Below the pieces are notes generated by a model. The model was not told the origin of the DNA, did not search any database, and saw only the letters and a list, made by a program, of their open reading frames with translations. The position numbers and the translations under genes were made by a program. From NCBI GenBank assembly GCA_038858525.1, contig JAWCFL010000013.1, positions 8,668 to 40,667 on the forward strand: a DNA stretch of 32,000 bases, in the 5' to 3' direction. The number at the start of each line of letters is the position of its first letter. Within the stretch, counting starts at the first letter, position 1. The stretch is from Candidatus Jordarchaeales archaeon. GTDB lineage: Archaea > Asgardarchaeota > Jordiarchaeia > Jordiarchaeales > Freyrarchaeaceae. Positions 1 through 32,000 of the stretch are shown here, one piece after another.

Positions 1-407
1 CTCCCCGCTAAGGTGATGAATCTTGATGATTCCGCAAGGGGAAGAACTTCTTCCGGCGGTATCTCACCCCGCCAGTAAGCGGAACAGTAAACTTTTTCGT
101 CCCAGTCGGCGAAAAGCATGTTGACATGGGAGTCGAGAAAAGCGATCCCACCAATGTCAGTCCAACCCCTGACTCCGACACCACCCTTCACTACGGGGTA
201 AACATAACTGGACATGACGTGACCGTCACAGTCAAAATACACTATAAGAACATGGTCACCATGGTCAAAGCTTAAAGGGGCAAAGCCAACCGCTTTAAGC
301 TGCTCAATAAACCACCTGAAGGAGTCCCCCTCAGCTGTAACGTCAAACTCGAAGAAGCTACCACACAAAACACACTCGACAATCCCCCTAAACCTCAAAG
401 CACTCAC
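1..407 (-). CDS. Hypothetical protein with N-terminal CxxC and HxxH motifs (partial, runs off the left edge)
   Basis: Not in the ORF track. Manual translation from GTG 407 (or TTG 398) is open to the window edge: VSALRFRGIVECVLCGSFFEFDV...FDHGDHVLIVYFDCDGHVMSSYVYP... A G-rich RBS and GAAAA-TTATGTAA (433-445) lie upstream. Confidence 0.7.
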   Translation of the reverse strand, partial: MSALRFRGIVECVLCGSFFEFDVTAEGDSFRWFIEQLKAVGFAPLSFDHGDHVLIVYFDCDGHVMSSYVYPVVKGGVGVRGWTDIGGIAFLDSHVNMLFADWDEKVYCSAYWRGEIPPEEVLPLAESSRFITLAG

Positions 408-616
408 ACCCCCACCAAAGAAAACTATAATCTTACATAATTTTCCTCGTTCATATTTTTTTATATTTCGTTTATTTACACCACTATTTTTGTGGAAAAA
501 TATCGAGGTAGCTATGGAAAAATTCCCGAACAAAAACACCATTCATACTCATAACGACAAAAAACCAACGCGCCGAAAACAAAAAATGGAAAGTGAAATG
601 GGAATGAAGCACAGTG

Positions 617-3600
617 CTAGTTTTGTTCTCCTCCAGTACTCTCTCCGCTCTTCCCTTCTACCTCACCCTCTCCACCGCCTTCCTCAGGTTTCCCAGCTTG
701 CTCTTCTTCCTTCGGCTCCTCCTCCGCTACTTCCCTAGTTTTTCTCCTCTTCCTCGTCCTTTTTTCTGGTTGTTTTTGTTCTTCTTCTTTTTCTAGTTCT
801 TGGAGTATTGCCGCTGATATGTCTGGTGGAACCCCTAGGGTTTCGAGGAGTTTTTCTCTTTCGGCAGGAGAGGTTGCTCTCAGCTCGGCCAGTATCACCT
901 GAGCCTCGCTCTCGCTCTTGCCTATCTCGACCAGCAACGGGACAAGCTTGTCCGCCACCTCTGGCGGCACATAAACAGCTGGCCTAGGCTCAACACCTAT
1001 AAGCGACAACTCCGCTCCAAGTACGGCTGTCATGACGCTTTCCCTCGACGTTGGCTTGCCAACCTCGACTGGCAACCCCTTGCTTATCCTGTCGATCAAG
1101 TAGTCTATCCTTCTAATTATTGGAGGTATTCTAGCCCTCTGCAGGTAAACGTAGGAGGCGAATGCTGAGGATGGCACAAGCACGCTTGCAAGCAACGCCA
1201 AGAAGACCCGGTACGGCAGGTTCACTAGTGGTATGGTCCACTCCTTCACGTTAAGCAGAACAACCGTCGACGTGGACTGGTAGTATGCTTTCTCGGCTTT
1301 GACTGATACTGGCAGCGCGACGTCGGAAAGCCCTGAAACAGGGACTAGTGTGAAGTAGACGCCAGGAGAAACCTCCCATACTGGTAAGCCGAGGATCGTA
1401 ACGTTTGCCCCCGTCACCGGCCTCCCAGAGTCGTCCTTAAGCATGAAAACTAAAGGCACGAAGGGAACGTTGCTCTCAACCATGACGTATGGCCCAATAA
1501 TGAACTTACTTGACAGAGGCAGCATAACCGGCGTAAGAGTGACAGGGATCTCTGAGATGGAGAGAGGCAGCATGATCCTCTGTTCTTGGTAGTTCTGCTT
1601 AAAGGCGGTTACAGTAAAGACATAGGATCCGGGCTCTATGGGCCCTAAAGGTAGCTCGCTGAGGTTTAGAGTGGCCACGTAAACCCCTCCGCCTTCCTCA
1701 ATCATCGCTCCCGAGTACTCTGTTCCGATGATGGACCAAGTGACTATAGCGTCAGTGATGGGGTTGCCATTTGCATCCTTTAGCTCAACGGAGAAAGTTA
1801 AAGTTCTGTTGTAGATCACCGATAACCGTCCGTCCTGGAGGAACTCGGAGGAAAAATTGGCAACCGTCGGGATGGGGTTTATCACTAGCGTAATCTTAAC
1901 CGAGGTAATAGAGTAGTTCTGTGCTGTAGGAGTAACCTCGATAGTATAAACTCCACTACTTAAGTTGCCTATTACATTGGCTGGAATCATGTAGTATCCA
2001 TTCCCGGCATAGTCCATGGTTCCACTATAGGACGTGCCTAGGATCGAGTAACTCGCAACGGCGTTCGCAACAGGCATGTTGCGCCTTGTGTCATTCAAGT
2101 ACACGCTAACGTTGAATGAGGGGGGAGAGCTCCAAGTGACGTTTATGAAGGGCTGGTACTCTACGGTCACCGGCAACTCATTCACCTGCAAGTATACTGT
2201 TATCGGCACAGGGTAGGAGTAGATATCAGTGTCCAGTGGCTTCCCATAAAATCTCACGATGTATGTGTGTCCTCCAATAAGTATCGTAGTGTTTAGCGTA
2301 ACGTACCATTGCCCAATGACAGAAGTATTTTCGGTCATTGTGGTTTGCGGCACAACCAATGTACCATTAGGGTATAATATCGTGTAGTTGATCCATGAGG
2401 CATTTATGCCTATGTTTGGTCCAACCCACTCCATCCACACAGAGAAGTTTACCTCGTCACTCCAGTATACGGTGAAGAAGCTGCCGCCCTCGCACCTAAG
2501 TTGAGTTTGCCTCACGAATATCGAGCGGTCAAGCTCTACGCGTATGTCCGCCGGCCCATTTAGAGCGAGAGGCTGGCTGAGCACGCTACCATCACTCATA
2601 TTGTAGAGTATAATTTGCTCGTTCGGGTAAGCTTGCGTTGAAACGTTCACATAGAAGCTCGCGCCAGCCTTAACGTAAAGGCAAATATTAGCATAGTACA
2701 GGTCAACCGACTGGTTAACGATGTTCTGTGGGGAACCAGACGTGTAGTTTATCGTCACGTTGGCATTCTGGACGCGGCTACCCAGCTTATCGTAAACTTC
2801 AATGTAAAGCCTCGTAGCGTTAAGCACTATAGTCACCGACGACGAGTTCACCCCCGGCGTCCACTTTCCCGTCTGATTTACGTACTGGTCTCCGGGTGGA
2901 AGGTATGGTAAGGATAGGTTAGCTTGCAGGTAGTAGCCTCCTCCACTGTAGTAGAGGTGGAATGTGCACTTTCCATTCTCGTCTGTCAACTTGGACACAT
3001 TAAGTTGAGTGTAGTCTCCATCGTTGAATACGCTGACGTTAGCGTTTGGTATTGGGGCTCCTGACGGGTCTGTCACTGTTACTTCCAGCTTGTAGAAGAC
3101 GTCTTCAGGTGTCCCCGCGCTCACCGTGAGGTTTGCCTTCATGCCCTCAGCGAACGCCTGGAAAGGAGCATACCCTTGGGATCCGTTCCAAATGTATACT
3201 GCAAACTTCTCGTAGATCCACCCGCCAGCACTAAAGTCAACCACACCCCAGTATCTATCCCAGAACTCGTAGTAAGAGGTTACCCGCCAGAACACGCGGT
3301 AGTACCAGTATCCCTGCCTAACATTAGCACCGCTCACCTGTGGGGAGACAAGGTCGAATGTGCCAGCTGCCTCACGGTCACTCTGGTCCCACAGGCAGAA
3401 CCACAGAATATTACTGTACAAGTTTACCTGCTGATTGCTACTGCCGAAAGTAATGGTGGTTGGTGTTCCGTACTGGTACTTGTACGTTAGGTTTGGCATT
3501 ATCCCGGGGTTGAAGACCCACTCGTTGTTTCTGTAATCTCTCCCGCTTGCTGGGCTGTTGAACGTGGAGTTTGTTTCGCATATCCATCCCCACTTGAAGA

Positions 3601-4411
3601 ATCTATAGGTGATGTTGCAGTAAGCGTCATAGTCTCCGAGCTTGGCTCGCGTGGTGTAAGTTATGAATAGCGGCCCTGACTCGACAACTTGATGAGCCAA
3701 GGGAGCATATCTAGACGTGGTTCCGGTGCTGTAGTCGTAGTCTGGGTTCCAGTGGAAGCCCCAGTTCCCCAGGGGGTCGTTTATTGTTCTGCTCGTCCAG
3801 TATGTTCCGGATATCTTGTTGTAGCAGGCCTCTATTTTGCCGCCTCTTGCCGTGGTTGAGCAGTTGGCCCTGTAAATGCTGCTCTCGAAAGTGTAGTGTG
3901 TCCCGTTGAAGCTCCACCACACCTCGTTCGTGTATGTTTCGACTCCACTATCCGTGTCGTTGTAGTAGACGTAGTAGGTTTTCGTGGAACTAGCGGTGAG
4001 GTTGATGTAGAAGGTTAGGGTGAGAGACTTGTAGTAGCTTGTCCCATCCCAATACGTCTCATTCCATACTTGGCATGGCACTGTCAGCCAGTCGCTTCCG
4101 TCGTAGTACCGCACTCTTATGCTGTTGTTGTAGCATGTTCCGCTGCTAAAGGTGAGGTAGACGTCTACGGGCTGATCTACGTGGTCTACGTTTGACGTGT
4201 CTGTGAAGTTGACTTGGAGCCTATACCTGAAGGAGTGATTCCACCATGGCGGGTAGAACTGCTTAGGGTCAGCAGGTTGCTCGCCGCTGTTCATTGGAGG
4301 GGGGAGAGGAATTGTCGGCTGAGGGAGCGCGGGCGCTACTGCTAGTATTAACGGTAGTATTATTGCCGCCGCTAGCAGGGCGCTTAAAAGCCGCTTAGAA
4401 CGAACAGGCAT
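617..4411 (-). CDS. Large single-pass cell-surface glycoprotein (S-layer/adhesin-like) with DUF2341-like N-domain, Ig-like repeats, TM helix and ~175-aa cytoplasmic tail
   Basis: 1264-aa ORF. Signal peptide (MPVRSKRLLSALLAAAIILPL); WWNHSFRYRLQV...DQPVDV is DUF2341-like; five repeats of the form V/L-x-D-xxG-x-P-[IV]-x-[NG]A-x-V; about 39 N-X-S/T sequons counted by eye, all before the TM segment VFLALLASVLVPSSAFASYVYL; charged tail. Confidence 0.88.
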   Translation of the reverse strand: MPVRSKRLLSALLAAAIILPLILAVAPALPQPTIPLPPPMNSGEQPADPKQFYPPWWNHSFRYRLQVNFTDTSNVDHVDQPVDVYLTFSSGTCYNNSIRVRYYDGSDWLTVPCQVWNETYWDGTSYYKSLTLTFYINLTASSTKTYYVYYNDTDSGVETYTNEVWWSFNGTHYTFESSIYRANCSTTARGGKIEACYNKISGTYWTSRTINDPLGNWGFHWNPDYDYSTGTTSRYAPLAHQVVESGPLFITYTTRAKLGDYDAYCNITYRFFKWGWICETNSTFNSPASGRDYRNNEWVFNPGIMPNLTYKYQYGTPTTITFGSSNQQVNLYSNILWFCLWDQSDREAAGTFDLVSPQVSGANVRQGYWYYRVFWRVTSYYEFWDRYWGVVDFSAGGWIYEKFAVYIWNGSQGYAPFQAFAEGMKANLTVSAGTPEDVFYKLEVTVTDPSGAPIPNANVSVFNDGDYTQLNVSKLTDENGKCTFHLYYSGGGYYLQANLSLPYLPPGDQYVNQTGKWTPGVNSSSVTIVLNATRLYIEVYDKLGSRVQNANVTINYTSGSPQNIVNQSVDLYYANICLYVKAGASFYVNVSTQAYPNEQIILYNMSDGSVLSQPLALNGPADIRVELDRSIFVRQTQLRCEGGSFFTVYWSDEVNFSVWMEWVGPNIGINASWINYTILYPNGTLVVPQTTMTENTSVIGQWYVTLNTTILIGGHTYIVRFYGKPLDTDIYSYPVPITVYLQVNELPVTVEYQPFINVTWSSPPSFNVSVYLNDTRRNMPVANAVASYSILGTSYSGTMDYAGNGYYMIPANVIGNLSSGVYTIEVTPTAQNYSITSVKITLVINPIPTVANFSSEFLQDGRLSVIYNRTLTFSVELKDANGNPITDAIVTWSIIGTEYSGAMIEEGGGVYVATLNLSELPLGPIEPGSYVFTVTAFKQNYQEQRIMLPLSISEIPVTLTPVMLPLSSKFIIGPYVMVESNVPFVPLVFMLKDDSGRPVTGANVTILGLPVWEVSPGVYFTLVPVSGLSDVALPVSVKAEKAYYQSTSTVVLLNVKEWTIPLVNLPYRVFLALLASVLVPSSAFASYVYLQRARIPPIIRRIDYLIDRISKGLPVEVGKPTSRESVMTAVLGAELSLIGVEPRPAVYVPPEVADKLVPLLVEIGKSESEAQVILAELRATSPAEREKLLETLGVPPDISAAILQELEKEEEQKQPEKRTRKRRKTREVAEEEPKEEEQAGKPEEGGGEGEVEGKSGESTGGEQN

Positions 4412-4684
4412 TCACTCACAACTCCCTTAAATTTCCAGATTCTTTAAAAAAAATTGGAGAAAGTACCTGTTTATTAATTTTTTCGCAAAAAGGTAACTAA
4501 AAAAAGTATTTTTTTATATTTTTAGTTAAATTATAATCATTGTTAAAGTTAACTTTTTGGATGGGGGAACAAATGGTTTTGTACTGCTTCGTAAATTTTT
4601 CACGTAGTTGAAAAAAGAGCGTGTTTCGCTACCTTTTTACTTAGGAATTTTCGATAAGTAGTGTTCTCATCATTCCCCCGGGTT

Positions 4685-5115
4685 TAGCGCGTGGATCTTG
4701 AAAACGTCTCCTATCCTTCTTTCGACTCCAACCTTGAATCCTTAGCTTTCCTCTCTTTGAGGCTTCCAGTTGCAATTATGATGCCTAAGTCTAAGCGGTT
4801 GAGTGATGTTCCTTCTAACTGCCGAAACTACATGCTACTGCTCAACTAAAGTGTTTCATGGGAAATTTTTCTACTTTTCGTACTTCAAGCAGTTTTTGAA
4901 GCATCTTCGAGGTGATTCATGACGTCAATTGCTTAAATTTCTCCTTAAACTTTTTCAATGTGGTGGGCTTTTTTCTAGTTTCCTTTAAGTTTCTCGTAAG
5001 GCGTCTCGCGAGGATGTAGGATGTATGCGTCCTCTAGTTTTCATGGGAGGGAAGGTCTCAGTGTTCCTGAATAGGTTTGAAAGAGATGCGTGAGCTCTTC
5101 GACAGGGGGGATGAT
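4685..5115 (-). pseudogene. Probable decayed ORF of unknown identity
   Basis: Protein-like fragments broken by stops and frameshifts on the purine-rich minus strand, e.g. IIPPVEELTHLFQTYSGTLRPSLP*KLEDAYILHPRETPYEKLKGN*, HTSYILARRLTRNLKETRKKPTTLKKFKEKFKQLTS*, FRQLEGTSLNRLDLGIIIATGSLKERK. Confidence 0.25.
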
Positions 5116-5512
5116 TTATCCACCTTTTTCATGTTGAACAATATTTGATTTTTACTTGAAGTGTGTTTTAGCAAAGAAGCATGGATCACAGGGAACATGC
5201 AAGATTTCCATGTTATTCTTGGAGCATGCACAAGGTGATGCTTTCCAAGCGTTCTTTAACGACAACTAAATAATACTTTTCTCTTTAATGCGAGGAACAC
5301 CAAGACACCTTCATGGAAGCAGTTACTCTTTACTGAGTATTTTCAGCGCAAAGCTACTTAGAGGGGGAGGTGGCGGACGGATTGCAACGCGAGGCCACTC
5401 ATCTATCTGTAGTTTTTCGCTACGATTAATGAATGTTCCTCAATTTAGAATGATAAGAAGGTGGTGGGGAGAGGTGGTGAGTGTTCGGCGTGGGTGATGG
5501 GTGAGGTGGAGG

Positions 5513-6352
5513 TTAGCGGTATCTGAAGTTGCTTCTTAATGGTGATTCATGTCGTCTTCCTTTTTCGGGTTGTCCTCGGAATATTATTATGTCACTGATT
5601 GCTGGGAGTTTTCTGGCTATGAGGTCTAGTGTGTTGAGCATGATGTATGACATTCTTTTTGGAAGCTTGTCGAGTAGCTTCCCCCAGTGTGGAAGGCTCC
5701 AGAAGAGTGATAAGCCCTCTATGTGGTTGGCTCTTAGTGCGCCTTGCGTGTATGCTTTAAGGGTTTTGTAGTCGACTCTTAAAGTGTGGTCTTCAGGCAT
5801 GTCCCAGGGTCTTCTTTCCCCTTTCCTTAGTCCTGAAAGGCCGGCTGCGTCTATTAGTCTTGCGAGCTTGAAGCCTAGACTTTCCATGTTTGCGACGGAT
5901 ATGACTGCTTTCCCGTTTGGTTTGAGGACGCGGGCGAACTCGAGTATTGAGCGACGTGGATAGTGGAAGTGGTCTAGGGCGCCCTTGCATATGAGGGCGT
6001 CGAGGGCGTTATCTCTGAATGGCAGGCACTCGCTGGCTCCCTGAACTATGTCTGCTTCAACGCCGCAGCCCGCCACGTAGCGCTTAGCCTTCCTCACCAT
6101 TATTTTTGAGACGTCTACTCCAACCACTCTGACGCCTTGCTTCGCCATAGAGACTACTTCTATGCCTAGCCCGCATGCAACGTCAAGCGCCACATCTCTG
6201 GGCGAGGGAGAGAGAGCCCTTATGGTTCTAGGTCCCATCATTCTGAATACGAAGTCCGAGTCAGCATTGTACTCCGGGGGGATCGCTCCCTCGTCACACC
6301 ACTCGACAACCTGCTTCCTCTCGAACGTGCTCTTCAACGTGAACCCGCCCAA
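5513..6352 (-). CDS. Class I SAM-dependent methyltransferase (Methyltransf_11/UbiE-like)
   Basis: Motif I ALDVACGLG, post-I VVGVDVS, LPFRDNALD, FARVLKPNG. TTG start. Confidence 0.9.
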   Translation of the reverse strand: MGGFTLKSTFERKQVVEWCDEGAIPPEYNADSDFVFRMMGPRTIRALSPSPRDVALDVACGLGIEVVSMAKQGVRVVGVDVSKIMVRKAKRYVAGCGVEADIVQGASECLPFRDNALDALICKGALDHFHYPRRSILEFARVLKPNGKAVISVANMESLGFKLARLIDAAGLSGLRKGERRPWDMPEDHTLRVDYKTLKAYTQGALRANHIEGLSLFWSLPHWGKLLDKLPKRMSYIMLNTLDLIARKLPAISDIIIFRGQPEKGRRHESPLRSNFRYR

Positions 6353-6413
6353 ATGATGCTACGGAGCGATAAGGGAAAACTGGCATATACTTTTTTCCGT
6401 GGCCGACGTCTGG

Positions 6414-7139
6414 TTAAGGCTTCCTGAATACTGCGGTTACGTTCATTCCCAGGTATGATGAGAGGGGGGACTCTTCTATTTTGGCCCAGTTCCTCTCGGA
6501 CAGCTTCAGTAGTCCTTTAGGTATGGGGAGCCAGCTGTGGAGTTCTCGAAGGCGGGTTGCCGAGATAGGCCACGAACCCCACCCGGTTATTTTTACAAGT
6601 TTCAGGTTGTAACGTTTAGTTATCATTTTCATGTCGAAGGGGCTGTAGCTTCGCTCCCACCCCATGGGCCAGCAACCTATGGCGACTAGGAAGGACTTGT
6701 AGATATGGTATAGAGAGTATTTTTGAGGGGCGTCGAGTATTATGAATCCTCCACGCTTAGTGACGCGGATCTTTTCGCGTATCAGCCTGTCTGGGTTCTT
6801 GAAGTGCTCTATTAGTCCCTGAGAGAATACCAGGTCAAAGGACTCGTCCCTGAATGGAAGCGTTTCCCCGTCCGCCTGCTGAACGTTCACCGTGCTCCAC
6901 TTGGACACTATGATGCTGGAGGTTGCATAATCCACGGCGCACACGTGAGCGCCAAGCTTTGCGAGGAATCCGCTGTCAACCCCGCTTCCTGCTCCAACCT
7001 CCAGCACCCGTACCCCCTTCAGGTTGCGGTTGAAGAGGGAGACTATCTGTCTCAGAATGTGGGTGTGTGGCTTATCATTTGGCTTGGCTAGTAGAAAGAA
7101 GAAGGCCCAATAGTCCTTGAGGCGACGCCTGTAGCTTAG
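6414..7139 (-). CDS. Class I SAM-dependent methyltransferase; start codon unresolved
   Basis: Motif I VLEVGAGSG, LPFRDESFDLVFSQGLIEHF, RVTKRGG. The ORF-track start (GTG 7007) sits inside motif I. The frame continues upstream with no ATG/GTG/TTG (LSYRRRLKDYWAFFF...NLKGVRV). Start placed tentatively at CTA 7139-7137, overlapping the upstream stop. Confidence 0.8.
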   Translation of the reverse strand, partial: LSYRRRLKDYWAFFFLLAKPNDKPHTHILRQIVSLFNRNLKGVRVLEVGAGSGVDSGFLAKLGAHVCAVDYATSSIIVSKWSTVNVQQADGETLPFRDESFDLVFSQGLIEHFKNPDRLIREKIRVTKRGGFIILDAPQKYSLYHIYKSFLVAIGCWPMGWERSYSPFDMKMITKRYNLKLVKITGWGSWPISATRLRELHSWLPIPKGLLKLSERNWAKIEESPLSSYLGMNVTAVFRKP

Positions 7140-8755
7140 CTGCGCTGGCTCTTCTGCGCCTTGACTTGTGGAGCGTATTTTTTCCTTAGCTCCTCGTTGG
7201 TCGTCCAGCTCCAGACTGCCACCCCATCCTCCACTCTGTAGCCTAGCAGTCCCCTCTCCATGTAGTACTTTATGAATGATTGTACGAGTTCTGGCGGGAA
7301 CTTTCCTTCTAGCCGGGCGACCTCAAAGAGCCTTTCGGTCAACCGGAGGACTGGATCGGCTCCGTCGTATGGCACTCTGCCGTGCTGCTCTATTACGTCC
7401 CATTTAAGTAGGTGCCATGCGAGTCTCTGCCTGCGCCTGACGTTAAGCGACTCCACTTCCTCTGGTGGTAGGAGTCCTTGGTCTGCCATCTTGAACTTTC
7501 TCCCCAACTCCCGCATTATCGCCCTGTTGAAGTCTCCAACCACCCTGTTCAGGTATTCCGCGCTCACGGCGTGCGTGTGCGCAACAGCCCTGTTAGCGTC
7601 ATACTTAGACCAGTCGTCCGTCAGTATGACTATTCCGAGCTCGTTGGCTCTCTCCCTTACTTCTGACCCGGGGAATGGTGCTAGAATGTGGAAGCCGTAG
7701 AACGGGCCTAGCTCCTCCGCGAACTTCATCGTTTGCTGTATGGTCTCCTTGGTCTCACCTGGCAATCCCAGTATGAATGAGGAGAGGACTCCTATGCCGA
7801 GCTCCTTCGTCATTTTAACCGCTTCCCTGATCTCCTCCAAGGTTATCCTCTTCTTGCACGTGTCAAGAATCTCCTGGTTTCCGCTTTCCGTGCCGAACAT
7901 TATAAAGTGGCATCCCGCCTCCTTCATCTTCTCTAGAAGTTCCCTAGTCACCGTGTCAACCCTAGCATTGGCGCACCACTTGAACTTGAGCCCCCTGCTG
8001 ATTATCTCGTCACATATAGCGAAGGCATGTTTGTGGTTTAGTGTGAACGTGTCGTCTTCAAATATCACCTCGTCAAACCCGTATCCCAGGACTTCCTCGA
8101 CTTCGTCCACGACGAGCTTCGGGTTCCTTAGCCTAACCCTCCTCCCCATCATCTTTGAGCCAACACAAAATATGCACCTGTGAGGGCAACCCCTCCCCGT
8201 TATGAGGCTACACCCTGAGTGATAAGCCATGTACTTTGAGAGGGGGAGGAGGTGGCGTGCTGGGAAGGGGAGCTCGTCGAGGTTCTCTATGAGTTTCCTG
8301 TCTCTGTTCCGGACTATCTCGCCGTCCTCCCTGTAGGTTATCCCATCAATGTCCTTGAAATCTTTCCCCTTAACTATGTCCAAGGTGGTGTATTCGCCTT
8401 CCCCCCTAACCACCACGTCTATCCACGGAGCCTCCTCGAGCGTCCGGACGTCGCTGAAAGTTACGTGAGGACCTCCGGCTACCGTTAAAATGTCCTCGTC
8501 CACCTTCTTCACGAGCCGGAGTATCTTTGACGCGGCAGGAAAGCTCATGGTAACAGAGTTGGCACCAACGACGTCCGGCTTGTAATCCTCAACCTTCCTG
8601 ATGACCTTCTCGTCCGAGTACTTTGAAACAAGGAGGTCGAGCACCTCAACTTCGAAACCGTTTTTCTCCAAGACAGCTGCAATATAAGTTAAACCTAGAG
8701 GAATCGTGGGGCACTCAGAAAACATGTAAGGCGTGTTTATCAGAAGAGTTCTCAT
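7136..8755 (-). CDS. Cobalamin (B12)-binding radical SAM protein (class B)
   Basis: N-terminal B12-binding domain (PLGLTYIAAVL, VAGGPHVT), SRGC-type motif ITGRGCPHRCIFC (CxxxCxxC), FEDDTF, FGTESG, FILGLPGET. Start ATG 8755 has RBS GAGGGTGAGG; the ORF track starts at 8803. Confidence 0.93.
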   Translation of the reverse strand: MRTLLINTPYMFSECPTIPLGLTYIAAVLEKNGFEVEVLDLLVSKYSDEKVIRKVEDYKPDVVGANSVTMSFPAASKILRLVKKVDEDILTVAGGPHVTFSDVRTLEEAPWIDVVVRGEGEYTTLDIVKGKDFKDIDGITYREDGEIVRNRDRKLIENLDELPFPARHLLPLSKYMAYHSGCSLITGRGCPHRCIFCVGSKMMGRRVRLRNPKLVVDEVEEVLGYGFDEVIFEDDTFTLNHKHAFAICDEIISRGLKFKWCANARVDTVTRELLEKMKEAGCHFIMFGTESGNQEILDTCKKRITLEEIREAVKMTKELGIGVLSSFILGLPGETKETIQQTMKFAEELGPFYGFHILAPFPGSEVRERANELGIVILTDDWSKYDANRAVAHTHAVSAEYLNRVVGDFNRAIMRELGRKFKMADQGLLPPEEVESLNVRRRQRLAWHLLKWDVIEQHGRVPYDGADPVLRLTERLFEVARLEGKFPPELVQSFIKYYMERGLLGYRVEDGVAVWSWTTNEELRKKYAPQVKAQKSQRS

Positions 8756-8777
8756 GTCCTCACCCTCTTCTAGGGGG

Positions 8778-9521
8778 TTAGACACTTCTATGATTGCATT
8801 CATTTAAAACGTTTGCCGTCGACTTCTCTCTTTTGAGGTAGAATACCACGCTCTTCGGAAAGACGTAATTAAAAAACTTCTCTATTATCCTTATGAGTTT
8901 AACTCTTGGGGAGTATATTAGGAGAAGCCTCCATAGGGCAGGTATGATTGCTTTGTCGTTGTCGAGCCCCGCTAGGCACTTGAGAAGCCAGTATACCGTG
9001 TGGAGGGCGTGCTCGTAGCATATTCTCACCGGGCGTAACCCTCCTTCCCTGAGCTTATCCAGCAACCTATCCTCCTTGTAGATTTTTATGTGTCCTCCGG
9101 GACTTCTAAAGTACTTGGCTGAGAGTCTGCCGTATAGCCTCTCAGACGCCCTCGTAGGGACGCTTACGGCGACACACCCCTTGCCGTCTATGACGCGCGC
9201 CAGTTCACCTATGGCTTCCCTGTCCTCCTTTATGTGCTCCAGTACCTCTGTGCATATGACCTTGGTGAATGAGTTCTCCTTGAATGGCAACCTGCGCACG
9301 TCCCCTCGCACGACCTCAGCGTACGCCTTCAACTCGCCCTTATGGTTCATCAGCCTTACGACGAAGAGAACCTTTAGAAGGTCGATCAACGAGGTGTCTA
9401 AAGCCACCAAGCGGCACGGCATTTTAGCTATTGTTAGGGCGTGCCTTCCGTCGCCGCATCCCGCGTCAAGTATCACGTCTTTTTCTCTTACCCTGAAAAT
9501 GTCAAGGTTTATGGTTAGCAT
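8778..9521 (-). CDS. Class I SAM-dependent methyltransferase
   Basis: ILDAGCGDGRH motif I, LPFKENSF, CTEVLEHI. ATG 9521 has RBS GGAGG and overlaps the end of the upstream GT4. Confidence 0.9.
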   Translation of the reverse strand: MLTINLDIFRVREKDVILDAGCGDGRHALTIAKMPCRLVALDTSLIDLLKVLFVVRLMNHKGELKAYAEVVRGDVRRLPFKENSFTKVICTEVLEHIKEDREAIGELARVIDGKGCVAVSVPTRASERLYGRLSAKYFRSPGGHIKIYKEDRLLDKLREGGLRPVRICYEHALHTVYWLLKCLAGLDNDKAIIPALWRLLLIYSPRVKLIRIIEKFFNYVFPKSVVFYLKREKSTANVLNECNHRSV

Positions 9522-10746
9522 CCGCAACCTCCATGTAGACTTTCTCCAGCTCTCTGGCTACTTTCTCCCAGGTGAAGAGGCTTTCAACTCTCTTTCTTCC
9601 GTTCATGCCCATCTGCCTCCTCAACTCCTTGTCCTCTAGGAGCCTTGCCGCGGCGTGGGCTAGCTCCTTCCAGTTGCCGGGCTCTACGAGTATCCCTGTG
9701 ACGCCGTTCTCAACAACCTCTGGGAGCGCACCAACTCTAAATCCTACGAGCGGCTTCCCGCAGGCCATCGCTTCAGCCGCCACGAAGCAGAAACCCTCGA
9801 ACATCGATGAAAGCATGACTAGGTCCGCGCTAGCATACTGCCGGGCAAGCTCCTCTATCGTGAGGAAGCCCGTAAAGGAGACGTCATCCTGCAAACAATA
9901 CTCTTTTATGAATGGCTGGGCAATTCCTTCCTCCTTCCACCTGTCAACTATGGTGAGTTTCACGTTGAGGCCCAACTCCTCTTTCATGTACTTAACTGCT
10001 CTAAGTAGGAGCCCTATGCCCTTAACCCTGTTGTCCGTGTTCCCCACGAAGAGGAGCCGGTAGTAGTCCCCATCAATGCTACCTTCATCCATCGGCCTGA
10101 AAACGTCCACGTCCACGCCGTTATGTATCACACTTATTTTCTCCCTTGGAACCTTGAAGTGCTTCGTGATGCTTCTGGCTGAAGTTTGTGAGACGGTTAC
10201 CACTCTGTCCATGAAGTTGGCGACGATCTTTTGCATGAACATGGGGTAGAATATGATCTGCTTGAACCGCTCCTTAGTTGTCCTCGCAAGCCTCATCGCC
10301 ATTATCCTGTCTATGGGTAGAGGATGATGAATCGTTGCCACGACAGGGACACCTAAAGCCTTCATGAGTAGTAAGCCGTATCCTAAGCACTGGTTGTCGT
10401 GGATCACGTCGAACCTTTCCTTCTTCATGAGCTCCTTAACCTTGAAGAAGGCCCTTATGCTGAAGCTGAACATCTCGGGAAAGACGCCTATGTTTGCCAG
10501 CGTATACTCGTATGCTGAGAGGAGCGATAGGTTCTCGGCGGTCAGCCGCTCGCCCGTGAACTCGCTAAACTGGGGAGTTTTAATTTTGTGTATGGTTGCC
10601 CACTCCATCTCGAATGGGTAGGGTGGACCAACGATCACGTGGACGTCGTGCCCAAGCTTTGCCAGCTCACGGGAAACATAGTAGATGTATACTCCCTGCC
10701 CGCCACAACACATGTTGCCTCTATAGCTGAGAAGGCAGATCTTCAT
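9502..10746 (-). CDS. Glycosyltransferase family 4 (GT-B, retaining)
   Basis: GGQGVYIYY, DVIHDNQ, IHNGVD, SMFEGFCFVAAEAMACGKP (EX7E). ATGA overlap with the upstream GT. Confidence 0.92.
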   Translation of the reverse strand: MKICLLSYRGNMCCGGQGVYIYYVSRELAKLGHDVHVIVGPPYPFEMEWATIHKIKTPQFSEFTGERLTAENLSLLSAYEYTLANIGVFPEMFSFSIRAFFKVKELMKKERFDVIHDNQCLGYGLLLMKALGVPVVATIHHPLPIDRIMAMRLARTTKERFKQIIFYPMFMQKIVANFMDRVVTVSQTSARSITKHFKVPREKISVIHNGVDVDVFRPMDEGSIDGDYYRLLFVGNTDNRVKGIGLLLRAVKYMKEELGLNVKLTIVDRWKEEGIAQPFIKEYCLQDDVSFTGFLTIEELARQYASADLVMLSSMFEGFCFVAAEAMACGKPLVGFRVGALPEVVENGVTGILVEPGNWKELAHAAARLLEDKELRRQMGMNGRKRVESLFTWEKVARELEKVYMEVADANHKP

Positions 10747-12011
10747 CCTCGTCTCTCCATAACTTCTTTGAAAATGTTAAGATACTTTTTCACGGCTTTT
10801 TTAGCGTTAAACTTCTCCTCGGCGGTTCTCCTAGCGGCGAGCCCCATGCGCTTCCTCAACGTCTTGTTTGAGAGGAGCCGTATCACCCTGTCAGCGAACG
10901 CCTCGATGTCTCCGGGGGGGACGAGGAAGCCGTTGATTCCATCCTCTATTTGGACGCTGACTCCTCCCACATTGTAGGCTACGACGGGTTTGCCTGACGC
11001 CATCGCCTCAGTTATGGCTAAGCCGAAACCCTCCATTTTCGATGGGAGAACCACCACGTCAGCCATCTTATAAGCTTTAGGCAAGAATTCGGGGGACAGG
11101 TAACCCGTGAATATTACGTCTTCCCTCAAGCCTAGCTCGTCAACCAAGTTGAACAGTTTCTCCTTTCTCTCATCTCTGATACCCAGAACGTTCTCGCTCA
11201 GGGAGCCGTTCCCGACGCACACCAAGCTAGCCCACCTTCGCGCCTCCTTAATTATAGAAAAGGCCCTTAAAAGGTCGTCGTGGCTTTTAACAGGGTCTAT
11301 GCGGGCGACGCAAAGGACCACTTCGCTGTCAGCCGGTATCCCCAGCTCCTCCTTAAACCGCTCTCCCTCAGAGCTGGGAATGTTGAAGCGGTCAACATCG
11401 ACAAACGGATGCACGCACCTAATTTTCCGCCTTGGAACACCGAGGCGTTCAGCGTGCCTAGCATACATCTGCGTTGAGAAAATCACGGTGTCGCACTTGT
11501 TCAGGCGCTTAGCCACCATTCCTCCCAGCCTTTCGCCCATTTTCTCAGTGAATGGCACATGCCACGTGTAAACTAGAGGGGCAGATGCCCGCAGGAAGTC
11601 TGGCACAAAGAAGACCTGCCAGTCATGAATATTAACGACGTCGAAGGGGTCTGACTCGTGGAGCTCGTCGATCTTCGAGGCGACAAGCTTGGAAAAACAC
11701 TGGAAGGTGTCATATCCCTCCCATCCCCACTCCCCCTCAGCCTTCAAGCCGTGAATCTGCTCGTAAAGGTTCTCCTTGAAGAAGGCGTATCTCCCCCACT
11801 CAGTAGTGCTGTTAAAACCCACCCTGTGAACCTTAACGCCCTCAATAACATCGAAACTTGGAATCGGTGGCTTCCCCAAGTGCACCGCAGTCACGTCGAC
11901 GCCACACCCGATGAGCTCTTGGGTAAGGTAGTAGAGGTAGTAGGAAACACCGCCCGCAAACGGGTAAAACGATTGACTTCCAATGCAAACCCTAAACGTT
12001 CCGTCCAGCAT
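10743..12011 (-). CDS. Glycosyltransferase family 4 (TreT/OtsA-like motifs)
   Basis: AGGVSYY, VNIHDWQ...YTWHVPF, VARIDPVKSH, SKMEGFGLAITEAMASGKP. Confidence 0.9.
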   Translation of the reverse strand: MLDGTFRVCIGSQSFYPFAGGVSYYLYYLTQELIGCGVDVTAVHLGKPPIPSFDVIEGVKVHRVGFNSTTEWGRYAFFKENLYEQIHGLKAEGEWGWEGYDTFQCFSKLVASKIDELHESDPFDVVNIHDWQVFFVPDFLRASAPLVYTWHVPFTEKMGERLGGMVAKRLNKCDTVIFSTQMYARHAERLGVPRRKIRCVHPFVDVDRFNIPSSEGERFKEELGIPADSEVVLCVARIDPVKSHDDLLRAFSIIKEARRWASLVCVGNGSLSENVLGIRDERKEKLFNLVDELGLREDVIFTGYLSPEFLPKAYKMADVVVLPSKMEGFGLAITEAMASGKPVVAYNVGGVSVQIEDGINGFLVPPGDIEAFADRVIRLLSNKTLRKRMGLAARRTAEEKFNAKKAVKKYLNIFKEVMERRG

Positions 12012-12344
12012 AAGGCTCCATCCTCAAAGTGGAAAACACAAATACGAAACACAGACTAGAATTTAAGAATTACCGTTTTCCCGTCATCAAACCAACGCAA
12101 GGCAAAGGAAAAAGGCAGGTAACAGGTAGCACTAAGAAGGACGAGTTAAGCAATTGTTGAACCCCAACTAACTTCGTGAAGAAAGCAGATTATAGATGAA
12201 CAATACAACTCAACATCCATGAGAAGCGAAGATAACAGAGAAAAAAGGAATAAACCGAGGAATGAGAAAAGTAGCATCATGTATGATTCCTGAAAGAAGA
12301 GGTTTCGCCGTGATAAGCCACTTAGTTTTGAAGCAGGTGGTGAA

Positions 12345-13022
12345 ATGGATCTGGACGAGGCTAAATGGGCTCTAAGAGTTCTTGAGAGAATCTACGGTGG
12401 CTTCGAAGAGTGGTGGAAGGGGCTTTCAGCCTTTGAAATACTAGTTGCGACGATCATATCGCAGAACACTAATAGCAAGAACACGAGTGCCGCCTTTAGA
12501 AAGCTGAGAGAGCGCTTCAGCTTAAGGCCGGAGGTGCTGGCTGGCGCCCCGCTCAAGGAGCTCGAGGAGTGCCTTAGACCCGCAGGGCTTTACAGGATGA
12601 AGGCAAAAAGGATCAAGGAGATATCAGCAATACTCCTAGGCAGAGAGGGCGGGCTGGAAGCTATTTTAAAGAAGCCATTAGACGAGGCTCGAAGCGAGCT
12701 CGTGAGCCTTCCGGGGGTCGGGTGGAAGACTGCGGACGTGGTGCTGAGCTTCGCTGCAGGCAAGGCGACTTTCCCCGTGGACACGCATATAGCGAGGATA
12801 GCGAAAAGATGGGGCATAGTCGACGGGAAAGCAGGATACGAAGAGGTGAGCACCGCCTTCAAAAAAGTCGTGGACGAAAAGGAAAGGAGAAGGGTCCACC
12901 TTATGCTGATAAGGTTCGGAAGAGAGTACTGCGTTGCCAGGGCTCCAAGGTGCGATCAGTGTCCTATCAAGCCGCCGTGCAGAGGAGTGCCACTGGGGCG
13001 GAGGACTGCGAGGAAAGTATAG
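12345..13022 (+). CDS. nth: Endonuclease III (HhH-GPD DNA glycosylase/AP lyase with [4Fe-4S] cluster)
   Basis: ISQNT, HhH motif LPGVGWKTAD with catalytic Lys, FPVDTHI, and C-X6-C-X2-C-X5-C (CVARAPRCDQCPIKPPC). RBS GGTGGTG. Confidence 0.93.
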   Translation: MDLDEAKWALRVLERIYGGFEEWWKGLSAFEILVATIISQNTNSKNTSAAFRKLRERFSLRPEVLAGAPLKELEECLRPAGLYRMKAKRIKEISAILLGREGGLEAILKKPLDEARSELVSLPGVGWKTADVVLSFAAGKATFPVDTHIARIAKRWGIVDGKAGYEEVSTAFKKVVDEKERRRVHLMLIRFGREYCVARAPRCDQCPIKPPCRGVPLGRRTARKV

Positions 13023-13202
13023 GTGTTAAATTATCATGAATGGATTTTTTAAAGGACAATGTAAGGTGTTTTTCTAATGTATGATTTTCAGTTTTTATTA
13101 AGAAAATCGCAATTAATTATTTATTTTATCGTATTTTTTCCAAAAAATATAAAAGCCATAAGCGACAAATATGAAACATAGAAGTTTTTAGAGGTATAGT
13201 TA

Positions 13203-13670
13203 ATGCCTCAGATAAACCCACTTTATAATGCAATATGTTTTGGAACGATTCTAAGCGCCCTAGACAGAATAGGAGTTTCTCTACCAATAGTGGCGAGGCA
13301 AACATCGGAGCTGCTAACCCCAATACTCAGAGACCTCACGAAAATTTTTTTGGGAGACAAAAAAGTCCCAGAAAGTTTAAACGAAGTTAAAGTTCTTGCC
13401 AAAGAAGTTCTGGAGCGTGACAAAGTAGCAGAGAAAGTAGAATTGGACGTTTCGAAGAACCCAATTGAAATGAAGATTGACGGTTGCATGTATCTCGACA
13501 TTGCTAATTTCAGCAAGTCTCTGGGTTACAGTGCATGCCCCACATGCCTTTTCGCGTTAATGACGACCTCATTTATTAGTGCATTGAAGCTAGGTAGAGT
13601 GTCTGAAGCAACATTCAAAAACAATGGCAGCGAGTGCCACGTCAGTTTATTTCTGTTGGACAGCGATTAG
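13203..13670 (+). CDS. V4R/HNOB-like domain protein
   Basis: 155 aa: helical N-half, then IEMKIDGCMY...ACPTC...ECHVSLFL, matching the beta-C / CP / terminal C-strand pattern of V4R-type folds. Pattern recognition only. Confidence 0.55.
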   Translation: MPQINPLYNAICFGTILSALDRIGVSLPIVARQTSELLTPILRDLTKIFLGDKKVPESLNEVKVLAKEVLERDKVAEKVELDVSKNPIEMKIDGCMYLDIANFSKSLGYSACPTCLFALMTTSFISALKLGRVSEATFKNNGSECHVSLFLLDSD

Positions 13671-13694
13671 CTTGATGAAATGGAGGTGGTTTAG

Positions 13695-14075
13695 TTGTCT
13701 AAGAAGTGGCGTGATGAATTGGAGAAAGTTCTTAAAGATATGGAGTTAGGTGACCCGGATATAGAGTCGTCGGCGATTGTTAGGACCGACGGGCTCGTTA
13801 TGGCTTCCGCTCTCCCTAAGGGTGCTGATGAGGGTTTGATTGCTGCTATGAGTGCTGCCATACTCAACATTGGTTCTAGGGCTCTGAGTGAGCTCGCGAA
13901 GGGTGAGCTCGAAAAAATAATAGTAAGCGGAGACAAGGGAGACATAACCATTATGGGAGTAGGGAAAGAAGCTGTCCTCTCAGCCATAACGAAGCCGGGA
14001 GCGAACATAGGGCTGTTACTAGTGGAGATGGGAAGGGCAAGGGAAAGAGTGCAATCGTTGTTGAAGGCAATGTAA
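13695..14075 (+). CDS. Roadblock/LC7 (MglB-like) domain protein
   Basis: IESSAIVRTDGLVMASALP, IAAMSAAILNIGSRALSELAKGELEKIIVSGDKG, LGLL-like IGLLLVEM. TTG start with RBS GGAGGTGG. Confidence 0.92.
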   Translation: MSKKWRDELEKVLKDMELGDPDIESSAIVRTDGLVMASALPKGADEGLIAAMSAAILNIGSRALSELAKGELEKIIVSGDKGDITIMGVGKEAVLSAITKPGANIGLLLVEMGRARERVQSLLKAM

Positions 14076-14258
14076 GTAAGCTACTATTATTTTTTCTAGT
14101 TCTATAGTTGAAAGAGTCTTTCTCGGCGGGTAAGGTCTCTGAACGCGTTCTTTTAGCGATTCATTTCTCTATGGATGAGTTGACGCTTTTCGGGCCCTTC
14201 CTTCCTCAACTTTTTTATTTTTATCTTGTCATAAATTACTTGTAATGTTGGGAGGTGC

Positions 14259-14909
14259 GTGTTCTTGGTTAGGGTGAGATGGTGGGGTCACTCGTGTTTC
14301 GAGATCAGGGGGAGTAGCGTTACAGTTATCACTGATCCTCATGGTGGCACTGTTGGTCTGCCGGAGCCCAGCGTTAAAGGCGACTTGGTTTTGTCTTCTC
14401 ACGACCACTTTGACCATGCTACCGGAATAGAGAATGTAAAGGCTCGTGGCGGCGAGGCGCTTGTCGGGTTCACAGGGGAGAGGACTGTTAAGGGCGTCCC
14501 TGTTAAGGGGATAGCTTCATACCACGACCCTAAGAGGGGTTCTCTTAGGGGGAAGAACAGTATATACGTGTTTAGTGTTGATGGTGTACGGTTCTGCCAC
14601 CTGGGAGACCTGGGGCAGGTACCAAGTGATGAGCAGGTAAGGGAGATAGGCGATGTGGATGTCCTCTTCATCCCAGTCGGCGGCGTCTACACCATAGATG
14701 CTAAAGAAGCTACTGAGACCATTAAAAAGGTGAAGGCGAAGGTGGTTGTCCCAATGCACTACAAAGTGCCGAAGCTCAACCTCAACATAGGTGGAGTTGA
14801 GGAATTCGTTAAGGGTAAGGAGAACGTAAAGAGGATAGGTGGGCCTGAGTTCGATGTTGAAGCGGGGAAGCTGCCCGGGAAAACGGAAATATGGGTCTTA
14901 AGCCTCTAA
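14259..14909 (+). CDS. MBL-fold Zn-dependent hydrolase (Lactamase_B_3 family)
   Basis: WWGHSCF, ITDP, SHDHFDH, HLGDLG, FIPVGG, VVPMHY. The true start may be TTG 14265. Confidence 0.9.
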   Translation: MFLVRVRWWGHSCFEIRGSSVTVITDPHGGTVGLPEPSVKGDLVLSSHDHFDHATGIENVKARGGEALVGFTGERTVKGVPVKGIASYHDPKRGSLRGKNSIYVFSVDGVRFCHLGDLGQVPSDEQVREIGDVDVLFIPVGGVYTIDAKEATETIKKVKAKVVVPMHYKVPKLNLNIGGVEEFVKGKENVKRIGGPEFDVEAGKLPGKTEIWVLSL

Positions 14910-14930
14910 ATGCCCTTTTATTTTTCCTCT

Positions 14931-15191
14931 TTAAGTTCTGAGGCATTCGAGTATTACTTCTTCCAGTATTGTTTTGCCTTTGCTTGACAGGGTTATTCTT
15001 CCTTCTTTTTCCTTGACAAGCCCCAGCTCTTGCAGAGTGTTGAACTTGGCTCTTGCTACGCGTTCGTTGAGCCCTGAGAGCCTTGCTACTTCTTCTATTG
15101 TCGTGGCTCCCATGCGTAGGGCTATTAGTAGCTTGACACCTCCTTCCCCTATGAGGACGCTTGCGTCAACGCTGAAGGATGGCTCGCTCAT
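14931..15191 (-). CDS. Small winged helix-turn-helix protein
   Basis: TTIEEVARLSGLNERVARAKFNTLQELGLV...ITLSSKG is a wHTH pattern. ATG 15191 has RBS GTGGTG. Confidence 0.75.
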   Translation of the reverse strand: MSEPSFSVDASVLIGEGGVKLLIALRMGATTIEEVARLSGLNERVARAKFNTLQELGLVKEKEGRITLSSKGKTILEEVILECLRT

Positions 15192-15202
15192 CGGCACCAC
15201 TT

Positions 15203-15877
15203 CTATATGCGGAACTTTGATAGGTCTATTGTGAATGTCCTTTCATCCTCGTATGGCCCGACTGGTTTAAGTTTTATTACGAGAGTGCTTCCCTCAAGGG
15301 ACTTTAGTTCGGGCCTCAGCCTTTCGCCGTGAAGCCGGTCTAGGAGAAACTCGACGAAGCTGGGCGATATCTTTCTTGCCTCACCACTAATTATTGCCTC
15401 TCCAGACTCGCCCACGTAGTACTTTCTGCTCCGCCCCTCCCTTTTCGCCCGAATCAACCCCGCCTTCACCATTCTCTTAATGTGCCATCTGACCGTGTCG
15501 TGGTGGAGGCCGAAGCGCTCTACGATTTCTGATTGGTTTACGCCGGGGTTCGCCACTACTATGTCGAATATTTTCCGTGCGTTCTTATTTCTCAGGAGAA
15601 GGAGAGCTTTCTCCAGCTTTGCGTCCCTTAAGTGTCTGGGATAGAAGACAACTCTCCCCCCGAACTTTATCTTTTCGAGGAGCCCTTCAGCCTCGAGCAC
15701 TCTTAGGTGCCAAGCTAGGGTTCCAGTCGGTATTGATAACTCGTTGGCAATCTCGAAGAAGTAGGCTCCGGGGTTCTCGCAAACCCAGCGGTAAACCTCC
15801 TGCCGGACGGGGTGCTCTAAGCACCCCAATCTTCTACTCAGCAAGCGGGAATCCTCCTGAGATGGTATGTGCTTCAT
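15203..15877 (-). CDS. Tandem winged-HTH transcriptional regulator (ArsR-like, COG3398-type)
   Basis: Two wHTH units, NPGAYFFEIANEL...LAWHLRVLEAEGLL and NPGVNQSEIVERF...VRWHIKRMVKAGLI, plus a C-terminal extension. Confidence 0.85.
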   Translation of the reverse strand: MKHIPSQEDSRLLSRRLGCLEHPVRQEVYRWVCENPGAYFFEIANELSIPTGTLAWHLRVLEAEGLLEKIKFGGRVVFYPRHLRDAKLEKALLLLRNKNARKIFDIVVANPGVNQSEIVERFGLHHDTVRWHIKRMVKAGLIRAKREGRSRKYYVGESGEAIISGEARKISPSFVEFLLDRLHGERLRPELKSLEGSTLVIKLKPVGPYEDERTFTIDLSKFRI

Positions 15878-16095
15878 ATTGTATTTGTGAAATTCGAAAT
15901 TAAAAGGTTTGTGTTTTAAAAGAAGCTCAATGGTGAAGTGATCTTCAGCAAGCTACATATACTCCTCAAAGGCAAACGATACAGAGAAAGAGTGGAGTAG
16001 CTGGAGCTTAGTAGGTTGTTTGCCGAGAGGGGGATAATTTTTATAGTTGTGGCTGTTTTAAGGGTTTTTGGCTTCTCTCCGGAAGGGTGTGCGGG

Positions 16096-17016
16096 ATGCG
16101 GTCGGTTTCGGTTGTTGTCTGCACTTTCAATCGTAAGGACGACGCCATCAAGTGTTTGGAGAGCGTTCTGGCACAGGACTATTCTGATTTCGACGTGTGG
16201 GTGATTGACGACGCCTCAACCGATGGAACGTTTGAAGCCATAAGGGACCACTTTGGAAGAGAGGGAAGACTTCACATTCTGAGGAACGATGTCGAACTGG
16301 GGAACACCATGTCCAGGAACATTGCTATGAGAATGTCTAAGGGGGAGATAATAGCGTCGACGGACGATGACTGCGTTGTTGCTGAGAACTGGCTTTCAAA
16401 TCTTGTGAGAGTTTTCGATGAAGGCGACGACGTGGGGCTAGTGTCGGGTAGAGTTCTGCCGATATTCTACACGCCGATGCCAAAGTGGCTTAAGCCCCCA
16501 ATATACCCGATACTCGCGATCAGGACGGAGAAGGGGAGAGCAGAGCATCTTCCTCCCTACGGCTGCAACATGGCGGTAAGGAGGGATGTCATGGAGAAGG
16601 TGAACTACCTCAACGAGAACATAACAAGGAAGTATGGCTCTCTATACTCAGGTGAGGACACGGACCTTGGGAGGCGAATTAGGGCGGCGGGCTACAGGGT
16701 TGTATACACTCCCGACGCCGTCGTCTGGCACAGGATGTACCCTCATAGGCTTACGAGGAAGCACTTCATAAGGAGAGCTCTGTACTTCGGAATGTCCGAA
16801 GTGATCTTCTCCGGAAAAAGCACTTGGGGGATCCTTGATGCGTCAGCCAACATAGCGGCTTACTTTATAAGGTACATGGTCAGGCCTAGATTTTACAACC
16901 TGACGTTGATAGCGTACAAGTTCGGCTGGCTGATCAAGGCGTTGGGGAGAGGAGAGGAGGAAGCCGCAAAAGCTGAGGAGTGGTTTATGAGGTTCGCCCA
17001 GAAGGCGAAAGAGTAG
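16096..17016 (+). CDS. Glycosyltransferase family 2 (GT-A)
   Basis: VSVVVCTFNR, IDDASTDGT, SRN, DXD motif TDDDC, GCNMAVRR, GEDTDLGRR. Confidence 0.92.
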   Translation: MRSVSVVVCTFNRKDDAIKCLESVLAQDYSDFDVWVIDDASTDGTFEAIRDHFGREGRLHILRNDVELGNTMSRNIAMRMSKGEIIASTDDDCVVAENWLSNLVRVFDEGDDVGLVSGRVLPIFYTPMPKWLKPPIYPILAIRTEKGRAEHLPPYGCNMAVRRDVMEKVNYLNENITRKYGSLYSGEDTDLGRRIRAAGYRVVYTPDAVVWHRMYPHRLTRKHFIRRALYFGMSEVIFSGKSTWGILDASANIAAYFIRYMVRPRFYNLTLIAYKFGWLIKALGRGEEEAAKAEEWFMRFAQKAKE

Positions 17017-17150
17017 GAGGAAGACCGGGTTTGATGAGGGATGTGGATAAGTATTGTGCATCTGAAAGAATGAAGACGCTGCTCATACTTTCGTCATCAA
17101 TAATATTGTGGTATGATTCTTTTTTGAAGGGGGGCAGGGAGCCCGGAGGA

Positions 17151-17384
17151 ATGGATGTCCTCCTTTGGCTACTAGACTACATAGGAAATGAGGCTTCTCT
17201 TATCTCAGCTACCACTAGCTCAACGATACTGAGGCATGCAACGTCAATTTTCAGGGAGGCTGAGGAGAAAGTCGCCACGGGAGACCTAGAAAACGCGGTT
17301 AGAAAGATCTCTGAAGCGCTAAGCAGAGTAACTACTCAGGCGGATTACTCTTTAAGGAAACTCGAAAAAAAGAGTGAGGATTAG
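17151..17384 (+). CDS. Small helical hypothetical protein (77 aa)
   Basis: ATG 17151 directly after GGAGGA; amphipathic helices (IFREAEEKVATGDLENAVRKISEALSRV). The upstream part of the longer track ORF (16980) overlaps the GT2 and looks non-coding. Confidence 0.6.
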   Translation: MDVLLWLLDYIGNEASLISATTSSTILRHATSIFREAEEKVATGDLENAVRKISEALSRVTTQADYSLRKLEKKSED

Positions 17385-17902
17385 GTGCTGGCATTTGCGT
17401 TAACGCTGTAAATCAGGATCATGCGGAAGTCCTGGTTGAACGTCACAGCGTACGGCATAGACGTCCTGCTGTCAAACTTTGGAACCATGCCGAAGCACTG
17501 GTCGACAATTCTCCACCCGCTCGGCCAAACGTTCTTCATGAGCAAAGCGGCCACGATGAGGTATCCTTCGCCTTCAGCATTTATGCTCGCCTTTGGGTCA
17601 AAGTAGTCTTGAGTTAATGCCGCGGAGCCAGCGAAGTGCCAGCCAGTTGTGCCATTACCGAGGGCTGCCGCCACCTTAGTCCCGGCTGAGTCGACCGCTA
17701 CGAATAAGAATAGAATTACGTCTCCGCTCTCCTGAACGTAGTAAGCCGGAACCGACAGACACAATTGATAGCTTGAATCCTGCTTAGCGCTGATGCTCCC
17801 GGTTTCTGAGAGCAGTAACGGTGACGCTAAAGTCATAACGGATGACGCAGAAGCCAGCAGAATAACCGAGAGAAACGCCACAGCGAGAAATGCTTTCTTC
17901 AA
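17381..17902 (-). CDS. Hypothetical secreted or membrane-anchored protein
   Basis: Signal peptide MKKAFLAVAFLSVILLASA, RBS GTGGAGG, and its own TATA box at 17952-17959. Confidence 0.7.
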   Translation of the reverse strand: MKKAFLAVAFLSVILLASASSVMTLASPLLLSETGSISAKQDSSYQLCLSVPAYYVQESGDVILFLFVAVDSAGTKVAAALGNGTTGWHFAGSAALTQDYFDPKASINAEGEGYLIVAALLMKNVWPSGWRIVDQCFGMVPKFDSRTSMPYAVTFNQDFRMILIYSVNANAST

Positions 17903-17951
17903 AGATTAGCCCTCCACTCTATCCTGTTTAAGAATAGGAAAACAGAGACGC

Positions 17952-17967
17952 AATATAAACTTTAACG
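17952..17967 (-). promoter_or_regulatory. BRE/TATA promoter
   Basis: CGTTAAAG-TTTATATT on the minus strand, ~50 nt upstream of TTG 17902. Confidence 0.5.
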
Positions 17968-17997
17968 TGGAGCTCGACTTGGAGCTCGGGCGTATGG

Positions 17998-18570
17998 TTA
18001 AACTTGAGACTGCACTCGGTTACCTTTGGCGGCTTTCATGAAGCGTTTTTTAATCCAGTACGGCGAGAGGGGTATTATCGGCACGTCGGCGTTTCCTTTC
18101 TCCACTTTCGCAATTATAACCGAGGTTTTACCTTTCGACTCATTAAACGCGCTCTTCAATTCCTCAGGGCTTTTCACTTCGAGGACGTTATCTATTCCTG
18201 CCGCCCTAGCCATCTTCGCTAAGCTGGTTTTTCCAGCAGTGTAGCTTGGCTGGCCACCTGTGGTTGAGTAGGACTCGTTGTCCAGCACTATGAGGGTCAG
18301 GTTTGGAGGGGACTGGTTGGCTATTGTAACCAGAGAGCCGAGGTTCATGAGGAGCGAGCCGTCGCCGTCAAAGACCACTACTCTTTTCTTCGTTGAAAGC
18401 GCCAATCCTAGCCCAATTGATGACGCCAGACCCATTGACCCCAGCATGTAGAAGTTCTCATCTCTGTCCCTCACACTGTAAAGCTCACGGGAAGGATAAC
18501 CTATATTGCATACAACCAGTTCACCGTCAAGCTCCTCCATAACACACCTAATCGCTTCTATCCTCTTCAC
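17998..18570 (-). CDS. comE: Sulfopyruvate decarboxylase subunit beta (ThDP-binding)
   Basis: VCNIGYPSRELY..RDRDENFYMLGSMGLASSIGLGLAL and ThDP motif DGDGSLLMN...LDNESYSTTGGQ. Confidence 0.85.
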   Translation of the reverse strand: MKRIEAIRCVMEELDGELVVCNIGYPSRELYSVRDRDENFYMLGSMGLASSIGLGLALSTKKRVVVFDGDGSLLMNLGSLVTIANQSPPNLTLIVLDNESYSTTGGQPSYTAGKTSLAKMARAAGIDNVLEVKSPEELKSAFNESKGKTSVIIAKVEKGNADVPIIPLSPYWIKKRFMKAAKGNRVQSQV

Positions 18571-19060
18571 CCAGCTCCCTCCTCACGATGACTGCGACAG
18601 GGATTTCCTCTCTCCAAGCACGCTTAGCCGCACCAACCACGTGCTCCTCCAGCTGTCGAAGGGACTCAGGAACGTAGAAGGGTATGCAGGCGGCTTTAAG
18701 TAGGGGAATAGTCGCCTCGCCCATAGGGATCTGAGCAACTATTTTCTCTCCTCTCCCACCCCTTTGGGATATGAGCATCAGTAAGGGGATGCCGAAGGTC
18801 TTATTAAGGGAGAGAAGGGCGTTCATGCAGTTTCCGAGACCACTGTTCTGCATTAGGATGACGGGGCGCTTCCCGCCGAGGTAGGCTCCGGCCGCAACTC
18901 CAACACCCTCCTCCTCTCGCGTGACCGGGACATGCATTATGCCGACGCTTTCCAGCTTCTCAAGCACCTCGGCGAACAACGTGTCCGGAACAGAGACGGC
19001 GAAGTCCACTCCGGCCTCCACTAAGGAGGACAACAAGACACGAGCAAGGGAGGACGGCAT
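18548..19060 (-). CDS. comD: Sulfopyruvate decarboxylase subunit alpha
   Basis: VTREEEGVGVAAGAYLGG, LMQNSGLGN, ISQRG...EKIVAQIPMG. Overlaps comE. Confidence 0.83.
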   Translation of the reverse strand: MPSSLARVLLSSLVEAGVDFAVSVPDTLFAEVLEKLESVGIMHVPVTREEEGVGVAAGAYLGGKRPVILMQNSGLGNCMNALLSLNKTFGIPLLMLISQRGGRGEKIVAQIPMGEATIPLLKAACIPFYVPESLRQLEEHVVGAAKRAWREEIPVAVIVRRELGEEDRSD

Positions 19061-19073
19061 CTCAAACCCTCCA

Positions 19074-19691
19074 TCACTTTGAGGGAGGTTTGCTTTTTAA
19101 CTTGACGGAGCCCACTACAAACCGGTATGCTGCTGTAAGATGCGAGGCAACACAACAGAAAACTAAGCCTAACAAGGGGGCCTGCCAGAAAAAAGGATAG
19201 ATGAGCGAGGAAGCTGAAAGTATAAGGAGCCTTTCTGACCTGGCTGCGAACCCCACATCCAGCGGCACGCCCACCGCCTCCCCTCTAGCTCTAACATAGC
19301 TCACCATGATGAAGCCCGCCACCGCCAGTGCCACCCAAACACTGACGGGAAAAACGAGGCTGAAGCTCTCAGCCTCTTTCCAGAATGCGAAGCCTAGGAG
19401 AACGGCGACGTCCGAGTACCTGTCACTCATCGAGTCGAGCAATCCTCCCCGAAGCGTTACCCTGCCAGTCAGCCGGGCGAGGGCGCCATCAACACCATCA
19501 AGGAAGCCTGAAGTGAAAACGAGTAAGCCGTAAAGGACAGGTAAGCCCAGCGCTAGGAGGAGCGAGGCTATTATGGACACAGCTAGGGATGCGAGCGTTA
19601 TGTGGTTTGGGCTTAAACCAGCCTTAGCGCAAATGGAAGCCACCCGGTAGACAGCTGGGCGGAAAAACCGCCTAACTCTATATTTGCTCAA
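19074..19691 (-). CDS. CDP-alcohol phosphatidyltransferase (AIPS/PgsA/DIPPS family)
   Basis: Signature LDGVDGALARLTGRVTLRGGLLDSMSDRYSD (DxxDGxxAR...GxxxDxxxD), SYVRARGE, ARSERLLIL; multi-TM. Confidence 0.9.
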   Translation of the reverse strand: MSKYRVRRFFRPAVYRVASICAKAGLSPNHITLASLAVSIIASLLLALGLPVLYGLLVFTSGFLDGVDGALARLTGRVTLRGGLLDSMSDRYSDVAVLLGFAFWKEAESFSLVFPVSVWVALAVAGFIMVSYVRARGEAVGVPLDVGFAARSERLLILSASSLIYPFFWQAPLLGLVFCCVASHLTAAYRFVVGSVKLKSKPPSK

Positions 19692-20667
19692 CTCCCTCGT
19701 CCCTCACAGGAAATGCTACGCCGCCAAAGAACACCGCCCGCTTCACAACACCAGTAATATTCCCGCCGCCGAACGCCACGACATCCGACGCAATAGCCCC
19801 TTTGCATGAGACGCAACCGGAAAGCGAAACGTTCGGCCCTAGGACTGAACGCTCGATGCGGCCATCCAACAACAAGACGGGACCTACCAATGTTGACTTG
19901 TAGTCAGCGGTGCCCATACCGCTCCTAACTTCTCCTGGAGGCACATATAATCCCTCCTCAGGCGTTAAGCCAGCTTTAAGAGCATGCCTGTTCGCGTCAA
20001 GGACGTCTGAAAGCGTGTCAACGTCAAACCACACTCTTCCATGGAAGTCGACGAAGCCCAGCTTACCCCCCTCGTCAACGTATAGTTTAAGGGCTGAGAC
20101 TACGCTTCCCTCTCCTCTCATCAACGACCTTCTAAGGTGAGTGAAGAATGAGGAGTCCAGGGCTACAAGCCCAACGCACACTCTTCTATTTTCGTCTCCT
20201 TCACCTATCCTGAGAACCTCCCCGCACTTACCTCCACTAGTGGATATAGCTGTCCCCCTTCCCTCAGACCTCCCTGCTGCGATAAGCGGAACCCCGAGCT
20301 TCTTCACAGCTTTAATAAGTCCCGAGGATATTTCGTGGTCGAAGACTATGTCGGCAGGGCACAGTAAGAACTCGCCTGACACGTATTCTTCGGCCGCGAG
20401 GAGGGAGTAGCCTGCACCCTTCAAGTAATCCCTTGCCTGGATGCATTCAACACTCAAGCCTCGCCACTTCTCCTTGATGTGGCGAGCGACAAGTCCACCC
20501 ATGTGACCGACGACGACCACGAATCGCTCCACACGGGATTTCAGAAGGGAGCAGATCACCCAGTCGATGAGGGGTCTGCCAGCCACAGGAATGAGGGGCT
20601 TGGGGCATAGGCGTGAGAGCGCGCCCATGCGAGCTCCTACACCTGCAGCCAAAATCACAGCGTCCAT
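19678..20667 (-). CDS. Nucleotidyltransferase (NTP_transferase; IPCT/choline-phosphate cytidylyltransferase-like) with short C-terminal beta-helix-like extension
   Basis: AVILAAGVGARMG, PKPL, WFDVDTLSD, GPVLL...VLGPNVSL. 14-nt overlap with the downstream gene. Confidence 0.85.
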   Translation of the reverse strand: MDAVILAAGVGARMGALSRLCPKPLIPVAGRPLIDWVICSLLKSRVERFVVVVGHMGGLVARHIKEKWRGLSVECIQARDYLKGAGYSLLAAEEYVSGEFLLCPADIVFDHEISSGLIKAVKKLGVPLIAAGRSEGRGTAISTSGGKCGEVLRIGEGDENRRVCVGLVALDSSFFTHLRRSLMRGEGSVVSALKLYVDEGGKLGFVDFHGRVWFDVDTLSDVLDANRHALKAGLTPEEGLYVPPGEVRSGMGTADYKSTLVGPVLLLDGRIERSVLGPNVSLSGCVSCKGAIASDVVAFGGGNITGVVKRAVFFGGVAFPVRDEGVEQI

Positions 20668-20781
20668 CAAGTACACCAGAAACCTATCGAGGATGCTAAA
20701 CTTAAAAGGTTAACCAAAAAACCGATGAGGAGCCGGAAATTTTTAGAAGAAACGTTCATCATCCAGTTCTAATCGGAGAGG

Positions 20782-21429
20782 ATGCTTGTGGGAGCCAGGA
20801 TCATTAAGGTTACGACGGAAAACATAGCGGAGGCTGCTAGGGCGGCGGCAGAAGTTATACTTGAGGGGGGAGTGGTCGCCTACCCCACGGACACACTTTA
20901 CGGTCTCGGCGTAAACCCCTTCGTAAGGGAGCATGTTGAAAGGCTCCTCCAAGCGAAGAGAAGACCTGTGGAGAAGGGGATCCCGCTCCTGGTGGGAAGC
21001 ATAAGTGACGCTGAAAGGCTTGCTCATTTCACTCATGAAGCACGACTACTAGCGAAGGCATTTTGGCCCGGCCCATTAACCATAGTGCTCGTTCAGCGTG
21101 AGCCCCTTCCGGACGAGGTTTCAGGCGGTAAAGGTAGTATAGGTGTAAGATTACCAGACCATCCTCTCCCTCAGCATATTGCTAGGATAATTGGTGGAGC
21201 GGTGACTGGGACTAGTGCAAACATCTCTGGGCACGAGCCCGCCAGAACTGCAAGGGAAGTTATTGAGCAGCTTGGAGACAGCGTAGACCTAATTCTTGAC
21301 GGAGGCAAAACAAGGGGGACGCCGTCAACGGTCATCGATATGACTCAAAGCCCGCCGACGATAATTAGAGAAGGAATGATCCCAAAAGAAAAAATATTTA
21401 GGTTGCTGGAGGCAATGGAAGAAAAATAG
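20782..21429 (+). CDS. tsaC: L-threonylcarbamoyladenylate synthase (TsaC/YrdC, no Sua5 C-domain)
   Basis: VVAYPTDTLYGLG, KRRP..KGIP, FWPGPLTIVL, GVRLPDH, GTSANISG, PSTVID. Confidence 0.95.
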   Translation: MLVGARIIKVTTENIAEAARAAAEVILEGGVVAYPTDTLYGLGVNPFVREHVERLLQAKRRPVEKGIPLLVGSISDAERLAHFTHEARLLAKAFWPGPLTIVLVQREPLPDEVSGGKGSIGVRLPDHPLPQHIARIIGGAVTGTSANISGHEPARTAREVIEQLGDSVDLILDGGKTRGTPSTVIDMTQSPPTIIREGMIPKEKIFRLLEAMEEK

Positions 21430-21448
21430 TAGGCGACCACTATTGACG

Positions 21449-22009
21449 TTACGATTCCAACATTAGAAGGGCGCCACGCTCTATGCAGCACTTGGCCAGT
21501 GCTTCAAATTCCCCTCCGGCTTGAGTGGCACTTAGCTCTTTGTCAATTATATTGAAGGCTTTTTTTATCAGTTCGGCTTTCTCGCGGTTTAAGCTGAAAA
21601 CCGTGTCGTCTTCTTCTAAGCCGAGCTTTTCGGCTAAGAAGCGGGCCACCCCTCTAACCTCGCTTTCCTCCTTCCCTACGACTACAAGCCCAAACATTCT
21701 GCATCCACTTTTTAGTCCGAACATTTCCAGCGCCACACTTACCTGCCTCTGCCCTGAGAGCCTAACTAGAACCTCCATTCCCAAGCTTCTCGCTATGCTT
21801 TTTCCAGCCTTAGTAGCCTTAACTGCGTTCAGAACGCTGAAGTAAACATGCTCCCAGGTTGCCACGAGCAGGGCGTCAAAAAGCTGAACGGTTACCCCGA
21901 AGTTTAACTCTGCTTCTCTGGCGAGCTTAAGAGCGGCATTAACGTCAGCAACTCCCCTTAGCCCACATACTCCAACAATCAGTCCACCTGCCAGTTCTGC
22001 AATTCTCAC
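21449..22009 (-). CDS. cgi121: KEOPS complex subunit Cgi121
   Basis: VQLFDALLVATWEHVYFS, IARSLGMEVLVRLSGQRQVSVALEMFGLK, C-terminal ERGALL. GTG 22009 forms a GTGA overlap with the upstream stop. Confidence 0.88.
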   Translation of the reverse strand: MRIAELAGGLIVGVCGLRGVADVNAALKLAREAELNFGVTVQLFDALLVATWEHVYFSVLNAVKATKAGKSIARSLGMEVLVRLSGQRQVSVALEMFGLKSGCRMFGLVVVGKEESEVRGVARFLAEKLGLEEDDTVFSLNREKAELIKKAFNIIDKELSATQAGGEFEALAKCCIERGALLMLES

Positions 22010-22611
22010 CGTGAGCCCCCCCAGACCTTCCTCCACTTTAGGAGGGGGTCTAGGTACTTGAGTGGAATCGGTATGTTGGCGAGAAACTGGCTTATCTCAT
22101 GCTCCTCTTTGCCCTCCTCCTTAAGCCTCCTGTAAACGCTATCGACGCTCTCAAAAAGCTCCCAAGGATAGATGACCCACGCGTCAGTAATCTCACCATA
22201 GTAGTCAGGGGTGACAACGCTGAAGGGTTTAAGATGAAGGGTTGCAACCTTGAGGAGCCCTACGCCTCTCTCCTTAAGGTGCCTCATGACCACACGCAGA
22301 GTGTGCCCGCTGTCAGCAACATCATCACATAGGAGCACGTTCTTTCCGGCAACGTCGACAGAGACAGGCTGAGTGACCACTGGCTCCTCCATTCGCTCAC
22401 CCACATCAGAGTAAAACTCCACAACCACAGAAGCAACTCGCCTAATTGAGAGGAAGTCGGACATCATGCGTGCAACAACCCATCCACCACGCGCGATGCC
22501 GACAATCAAGTCGAACGACAGGCCACTAAGCAGAATCATCTCAGCCACTTTCATTGCCAGAAAGTAAACCTCATCCCAGGTCGGAGCTATGAACTTCAAT
22601 GAAGAAGACAC
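22006..22611 (-). CDS. Purine (hypoxanthine/guanine/xanthine) phosphoribosyltransferase, archaeal type
   Basis: IVGIARGGWVVAR, PRPP-binding loop VLLCDDVADSGHTL, PDYY...AWVIYPWE. Confidence 0.88.
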   Translation of the reverse strand: MSSSLKFIAPTWDEVYFLAMKVAEMILLSGLSFDLIVGIARGGWVVARMMSDFLSIRRVASVVVEFYSDVGERMEEPVVTQPVSVDVAGKNVLLCDDVADSGHTLRVVMRHLKERGVGLLKVATLHLKPFSVVTPDYYGEITDAWVIYPWELFESVDSVYRRLKEEGKEEHEISQFLANIPIPLKYLDPLLKWRKVWGGSR

Positions 22612-22646
22612 AGCTCAACCCTCCACTGAAAAAACGCTCCCCGACG

Positions 22647-22660
22647 ATATAAAAACGTTC
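22647..22660 (-). promoter_or_regulatory. TATA box of the phosphoribosyltransferase-cgi121 unit
   Basis: GAACG-TTTTTATAT about 36-43 nt upstream of GTG 22611. Confidence 0.5.
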
Positions 22661-22701
22661 ACCTTAAAAAACGCGAAAATTAAATGGTGGGCGGGCCAGG
22701 A

Positions 22702-22731
22702 TTCACACGCGCATGCCAAACGCATGTGCGA
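22702..22731 (-). other. tRNA intron 3 (30 nt, T-loop, position 59/60)
   Basis: Outer helix is the T-stem; central helix TTCA/TGTG (one U-U mismatch); bulges AG|T and AA|T; intron helix CGCACATGC/GCATGCGCG (8 of 9 pairs). Confidence 0.85.
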
Positions 22732-22765
22732 CTTGAACCCGGGGCCTCCGGCTCCCGAAGCCGGT

Positions 22766-22795
22766 CATATGCAGTGAAACATCCAGTTTCACCGA
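22766..22795 (-). other. tRNA intron 2 (30 nt, position 25/26)
   Basis: Central helix TATG/CATA is perfect; bulges AC|T and TG|A; 9-bp intron helix CGGTGAAAC/GTTTCACTG; outer helix TGG/CCG. Confidence 0.9.
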
Positions 22796-22806
22796 GTCAT
22801 ACCATG

Positions 22807-22827
22807 TTCCCCGCCTCATATGAAGCT
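22807..22827 (-). other. tRNA intron 1 (21 nt, D-loop, best fit 15/16)
   Basis: Bulge AG|A, central helix GTCT/GGGG (3 of 4 pairs), bulge AA|C, intron helix GCTTC/GAGGC. Relaxed BHB motif. Confidence 0.7.
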
Positions 22828-22875
22828 CTAGACTACCCGCCCTTTCTCCTAAGAGGATAAGCGACCAGAAACACC

Positions 22876-22890
22876 TAATTAAATTTTCTC
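22876..22890 (-). promoter_or_regulatory. BRE/TATA promoter of the tRNA gene
   Basis: GAGAAAA-TTTAATTA ending ~33 nt upstream of tRNA G1. Confidence 0.6.
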
Positions 22891-22964
22891 CTTTAATCTG
22901 GCATCAAACCTAGTTACTCGGGCCTCCTGCTTCCAGTAGCGCTTTGCTCTTAACGTTTTATCCT

Positions 22965-23879
22965 TTACCTGACGAAAATTTCCTTCGTCTTTTTCTCCAT
23001 GTCCTTTAGAACTCCTTTGTCAAGGTTTTTGGGGTTGTAGTACTTGGCTCTTGAGCAGTCAGGAAGCCAGTTGTCTGGCACCTTGAAGGTTTTGCCTCCA
23101 GCCGGTTGAGCTTGAACAGGGACCGACTGGGGAGGCGTGTACTCTTCAGTGTGAGTTGCAGTGTAGCTTCTCGCTGTTGCTGGCGGCATCGTTACAGGGG
23201 ATCGGACCGGGGAATGTGCTGGAGGTGATCTTCCCTCCCTCATGCTTTCCAGCACACTTGAAATTTGAAGGCGTAAGTTAGCCTGCGGCGCTGTGTCAAG
23301 GGCTGATTGAGGCATTGATGCTTCAAGCTCGCTCATCTTTCTTAGGAAGGCGGATGGCCTGACAAATTGCTCTTCAACTATTCCTCCTCTCGGTCTCCCC
23401 TCATTTCCCCCCGCTTCGAAGCTTGGAGCTGCTCTGGGTTGCCTTGCGGCGACCGGAACTGGGGCAGGCGGTGGCGGTCTAACCATCCCGGCTGAAGCGC
23501 GGGTAGGCGTCACGTCTCTCTCGTAGCTTACCGGAGCGGTTCCGTGAAGCGCTCTGCTTGGTAGAGCTGTCTCTTCTATTTCGGCCTCACTTGGCACCGA
23601 TTCCTCTTCGCTGGTTCTCTTTTCGCGGTGTTTCCTGTGACGCTTCGTGTCCTCTTCGCTAATGTGAACTTCGCTTATGTGGGGCCAAGCTTCTATCTTG
23701 TCCAGTCTGCTTTCGAGGTCGGAGACTTTCTGGTTGATGAAGGCTATCTCTTGCCTCATAGCGTCGATCGATGCCTCAAAAAAGGCCACAGCCTTTTCTA
23801 TACTTTCCTCCAAACTTTTAATGGAGTTTCTGATTTCATCAATCTTTTTCAAGAAAGCCCTCTCCCCAAAGTGGCTCAA
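22965..23879 (-). CDS. Hypothetical protein: N-terminal coiled coil, long Pro/Ala/Ser-rich disordered region, short C-terminal motif
   Basis: Heptad pattern IDEIRNSIKSLEESIEK...ISDLESRLDKIE-like; RPPPPAPVPV; C-terminal VPDNWLPDCSRAKYYNP. Canonical promoter directly upstream. Confidence 0.75.
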   Translation of the reverse strand: MSHFGERAFLKKIDEIRNSIKSLEESIEKAVAFFEASIDAMRQEIAFINQKVSDLESRLDKIEAWPHISEVHISEEDTKRHRKHREKRTSEEESVPSEAEIEETALPSRALHGTAPVSYERDVTPTRASAGMVRPPPPAPVPVAARQPRAAPSFEAGGNEGRPRGGIVEEQFVRPSAFLRKMSELEASMPQSALDTAPQANLRLQISSVLESMREGRSPPAHSPVRSPVTMPPATARSYTATHTEEYTPPQSVPVQAQPAGGKTFKVPDNWLPDCSRAKYYNPKNLDKGVLKDMEKKTKEIFVR

Positions 23880-23900
23880 CTATTTTTTTGGGAAAATGTA

Positions 23901-23915
23901 ATATATAAAGTTTCG
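23901..23915 (-). promoter_or_regulatory. BRE/TATA promoter; spacing implies a leaderless transcript
   Basis: CGAAA-C-TTTATATAT ending 21 nt upstream of TTG 23879. Confidence 0.6.
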
Positions 23916-24342
23916 TTTCTCCAATACAATTTGGACTTACCCATCTGGCTTCTGAAGCGGCGAGGAGACTTGTTTTCAGCGTGAGTCTTCCTGAAGCGGA
24001 GTTTTTCGCCTTAAAATTATTAAAAAAGTTGGCGGCAACACGTTGCTCTTGAGGTTATAGCCGGAGCCTCAGTGCTCGGATGGCGCCGTAATTATTCGGC
24101 ATTCGACTAGTTTGAGGAGCCGCGACGCCTATTTTGCGGACTTCACTGGCATATGGGCCACTACGCAGGCTTTCAAGCTTTGCTTTCCACCAGGAGCACA
24201 CAAACGTCTTCTTCAATAATGCTCATTTATCTCCCGATCAAAGTTTGGTTTTTCAGGGCGCTCTTTTAGTAGTATACCAGAAAAAGTTTTATTTATGATT
24301 CATTATCATGATTCCCTTTCGTTGTGAAGTTACATGTTTAAA

Positions 24343-25578
24343 TTATTTAGTGAGTATGCATGAGTCGATGGTGTATCCGTTTACATCCTTTGTTTCGAGT
24401 TTTAGCGTCCCGTTTTGAAAAATGCAGATCTGTGTGAAGCAGAGTGTTGCGTTGCCGTAATCACTGTAGGGTTGTGGAACATAGTCGTGGAGTGGGGCGC
24501 CCCAGCAGCCGTTTGTTAGGTACATGGTGCCATCTCTGTATGAGTCTACGATAGTGTTGTTGTATAGCGGCTTGGTTCTATGGTAGTGATGGGTGTGTCC
24601 CTGAATAACGATGTCGACATGGTACTGGTCGAAGAGTGGCACCCAGTAGTCTATGAGGTCGGTGGCATTATCGTGCCCACCGCTGTAATACACGTTTCGA
24701 TGGAAAACGACTATTTTCCACTTGTCGGTGGGAGTGTTTGCCAAAGTATTGTTAAGCCAGTTTACTTGCTCCATTGAGACTTGTGTCGGTGAAGCTTGGC
24801 TATTCAGAACGATGATTCTTAGGCTTGGCCCCCAGTCTATGTAGTACCATTGCTCATTTCCTGGAAGAGCGAACTGCTCGTAATAATTAGTTGAGTTGTT
24901 TTCGTGGTTGCCTAGGCATGGTATTATGGGAATGGTGAGGCCGTTGTCCCCTATCCAGTTATCGTTCACGTCGGAGAACCATGAATCCCACTGCTTCTGT
25001 ATTCTTCCGTCATCAACCATGTCACCGGTGTGAATCACGAATACGGGGTTCACATGACGCATAGCTTTTGAAACAAGGATTCGGTTGGTTATGTTGGTTC
25101 GAGAGTCGCCTCCACACACAAAGGTGAAGGAGACAGGAGAATCAGGAGCTGTTTTGAAGGCGCGCTCCCCGCTGTAATTTCCCGGGCCCCCACAAATAAA
25201 GTAGTATACTGTGTCAGGACTTAGATTAGTGAGTTCAACTTGATGGACGTATCCTGTAGCTCCAGCATATGAATGATGCTCCCCTACGGCCTTATACCTG
25301 TAAAGAGAGGCTACCCCGCACCGGGATACGTTATCAAATAAAACTTCGTCTCCCGTGTCTGGATTGTCTGTTTGCCATATGACGGTTATACTGCTTTGGG
25401 GGTCATTTTGAAACGTTAAGTGTATGTTTGCTGGTTCGTCATGAACTGAAATTACTGGAAGAAAAATTATTGGAAGGAAGAGCGGAGGGTTCTGAAACCT
25501 TACAAGTATGAAGCTTAAGAATACTGAGAGGACGAAAATGGTTGCTAGAACAGTAACAATAAACTTTTTCGGTTTCAC
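24343..25578 (-). CDS. Secreted purple-acid-phosphatase-family metallophosphoesterase with FN3-like N-domain
   Basis: N-terminal TM/signal segment; SITVIWQT and TVYYF FN3-like domain; metal motifs GDSR, HTGDMV, GNHE, VFH, GHTHHYHR. GTG 25578 preferred over the track start at 25626. Confidence 0.88.
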   Translation of the reverse strand: MKPKKFIVTVLATIFVLSVFLSFILVRFQNPPLFLPIIFLPVISVHDEPANIHLTFQNDPQSSITVIWQTDNPDTGDEVLFDNVSRCGVASLYRYKAVGEHHSYAGATGYVHQVELTNLSPDTVYYFICGGPGNYSGERAFKTAPDSPVSFTFVCGGDSRTNITNRILVSKAMRHVNPVFVIHTGDMVDDGRIQKQWDSWFSDVNDNWIGDNGLTIPIIPCLGNHENNSTNYYEQFALPGNEQWYYIDWGPSLRIIVLNSQASPTQVSMEQVNWLNNTLANTPTDKWKIVVFHRNVYYSGGHDNATDLIDYWVPLFDQYHVDIVIQGHTHHYHRTKPLYNNTIVDSYRDGTMYLTNGCWGAPLHDYVPQPYSDYGNATLCFTQICIFQNGTLKLETKDVNGYTIDSCILTK

Positions 25579-25940
25579 GTAATACCAAGTCCCCGCAGTA
25601 CAATCAATACTTAAGTGATGGCTCAAAAATTAATTAAGGTTATGCAGATGCATGGTGTCGAAGAGGCCTGGATCAAAAAGAAATGGTTTCATTAAAAGCC
25701 TGGTTCAGTTTTTCGTAGGCTTCCATTGTTGTTTGAACGTAGAGAAACGTAAACGATGGAAAAGAGAGTGGAAGAGTGAAAATCGCTATTTGTTGTTAAC
25801 TGAGTAAGCTAAAAGGAGAGCAGCTATGTTTCGGTATATAAATTTCTAGTTTCATCATCCTTATGTGAATTAGGTGTTAAGTGTGAGGAACGTGGAGAAA
25901 GATGGAGACCTGTGAGTTGGATTGCTAGGGGGGTGCGGGG

Positions 25941-25960
25941 TTTTTCATCATAATGAAAAA
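25941..25960. terminator. Perfect 8-bp inverted repeat with T-tracts downstream of mat (putative terminator or operator)
   Basis: TTTTTCAT-CATA-ATGAAAAA, ~60 nt after the mat stop codon. Confidence 0.35.
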
Positions 25961-26019
25961 GTCTAAGTTGAGGTCGAAATTGAAAATAGTGGCGGAAGGC
26001 TATTAACTGTCTAACGGCG

Positions 26020-27219
26020 TTAGAATAGTTCGTACTGTTTTTCTATGAAGCCTTTCCAGATGCGGGGCATTTCTTCCATTACTTCGCTTGCTATGTTTTC
26101 GGCCGTTGTTTTTATAACGTTGAGCGGGGAGTCGGTGTAGACTTCGATGTTTATCGCTTGGGGTTCGTTTATCGGTTTCCCTATCCTGCTGACGATGTAG
26201 CATGACGCTTGCTCCACGGATTCTTCTTCATTGATGAGCTTCTCAACGATTTTTCTCGCAGCAATATTGTATGTTTTTCCAACGTGGCTGACAGGGTTCT
26301 TTCCTGCTGTCGCTTCGAGCGTCATCGGCCTGTAGGGCGTTATCAGTCCATTTGCCCTATTGCCTCTTCCAACTTGGCCGTCGTCGCCATGCTCCGCCGA
26401 TGTGCCGGTCACCGTGAGATAGTAGACGTTGTTGGCGGGGTCGTCAGCCGTGTTAACGTAGACTTCAACATCCTTCTCAGTTATTTTTGACGCGAGCTTG
26501 TACACTATGTCCTTTATGGTTTCCTTGACGCTCAAGTAGTGGTCTGGGTCCGGTGTTAATCTTGATATTATGGCGCAGGCAACCGTGATGTCTATTCTGT
26601 CTTTCCTCCTAACCCCCATAACCTTGATGTCCTCTCCTATCTCGGGGTGGGCTTTCTTTACTTCAGGCGAGTTAAGCGTTTTCTCAGCCATGTAAACCAG
26701 TTTCTCTGTTTCCGTTAGGGGGGCGAAGGCTACACCGAAGCTTGTGTCGTTCGCCCTTGGAACGTCGACGCCGAGCTCGAATGTTTCCACGAGGTCTACG
26801 CTCCCCGGCTTTATCCTGTAGTCTATGATGATGTCGGTTGTCGGGTCTAGGAAGCGGAAATTCTCCGACAGCCAGTCCCGTGTGGTCTTAACGACGAGCT
26901 TCCCTATTGGCACCCTCTCTCCTTTGGGCAGGTTGAGGGCTGCTCTACCAACCAGAAGCAGGTATATTGGTTCTATGACCTCGCCTCCCCCAAACACGGC
27001 GTTAGACTGCCCTCCTACGAGGACGCACTTGTCGACGTTGTGGTGCAGTATCCTGCCAGTCTTCTCCAAGTAGTACTTGCTCAGCGCCACGCTCAATTCC
27101 TCTGCTGCTCTGTCGCAGATCACATCCGGGTGGCCTTTACCCTTCCTTTCAACCATCTCCATGTCAAGCTGGCATGTAGGGACTCCCAATCCCTTGCAGA
27201 CTTCAACGTTCAAAACCAT
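26020..27219 (-). CDS. mat: S-adenosylmethionine synthetase, archaeal type
   Basis: EMVERKGKGHPDVICD, HHNVDK, ANDTSFGV, GEDIKVMG, GTSAEHGDDGQVGRGNRANGLITPYRPM, GKNPVSHVGKTYN. Confidence 0.97.
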   Translation of the reverse strand: MVLNVEVCKGLGVPTCQLDMEMVERKGKGHPDVICDRAAEELSVALSKYYLEKTGRILHHNVDKCVLVGGQSNAVFGGGEVIEPIYLLLVGRAALNLPKGERVPIGKLVVKTTRDWLSENFRFLDPTTDIIIDYRIKPGSVDLVETFELGVDVPRANDTSFGVAFAPLTETEKLVYMAEKTLNSPEVKKAHPEIGEDIKVMGVRRKDRIDITVACAIISRLTPDPDHYLSVKETIKDIVYKLASKITEKDVEVYVNTADDPANNVYYLTVTGTSAEHGDDGQVGRGNRANGLITPYRPMTLEATAGKNPVSHVGKTYNIAARKIVEKLINEEESVEQASCYIVSRIGKPINEPQAINIEVYTDSPLNVIKTTAENIASEVMEEMPRIWKGFIEKQYELF

Positions 27220-27444
27220 CAGGATAACCTCCAGCAGTAACAGTCATAGTCTTTAACTTAAAAGAAAGAAGCTTCGTCTCTTTTTTAAGCCTTACTAAAA
27301 GGAAAGAGAAATTTTAATTAATGATATGCATATTTAAACTAAAGAAATATTATTCTTGATGTATAACATTTTTAGGTAAAACAGGTAAAAACTAAGACCC
27401 GGAAGGGTGCACGAATAGTTTATCCTTTTGGGGACTCGCCTGAA

Positions 27445-28242
27445 TCAAATTTTTAGTTTTAACGTGTCATACCCAACGATTATCTTATCCGCTGTTGGGT
27501 CCACCCTCTTTTGGAGCTCTGCATGAGGTGGATTAGCATGAGTCAGGTGTACTAAGATGGTTTTTCTGGCTTCGAGCTGTTCTGCGAGCCTCACGGCTTC
27601 CTCGACTGTCATGTGGTGGTCTAGGAAGTGTTTGGGGTAGGATATAAAGGCGTCCGCTATGAGGACGTCCGGCTCGTGGATTAAATTAAGTGACTCTTCA
27701 GGTATGCTTATTCCGGTATCTCCCGTGACGACCAGCTTAGCCCCTTCAAGCCTGAACATGTATCCCACGGGTTGAATGTTAAGTCCGTCGTTCAGGTGGG
27801 GGTGGTAAACCGGGAAGGCTGTAAACTCGACCGACTTGTACTTCACACTCTCGAATGGCTGAATGTACTTCCTTTTCGCCTTAACTAGGTTTCCGAATCC
27901 TACCCTGTCAAGCACGTAGTCCACTGTTTCCTTGAGTCCGAAGACTGTTATAACTGCTTGGACACGGTAGAAGTCGTTAAAGCCAAGGACGTGATCCCAA
28001 TGGTGGTGCGTGTAGAGTACGGCTGAGACTCTCTCGACGCCCTCCCTGATAAGCTGGAGCCGCATGTCTGGAGAAGTATCAATCAGCATGTTGAACCCCG
28101 CTTCGATGTCCCTCAGCATAATAGAGAACCTTGTCCTAGCGTCCGGTATCCCCTTCTCCTTAGCTATGGTGCACGTAGGGCAACTGCAACCTATTTTCGG
28201 GACGCCCACGGTGTCGCCACTCCCTAGAACGACGAGCTCCAA
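27445..28242 (-). CDS. MBL-fold metallo-hydrolase, PhnP-like
   Basis: VLGSGDTVGVPKIGCSCPTC, RTRFS, LIDTSPDMRLQL, THHHWDHVLG, TGDT, HHMT, HLTH. Confidence 0.9.
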   Translation of the reverse strand: MELVVLGSGDTVGVPKIGCSCPTCTIAKEKGIPDARTRFSIMLRDIEAGFNMLIDTSPDMRLQLIREGVERVSAVLYTHHHWDHVLGFNDFYRVQAVITVFGLKETVDYVLDRVGFGNLVKAKRKYIQPFESVKYKSVEFTAFPVYHPHLNDGLNIQPVGYMFRLEGAKLVVTGDTGISIPEESLNLIHEPDVLIADAFISYPKHFLDHHMTVEEAVRLAEQLEARKTILVHLTHANPPHAELQKRVDPTADKIIVGYDTLKLKI

Positions 28243-28335
28243 CAGACGCCACCCGCTTATTCCCCTCTCAGGCGAGGCCCGGGGAGATAATATTAAAATT
28301 TTCCTCTTTAAAAGTAATTTCTTGGGTGGTTCAAA

Positions 28336-28728
28336 GTGTTCATTGCGCTGACACCGTTGATCCTATTGTTACTCATGGTTATTGTCCCAGTGGTCTTCAT
28401 TATTCTTTTTGCATTTATATTTGTGAGGCTTGTTTCTGAACCGGTCGTCCTCGGTTATCGGGACGAGTGGATGAGGGAGAAGTCTAGGAAACAATTTTCG
28501 GAGCCGTTTAGGTGGGTTTCCCCGGGTGGCAGGTATAGCCGAGGAGCTACGGGCTCACAGCCTCTGGACGAGGTGAAGGTTTACAAGGAGCTCGCAAATT
28601 ATGTTAGCCGTATGTGTTACGAAGGGCGCATCAGTCCGGAGACCCGGGATAGGGTTGTGAGTGAACTCAGGAGAGTAGTGGGTAGGCTTGAGAGTGGTCA
28701 GGACGAGGATTCCAATACTTCCTCGTAA
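28336..28728 (+). CDS. Hypothetical membrane protein (N-terminal TM helix)
   Basis: Hydrophobic residues ~3-33 followed by a soluble domain. Overlaps the convergent GT4 end by 31 nt. Confidence 0.55.
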   Translation: MFIALTPLILLLLMVIVPVVFIILFAFIFVRLVSEPVVLGYRDEWMREKSRKQFSEPFRWVSPGGRYSRGATGSQPLDEVKVYKELANYVSRMCYEGRISPETRDRVVSELRRVVGRLESGQDEDSNTSS

Positions 28729-29891
28729 ACCTTAAGGGTTTCCATAGCTGTTTTTTCCCACGTGAAGTCTTTTTCAACGGTTTTTCTGCCGTTCTCAGCC
28801 AGTTTACGCCTGAGCGCTTCGTCTTGGAAGAGGAGGGTTATCGCGTACGCCAGCTGGTCTGGACTGTGAGCATCAACTAGGATCCCGTTCTCCATAGGCT
28901 TGACGAACTCCGGTATTCCTCCCGTGTACGTTGAAACCACCGCTGTCCCACACGCCATCGCTTCTAGGAGAGTTATGCCGAAAGGCTCGCATAGGGAGGG
29001 TGAAACGAAAACCTCCGCCGTAGAGTAAAGGGCTGGGAGCTCCTTCGACGGAACATAACCAGCGAAGACGACGTGGTCTTCCACTCCCAAAAGCTTGGCT
29101 AGGGCTACCAGCATGGGCTCCAGCCAGCCCTGGCCAGCTATGACGACTTTTGTTTCGGGCTCCTCGTCAAGCACCATTGGGAGAGCTTTTAAGAGGTAGT
29201 CGAGACCCTTTGAGGGGTCGAGTCTGCCAAGGAACAGGACAACCCTGCAGTCGTCCAGCTCATATTTGCTTCTCACCTTTCTCTTCTCTCTCTCCGAGGC
29301 GGGTTTAAACCTTTTAGAGTCAACTCCATTATAAATTACTCTTATCTTCTCCTCGCTCAGCCCCATCCTAGCCACTTCCTGCTTTATGTAGTTACTCACA
29401 GTTATGACAATGTCAGCCTTCTCGGCGCAGAGCTTTTCCAGATTCATTATGGGCTCGATTCCCTTGTCGCCCGACCTGACGGACTCTGTGCTGTGAACAG
29501 TGAACACCATGGGCTTCCCCAGAGCCTCCTTAACTGACAGACCCGATATGGCTGAGAGCCAGTCGTGAACGTGGCACAAGTCGAACCGTCTCTCCTTTTC
29601 TAGCTCAATAATTTTGGCTGTTGCTGCAATGTTGAAGGCGAGGTTCGCCGACAGAAAGGCTCTAAAGTCATTGAATGGGATAGTCATTACCACTCTCCTC
29701 TCGGGAACCCGGTAAACTTTCACTCCCGCCTCCTTCTGGAATACGGGGTTTGAGACGGCGAACCTTGTTATGACGCTCACACGGCAACCAAGCTTGGCTA
29801 GCGCCTTAGAGTTCTCGTAGCCATGGACGCCAAGTCCACCCTGGAGCTGAGGGGGCCACTCCCAGAGAAGCATGCAAACGTTAAGGTCCAT
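28698..29891 (-). CDS. Glycosyltransferase family 4 (glycogen-synthase-like subgroup)
   Basis: WEWPPQLQGGLGVHGYE, CHVHDWLS, FTVHSTE, IYNGVD, FLGRLDPSKGL, CEPFGITLLEAMACG. Confidence 0.92.
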   Translation of the reverse strand: MDLNVCMLLWEWPPQLQGGLGVHGYENSKALAKLGCRVSVITRFAVSNPVFQKEAGVKVYRVPERRVVMTIPFNDFRAFLSANLAFNIAATAKIIELEKERRFDLCHVHDWLSAISGLSVKEALGKPMVFTVHSTESVRSGDKGIEPIMNLEKLCAEKADIVITVSNYIKQEVARMGLSEEKIRVIYNGVDSKRFKPASEREKRKVRSKYELDDCRVVLFLGRLDPSKGLDYLLKALPMVLDEEPETKVVIAGQGWLEPMLVALAKLLGVEDHVVFAGYVPSKELPALYSTAEVFVSPSLCEPFGITLLEAMACGTAVVSTYTGGIPEFVKPMENGILVDAHSPDQLAYAITLLFQDEALRRKLAENGRKTVEKDFTWEKTAMETLKVYEEVLESSS

Positions 29892-29893
29892 CT

Positions 29894-30178
29894 TTACTTT
29901 TCTACTCCTACTCGGTCAAGCTGGCTGATCGCCCAGTCAGCATACTTCTTCAAAACATCTTTAACCTTACCGGCATTCCATCCCTCTAAAAGCTGATCTA
30001 TGAAACCGTAAAACTCTTCCCTAATTACTTCATTAACGTTACCCATAACTTCTTCCTCCCCCTCAACTTCAAGCAGAGGCCTGAGAAGCCTCATCTCCTC
30101 CGAGAAGACATGTTCACTGTAAAGCCTCGAAAAGTAAGTTGGAAGCCTAGAGCAGAGACTTCTCACGTCCAGCCTCAT
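29894..30178 (-). CDS. Small hypothetical protein (94 aa)
   Basis: ATG 30178 with RBS GAGGTGG; helical and charged; ends 2 nt before the GT4 start. Confidence 0.6.
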   Translation of the reverse strand: MRLDVRSLCSRLPTYFSRLYSEHVFSEEMRLLRPLLEVEGEEEVMGNVNEVIREEFYGFIDQLLEGWNAGKVKDVLKKYADWAISQLDRVGVEK

Positions 30179-30446
30179 CTCCCCACCTCTAAACACCGTC
30201 ACTCCAAAAGTAAAGGATTGAGGCAAAATAAACTTTCTGGATGGTTAAACATGAAGCCTCATCGCTCGCTTGAAAGAGTTAAGGGGGACGCTCGTAAATG
30301 AAAATAGCGTTATTTTTGAAGAGTATTGCTCTGGCCGAGATTAGTATTCAGAACTTCGTTAGTGTTCAGCCCGCCGCTCTAAACCGGGTCTTAACGGTAG
30401 TAAGAGTTAAAAGATAGCATCTCAACGTTTAGATTTAAGTGAGCTG

Positions 30447-31013
30447 TTGAGAGGTGGGCTTTTGCTTTTCGAGGAGACCCTTAAGAAACGCGTGGAGGAT
30501 GCATTAAGCAGAATACGTGATAATGTGGGTAAGGTGGATTACGCCACCCTAGTTAAGGTAGGCGATGAGATCGCTAGGGCCGAACGGATTTTCATCACAG
30601 GGAGGGGGCGCTCTGAGTTCATCGGAAAAATATTCGCGATAAGGCTCCTGAACAGAGGCTACAGGGTCTACTTCGTCGGGCTTGACGTAATTGACCTGAT
30701 CCCGCCGCTCGAAAAAAACGACTTAGTTATAGCTATTTCAGGTTCAGGAGAGACGCGCGAAGTTGTTTCTGCGGTCAGCACGGCTAAAGAGATAGGTTGC
30801 AAGATAGTTGCAGTCACATCCCACCCTAACTCCACAGTGGGGAGAATGGCGGATATCGTTTTGAAGATCGAGGGGCGAGAAGAGAGAACTGAAAAAAGTT
30901 TTCTTGAGCGCACAGTCTACGGGGAGCTTGAACCTCCAGGCGGGCTCTTCGAGCTATCGGCAGTCATAATACTCGAGTCCCTAGCAAACTCACTTGACGT
31001 TAAGAAACACTAA
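30447..31013 (+). CDS. hxlB: SIS-domain sugar isomerase, 6-phospho-3-hexuloisomerase family
   Basis: IFITGRGRS, FAIRLLNRG, IAISGSGET, VTSHPNSTVG, LFELSA. Confidence 0.8.
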   Translation: MRGGLLLFEETLKKRVEDALSRIRDNVGKVDYATLVKVGDEIARAERIFITGRGRSEFIGKIFAIRLLNRGYRVYFVGLDVIDLIPPLEKNDLVIAISGSGETREVVSAVSTAKEIGCKIVAVTSHPNSTVGRMADIVLKIEGREERTEKSFLERTVYGELEPPGGLFELSAVIILESLANSLDVKKH

Positions 31014-32000
31014 ACGCTCTTCCTGATCTCGTAAATTATCTTTTCTATTTCTTTGACGTGGCTCTCAAGTAGCTCCTCAGCTTTCTCCTTCGTCTTCGCT
31101 TCAGAGAAGACCTCAAGTGCATCGTCTTGGAGGGCCGGCCTGACCAGAACCCAGCCGTAGTCGAAGTATATCTTTATGCCATCTATGGTGTCGAAGACTG
31201 AACCCTGAGTTTCCTCCATCAGACTCCTCATGACGGCGCCCCTATGCTCAAGGGGGCACTCGACAGACTTCTTAACCATGTAGAACTCCGGAACCCTCTT
31301 GCGCAATTCGGATAAAGGCTCCTCCTGTAGGGCCATGAACTCCAGAAGCTTGACTGCACCCACTAGTCCATCCCTAAACCAGTAGACGTCAGGGATCACG
31401 TAGCCGCCGCTCTCGTCGCCTCCAAAAACCCCGTTGACTTCTCTAAGTGTTTCGACGAGAGGTCTGAAGCCAAGCTTAACTCTGACAACATCCCCGCCGT
31501 AGTTTTTGGCTAGCTCCTCCATCATGTGGCTCGTCGTAACTGGTACAACAAGCTTTCCTCTTTTACCCCGCTCAAGCTGGCTTAGCGCCAAGAGCGCTGT
31601 CGCCGTGTCGCCGCTCAGCTTCTCTCCCTCATCGTCCACGAAGAGGACTTGGTCTCCGTCGTCATCGAACGCGACGCCAAGGTCAGCGTCCAGCGCCTTG
31701 ACTGTCCTAGCGAGGTTTTCAACAGCCTCCGAGAGCTGATGGTGCTCCCTTTTAGGCACCGCAGCGCCTATGTTCGCGTTGAGAGTTACAACCTCGCATC
31801 CGAGTTCCCTCATAAGGAATGGAGCTGTAAGGGAAGTGCAGCCGTCCCCGCAGTCCAGTACAATCTTCATCCGTCTCTTCCTGACTTTCTCCACTTCAAT
31901 GTGGCGGATTATCCTTTCGAAGTAAGCTTCAACAGCCTCATGGGGATATATTATGTCTCCAACTTTCCAAGCATCTACCCGCCTCAAATCCTCCCTGAAG
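31010..32000 (-). CDS. Phosphoglucomutase/phosphomannomutase-family protein (partial, 5' end beyond window)
   Basis: IVLDCGDGC, ADLGVAFDDDGDQ, VVRVKLG, GGDESGG, RDGLVG, IDGIKI...WVLVRPA. The frame stays open to position 32000, so the track start at 31987 is not the real start. Confidence 0.88.
   Translation of the reverse strand, partial: FREDLRRVDAWKVGDIIYPHEAVEAYFERIIRHIEVEKVRKRRMKIVLDCGDGCTSLTAPFLMRELGCEVVTLNANIGAAVPKREHHQLSEAVENLARTVKALDADLGVAFDDDGDQVLFVDDEGEKLSGDTATALLALSQLERGKRGKLVVPVTTSHMMEELAKNYGGDVVRVKLGFRPLVETLREVNGVFGGDESGGYVIPDVYWFRDGLVGAVKLLEFMALQEEPLSELRKRVPEFYMVKKSVECPLEHRGAVMRSLMEETQGSVFDTIDGIKIYFDYGWVLVRPALQDDALEVFSEAKTKEKAEELLESHVKEIEKIIYEIRKSV

Follow-up and report, generated by a model that had tools for sequence, protein, structure and literature searches.

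The question raised by the locus described here is what a hot-spring archaeon makes with a compact set of two glycosyltransferases, three methyltransferases and one radical enzyme. The locus lies in a 32,000-nucleotide stretch of DNA (the window) of a Candidatus Jordarchaeales archaeon, a member of the Asgard archaea. The original prediction had described six co-oriented, packed genes for two GT4 glycosyltransferases, a B12-dependent radical SAM enzyme and three SAM methyltransferases, and had noted that the cluster lacks a scaffold synthase, a flippase and a transporter. Both descriptions are borne out by the open reading frame listing, by direct reading of the sequence and by Pfam profiles, which matched the expected domains in all six proteins. 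The genes fill positions 5513-12011 of the minus strand, none of the six products contains a transmembrane segment, and all six look soluble as judged from their sequences. The absence of a scaffold synthase is explained if the glycosyltransferases themselves make the scaffold.

In the direction of transcription, the first gene encodes GT4a, a retaining GT4 glycosyltransferase of 422 aa (10743..12011), which shares an ATGA start/stop overlap at 10743-10746 with the gene of GT4b, a second GT4 enzyme of 414 aa (9502..10746). The gene of the class I SAM methyltransferase MT1 (8778..9521; 247 aa from ATG 9521) overlaps that of GT4b by 20 nt and is followed, after 22 nt, by the gene of the radical SAM enzyme, rSAM (7136..8755; 539 aa from ATG 8755). 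Read from another ATG further upstream, at 8803, rSAM would have 555 aa, but we place its start at the ATG of residue 17, because 539 aa is the length called in its relatives and the alignments of homologues begin at that residue. Two further class I SAM methyltransferases follow, MT2 (6414..7139; about 241 aa with 7139 as its first position) and, after a gap of 61 nt, MT3 (5513..6352; 279 aa from TTG 6352, as compared with 272 aa called in relatives). While these distances agree with the predicted ones, the rSAM/MT2 junction at 7136-7139, described as a 4-nt overlap, is not an ordinary start/stop overlap. The MT2 codon at 7139-7137 is CTA, which is not a canonical start, the frame upstream of GTG 7007 contains no ATG, GTG or TTG, and GTG 7007 itself falls within SAM motif I. 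MT2 orthologues align from residue 7-8 of this longer reading onward. Both a contig from an RNA library and DNA contigs from three independent DNA studies span the rSAM/MT2 junction without an indel, and therefore the anomaly is not an assembly error. Five of the six genes are represented in the RNA-library contigs, which also run across two gene junctions; DNA carry-over is possible in them, which makes them weak evidence.

The clearest indication of what the cluster makes comes from GT4b. Both glycosyltransferases contain the Glyco_transf_4 and Glycos_transf_1 domains, and a Glu-x7-Glu (EX7E) motif is visible in GT4b. Mycobacterial methylmannose polysaccharide (MMP) is built by the alpha-1,4-mannosyltransferase ManT, in which Asp293 contacts the guanine of GDP-mannose. 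The best PDB match of GT4b is 7QSG, the ManT of M. hassiacum (PMC9883506), with 243 bits over the full length and about 38% identity, whereas the second-best match reaches only 97 bits. In the alignment to 7QSG, GT4b keeps equivalents of the catalytic residues Lys240, Glu313 and Glu321, and the GT4 tree places it, apart from the clade of GT4a, together with the ManT orthologue of Nonomuraea (484 bits against 7QSG) and glycosyltransferases of related bacterial cassettes (support 88/93). Alignment and tree together identify GT4b as a ManT-type GT4 enzyme. It does not reproduce the Leu291/Asp293 pair associated with GDP-mannose recognition in ManT: GT4b has Ile at the position of Asp293, the enzymes of the bacterial cassettes have Gly, Val, Thr or Ser, and Asp is present only in Nonomuraea. 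Since the residue that contacts guanine is replaced, the sugar transferred by GT4b may not be mannose.

A second link to MMP is provided by MT1. The MMP product consists of alpha-1,4-linked 3-O-methylmannose, and MmpH is an endomannosidase. The MMP cluster includes ManT, pMeT3, MmpH and MeT1, with pMeT3 located between ManT and MmpH (PMC9883506). In Nonomuraea, the gene of the ManT orthologue is followed by that of an MT1 homologue and then by that of an MmpH homologue. MT1 shows 35% identity over 240 aa (144 bits) to this middle protein, which occupies the pMeT3 position by gene order and is not the mycobacterial pMeT3 itself; for MT2 and MT3 the score against it drops to about 50 bits. At the level of sequence, MT1 is thus a homologue of the methyltransferase found in the pMeT3 position within an actinobacterial MMP cluster, and by analogy we propose it as a per-residue O-methyltransferase of the pMeT3 type. 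It is also 36-40% identical to the methyltransferases encoded directly downstream of GT4b homologues in a deltaproteobacterial MAG (L005), in Chloroflexota (L064-66) and on a Dehalococcoidia-type contig (L079). All three methyltransferases of the cluster match Methyltransf_11/25, with E-values for Methyltransf_11 of 4.8e-15 (MT1), 1e-20 (MT2) and 1.5e-21 (MT3). Their PDB matches at E <= 1e-4 comprise no chain of the MMP pathway, and thus none recognisable as MeT1, the MMP 1-O-methyltransferase, which is presumed to have a PDB entry.

The distribution of the genes indicates that they belong together. The entire six-gene cluster is syntenic within the window's family, Jordarchaeaceae (f1), and of the 11 Jordarchaeia species genomes in a survey of the class, 10 contain the cassette, and likewise GT4b; the genome without the cassette is 73% complete. 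In every Jordarchaeia locus seen, a GT4a orthologue (57-90% identity) is encoded immediately upstream of GT4b. Sister Jordarchaeia of the Freyarchaeum type have only GT4a-GT4b-MT1-MT2, where the MT2 orthologue (49-51%) is gene 4 and an MT3 homologue (47-52%) sits elsewhere in the genome; adjacency of rSAM to the cassette is restricted to the window's family. In its ancestral Jordarchaeia form, the cassette is GT4a-GT4b-MT1-MT2; the rSAM gene and the position of MT3 within the operon were added only in the window's family. Outside the class, the GT4b-MT1 pair, adjacent and in the same order, recurs so that it is seen in four phyla in all (Actinomycetota, Chloroflexota, the deltaproteobacterial MAG and Jordarchaeia), and four of the six families (GT4b, MT1, MT3 and rSAM) also co-cluster in bacteria. 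The co-conservation proposed as a check in the original prediction is thus found, and it supports the view that the six genes form one pathway of glycosylation and methylation with an undescribed product.

Three bacterial versions of the cassette are informative. In L005, genes for GT4b-like and MT1-like proteins and an MmpH homologue (303 bits to 7QSJ) follow one another and are convergent with an rSAM gene (45% identity); each of the four is the sole copy in that genome, and the neighbours on both sides of this island are unrelated. The Chloroflexota cassette (L064-66) reads GT4b-MT1-GT4b'-MT3, with two GT4b paralogues and no GT4a. In L079, homologues of GT4b, MT1, MT3 and rSAM lie within 8 kb: the MT3-like gene overlaps the start of the rSAM gene (56%), and the GT4b-like and MT1-like genes are 3.6 kb away. 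Along its entire length, MT3 shares 36-39% identity with this overlapping methyltransferase and with gene 4 of the Chloroflexota cassette.

These versions bear on the acceptor emphasised in the original prediction, a membrane lipid, whereby the GT4 enzymes would glycosylate an archaeal lipid, rSAM would C-methylate or ring-contract the sugar, as in HpnJ or Cds, and the methyltransferases would O-methylate it. Some GT4 enzymes do use lipids, PimA is among the weak PDB matches of GT4b, and an operon with a CDP-alcohol phosphatidyltransferase gene lies 6 kb off. However, PimA scores 45 bits to GT4b against 243 bits for ManT, unrelated and differently oriented genes lie between the cluster and the CDP-alcohol operon, and that operon is missing near the cassette in two other loci (L067, L069). 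No version of the cassette that we examined contains a flippase, a transporter or a lipid gene, including genes of lipid synthesis. The sets GT4b-MT1(-MT3-rSAM) occur also in bacteria whose membrane lipids differ from those of archaea (Chloroflexota, the deltaproteobacterial MAG and Actinomycetota); a cassette common to ester-lipid bacteria and ether-lipid archaea disfavours a lipid acceptor. Together with the ManT-like GT4b, the polysaccharide hydrolase MmpH of L005 and the solute-type synthases among the relatives of GT4a, this speaks against the lipid emphasis and against the accompanying analogies with Cds, GrsAB, HpnJ and HpnP, and we regard a lipid head group as very unlikely.

The radical SAM enzyme contains a B12-binding domain (PF02310, 2.6e-26, residues 33-140), a Radical_SAM domain (PF04055, 3.9e-29) and a CxxxCxxC motif, CPHRCIFC, at residue 206, the domain composition of class B (cobalamin-dependent) radical SAM enzymes, and is predicted to bind cobalamin; its best PDB match is AprD4, which does not bind cobalamin. 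All NCBIfam equivalogs score far below their cut-offs. The highest-scoring model is HpnJ (TIGR03471), which might favour a lipid substrate, but its 248.6 bits are under half of the cut-off of 577.6, BchE, ApyD and others score similarly, and the lipid-related model TIGR04072 reaches 151 bits, its cut-off being 360. In the tree, rSAM, the only member of its family encoded in the window's genome, forms its own subclade inside a clade of Asgard, Dehalococcoidia and Desulfobacterota proteins (support 100) with a conserved C-terminal region of its own of about 130 residues. It thus appears to belong to an uncharacterised clade and not, as the original prediction had considered, to a characterised one with an unrelated substrate. 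Its homologues adjoin homologues of GT4b, MT1 or MT3 in L005, L062 and L079, the GT4b-like gene in L062 being N-terminally truncated; one genome (L004) has an rSAM of the same clade and no GT4b homologue at E <= 1e-40. Like HpnJ and the cobalamin-dependent radical SAM sugar C-methyltransferases GenK, GenD1 and MoeK5, it combines an N-terminal B12-binding domain with a radical SAM core and is encoded in a cluster alongside glycosyltransferases and SAM methyltransferases; unlike them, it reaches no equivalog cut-off, and its proposed substrate is a methylated glycan rather than an aminoglycoside or a hopanoid. It probably modifies the glycan by a radical step; that this step is most likely a C-methylation is a guess, since HpnJ and BchE, among its best profile matches, are not methyltransferases.

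The gene 1.1 kb downstream of the cluster (617-4411) might suggest another acceptor. It encodes a large, 1264-aa surface protein that carries a signal peptide, numerous N-x-S/T sites and an anchor at the C-terminus, and adjoins the cluster in the window as well as in L001 and L057-59, so that the cluster could build or decorate its N- or O-glycan; archaeal S-layer glycans are known to contain methylated sugars. Only members of the window's genus show this adjacency, an AT-rich region of its own precedes the surface-protein gene, and the cassettes of Freyarchaeum-type genomes and bacteria sit among unrelated housekeeping genes. Weak NCBIfam matches to Agl16 and PglJ occur in the cluster, but Agl16, with a cut-off of 575, scores only 70-77 bits, and a dolichol-phosphate glycosyltransferase, a flippase and AglB are all absent in or near the cluster. 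We consider this explanation improbable.

There remains the solute, the third acceptor named in the original prediction and the one that fits best, given the ManT-type GT4b, MT1 at the pMeT3 position and MmpH in L005. GT4a matches Glycos_transf_1 at 1.5e-47 and TreT_GT1 at the cut-off, and its nearest non-Asgard relatives (36-39%) are archaeal GT4 enzymes fused to HAD/S6PP phosphatases or encoded near a Trehalose_PPase gene, a hallmark of compatible-solute pathways. Because of these relatives, we suggest that GT4a makes a small glycoside primer. The same relatives, the hot-spring host and the lack of a match to the L005 MmpH homologue in the window's genome (92.7% complete) would also suit a product that is itself small, a methylated di- or trisaccharide or heteroside serving as a compatible solute or small natural product, with GT4a and GT4b acting once each. 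However, ManT, the closest characterised relative of GT4b, is a processive chain elongator that requires tri- or tetramannoside acceptors (PMC9883506), MmpH in the L005 version cleaves a polymer, and the Chloroflexota cassettes have two GT4b paralogues and no GT4a. Such a small product is unlikely, although less so than a lipid or surface glycan.

We therefore favour, with moderate confidence, a cytoplasmic, MMP-like pathway for a polymethylated oligo- or polysaccharide with an extra radical step that is probably a C-methylation. GT4a would provide a small glycoside as primer and blocked reducing end, which GT4b would lengthen with alpha-1,4-linked hexose, assumed by analogy to be mannose. MT1 would O-methylate every added residue, by analogy at position 3, MT2 and MT3 would O-methylate other positions or chain ends, and the cobalamin-dependent rSAM would C-methylate an unactivated sugar or methoxy carbon or, alternatively, catalyse a rearrangement. 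As in the MMP cluster, the gene directly after that of a ManT-type GT4 encodes a homologous class I methyltransferase, the enzymes all look soluble and export genes are absent, and a bacterial relative of the cassette, L005, has MmpH as well. In contrast to the MMP cluster, the operon resides in an Asgard archaeon in whose genome no MmpH was found, adds a solute-synthase-type archaeal GT4a, two more methyltransferases and a B12 radical SAM enzyme, and encodes a GT4b without the guanine-contacting Asp of ManT, so that the sugar may differ. The synthesis of mycobacterial methylglucose lipopolysaccharide (MGLP) offers a further parallel: it begins from a small glycoside (glucosylglycerate) of a solute-type synthase, as proposed for GT4a, and includes several distinct O-methylations, and the best NCBIfam model for GT4b is glgA_Coryne, which we take to be the family of the MGLP alpha-1,4-glucosyltransferase Rv3032, although its 132 bits are well under the cut-off of 302. 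Unlike MGLP, the operon has a radical SAM step, and neither an acyltransferase nor a GpgS/GpgP homologue was identified in its case. Against the MMP-like reading, it may be noted that GT4b and ManT share only about 38% of residues, that the chain could be short, giving a methylated glycoside and not a polymer, and that the accepted role of MMP, which concerns fatty acyl-CoA, has no obvious counterpart in an archaeon. To our knowledge, methylmannose polysaccharides have so far been known only from mycobacteria and their relatives; if the MMP-like reading is true, a chain of this kind would be made, beyond that group, by a hot-spring Asgard archaeon.

The six co-oriented genes of the original prediction, at 5513-12011 on the minus strand of the window, were borne out by the ORF listing, and Pfam confirmed the domains assigned to all six products. 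They encode the GT4 glycosyltransferases GT4a (10743-12011) and GT4b (9502-10746, with an ATGA overlap with GT4a), the class I SAM methyltransferase MT1 (8778-9521, overlapping GT4b by 20 nt), the B12-binding radical SAM protein rSAM (7136-8755, 22 nt from MT1), and two further class I SAM methyltransferases, MT2 (6414 to about 7139, lacking a canonical start codon) and MT3 (5513-6352, after a 61-nt gap). The longest rSAM ORF was shortened to begin at its residue 17, an ATG; relatives of the protein are called at 539 aa, and the cluster motif CPHRCIFC is present. No transmembrane segment was found in any of the six operon proteins. The host is an Asgard archaeon of the class Jordarchaeia, with its nearest protein relatives in hot-spring MAGs of Candidatus Jordarchaeum and 'Freyarchaeota'. 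Contigs from an RNA library span five of the operon's genes together with the rSAM/MT2 and MT1/GT4b junctions, which is a weak indication of expression, as DNA can occur in such libraries; the stretches of the operon lacking such contigs were not counted as evidence of anything.

The pair formed by GT4b and MT1 has counterparts in the mycobacterial gene cluster for methylmannose polysaccharide (MMP). GT4b aligns over its full length with 7QSG (243 bits, about 38% identity as counted from the alignment; the next-best PDB chain scored 97 bits). The 7QSG protein is ManT of Mycolicibacterium hassiacum, an alpha-1,4-mannosyltransferase that elongates 3-O-methylmannose polysaccharide and belongs to a cluster of the order ManT, pMeT3, MmpH, MeT1 (PMC9883506). 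In a Nonomuraea record, a ManT orthologue (484 bits to 7QSG) is encoded ahead of a methyltransferase, and a homologue of MmpH, the MMP hydrolase, comes next. MT1 is 35% identical to this methyltransferase over 240 residues (144 bits), and MT2 and MT3 match it at about 50 bits only. In the maximum-likelihood GT4 tree, GT4b, the glycosyltransferases of bacterial cassettes, and Nonomuraea ManT form one clade (88/93 support), outside of which GT4a and another GT4 of the window fall. The structure match, the Nonomuraea gene order, and the tree thus identify GT4b-MT1 as the ManT-pMeT3 pair. As judged from sequence, these neighbours are kept in Actinomycetota, Chloroflexota, a deltaproteobacterial MAG, and Asgard archaea. 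The sugar of the product is uncertain, since Asp293 of ManT, which contacts the guanine of GDP-mannose, is replaced by Ile in GT4b and is retained only in the actinobacterial sequence. Compared with the MMP cluster of Actinobacteria, the operon of the window additionally comprises a solute-type glycosyltransferase, two more methyltransferases, and a B12 radical SAM enzyme.

The same families occur together in bacteria. Three Chloroflexota-type contigs (L064-66) encode homologues of GT4b (50-51%), MT1 (37-40%), and MT3 (36-39%) as well as a second GT4b paralogue (45-49%). In the Dehalococcoidia-type contig L079, the gene of an MT3 homologue (37%) overlaps the start of an rSAM gene (56%), and a pair of GT4b (46%) and MT1 (36%) homologues lies 3.6 kb from these two genes. 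In a deltaproteobacterial MAG (L005), the genes of GT4b-like (37%) and MT1-like (38%) proteins and of a 390-aa protein, which is a clear homologue of MmpH (7QSJ, 303 bits), are convergent with an rSAM gene (45%); the genes of this island are the sole copies in the 4.1-Mb genome and are flanked by unrelated genes on both sides. A GT4b-like gene truncated at its N-terminal end is located 43 nt upstream of an rSAM gene (54%) in L062, a complete Dehalococcoidia genome. Ahead of the cassette, all three Chloroflexota-type contigs encode NAD kinase, a GNAT acetyltransferase, and a NUDIX protein with an NDP-sugar-hydrolase N-domain; the genes that come after it are those of fumarase and succinate dehydrogenase. 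A place in the pathway is conceivable for the acetyltransferase and the NUDIX enzyme, with functions in acylation and donor control. A 392-aa protein adjoining the cassette of L066 proved unrelated to MmpH and to the proteins adjoining Asgard rSAM arrays.

Conservation of the gene neighbourhood, as implied by the original prediction, was found among Jordarchaeia: the six genes are present in identical order in other genomes of the window's family, and partial sets occur beyond it. The amino acid identity to the window is 79-91% in the operon of the closest species (L001), about 86% in L057-59 (rSAM, GT4b), and 67-87% in L048 and L002 taken together. This within-family conservation says little alone, since synteny between such close relatives extends to the flanks; comparisons over greater distances tell more. 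In our survey of the class, GT4b and MT2 were present in 10 of 11 species genomes, and the single genome without them is 73% complete. Sister-family loci of Freyarchaeum type (L067-69) contain a four-gene cassette of GT4a (57-58%), GT4b (61-63%), MT1 (49-50%), and MT2 (49%), from which rSAM and MT3 are absent. The rSAM homologues of the complete Freyarchaeum genome are arrayed in tandem 1.6 Mb from the cassette, and the MT3 homologue is encoded elsewhere. The lack of both genes in the sister-family cassette and the separate location of their homologues indicate that rSAM and MT3 entered the operon in the window's family. The neighbours of the Freyarchaeum MT3 homologue, amino-acid permeases, are uninformative on function.

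A comparison of rSAM with NCBIfam missed every curated cut-off; the top scores were those of HpnJ (249 bits, cut-off 578), BchE (219), and ApyD (200). The best relatives of solved structure, AprD4 (96 bits) and MCR glutamine C-methyltransferase (QCMT, 85 bits), gave no information on the substrate, and neither did the ESM Atlas look-alikes of rSAM and GT4a. In a FastTree tree of 104 rows, rSAM is placed in a well-supported clade of Desulfobacterota, Dehalococcoidia, and Asgard sequences, in which the cluster-embedded copies form a subclade of their own, neighboured by paralogues from tandem arrays of Freyarchaeum and Lokiarchaeia. In the genome of the window, rSAM is single-copy. Genomes with members of the rSAM clade usually also encode a GT4b homologue (Jordarchaeia, L005, L007, L062, L064, and L079), with L004 as an exception, and no GT4b homologue was found in three genomes with more distant rSAM homologues; the sample of genomes compared is small. 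The singleton rSAM homologues of L004 and L007 have housekeeping genes as neighbours. Our literature search found no report on the rSAM clade. The arrays in Freyarchaeum (L060 3489-11599) and a Lokiarchaeia MAG (L063 10001-20719) comprise 4-5 paralogues, 49-60% identical to rSAM of the window, and share conserved neighbours: a stand-alone PEP-utilizers protein, a PF23213/DUF7064 protein, 384-390-aa proteins, and a 219-aa protein. At a position that reads CAG in the window, the rSAM gene of L001 (about 6690-6701; G004:C45:8081-9715) carries a TAG in frame, with a TGA three codons further on. Stop-codon recoding has been reported for Jordarchaeia (PMC9723677); this TAG may simply be an earlier stop.

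Outside the Asgard group, the relatives of GT4a (36-39%) come from other archaea. Sugar-phosphate phosphatases of HAD/S6PP type are fused to several of them, and one more is encoded two genes from a Trehalose_PPase gene. The glycosyltransferase-phosphatase architecture is typical of two-step small-glycoside synthesis. It is from these phosphatase-linked relatives that we infer a primer role of GT4a. Two of their loci, L078 (4158-6119) and L077 (6001-10232), encode GT4a relatives with fused HAD/S6PP (about 650 aa) or near the Trehalose_PPase gene, and the fusion in L078 adjoins genes of a TreT-like glycosyltransferase and a phosphomutase; these gene sets look like an undescribed archaeal compatible-solute pathway.

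In the pathway that we propose, GT4a would form a primer glycoside, taking over the role that MmpH-generated fragments (in the case of MMP) or glucosylglycerate (in the case of methylglucose lipopolysaccharide, MGLP) have in mycobacteria. GT4b would elongate this primer, MT1 would O-methylate each residue, and MT2 and MT3 would methylate other positions or chain ends. rSAM would introduce a radical modification, probably C-methylation, which is the commonest chemistry of its enzyme class, or less probably a rearrangement. All five steps are deduced from family assignments and conserved neighbourhoods, which are what the analysis itself establishes. A short methylated glycoside instead of a polymer is a live variant of this proposal. 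A membrane-lipid head group, favoured as the product in the original prediction, is now disfavoured by the kinship of GT4b, MT1, and the L005 protein to ManT, pMeT3, and MmpH, by the fact that the cassette occurs in organisms whose membrane lipids are unrelated, and by the finding of no lipid gene within it. Tailoring of a surface glycan has its one argument in adjacency, as the cluster adjoins the gene of a large sequon-rich surface protein. Only a single genus shows this adjacency, and the gene of the surface protein possesses an upstream region of its own. The 1264-aa surface protein (617-4411, minus strand) has a signal peptide, dozens of N-x-S/T sequons, Big_1 and CarboxypepD_reg domains, and a C-terminal transmembrane segment followed by a long charged cytoplasmic tail, and the 1.1-kb stretch between its gene and MT3 contains no ORF of 80 aa or more. 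Elsewhere in the window, a four-gene unit (17998-20676, minus strand), syntenic also in L057, encodes a split TPP-dependent decarboxylase (TPP_enzyme_N and TPP_enzyme_C, of ComDE or phosphonopyruvate-decarboxylase type), a CDP-alcohol phosphatidyltransferase, and an NTP transferase, and could serve the synthesis of a phosphono- or sulfono-type head group or solute.

The overlaps and gaps of the original prediction hold except for the 4-nt overlap assigned to MT2, which is inexact: in the MT2 frame (region 7007-7322, minus strand), neither ATG nor GTG nor TTG occurs ahead of GTG 7007, and this codon lies inside SAM motif I. The residues upstream of it are kept in the Freyarchaeum orthologues, with the alignment beginning at residue 7-8, and the changes between the window and L001 in the N-terminal 44 codons are mostly synonymous. 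Both observations indicate that this stretch is translated, yet without a canonical start. Relative to rSAM, MT2 lies in the -1 frame in both the window and L001, and this frame stays open into the 3' end of the rSAM gene. In L057-59, an extra nucleotide within a T run brings the MT2 body into the rSAM frame with a single TAA between (L057 11600-11700), and L002 (genus g2) has a GTG start and a spacer. An assembly error was ruled out, as three independent DNA studies agree with the window sequence at the rSAM/MT2 junction. Non-canonical initiation, frameshifting, or read-through are possible. Translation of MT2 by way of a conserved -1 frameshift, located at the A6 run of the rSAM 3' end, was set aside, the run being absent in L001 and L057, and no rSAM-methyltransferase fusion of about 790 aa was found among the 120 best rSAM relatives (all 498-561 aa).

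Polymethylated polysaccharides such as MMP and MGLP are regarded as peculiar to mycobacteria and related actinobacteria and are linked to fatty-acid metabolism. Our literature search found no report of MMP-type genes outside Actinobacteria; what appears new, on the grounds of sequence, is a putative MMP-like cassette in Archaea and further bacterial phyla, with an extra glycosyltransferase, methyltransferases, and rSAM. We suggest, with considerable doubt, that Jordarchaeia and Dehalococcoidia make an intracellular polymethylated polysaccharide, that in some lineages rSAM C-methylates or otherwise radically modifies this polymer, and that the rSAM clade is glycan-modifying. The small operon, with proteins that are apparently all soluble, is amenable to expression combined with LC-MS or NMR. 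The repeated recruitment of rSAM to the cassette provides the first concrete candidate substrate for a large orphan enzyme family and hints at a novel sugar modification. If the proposal is true, the rSAM-modified polymer would be a new type of hydrophobic, helix-forming glycan, and the rSAM clade, including the tandem arrays of Freyarchaeum and Lokiarchaeia, would be a family of glycan-modifying radical enzymes. A class of molecules so far known only from Actinomycetota would then extend to Jordarchaeia and Dehalococcoidia. The presence of the ManT/pMeT3-type cassette in an Asgard class, Chloroflexota, and a deltaproteobacterial MAG suggests a much wider distribution of this class and a more general function, such as the handling of hydrophobic molecules or temperature adaptation.

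What the first reader, a model, noticed from the sequence alone, without database searches (positions are those of the whole stretch)
22685..22842. tRNA-Pro(CGG) split by three non-canonical introns and none at the canonical 37/38 site
The 158-nt locus is half intron: 81 nt of intron against 77 nt of exon. Each intron has bulge-helix-bulge geometry at its junctions, and removing all three gives a complete cloverleaf with CCA and its own BRE/TATA (seen in sequence). From established knowledge, multi-intron tRNAs at D-arm and T-loop positions are characteristic of Thermoproteales-type archaea; as I recall, a three-intron tRNA-Pro is known from Thermofilum. They need a broad-specificity splicing endonuclease. 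Finding one in a genome that otherwise looks Asgard-like would extend the phenomenon and imply a relaxed-specificity EndA. Standard tRNA finders are likely to miss or mis-call this gene.
Basis: partly seen in the sequence, partly recalled or inferred. Interest (0 to 1): 0.85.

Follow-up and report, generated by a model that had tools for sequence, protein, structure and literature searches.

The report
Three-intron proline tRNA gene, Asgard archaeon
This is a real proline tRNA gene of a hot-spring Asgard archaeon (Jordarchaeia) cut into four pieces by three short enzyme-spliced introns; it is well supported, but intron-riddled tRNA genes have already been published for exactly this lineage, so it is a good example of a known oddity.

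Summary
On the minus strand (window 22842 to 22685) lies a 158-nt tRNA-Pro(CGG) gene: 77 nt of exon (CCA included) and 81 nt of intron (21 + 30 + 30 nt). My junctions are 15/16 (D-loop), 25/26 and 59/60 (T-loop); there is no intron at 37/38. ARAGORN and Rfam miss the gene. After the three inserts are removed, ARAGORN calls tRNA-Pro(CGG).

Seven orthologues from two genera carry the same three inserts. Exons are 92-100% identical, introns 50-86%, and the intron helices show 14 compensatory pair changes. Intron 2 is a perfect bulge-helix-bulge motif, intron 3 is near-perfect, and intron 1 is only relaxed.

The genome is Asgard (Jordarchaeia). It encodes a two-subunit EndA with the Crenarchaea-type specificity loop and its lysine, plus the RtcB ligase. 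No other tRNA-like CGG anticodon arm was found in the assembly, and CCG makes up 23% of proline codons.

The claimed novelty does not hold. Heavily and multiply interrupted tRNA genes, and the (αβ)2 EndA with this loop, are already published for Asgard archaea (PMC5829648, PMC11291895, bioRxiv 10.64898/2026.10.13.758758, which names Jordiarchaeaceae). This scan had also already followed up a three-intron tRNA-Ala in the same genome.

The parts
22685..22842 (-). Whole tRNA-Pro(CGG) gene (pre-tRNA body, 158 nt, encoded CCA at 22687-22685)
   Evidence: Sequence. The spliced product is called tRNA-Pro(cgg) by ARAGORN. Full-length orthologues occur in G001-G004 and in two metagenome contigs.
22828..22842 (-). 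Exon 1 (nt 1-15: acceptor 5' strand, U8, A9, D-stem 5' strand, A14, G15)
   Evidence: Invariant in all 12 Pro homologues. Identical to the 5' end of three uninterrupted-D-arm tRNA-Val genes.
22807..22827 (-). Intron 1, 21 nt, D-loop position 15/16; relaxed BHB (HBh' type)
   Evidence: Central helix GTCT/GGGG has 3 of 4 pairs, there is no outer helix, and the inner hairpin is 5-6 bp with 2 compensatory pair changes. The solver recovers the same junction. The same intron, with ends AGC...GCGGRRAA, occurs in three Asgard families.
22796..22806 (-). Exon 2, an 11-nt micro-exon (nt 16-25: rest of D-loop with G18G19, D-stem 3' strand)
   Evidence: Conserved as C[A/T]TGGTATGA[C/T] in all homologues.
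22766..22795 (-). Intron 2, 30 nt, position 25/26; canonical hBHBh' motif
   Evidence: Outer helix 3 bp, central helix 4/4, inner helix 9 bp; it is the top-scoring BHB in the locus. 105/105 cells are paired across 7 orthologues, with 5 compensatory pairs. It lies only 1-2 kcal/mol above the MFE.
22732..22765 (-). Exon 3 (nt 26-59: anticodon arm with CGG at 22757-22755, variable loop, T-stem 5' strand, T-loop to nt 59)
   Evidence: Anticodon arm CCGGC-TTCGGGA-GCCGG. It is the only tRNA-like CGG anticodon arm in the assembly.
22702..22731 (-). Intron 3, 30 nt, T-loop position 59/60; near-canonical BHB
   Evidence: The T-stem serves as a 5-bp outer helix, the central helix is 3/4 (4/4 in G004 after the paired change TTCA/TGTG to TTCG/CGAG), and the inner helix is 3-10 bp. 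99/105 cells are paired, with 7 compensatory pairs.
22685..22701 (-). Exon 4 (nt 60-76: T-stem 3' strand, acceptor 3' strand, A73, CCA)
   Evidence: Invariant in the CGG orthologues.
22876..22887 (-). TATA-like box AAAATTTAATTA with purine-rich stretch upstream (putative promoter, -45 to -34)
   Evidence: Conserved in position and sequence upstream of the orthologues; a similar AAATTATTTAA box precedes the UGG paralogues. Promoter function is inferred.
22666..22684 (-). T-tracts directly after CCA (putative archaeal oligo-T terminator)
   Evidence: Sequence. Terminator function is inferred.

Best explanation
The locus is a functional tRNA-Pro(CGG) gene of a Jordarchaeia (Asgard) archaeon, probably the only one in the genome. 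It is transcribed from its own TATA-type promoter as a precursor of about 170 nt. Four exons (15, 11, 34 and 17 nt) are separated by three protein-spliced introns at 15/16, 25/26 and 59/60. Each exon-intron junction pair can fold into a bulge-helix-bulge motif: canonical for intron 2, near-canonical for intron 3, relaxed for intron 1. The genome's heterotetramer-type (alpha-beta)2 splicing endonuclease EndA, whose catalytic subunit carries the Crenarchaea-type specificity loop with its lysine, cuts inside the two 3-nt bulges. RtcB then joins the exons, and RNase P trims the 5' leader. The product is a 77-nt tRNA with encoded CCA that reads CCG codons.

Shown here: the gene architecture, its conservation, the helix covariation, and the presence of the enzymes. 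Inferred: actual cleavage, the exact junctions, the promoter and the terminator.
For: - The spliced sequence is a standard tRNA-Pro(cgg) cloverleaf.
- An independent intron-aware search recovers the same 5'-side junctions and scores the gene at 41.5, above the maximum of 40 in the reversed-genome control.
- Seven orthologues in two genera, plus UGG paralogues, keep inserts at the same sites.
- Exon identity is 0.92-1.00 against intron identity 0.50-0.86.
- Helix pairing is 55/63, 105/105 and 99/105 cells, with 2, 5 and 7 compensatory pairs. Slid-partner controls are far lower.
- tRNA-Val genes share the same acceptor, D and T arms without inserts in the D-loop and T-loop, which gives motif-free support for the boundaries of introns 1 and 3.
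- There are two EndA paralogues. The 191-aa one has the catalytic Tyr/His/Lys and matches A. pernix alpha (3P1Z_B) at E=1.6e-48 with no gap across the K44 loop. The 198-aa one lacks the His.
- RtcB is present.
- No other tRNA-like CGG anticodon arm was found in the 92.7%-complete assembly. CCG is 22.8% of Pro codons.
- The published lineage-wide pattern agrees.
Against:
- The BHB of intron 1 is only relaxed (3 of 4 central pairs, two of them G-U, no outer helix). Motifs of that quality are common by chance (the preprint also says so).
- The fold with all three BHBs is not the predicted MFE (-58.5 to -63.1 against -76.7 kcal/mol at 37 C). BHB3 alone costs 4-10 kcal/mol because a competing 7-bp helix forms.
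- The outer helix of intron 2 competes with the anticodon stem.
- Exact junctions are ambiguous by 1 nt for introns 2 and 3.
- The assembly is about 7% incomplete, so a second copy cannot be strictly excluded.
Confidence: 0.9

Rival explanations
1. Same gene and same three introns, but one or more splice junctions lie 1 nt away from my BHB-derived ones. For example, intron 3 could lie at 58/59, giving the T-loop TTCAAAT seen in all orthologues, and intron 2 at 26/27, giving U26, as the first reader probably drew them.
For: Under my junctions this genome would have G59 where all six orthologues have A59. A 58/59 cut would restore an identical mature sequence. The UGG paralogues fit 58/59 better: central helix 4/4.
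Against: In this genome the 58/59 register gives a much poorer motif (outer helix 2 bp, inner helix 0 bp) than 59/60 (5 bp and 3 bp) (and my reading of it). For intron 2 the 25/26 register is a perfect hBHBh' in all 7 orthologues. Position 59 is variable in tRNAs (established knowledge).
Confidence: 0.15
2. The locus is a decaying or silent tRNA relic, and CCG codons are read by tRNA-Pro(UGG) wobble alone.
For: There is no expression data. A U34 tRNA can in principle read CCG (established knowledge). ARAGORN and Rfam do not recognise the locus.
Against: Exons are 92-100% conserved across two genera while the introns diverge. Intron helices keep pairing through compensatory changes. The promoter box and the encoded CCA are conserved. 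The UGG gene has the same interrupted architecture, so interruption is the norm here, not decay.
Confidence: 0.03
3. The cloverleaf is a chance product of choosing three deletions freely in a GC-rich intergenic stretch, so it is not a real feature.
For: With three free deletions many sequences can be forced into a cloverleaf. My finder gave scores up to 40 on a reversed-genome control.
Against: The control hits have AT-rich acceptor stems and spans of 300-390 nt. This locus has all the universal tRNA nucleotides and CCA, and it recurs at full length in at least 6 other genomes or contigs with invariant exons.
Confidence: 0.01

Closest known systems
[quoted passage not shown] 2024, PMC11291895; Goswami et al. 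2026 preprint, 10.64898/2026.10.13.758758)
   Same: Same lineage. Multiple short (about 20-30 nt) introns at non-canonical D-arm, 25/26 and T-loop sites. D-arm inserts are missed by standard software. BHB motifs sit at the boundaries. Two EndA paralogues. Up to five inserts per gene; I saw five in metagenome locus L030.
   Different: Nothing in kind. This is one specific gene, tRNA-Pro(CGG) in a hot-spring Jordarchaeia MAG. I could not check whether this genome and gene are in the preprint's tables, because its supplements are not held.
Multiple-intron tRNA genes of Thermoproteales (Sugahara et al. 2007, 2008; reviewed in PMC4033280 and PMC4090602)
   Same: Up to three BHB introns per tRNA at non-canonical positions, relaxed hBH/HBh' motifs, and an (alpha-beta)2 EndA with the Crenarchaea-specific loop.
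   Different: A different phylum (Asgard, not Thermoproteota). According to the preprint, Asgard introns show almost no sign of the intron copying between tRNA types that is seen in Thermoproteales.
Aeropyrum pernix (alpha-beta)2 splicing endonuclease (PDB 3P1Z, 3AJV) with CSL/L1 loop and Lys44
   Same: The catalytic subunit here aligns at E=1.6e-48 with no gap through the loop. The K44-equivalent lysine and the Tyr/His/Lys triad are conserved. The second paralogue lacks the catalytic His.
   Different: Only sequence-level similarity was tested. The second (structural-type) subunit is closer to M. kandleri and M. jannaschii EndA than to A. pernix beta. Substrate range was not measured.

Membership tests
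Archaeal EndA-spliced (bulge-helix-bulge) tRNA intron | Both splice sites lie in 3-nt bulges separated by a 4-bp helix, with flanking helices (hBHBh'), or a recognised relaxed form (HBh' / hBH) | tested here: met
   Intron 2 is canonical (3/4/9 bp). Intron 3 has h 5 bp, H 3/4 and h' 3 bp. Intron 1 is a relaxed HBh' (H 3/4, h 0, h' 5-6). For intron 1 the motif alone is not above chance.
Archaeal EndA-spliced (bulge-helix-bulge) tRNA intron | Removal of the inserts restores a canonical cloverleaf with universal nucleotides | tested here: met
   ARAGORN calls tRNA-Pro(cgg), 77 nt. My own solver agrees.
Archaeal EndA-spliced (bulge-helix-bulge) tRNA intron | Intron helices are maintained by compensatory substitutions while the exons stay constant | tested here: met
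   14 pairs show double-sided changes. 259 of 273 cells are paired, against much lower values in slid controls. Exon identity is 0.92-1.00 against intron identity 0.50-0.86.
Archaeal EndA-spliced (bulge-helix-bulge) tRNA intron | The host encodes a splicing endonuclease able to cut relaxed motifs ((alpha-beta)2 or epsilon2 type with specificity loop and lysine) and an RtcB ligase | tested here: met
   There are two EndA paralogues, one catalytic and one lacking His. The CSL/L1 loop with the K44 equivalent is present. RtcB matches at E=5e-181. Sequence level only.
Archaeal EndA-spliced (bulge-helix-bulge) tRNA intron | Introns are actually excised from the transcript (spliced mature tRNA, circular or linear intron products) | not testable with these tools
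Published multi-intron tRNA genes of Jordiarchaeia / Freyarchaeia | The organism belongs to class Jordarchaeia (Asgard) | tested here: met
   The catalytic EndA is 91% identical to a Ca. Jordarchaeia MAG (QC4) and 77-85% to other Jordarchaeia/Freyarchaeota MAGs. The kin table places 3.5-3.8 Mb Freyr-type genomes in the same order. Taxonomy was looked up. No marker-gene tree was built.
Published multi-intron tRNA genes of Jordiarchaeia / Freyarchaeia | Most tRNA genes of the genome are interrupted, typically by two or more inserts | tested here: met
   ARAGORN finds 11 'tRNAs', several of them mis-calls, and RF00005 scores 7 hits in a 92.7%-complete genome. My partial survey gave 18 credible genes, all interrupted, 13 with two or more inserts, about 2.5 per gene. 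Individual solutions were not checked one by one.
Thermoproteales multi-intron tRNA genes | The host is a member of the order Thermoproteales (Thermoproteota) | tested here: not met
   The nearest relatives are Asgard (Jordarchaeia/Freyarchaeota) MAGs. It works like the Thermoproteales genes but is not one of them.
tRNA-Pro | Anticodon NGG with G37, A73 discriminator, class I cloverleaf | tested here: met
   The anticodon loop is UUCGGGA (C34 G35 G36 G37), A73 is present, and the variable loop is 5 nt.

The most novel reading that the evidence does not exclude
The 15/16 D-loop intron of tRNA-Pro may be one ancient intron rather than a repeated gain. It would have been inherited since before three Asgard families (Jordi-type, Freyr-type and a third family outside the order) diverged. 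It may be retained because it does something, for instance tying tRNA-Pro supply to the EndA/RtcB machinery, which earlier (unchecked) scan notes say this genome also needs for mRNA introns. It has kept the same ends (AGC...GCGGRRAA) and the same imperfect central helix (G10 unpaired) while its hairpin stem covaries freely.
Probability: 0.12. Interest if true: 0.4.

Novelty: new member of a known kind. Interest (0 to 1): 0.2.

Why it matters
For annotation: in this genome the only tRNA-like CGG anticodon arm lies in a gene that ARAGORN and Rfam cannot see. ARAGORN's two 'Pro' calls elsewhere are wrong, so any automated tRNA inventory or codon-capacity inference for this lineage will be misleading.

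For biology: it is a clean, well-conserved example, with covariation, of the multi-intron tRNA architecture already reported for Jordiarchaeia, Freyarchaeia and Atabeyarchaeia. It includes an 11-nt micro-exon and introns of visibly different ages. The 15/16 intron is shared by three families, the 59/60 site with the Freyr-type family, and 25/26 was found only in the Jordi-type family among the genomes searched. It does not open a new question, but it could serve as a compact substrate for biochemical tests of Asgard EndA specificity.

Tried and rejected
- ARAGORN and Rfam (gathering and E<=10) on the window found no tRNA.
- MAFFT alignments (A1, A2) put the intron helices out of register. I therefore did not use the count of structure pairs. 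I counted pairs at positions fixed by the exon boundaries, with slid-partner controls.
- The first version of my genome-wide intron-aware finder timed out and was rewritten arm by arm. Its raw candidate stage is unspecific: 67 real against 96 in the reversed-genome control. Only hits scoring about 38.5 or more with tRNA-like features were taken as real. It finds only tRNAs with an intact G53-TTCRA and U8, so the survey covers 18 of an expected 46 or so.
- ARAGORN's 'tRNA-Pro(cgg)' on C21 is a mis-call of a class II tRNA, by eye Ser(UGA) with two inserts. Its 'tRNA-Pro(ggg)' on C27 has no tRNA features. Neither is a second Pro(CGG).
- An alternative 3' register for intron 3 (32-nt intron, central helix TTCA/TGAA 4/4) was rejected. 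It would shorten the T-arm and is not supported in G004.
- Obligatory splicing order ('interlocked' introns) was not supported for this gene. Each BHB costs about the same whether or not the other introns are removed.
- The claim of a three-intron tRNA-Pro in Thermofilum could not be verified. PMC1852824 is not held, and the reviews give only 'maximum of three introns' in Thermoproteales.
- The preprint's supplementary tables are not held, so I could not check whether this gene is already listed.

Full report
**What is there**

The plus strand of 22685-22842 begins TGGTGGGCGGG, the reverse complement of a tRNA 3' end, so the gene lies on the minus strand. In that orientation the 158 nt read: acceptor GGGCGGG, U8 A9, D-stem GTCT, A14 G15, a 21-nt insert, CATGGTATGAC, a 30-nt insert, A, the anticodon arm CCGGC-UUCGGGA-GCCGG, AGGCC, the T-stem CCGGG, UUCAAG, a 30-nt insert, U, CCTGG, CCCGCCC, A, CCA.

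ARAGORN finds no tRNA in the whole window, and Rfam finds none even at E<=10. With the three inserts deleted, ARAGORN calls a standard 77-nt tRNA-Pro(cgg).

**Junctions and BHB geometry**

I used the standard geometry. The 5' exon ends with four central-helix nucleotides plus two bulge nucleotides. The intron ends with the four complementary nucleotides plus two bulge nucleotides. This rests on established knowledge and is consistent with the anticodon-intron pair rule.

I scanned every site pair in the locus, numbering positions in the precursor:

| Site pair | Intron | Outer helix | Central helix | Inner helix | Position |
|---|---|---|---|---|---|
| 47/77 | 2 | 3 bp | 4/4 Watson-Crick | 9 bp | 25/26 |
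| 111/141 | 3 | 5 bp (T-stem) | 3/4 (one U-U) | 3 bp | 59/60 |
| 15/36 | 1 | none | 3/4 (two G-U) | 5-6 bp hairpin | 15/16 |

- The 47/77 pair is the best BHB in the locus.
- Intron 1 is a relaxed HBh' form.
- Many unrelated site pairs in the same 158 nt score as well as introns 1 and 3, so BHB-likeness alone does not establish those two. The 2026 preprint makes the same point about the relaxed class.
- A separate cloverleaf search that allows BHB jumps recovered exactly the 15/16 and 25/26 junctions.

**Comparative evidence, which carries the case**

- A DNA search of 40 relatives found full-length matches in all three same-genus genomes (84-90% identity) and in the one other genus of the family (74%). 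It also found a 71%-identical paralogue in the same genome.
- A metagenome scan added two more variants.
- All seven CGG orthologues have inserts at the same three sites.
- The deduced mature tRNAs are identical within the genus except at nt 59, and 92-95% identical between the genera. The introns are only 50-86% identical.
- I counted base pairs at positions fixed by the exon boundaries, not by pairing:

| Intron | Cells paired | Slid-partner controls | Pairs changed on both sides |
|---|---|---|---|
| 1 | 55/63 | 19-41 of 63 | 2 |
| 2 | 105/105 | 32-43 of 105 | 5 |
| 3 | 99/105 | 11-63 of 105 | 7 |

- Intron 3's central helix changes from TTCA/TGTG to TTCG/CGAG in the second genus.
- Three tRNA-Val genes of the same genome share Pro's acceptor, D-stem and T-arm sequences but have uninterrupted D-loops and T-loops. 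This gives motif-free support for the boundaries of introns 1 and 3.
- The paralogue is tRNA-Pro(UGG) with three inserts at the same sites; its T-loop intron fits 58/59 better.

**Is it the working gene?**

- BLAST of the mature sequence and a regular-expression scan for any 5-bp stem around a YU-CGG-RN loop found no other tRNA-like CGG anticodon arm in the 92.7%-complete assembly.
- ARAGORN's 'Pro(cgg)' on C21 is a mis-called class II tRNA. Its 'Pro(ggg)' on C27 has no tRNA features.
- CCG is 22.8% of proline codons in 715 long ORFs.
- An AAAATTTAATTA box at -45 to -34 is conserved upstream of the orthologues, and T-tracts follow the CCA.

**Host and machinery**

- The genome is 2.09 Mb in 63 contigs, 47.4% G+C and 92.7% complete.
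- It encodes two EndA paralogues.
- The 191-aa paralogue has both EndA domains and the Tyr/His/Lys catalytic residues. It aligns to the Aeropyrum pernix catalytic alpha subunit (3P1Z_B, E=1.6e-48) without a gap through the Crenarchaea-specific loop, and it keeps the lysine equivalent to K44. K44's role comes from PMC5829648.
- The 198-aa paralogue lacks the catalytic His.
- RtcB is present.
- The catalytic EndA's nearest relatives are 'Candidatus Jordarchaeia' MAGs (91%) and Freyarchaeota.

**Genome-wide context**

- ARAGORN with introns allowed reports 11 tRNAs, at least three of them wrong. The Rfam tRNA model scores 7.
- My partial intron-aware survey needs an intact G53-TTCRA and U8. It found 18 credible genes, all interrupted, 13 with two or more inserts, about 2.5 inserts per gene. 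Single solutions were not individually verified, and control hits reach a score of 40.
- This matches the published 2.0-2.4 intervening sequences per gene for this family.

**Age of the three introns**

- A Freyr-type complete genome (G006) has a tRNA-Pro(UGG) with inserts at 15/16 and 59/60. It has none at 25/26 and a different one near the variable/T-stem junction.
- A pattern search of 400 Asgard genomes found the 15/16 intron with the same ends (AGC...GCGGRRAA) in three families only: 4/4, 5/6 and 3/4 genomes, with 0 hits for the backwards control. The pattern includes exon sequence, so no match does not mean absence.
- In the third family, the one gene I read through (G026) has this as its only insert.
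- One metagenome tRNA-Pro(UGG) (L030) appears to have five inserts.

**Folding**

- The structure with all three BHBs is not the MFE: -58.5 to -63.1 against -76.7 kcal/mol.
- Forcing each BHB singly costs 1-2 kcal/mol (intron 2), 1.5-6 (intron 1) and 4-10 (intron 3) at 75 and 37 C.
- These costs change little when the other introns are removed, so I see no support for an obligatory splicing order.

**Novelty**

- The (alpha-beta)2 EndA with the L1 loop in Asgard archaea was reported in 2018 (PMC5829648).
- 92-95% intron-containing tRNA genes, mostly at non-canonical sites and often with several introns, were reported for Freyarchaeia and Atabeyarchaeia in 2024 (PMC11291895).
- An October 2026 preprint analyses 90 Asgard genomes including Jordiarchaeaceae. 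It reports up to five inserts per gene, frequent D-arm inserts missed by tRNAscan-SE, BHB enrichment and two EndA paralogues.
- This scan had already followed up a three-intron tRNA-Ala in the same genome with the same verdict.
- The finding is therefore a solid new example of a known kind, not an extension of the phenomenon.

Noticed in passing
G000:C1:76214-76357 (+) = L023:1501-1644: Paralogous tRNA-Pro(UGG) gene with three introns at the same sites (18, 21 and 31 nt). The outer helix of its intron 2 BHB is 8 bp and includes the last 3 nt of intron 1. In this genome the gene ends ATTA, so it has no encoded CCA, whereas its orthologues end ACCA.
   Followed up: partly
L030:622-807 (+) (metagenome contig Ga0116200_10026611): A tRNA-Pro(UGG) gene of 186 nt that appears to carry five inserts: 15/16, 25/26, one inside the anticodon loop, one after the anticodon stem, and the T-loop. 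This matches the published maximum of five.
   Followed up: partly
G000:C3:22477-22579 (+): Initiator-type tRNA-Met (acceptor AGCGGGG) with a 28-nt T-loop intron. The intron contains a near copy of the 3' acceptor strand (…CCGCCCCGCT…), and ARAGORN uses that copy to call a wrong, truncated 75-nt intronless gene.
   Followed up: partly
G000:C1:25772-25864 (-), C25:8386-8477 (+), C3:53645-53750 (+): Three tRNA-Val genes (GAC, UAC, CAC) share the acceptor stem, D-stem and T-arm sequences of the tRNA-Pro genes almost exactly. Val(CAC) carries a 30-nt intron at 25/26, the same site as Pro intron 2, and ARAGORN mis-calls it as Leu(cag).
   Followed up: partly
G000:C21:30825-30950 (-) and C27:20967-21041 (-): ARAGORN's 'tRNA-Pro(cgg)' on C21 is by eye a class II tRNA, probably Ser(UGA), with two non-canonical inserts. 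Its 'tRNA-Pro(ggg)' on C27 has no tRNA features. I located no tRNA-Pro(GGG) gene.
   Followed up: partly
L045:1501-1545, L046:1501-1543, L047:1501-1545: A third Asgard family outside the order (f15: G042, G036, G026) has the same 15/16 tRNA-Pro D-loop intron with conserved ends but a longer hairpin (29-31 nt) whose stem covaries. I did not identify the family.
   Followed up: partly
window 20782-22611: Genes next to the tRNA: Sua5/TsaC-family (20782-21429, +) and the KEOPS subunit Cgi121 (21449-22036, -), both linked to tRNA t6A modification, and a phosphoribosyltransferase (22006-22611, -). Archaeal SAM synthetase lies at 26020-27219 (-).
   Followed up: no
window 22965-23879 (-): A 304-aa ORF immediately upstream of the tRNA promoter has no Pfam match.
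   Followed up: no

What the first reader, a model, noticed from the sequence alone, without database searches (positions are those of the whole stretch)
22766..22828. Interlocked D-arm introns, including a rare 15/16 site
Intron 1's central helix uses exon nucleotides 10-13 (GTCT) and intron 2's uses 20-23 (TATG). These involve both strands of the mature D-stem, so the precursor must adopt an alternative fold in which both splice motifs coexist and the D-stem cannot form. Removing intron 2 first would free 22-25 to pair with 10-13 and could destroy intron 1's weak motif (G-G mismatch, poor outer helix). That predicts an obligatory splicing order. Of the four possible registers tested by hand (15/16, 16/17, 17/17a, 17a/18), 15/16 fits best. 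I do not recall it as a common intron position. It abuts G15, the archaeosine site, so modification may depend on splicing.
Basis: partly seen in the sequence, partly recalled or inferred. Interest (0 to 1): 0.6.

Follow-up and report, generated by a model that had tools for sequence, protein, structure and literature searches.

The report
Three-intron proline tRNA gene, Asgard archaeon
This is a real proline tRNA gene of a hot-spring Asgard archaeon (Jordarchaeia) cut by three small enzyme-spliced introns, two of them in the D-arm; that is normal for this lineage, and the proposed compulsory splicing order is not supported.

Summary
Observation confirmed. The minus strand at 22842-22685 encodes tRNA-Pro(CGG) with introns at 15/16 (21 nt), 25/26 (30 nt) and 59/60 (30 nt). 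ARAGORN and Rfam miss the gene. After removing the three inserts, ARAGORN calls a 74-nt tRNA-Pro(CGG).

The 15/16 register is fixed without using the motif: other Asgard tRNA-Pro genes with an uninterrupted D-arm match exon 1 + exon 2 letter for letter through position 24.

Intron 2 has a canonical bulge-helix-bulge. Intron 1 has a relaxed one: 3 of 4 central pairs, a G10-purine mismatch in all 14 relatives examined, and no outer helix.

Interpretation only partly supported.
- The two motifs share no nucleotide, and their predicted folding costs add.
- Removing intron 2 does not raise the predicted cost of intron 1's motif (9 genes).
- Freyarchaeia and Baldrarchaeota tRNA-Pro genes carry the same 15/16 intron with no 25/26 intron.
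- 15/16 is not rare here: at least 5 genes in this genome, and several in the published Freyarchaeia table.

Heavily interrupted Asgard tRNA genes are already published (Valentin-Alvarado 2024; bioRxiv, October 2026). This scan has noted many like it elsewhere in this genome, and other first-stage readers noted this same stretch. No RNA data could be obtained.

The parts
22685..22842 (-). Whole tRNA-Pro(CGG) gene: 155-nt precursor body plus encoded CCA (22687-22685)
   Evidence: Read by eye. After the three inserts are removed, ARAGORN calls tRNA-Pro(cgg), 74 nt + CCA. Unspliced, ARAGORN and Rfam find nothing.
22828..22842 (-). Exon 1, tRNA positions 1-15 (GGGCGGG UA GUCU AG); G15 = 22828
   Evidence: Identical to the 5' end of D-arm-uninterrupted homologues.
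22807..22827 (-). Intron 1 (15/16), 21 nt. Relaxed HBh' motif: hairpin 22826-22822 / 22817-22813, GGGG strand 22812-22809, bulges 22829-22827 and 22808-22806
   Evidence: 84 of 200,000 shuffles reach the motif. The same geometry is seen in 14 tRNA-Pro genes.
22796..22806 (-). Exon 2, 11 nt (C16-C25: CAUGGUAUGAC), carrying G18 G19 and the 3' strand of the D-stem
22766..22795 (-). Intron 2 (25/26), 30 nt. Canonical hBHBh': exon UAUG 22801-22798 pairs with intron CAUA 22771-22768; 9-bp inner helix 22794-22786 / 22780-22772; bulges 22797-22795 and 22767-22765
   Evidence: 5 of 200,000 shuffles reach the motif. Wobble and compensatory changes are seen in 5 orthologues.
22732..22765 (-). Exon 3: A26, anticodon arm (CCGGC UUCGGGA GCCGG, anticodon CGG), variable loop, 5' T-stem and T-loop up to position 59
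22702..22731 (-). Intron 3 (59/60), 30 nt. The T-stem serves as the outer helix; 3 of 4 central pairs
   Evidence: 2,635 of 200,000 shuffles reach the motif. The position is conserved in orthologues.
22688..22701 (-). Exon 4: U60, 3' T-stem, 3' acceptor strand, A73
22877..22890 (-). AT-rich box (AAAATTTAATTAGG) 35-48 nt upstream of G1; possible archaeal TATA element (inference only)
   Evidence: Sequence read; not tested.
22662..22684 (-). T-rich tract after CCA (TTTAATTTTCGCGTTTTTT); possible archaeal terminator (inference only)
   Evidence: Sequence read; not tested.

Best explanation
This is the functional tRNA-Pro(CGG) gene of a Jordarchaeia (Asgard) archaeon, interrupted by three protein-spliced introns at 15/16, 25/26 and 59/60.

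In the precursor, the acceptor stem, anticodon arm and T-stem can form as in the mature tRNA. The D-arm is replaced by two side-by-side intron hairpins. Each presents a bulge-helix-bulge whose 4-position central helix borrows exon bases: 10-13 for intron 1 and 20-23 for intron 2.

The genome's two-paralogue splicing endonuclease is inferred to be a broad-specificity (alpha-beta)2 type. It would cut each motif two bases into each 3-nt bulge, and RtcB would join the exons.

Intron 2 is a canonical substrate. Intron 1 is a relaxed HBh' substrate, defined by its tight 5' bulge and GC-clamped hairpin.

The two motifs are structurally independent, so either intron can be removed first. The D-stem and the G15 environment form only after both are gone.

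The 15/16 intron is the older one. It is shared by all three proline isoacceptors and by Freyarchaeia, and a look-alike occurs in Baldrarchaeota. The 25/26 and 59/60 introns were added later in this family.

Shown: gene structure, boundaries, motifs, conservation, presence of the enzymes, thermodynamic independence. Inferred: actual cleavage, order, enzyme type.
For: Gene and boundaries:
- The spliced product is tRNA-Pro(cgg).
- Exon 1 + exon 2 equals the uninterrupted D-arm of L025, L029 and L031.

Motifs:
- Motif geometry and shuffle tests.
- 14 genes share H5 GUCU, bulge AG|R, a variable but paired hairpin, H3 GG[GA][GA] and bulge AA|C/A.
- Intron 2's central helix keeps all 4 pairs through CAUA, CAUG, CGUA and CGUG, and its inner helix covaries.

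Independence:
- Costs are additive, and intron 1's cost is unaffected by removing intron 2.
- Genes with intron 1 only occur in Freyarchaeia, 'J. madagascariense' and Baldrarchaeota, with a comparable predicted cost of 3.4-4.4 kcal/mol.

Machinery in this genome:
- Two EndA-domain ORFs of 193 and 198 aa, RtcB and ArcTGT.

Lineage:
- Congeners are named Candidatus Jordarchaeia QC4 and Jordarchaeum LHC_1308. The same-order genome G006 is CP147778.1, Freyarchaeia, and its coordinates match the published tRNA table.
- Only 8 RF00005 hits in the 2.09-Mb genome, which fits the published 'heavily interrupted' phenotype.
Against:
- Nearest-neighbour folding ignores tertiary contacts, modifications, protein binding and co-transcriptional folding, so a kinetic order cannot be excluded.
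- All predicted motif costs are positive (2.4-5 kcal/mol). The motifs are therefore minority conformers in the model and must be captured by the enzyme.
- Intron 1's central helix has only 3 pairs, two of them G.U in this gene. Cleavage of such a substrate by this lineage's enzyme is assumed from crenarchaeal precedent.
- The genes with intron 1 only are assumed, not shown, to be functional.
Confidence: 0.75

Rival explanations
1. The two D-arm introns are interlocked and must be spliced in the order intron 1 then intron 2, because removing intron 2 frees 22-25 to pair with 10-13 and destroys intron 1's weak motif.
For: The D-stem and intron 1's central helix are mutually exclusive, and that helix is weak: 3 pairs and a G.G mismatch. 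Close introns that need ordered removal are a recognised phenomenon in Crenarchaeota (tRNAscan-SE 2.0 paper, PMC8450103).
Against: - The predicted cost of intron 1's motif is unchanged or slightly lower after intron 2 is removed in 7 of 9 genes at 37 C. At 70 C it rises by at most 0.1 kcal/mol in any of the 9.
- The D-stem of that intermediate costs 4.0-9.1 kcal/mol at 37 C across the 9 genes, and 4.6 for this gene.
- The motifs share no bases and their costs add.
- Conserved genes in Freyarchaeia, 'J. madagascariense' and Baldrarchaeota carry the same weak 15/16 motif with no 25/26 intron at all.
Confidence: 0.08
2. Order is constrained kinetically rather than structurally. The introns must be removed one at a time, in either order. 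If both were cut before any ligation, the 11-nt exon 2 would be held only by about 3 D-stem pairs and would be lost at growth temperature.
For: Exon 2 is 11 nt. After a double cleavage its only secondary-structure contacts are U11:A24, C12:G23 and G10:C25. This follows from the structure and has not been tested. Earlier notes of this scan report still smaller exons in this genome.
Against: Tertiary contacts (G18/G19 with the T-loop) and continued binding by endonuclease or ligase could retain the fragment. There are no data either way.
Confidence: 0.15
3. The locus is a decaying pseudogene or a misread, and the inserts are not introns.
For: Standard finders see no tRNA. Two other proline isoacceptor genes exist in the genome.
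Against: - Exons are identical or nearly so across 4 genomes of the genus, while the intron loops drift with compensatory changes.
- The spliced product is a clean cloverleaf.
- CCA is encoded, with AT-rich upstream and T-rich downstream tracts.
- Almost all tRNA genes of this genome escape the standard model.
Confidence: 0.02

Closest known systems
[quoted passage not shown] 2024, PMC11291895; Goswami et al., bioRxiv 10.64898/2026.10.13.758758)
   Same: Same lineage. The genes have several short non-canonical introns per gene, and D-arm introns that standard annotators miss. Motifs are bulge-helix-bulge or relaxed versions, and the endonuclease has two paralogues. The published Freyarchaeia table already lists a 15/16 intron in tRNA-Pro(GGG), starting at gene position 16.
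   Different: This particular gene and genome are not singled out in the parts of those papers I read. The papers do not discuss the side-by-side D-arm pair, the invariant G10-purine mismatch, or splicing order. One Freyarchaeia tRNA-Pro(UGG) gene with the 15/16 intron is missing from the published table.
Multi-intron tRNA genes of Thermoproteales (Sugahara 2007/2008; Fujishima 2010; reviewed in PMC4090602 and PMC4033280)
   Same: Up to three endonuclease-spliced introns at non-canonical sites, including 25/26 and 59/60. Relaxed hBH/HBh' motifs cut by (alpha-beta)2 enzymes.
   Different: A different phylum. 15/16 is not in the review's list of typical positions. Intron-sequence sharing between tRNA types is reported as rare in Asgard (preprint).
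Closely spaced or nested introns that need ordered removal (tRNAscan-SE 2.0 paper, PMC8450103)
   Same: Two introns within 11 nt of each other in one arm.
   Different: [quoted passage not shown] Here both motifs can form in the full precursor, with disjoint nucleotides and additive cost.
D-loop intron of Atabeyarchaeia and family-f26 tRNA-Pro genes (17/17a)
   Same: Same tRNA type and same loop, with a single short bulge-helix-bulge intron.
   Different: The position is two bases downstream. The central helix is a perfect palindrome, CUAG/CUAG. The intron sequence is unrelated, so this is an independent insertion.

Membership tests
Archaeal endonuclease-spliced (bulge-helix-bulge) tRNA intron | The insert is absent from the mature tRNA or from uninterrupted homologues, and removing it restores a cloverleaf | tested here: met
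   The product is tRNA-Pro(cgg). The D-arm is identical to L025, L029 and L031.
Archaeal endonuclease-spliced (bulge-helix-bulge) tRNA intron | Two 3-nt bulges on opposite strands, separated by a 4-bp helix, with the cuts 2 nt into each bulge | tested here: met
   Met in full by intron 2 (4/4 pairs). Intron 1 meets only the relaxed form: 3/4 pairs, with a G10-purine mismatch in 14 of 14 genes.
Archaeal endonuclease-spliced (bulge-helix-bulge) tRNA intron | At least one flanking helix (h or h') | tested here: met
   Intron 1: h' of 5-6 bp and no h. Intron 2: h' of 9 bp and h of 3 bp. Intron 3: h is the T-stem.
Archaeal endonuclease-spliced (bulge-helix-bulge) tRNA intron | Splicing endonuclease and RtcB ligase are encoded | tested here: met
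   Two PF01974 ORFs; RtcB at 601 bits.
Archaeal endonuclease-spliced (bulge-helix-bulge) tRNA intron | Excision is observed at the RNA level | not testable with these tools
[quoted passage not shown] | The genome belongs to the lineage | tested here: met
   Same-genus genomes are titled Candidatus Jordarchaeia QC4 and Jordarchaeum LHC_1308. The same-order genome is CP147778.1, Freyarchaeia.
[quoted passage not shown] | Most tRNA genes are interrupted, and D-arm inserts are missed by standard tools | tested here: met
   Only 8 RF00005 hits in the genome, 5 above the cut-off. This gene is invisible to ARAGORN and Rfam.
Order-dependent (nested or overlapping) multi-intron pre-tRNA | One motif cannot form, or shares nucleotides with the other, until the other intron is removed | tested here: not met
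   The motifs occupy disjoint nucleotides (10-37 against 39-81). The joint cost equals the sum of the separate costs. Intron 1's cost is unchanged without intron 2.

The most novel reading that the evidence does not exclude
The D-arm can only fold after both introns are gone, and G15 is the base at the intron 1 splice junction. Archaeosine insertion by ArcTGT, and other D-arm modifications such as that of G10, could therefore be gated by splicing of the 15/16 intron. The invariant G10-purine mismatch in intron 1's central helix could be a selected feature of that checkpoint, or of a kinetic one-at-a-time splicing rule that protects the 11-nt exon.
Probability: 0.1. Interest if true: 0.55.

Novelty: new member of a known kind. 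Interest (0 to 1): 0.25.

Why it matters
It adds a well-documented example to a phenomenon published in 2024-2026: Asgard archaea whose tRNA genes are almost all broken by several introns that standard software cannot see.

Its useful points are modest.
- The boundaries were fixed without using the motif, which shows that a 3-pair, helix-poor relaxed motif is conserved at 15/16 across families of Jordarchaeia. A similar intron sits at the same site in Baldrarchaeota.
- The 15/16 intron predates its 25/26 neighbour.
- Two adjacent D-arm introns need not impose a splicing order.

It does not open a new question.

Tried and rejected
- Literature on catalogued positions: Marck & Grosjean 2003 and Sugahara 2007 are not held. 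Terms with a slash such as 15/16 cannot be searched. The claim that 15/16 is unusual in classical catalogues therefore rests only on its absence from the list in PMC4090602.
- First genome-wide scan for 15/16 motifs: 1,335 hits, mostly noise, discarded. The stricter scan gave 64 hits. Only 5 look like true tRNA genes with a 15/16 intron. Three others (C1:54985-, C4:70053-, C39:981-) have a normal D-arm and were rejected by eye. The count of 5 is a lower bound.
- Alternative registers for intron 1, for example 16/35 in precursor numbering, break the G17:C30 pair and give a D-loop unlike any homologue; rejected.
- Including the outer helix in intron 2's constraint inflated its cost, because that helix competes with the anticodon stem. 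I recomputed without it.
- Intron 3 of the UGG paralogues fits 59/60 poorly. Its register was not resolved.
- Bacterial matches to the genome-wide pattern (Brevibacillus, Bacillus, Paenibacillus) have no tRNA context and are chance hits. L061 is also not a tRNA.

Full report
WHAT IS THERE

On the minus strand, window 22842 to 22685 reads GGGCGGG UA GUCU AG ... CCUGG CCCGCCC A CCA. ARAGORN finds no tRNA in the whole window. Rfam finds nothing at gathering thresholds, and nothing relevant at E up to 10.

By eye and by script the gene is a 155-nt precursor, with window coordinate = 22843 minus precursor position:
- exon 1: positions 1-15
- intron 1: 16-36 (21 nt)
- exon 2: 37-47 (11 nt)
- intron 2: 48-77 (30 nt)
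- exon 3: 78-111
- intron 3: 112-141 (30 nt)
- exon 4: 142-155, followed by an encoded CCA

Removing the three inserts gives a 74-nt sequence that ARAGORN calls tRNA-Pro(cgg). In standard tRNA numbering the introns lie at 15/16, 25/26 and 59/60. There is none at 37/38. The finding's coordinates (22766-22828) are exactly G15 through the last base of intron 2.

BOUNDARIES FIXED WITHOUT THE MOTIF

A search of 201 Asgard genomes with the deduced mature sequence found tRNA-Pro genes whose D-arm is uninterrupted. Three of them (L025, L029, L031) read GGGCGGGUAGUCUAGCAUGGUAUGAU. That is identical to exon 1 + exon 2 of this gene up to position 24.

Other compact Asgard tRNA-Pro genes read AGCUUGGUA, AGAUUGGUA, AGUAUGGUA and similar, always with three bases between G15 and G18. 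They also have the U13.U22 D-stem (GUCU/UGAY) that this gene has. The only split of the genomic sequence that yields AG-CAU-GG is 15/16.

THE MOTIFS

A script applied the standard geometry: 4-position central helix H, 3-nt bulges cut after their second base, inner helix h' and outer helix h.

| Intron | Central helix H | Bulges | Inner helix h' | Outer helix h | Class |
|---|---|---|---|---|---|
| 2 (25/26) | UAUG/CAUA, 4 of 4 | AC\|U and UG\|A | 9 bp | 3 bp (G19:C27, G18:C28, U17a:G29) | canonical hBHBh' |
| 1 (15/16) | GUCU/GGGG: U13:G, C12:G, U11:G, G10.G mismatch | AG\|A and AA\|C | GCUUC/GAGGC | none | relaxed HBh' |
| 3 (59/60) | 3 of 4 | AG\|U and AA\|U | 3 bp, then an A.C mismatch | T-stem | — |

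Loose criteria produce about one candidate 'motif' per nucleotide in this sequence, as the October 2026 preprint also warns. I therefore tested only the independently fixed boundaries. Shuffling the intron reaches the observed score in 84 of 200,000 trials for intron 1, 5 of 200,000 for intron 2 and 2,635 of 200,000 for intron 3.

CONSERVATION

The same three introns occur in the orthologous tRNA-Pro(CGG) genes of three congeneric genomes and of one other genus of the family. They also occur in the tRNA-Pro(UGG) paralogue, in this genome at C1:76214.

Fourteen tRNA-Pro genes were compared: CGG, UGG and GGG isoacceptors from seven genomes in two families. In all of them intron 1 has H5 GUCU, 5' bulge AG|A (AG|G once), a paired but variable hairpin, H3 GG[G/A][G/A] and 3' bulge AA|C (AA|A once). 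The hairpin variants are GCUUC/GAAGC, GCUGG/CUGGC, GCGU/GUGC, GCUA/UAGC, GCUG/CAGC and UAUCGG/CCGAUA.
- U11 faces G in 8 genes and A in 6, so it is always paired.
- G10 faces G in 10 genes and A in 4, so it is never paired.

The weak 3-pair helix is therefore a conserved property, not decay.

Intron 2's H3 is CAUA, CAUG, CGUA or CGUG in the five CGG genes. All four positions stay paired, and the inner helix shows double changes.

LINEAGE AND WHAT IS ALREADY KNOWN

A pattern scan of named genome records shows that the congeners are Candidatus Jordarchaeia QC4 and Jordarchaeum sp. LHC_1308.

That paper reports that 92-95% of tRNA genes in these genomes have introns, often several and at non-canonical sites. 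A bioRxiv preprint of October 2026 (10.64898/2026.10.13.758758) reports:
- 2.2 intervening sequences per tRNA gene in Freyr-, Jordi- and Atabeyarchaeaceae;
- up to five in one gene;
- 30% missed by tRNAscan-SE, half of those in the D-arm;
- two endonuclease paralogues in most genomes.

In this genome the Rfam tRNA model finds only 8 hits, 5 above the cut-off, in 2.09 Mb. Earlier notes of this scan, which I did not check, describe many three- to five-intron tRNA genes elsewhere in this genome, and other first-stage readers noted this same stretch.

IS 15/16 RARE?

Yoshihisa's 2014 review lists 20/21, 22/23, 25/26, 29/30, 30/31, 45/46, 53/54, 56/57, 59/60 and 3/4 as non-canonical positions, and not 15/16. 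I could not read the primary catalogues.

In this lineage the site is common.
- A constrained scan of this genome found 15/16 introns of the same build in tRNA-Pro(CGG), (UGG) and (GGG), in tRNA-Thr(CGU) and in a probable tRNA-Lys. This is a lower bound.
- In the published Freyarchaeia table, introns begin at gene position 16 in Pro-GGG, Gly-CCC, Ile2-CAT and Lys-CTT.
- Baldrarchaeota tRNA-Pro genes carry a very similar 15/16 intron.
- Atabeyarchaeia and one other family have a different D-loop intron in tRNA-Pro, two bases downstream, with a perfect CUAG/CUAG helix. This is an independent insertion.

IS THERE AN OBLIGATORY ORDER?

Three lines of evidence argue against it.

(a) The motifs are disjoint. 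Intron 1's motif uses precursor positions 10-37 and intron 2's uses 39-81. In ViennaRNA partition-function calculations I forced H, h' and both bulges. At 37 C the cost is 5.0 kcal/mol for motif 1, 2.4 for motif 2 and 7.4 for both together. At 70 C the figures are 3.6, 2.5 and 6.1. The motifs are therefore independent, neither cooperative nor exclusive.

(b) Removing intron 2 changes motif 1's cost from 5.0 to 4.5 kcal/mol in this gene. Across nine genes the change is -2.4 to +1.1 at 37 C and -0.8 to +0.1 at 70 C. The feared competitor, the D-stem, costs 4.6 kcal/mol in that intermediate because it must enclose the intron-1 hairpin.

(c) Nature has run the experiment. The following genes have the 15/16 intron and a continuous 22-31 segment:
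- Freyarchaeia tRNA-Pro(UGG);
- Freyarchaeia tRNA-Pro(CGG), where the D-loop intron is the only intron and its motif is more irregular;
- 'J. madagascariense' tRNA-Pro(UGG);
- Baldrarchaeota tRNA-Pro(CGG and UGG).

Apart from Freyarchaeia tRNA-Pro(CGG), they keep the same 3-pair helix. The predicted motif-1 cost, computed for all but that gene, is 3.4-4.4 kcal/mol, the same range as here. This distribution also makes 15/16 the older intron and 25/26 a later addition in this family, so intron 1 cannot have depended on intron 2.

Ordered removal of very close introns is a known phenomenon in Crenarchaeota (PMC8450103). Its defining feature, a second motif that cannot form until the first intron is removed, is not met here.

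Caveat: the folding model ignores tertiary structure, proteins and kinetics. A one-at-a-time rule that avoids losing the 11-nt exon 2 is plausible but untested.

MACHINERY AND THE G15 IDEA

The genome encodes two endonuclease-domain ORFs of 193 and 198 aa. These are consistent with, but do not prove, the broad-specificity (alpha-beta)2 enzyme that cuts relaxed motifs in Crenarchaeota (PMC5829648 abstract; PMC4090602). It also encodes RtcB and ArcTGT at 550 bits against a cut-off of 350.

G15 is the last base of exon 1 and sits in the 5' bulge of motif 1. Whether archaeosine formation waits for splicing cannot be addressed with these tools.

VERDICT

The gene is real and conserved. It belongs to an already published class, heavily interrupted Asgard tRNA genes.

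The special claims, interlocking with an obligatory order and a rare site, are not supported by the modelling or by the comparative evidence. No RNA data were available.

Minor new points are the invariant G10-purine mismatch of the 15/16 motif in tRNA-Pro, the presence of this intron in two families of Jordarchaeia with a look-alike in Baldrarchaeota, and its precedence over the 25/26 intron.

Noticed in passing
whole genome G000: The Rfam tRNA model (RF00005) finds only 8 matches, 5 above the cut-off, in this 92.7%-complete 2.09-Mb genome. Nearly all tRNA genes must be too interrupted to be recognised.
   Followed up: partly
L013/L058 (G006 = CP147778.1, about 1501400-1501850, minus strand): A Freyarchaeia tRNA-Pro(UGG) gene has introns at 15/16, in the variable region and in the T-loop. 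It is absent from the 38-gene tRNA table published for that complete genome (Supp. Data 4 of PMC11291895).
   Followed up: partly
L065 (G004 C31:3295-3485): The tRNA-Pro(UGG) gene of the other genus of the family appears to have five inserts: 15/16, 25/26, one inside the anticodon loop between U34 and G35, one in the variable region and one in the T-loop.
   Followed up: no
G000 C1:109836-110030 (+), and L066 (Freyarchaeia): tRNA-Pro(GGG) genes carry the 15/16 intron plus about 55 extra bases between position 25 and the anticodon stem. This is probably one or two further introns, which the published table does not resolve.
   Followed up: no
L079, L086, L093, L080: Baldrarchaeota MAGs, and a contig labelled Odinarchaeota AUK032 with a nearly identical tRNA gene, carry a 15/16 intron in tRNA-Pro with the same ends (AG|AGC ... 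GC GGAG AA|C). The intron is either shared between Asgard classes or convergent. The Odinarchaeota label may be a binning or naming error.
   Followed up: no
G000 C2:6526 (-) and C3:97742 (+): tRNA-Thr(CGU) and a probable tRNA-Lys(UUU) also have 15/16 introns with an AA|C 3' bulge and a G-rich strand facing the D-stem. The site recurs across isotypes in this genome.
   Followed up: partly
L084, L094 (JAPDJY01): The genome of the sister genus (G004) is deposited as 'Thermoproteota archaeon S9B3_HD70', although its tRNA-Pro genes and its family placement are Jordarchaeia-like. The name is probably outdated.
   Followed up: no
window 22702-22731 and paralogue L015: The T-loop intron fits 59/60 in the CGG genes. 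In the UGG paralogues the same register gives a poor central helix (1-2 of 4 pairs), so their true register or motif type is unresolved.
   Followed up: no
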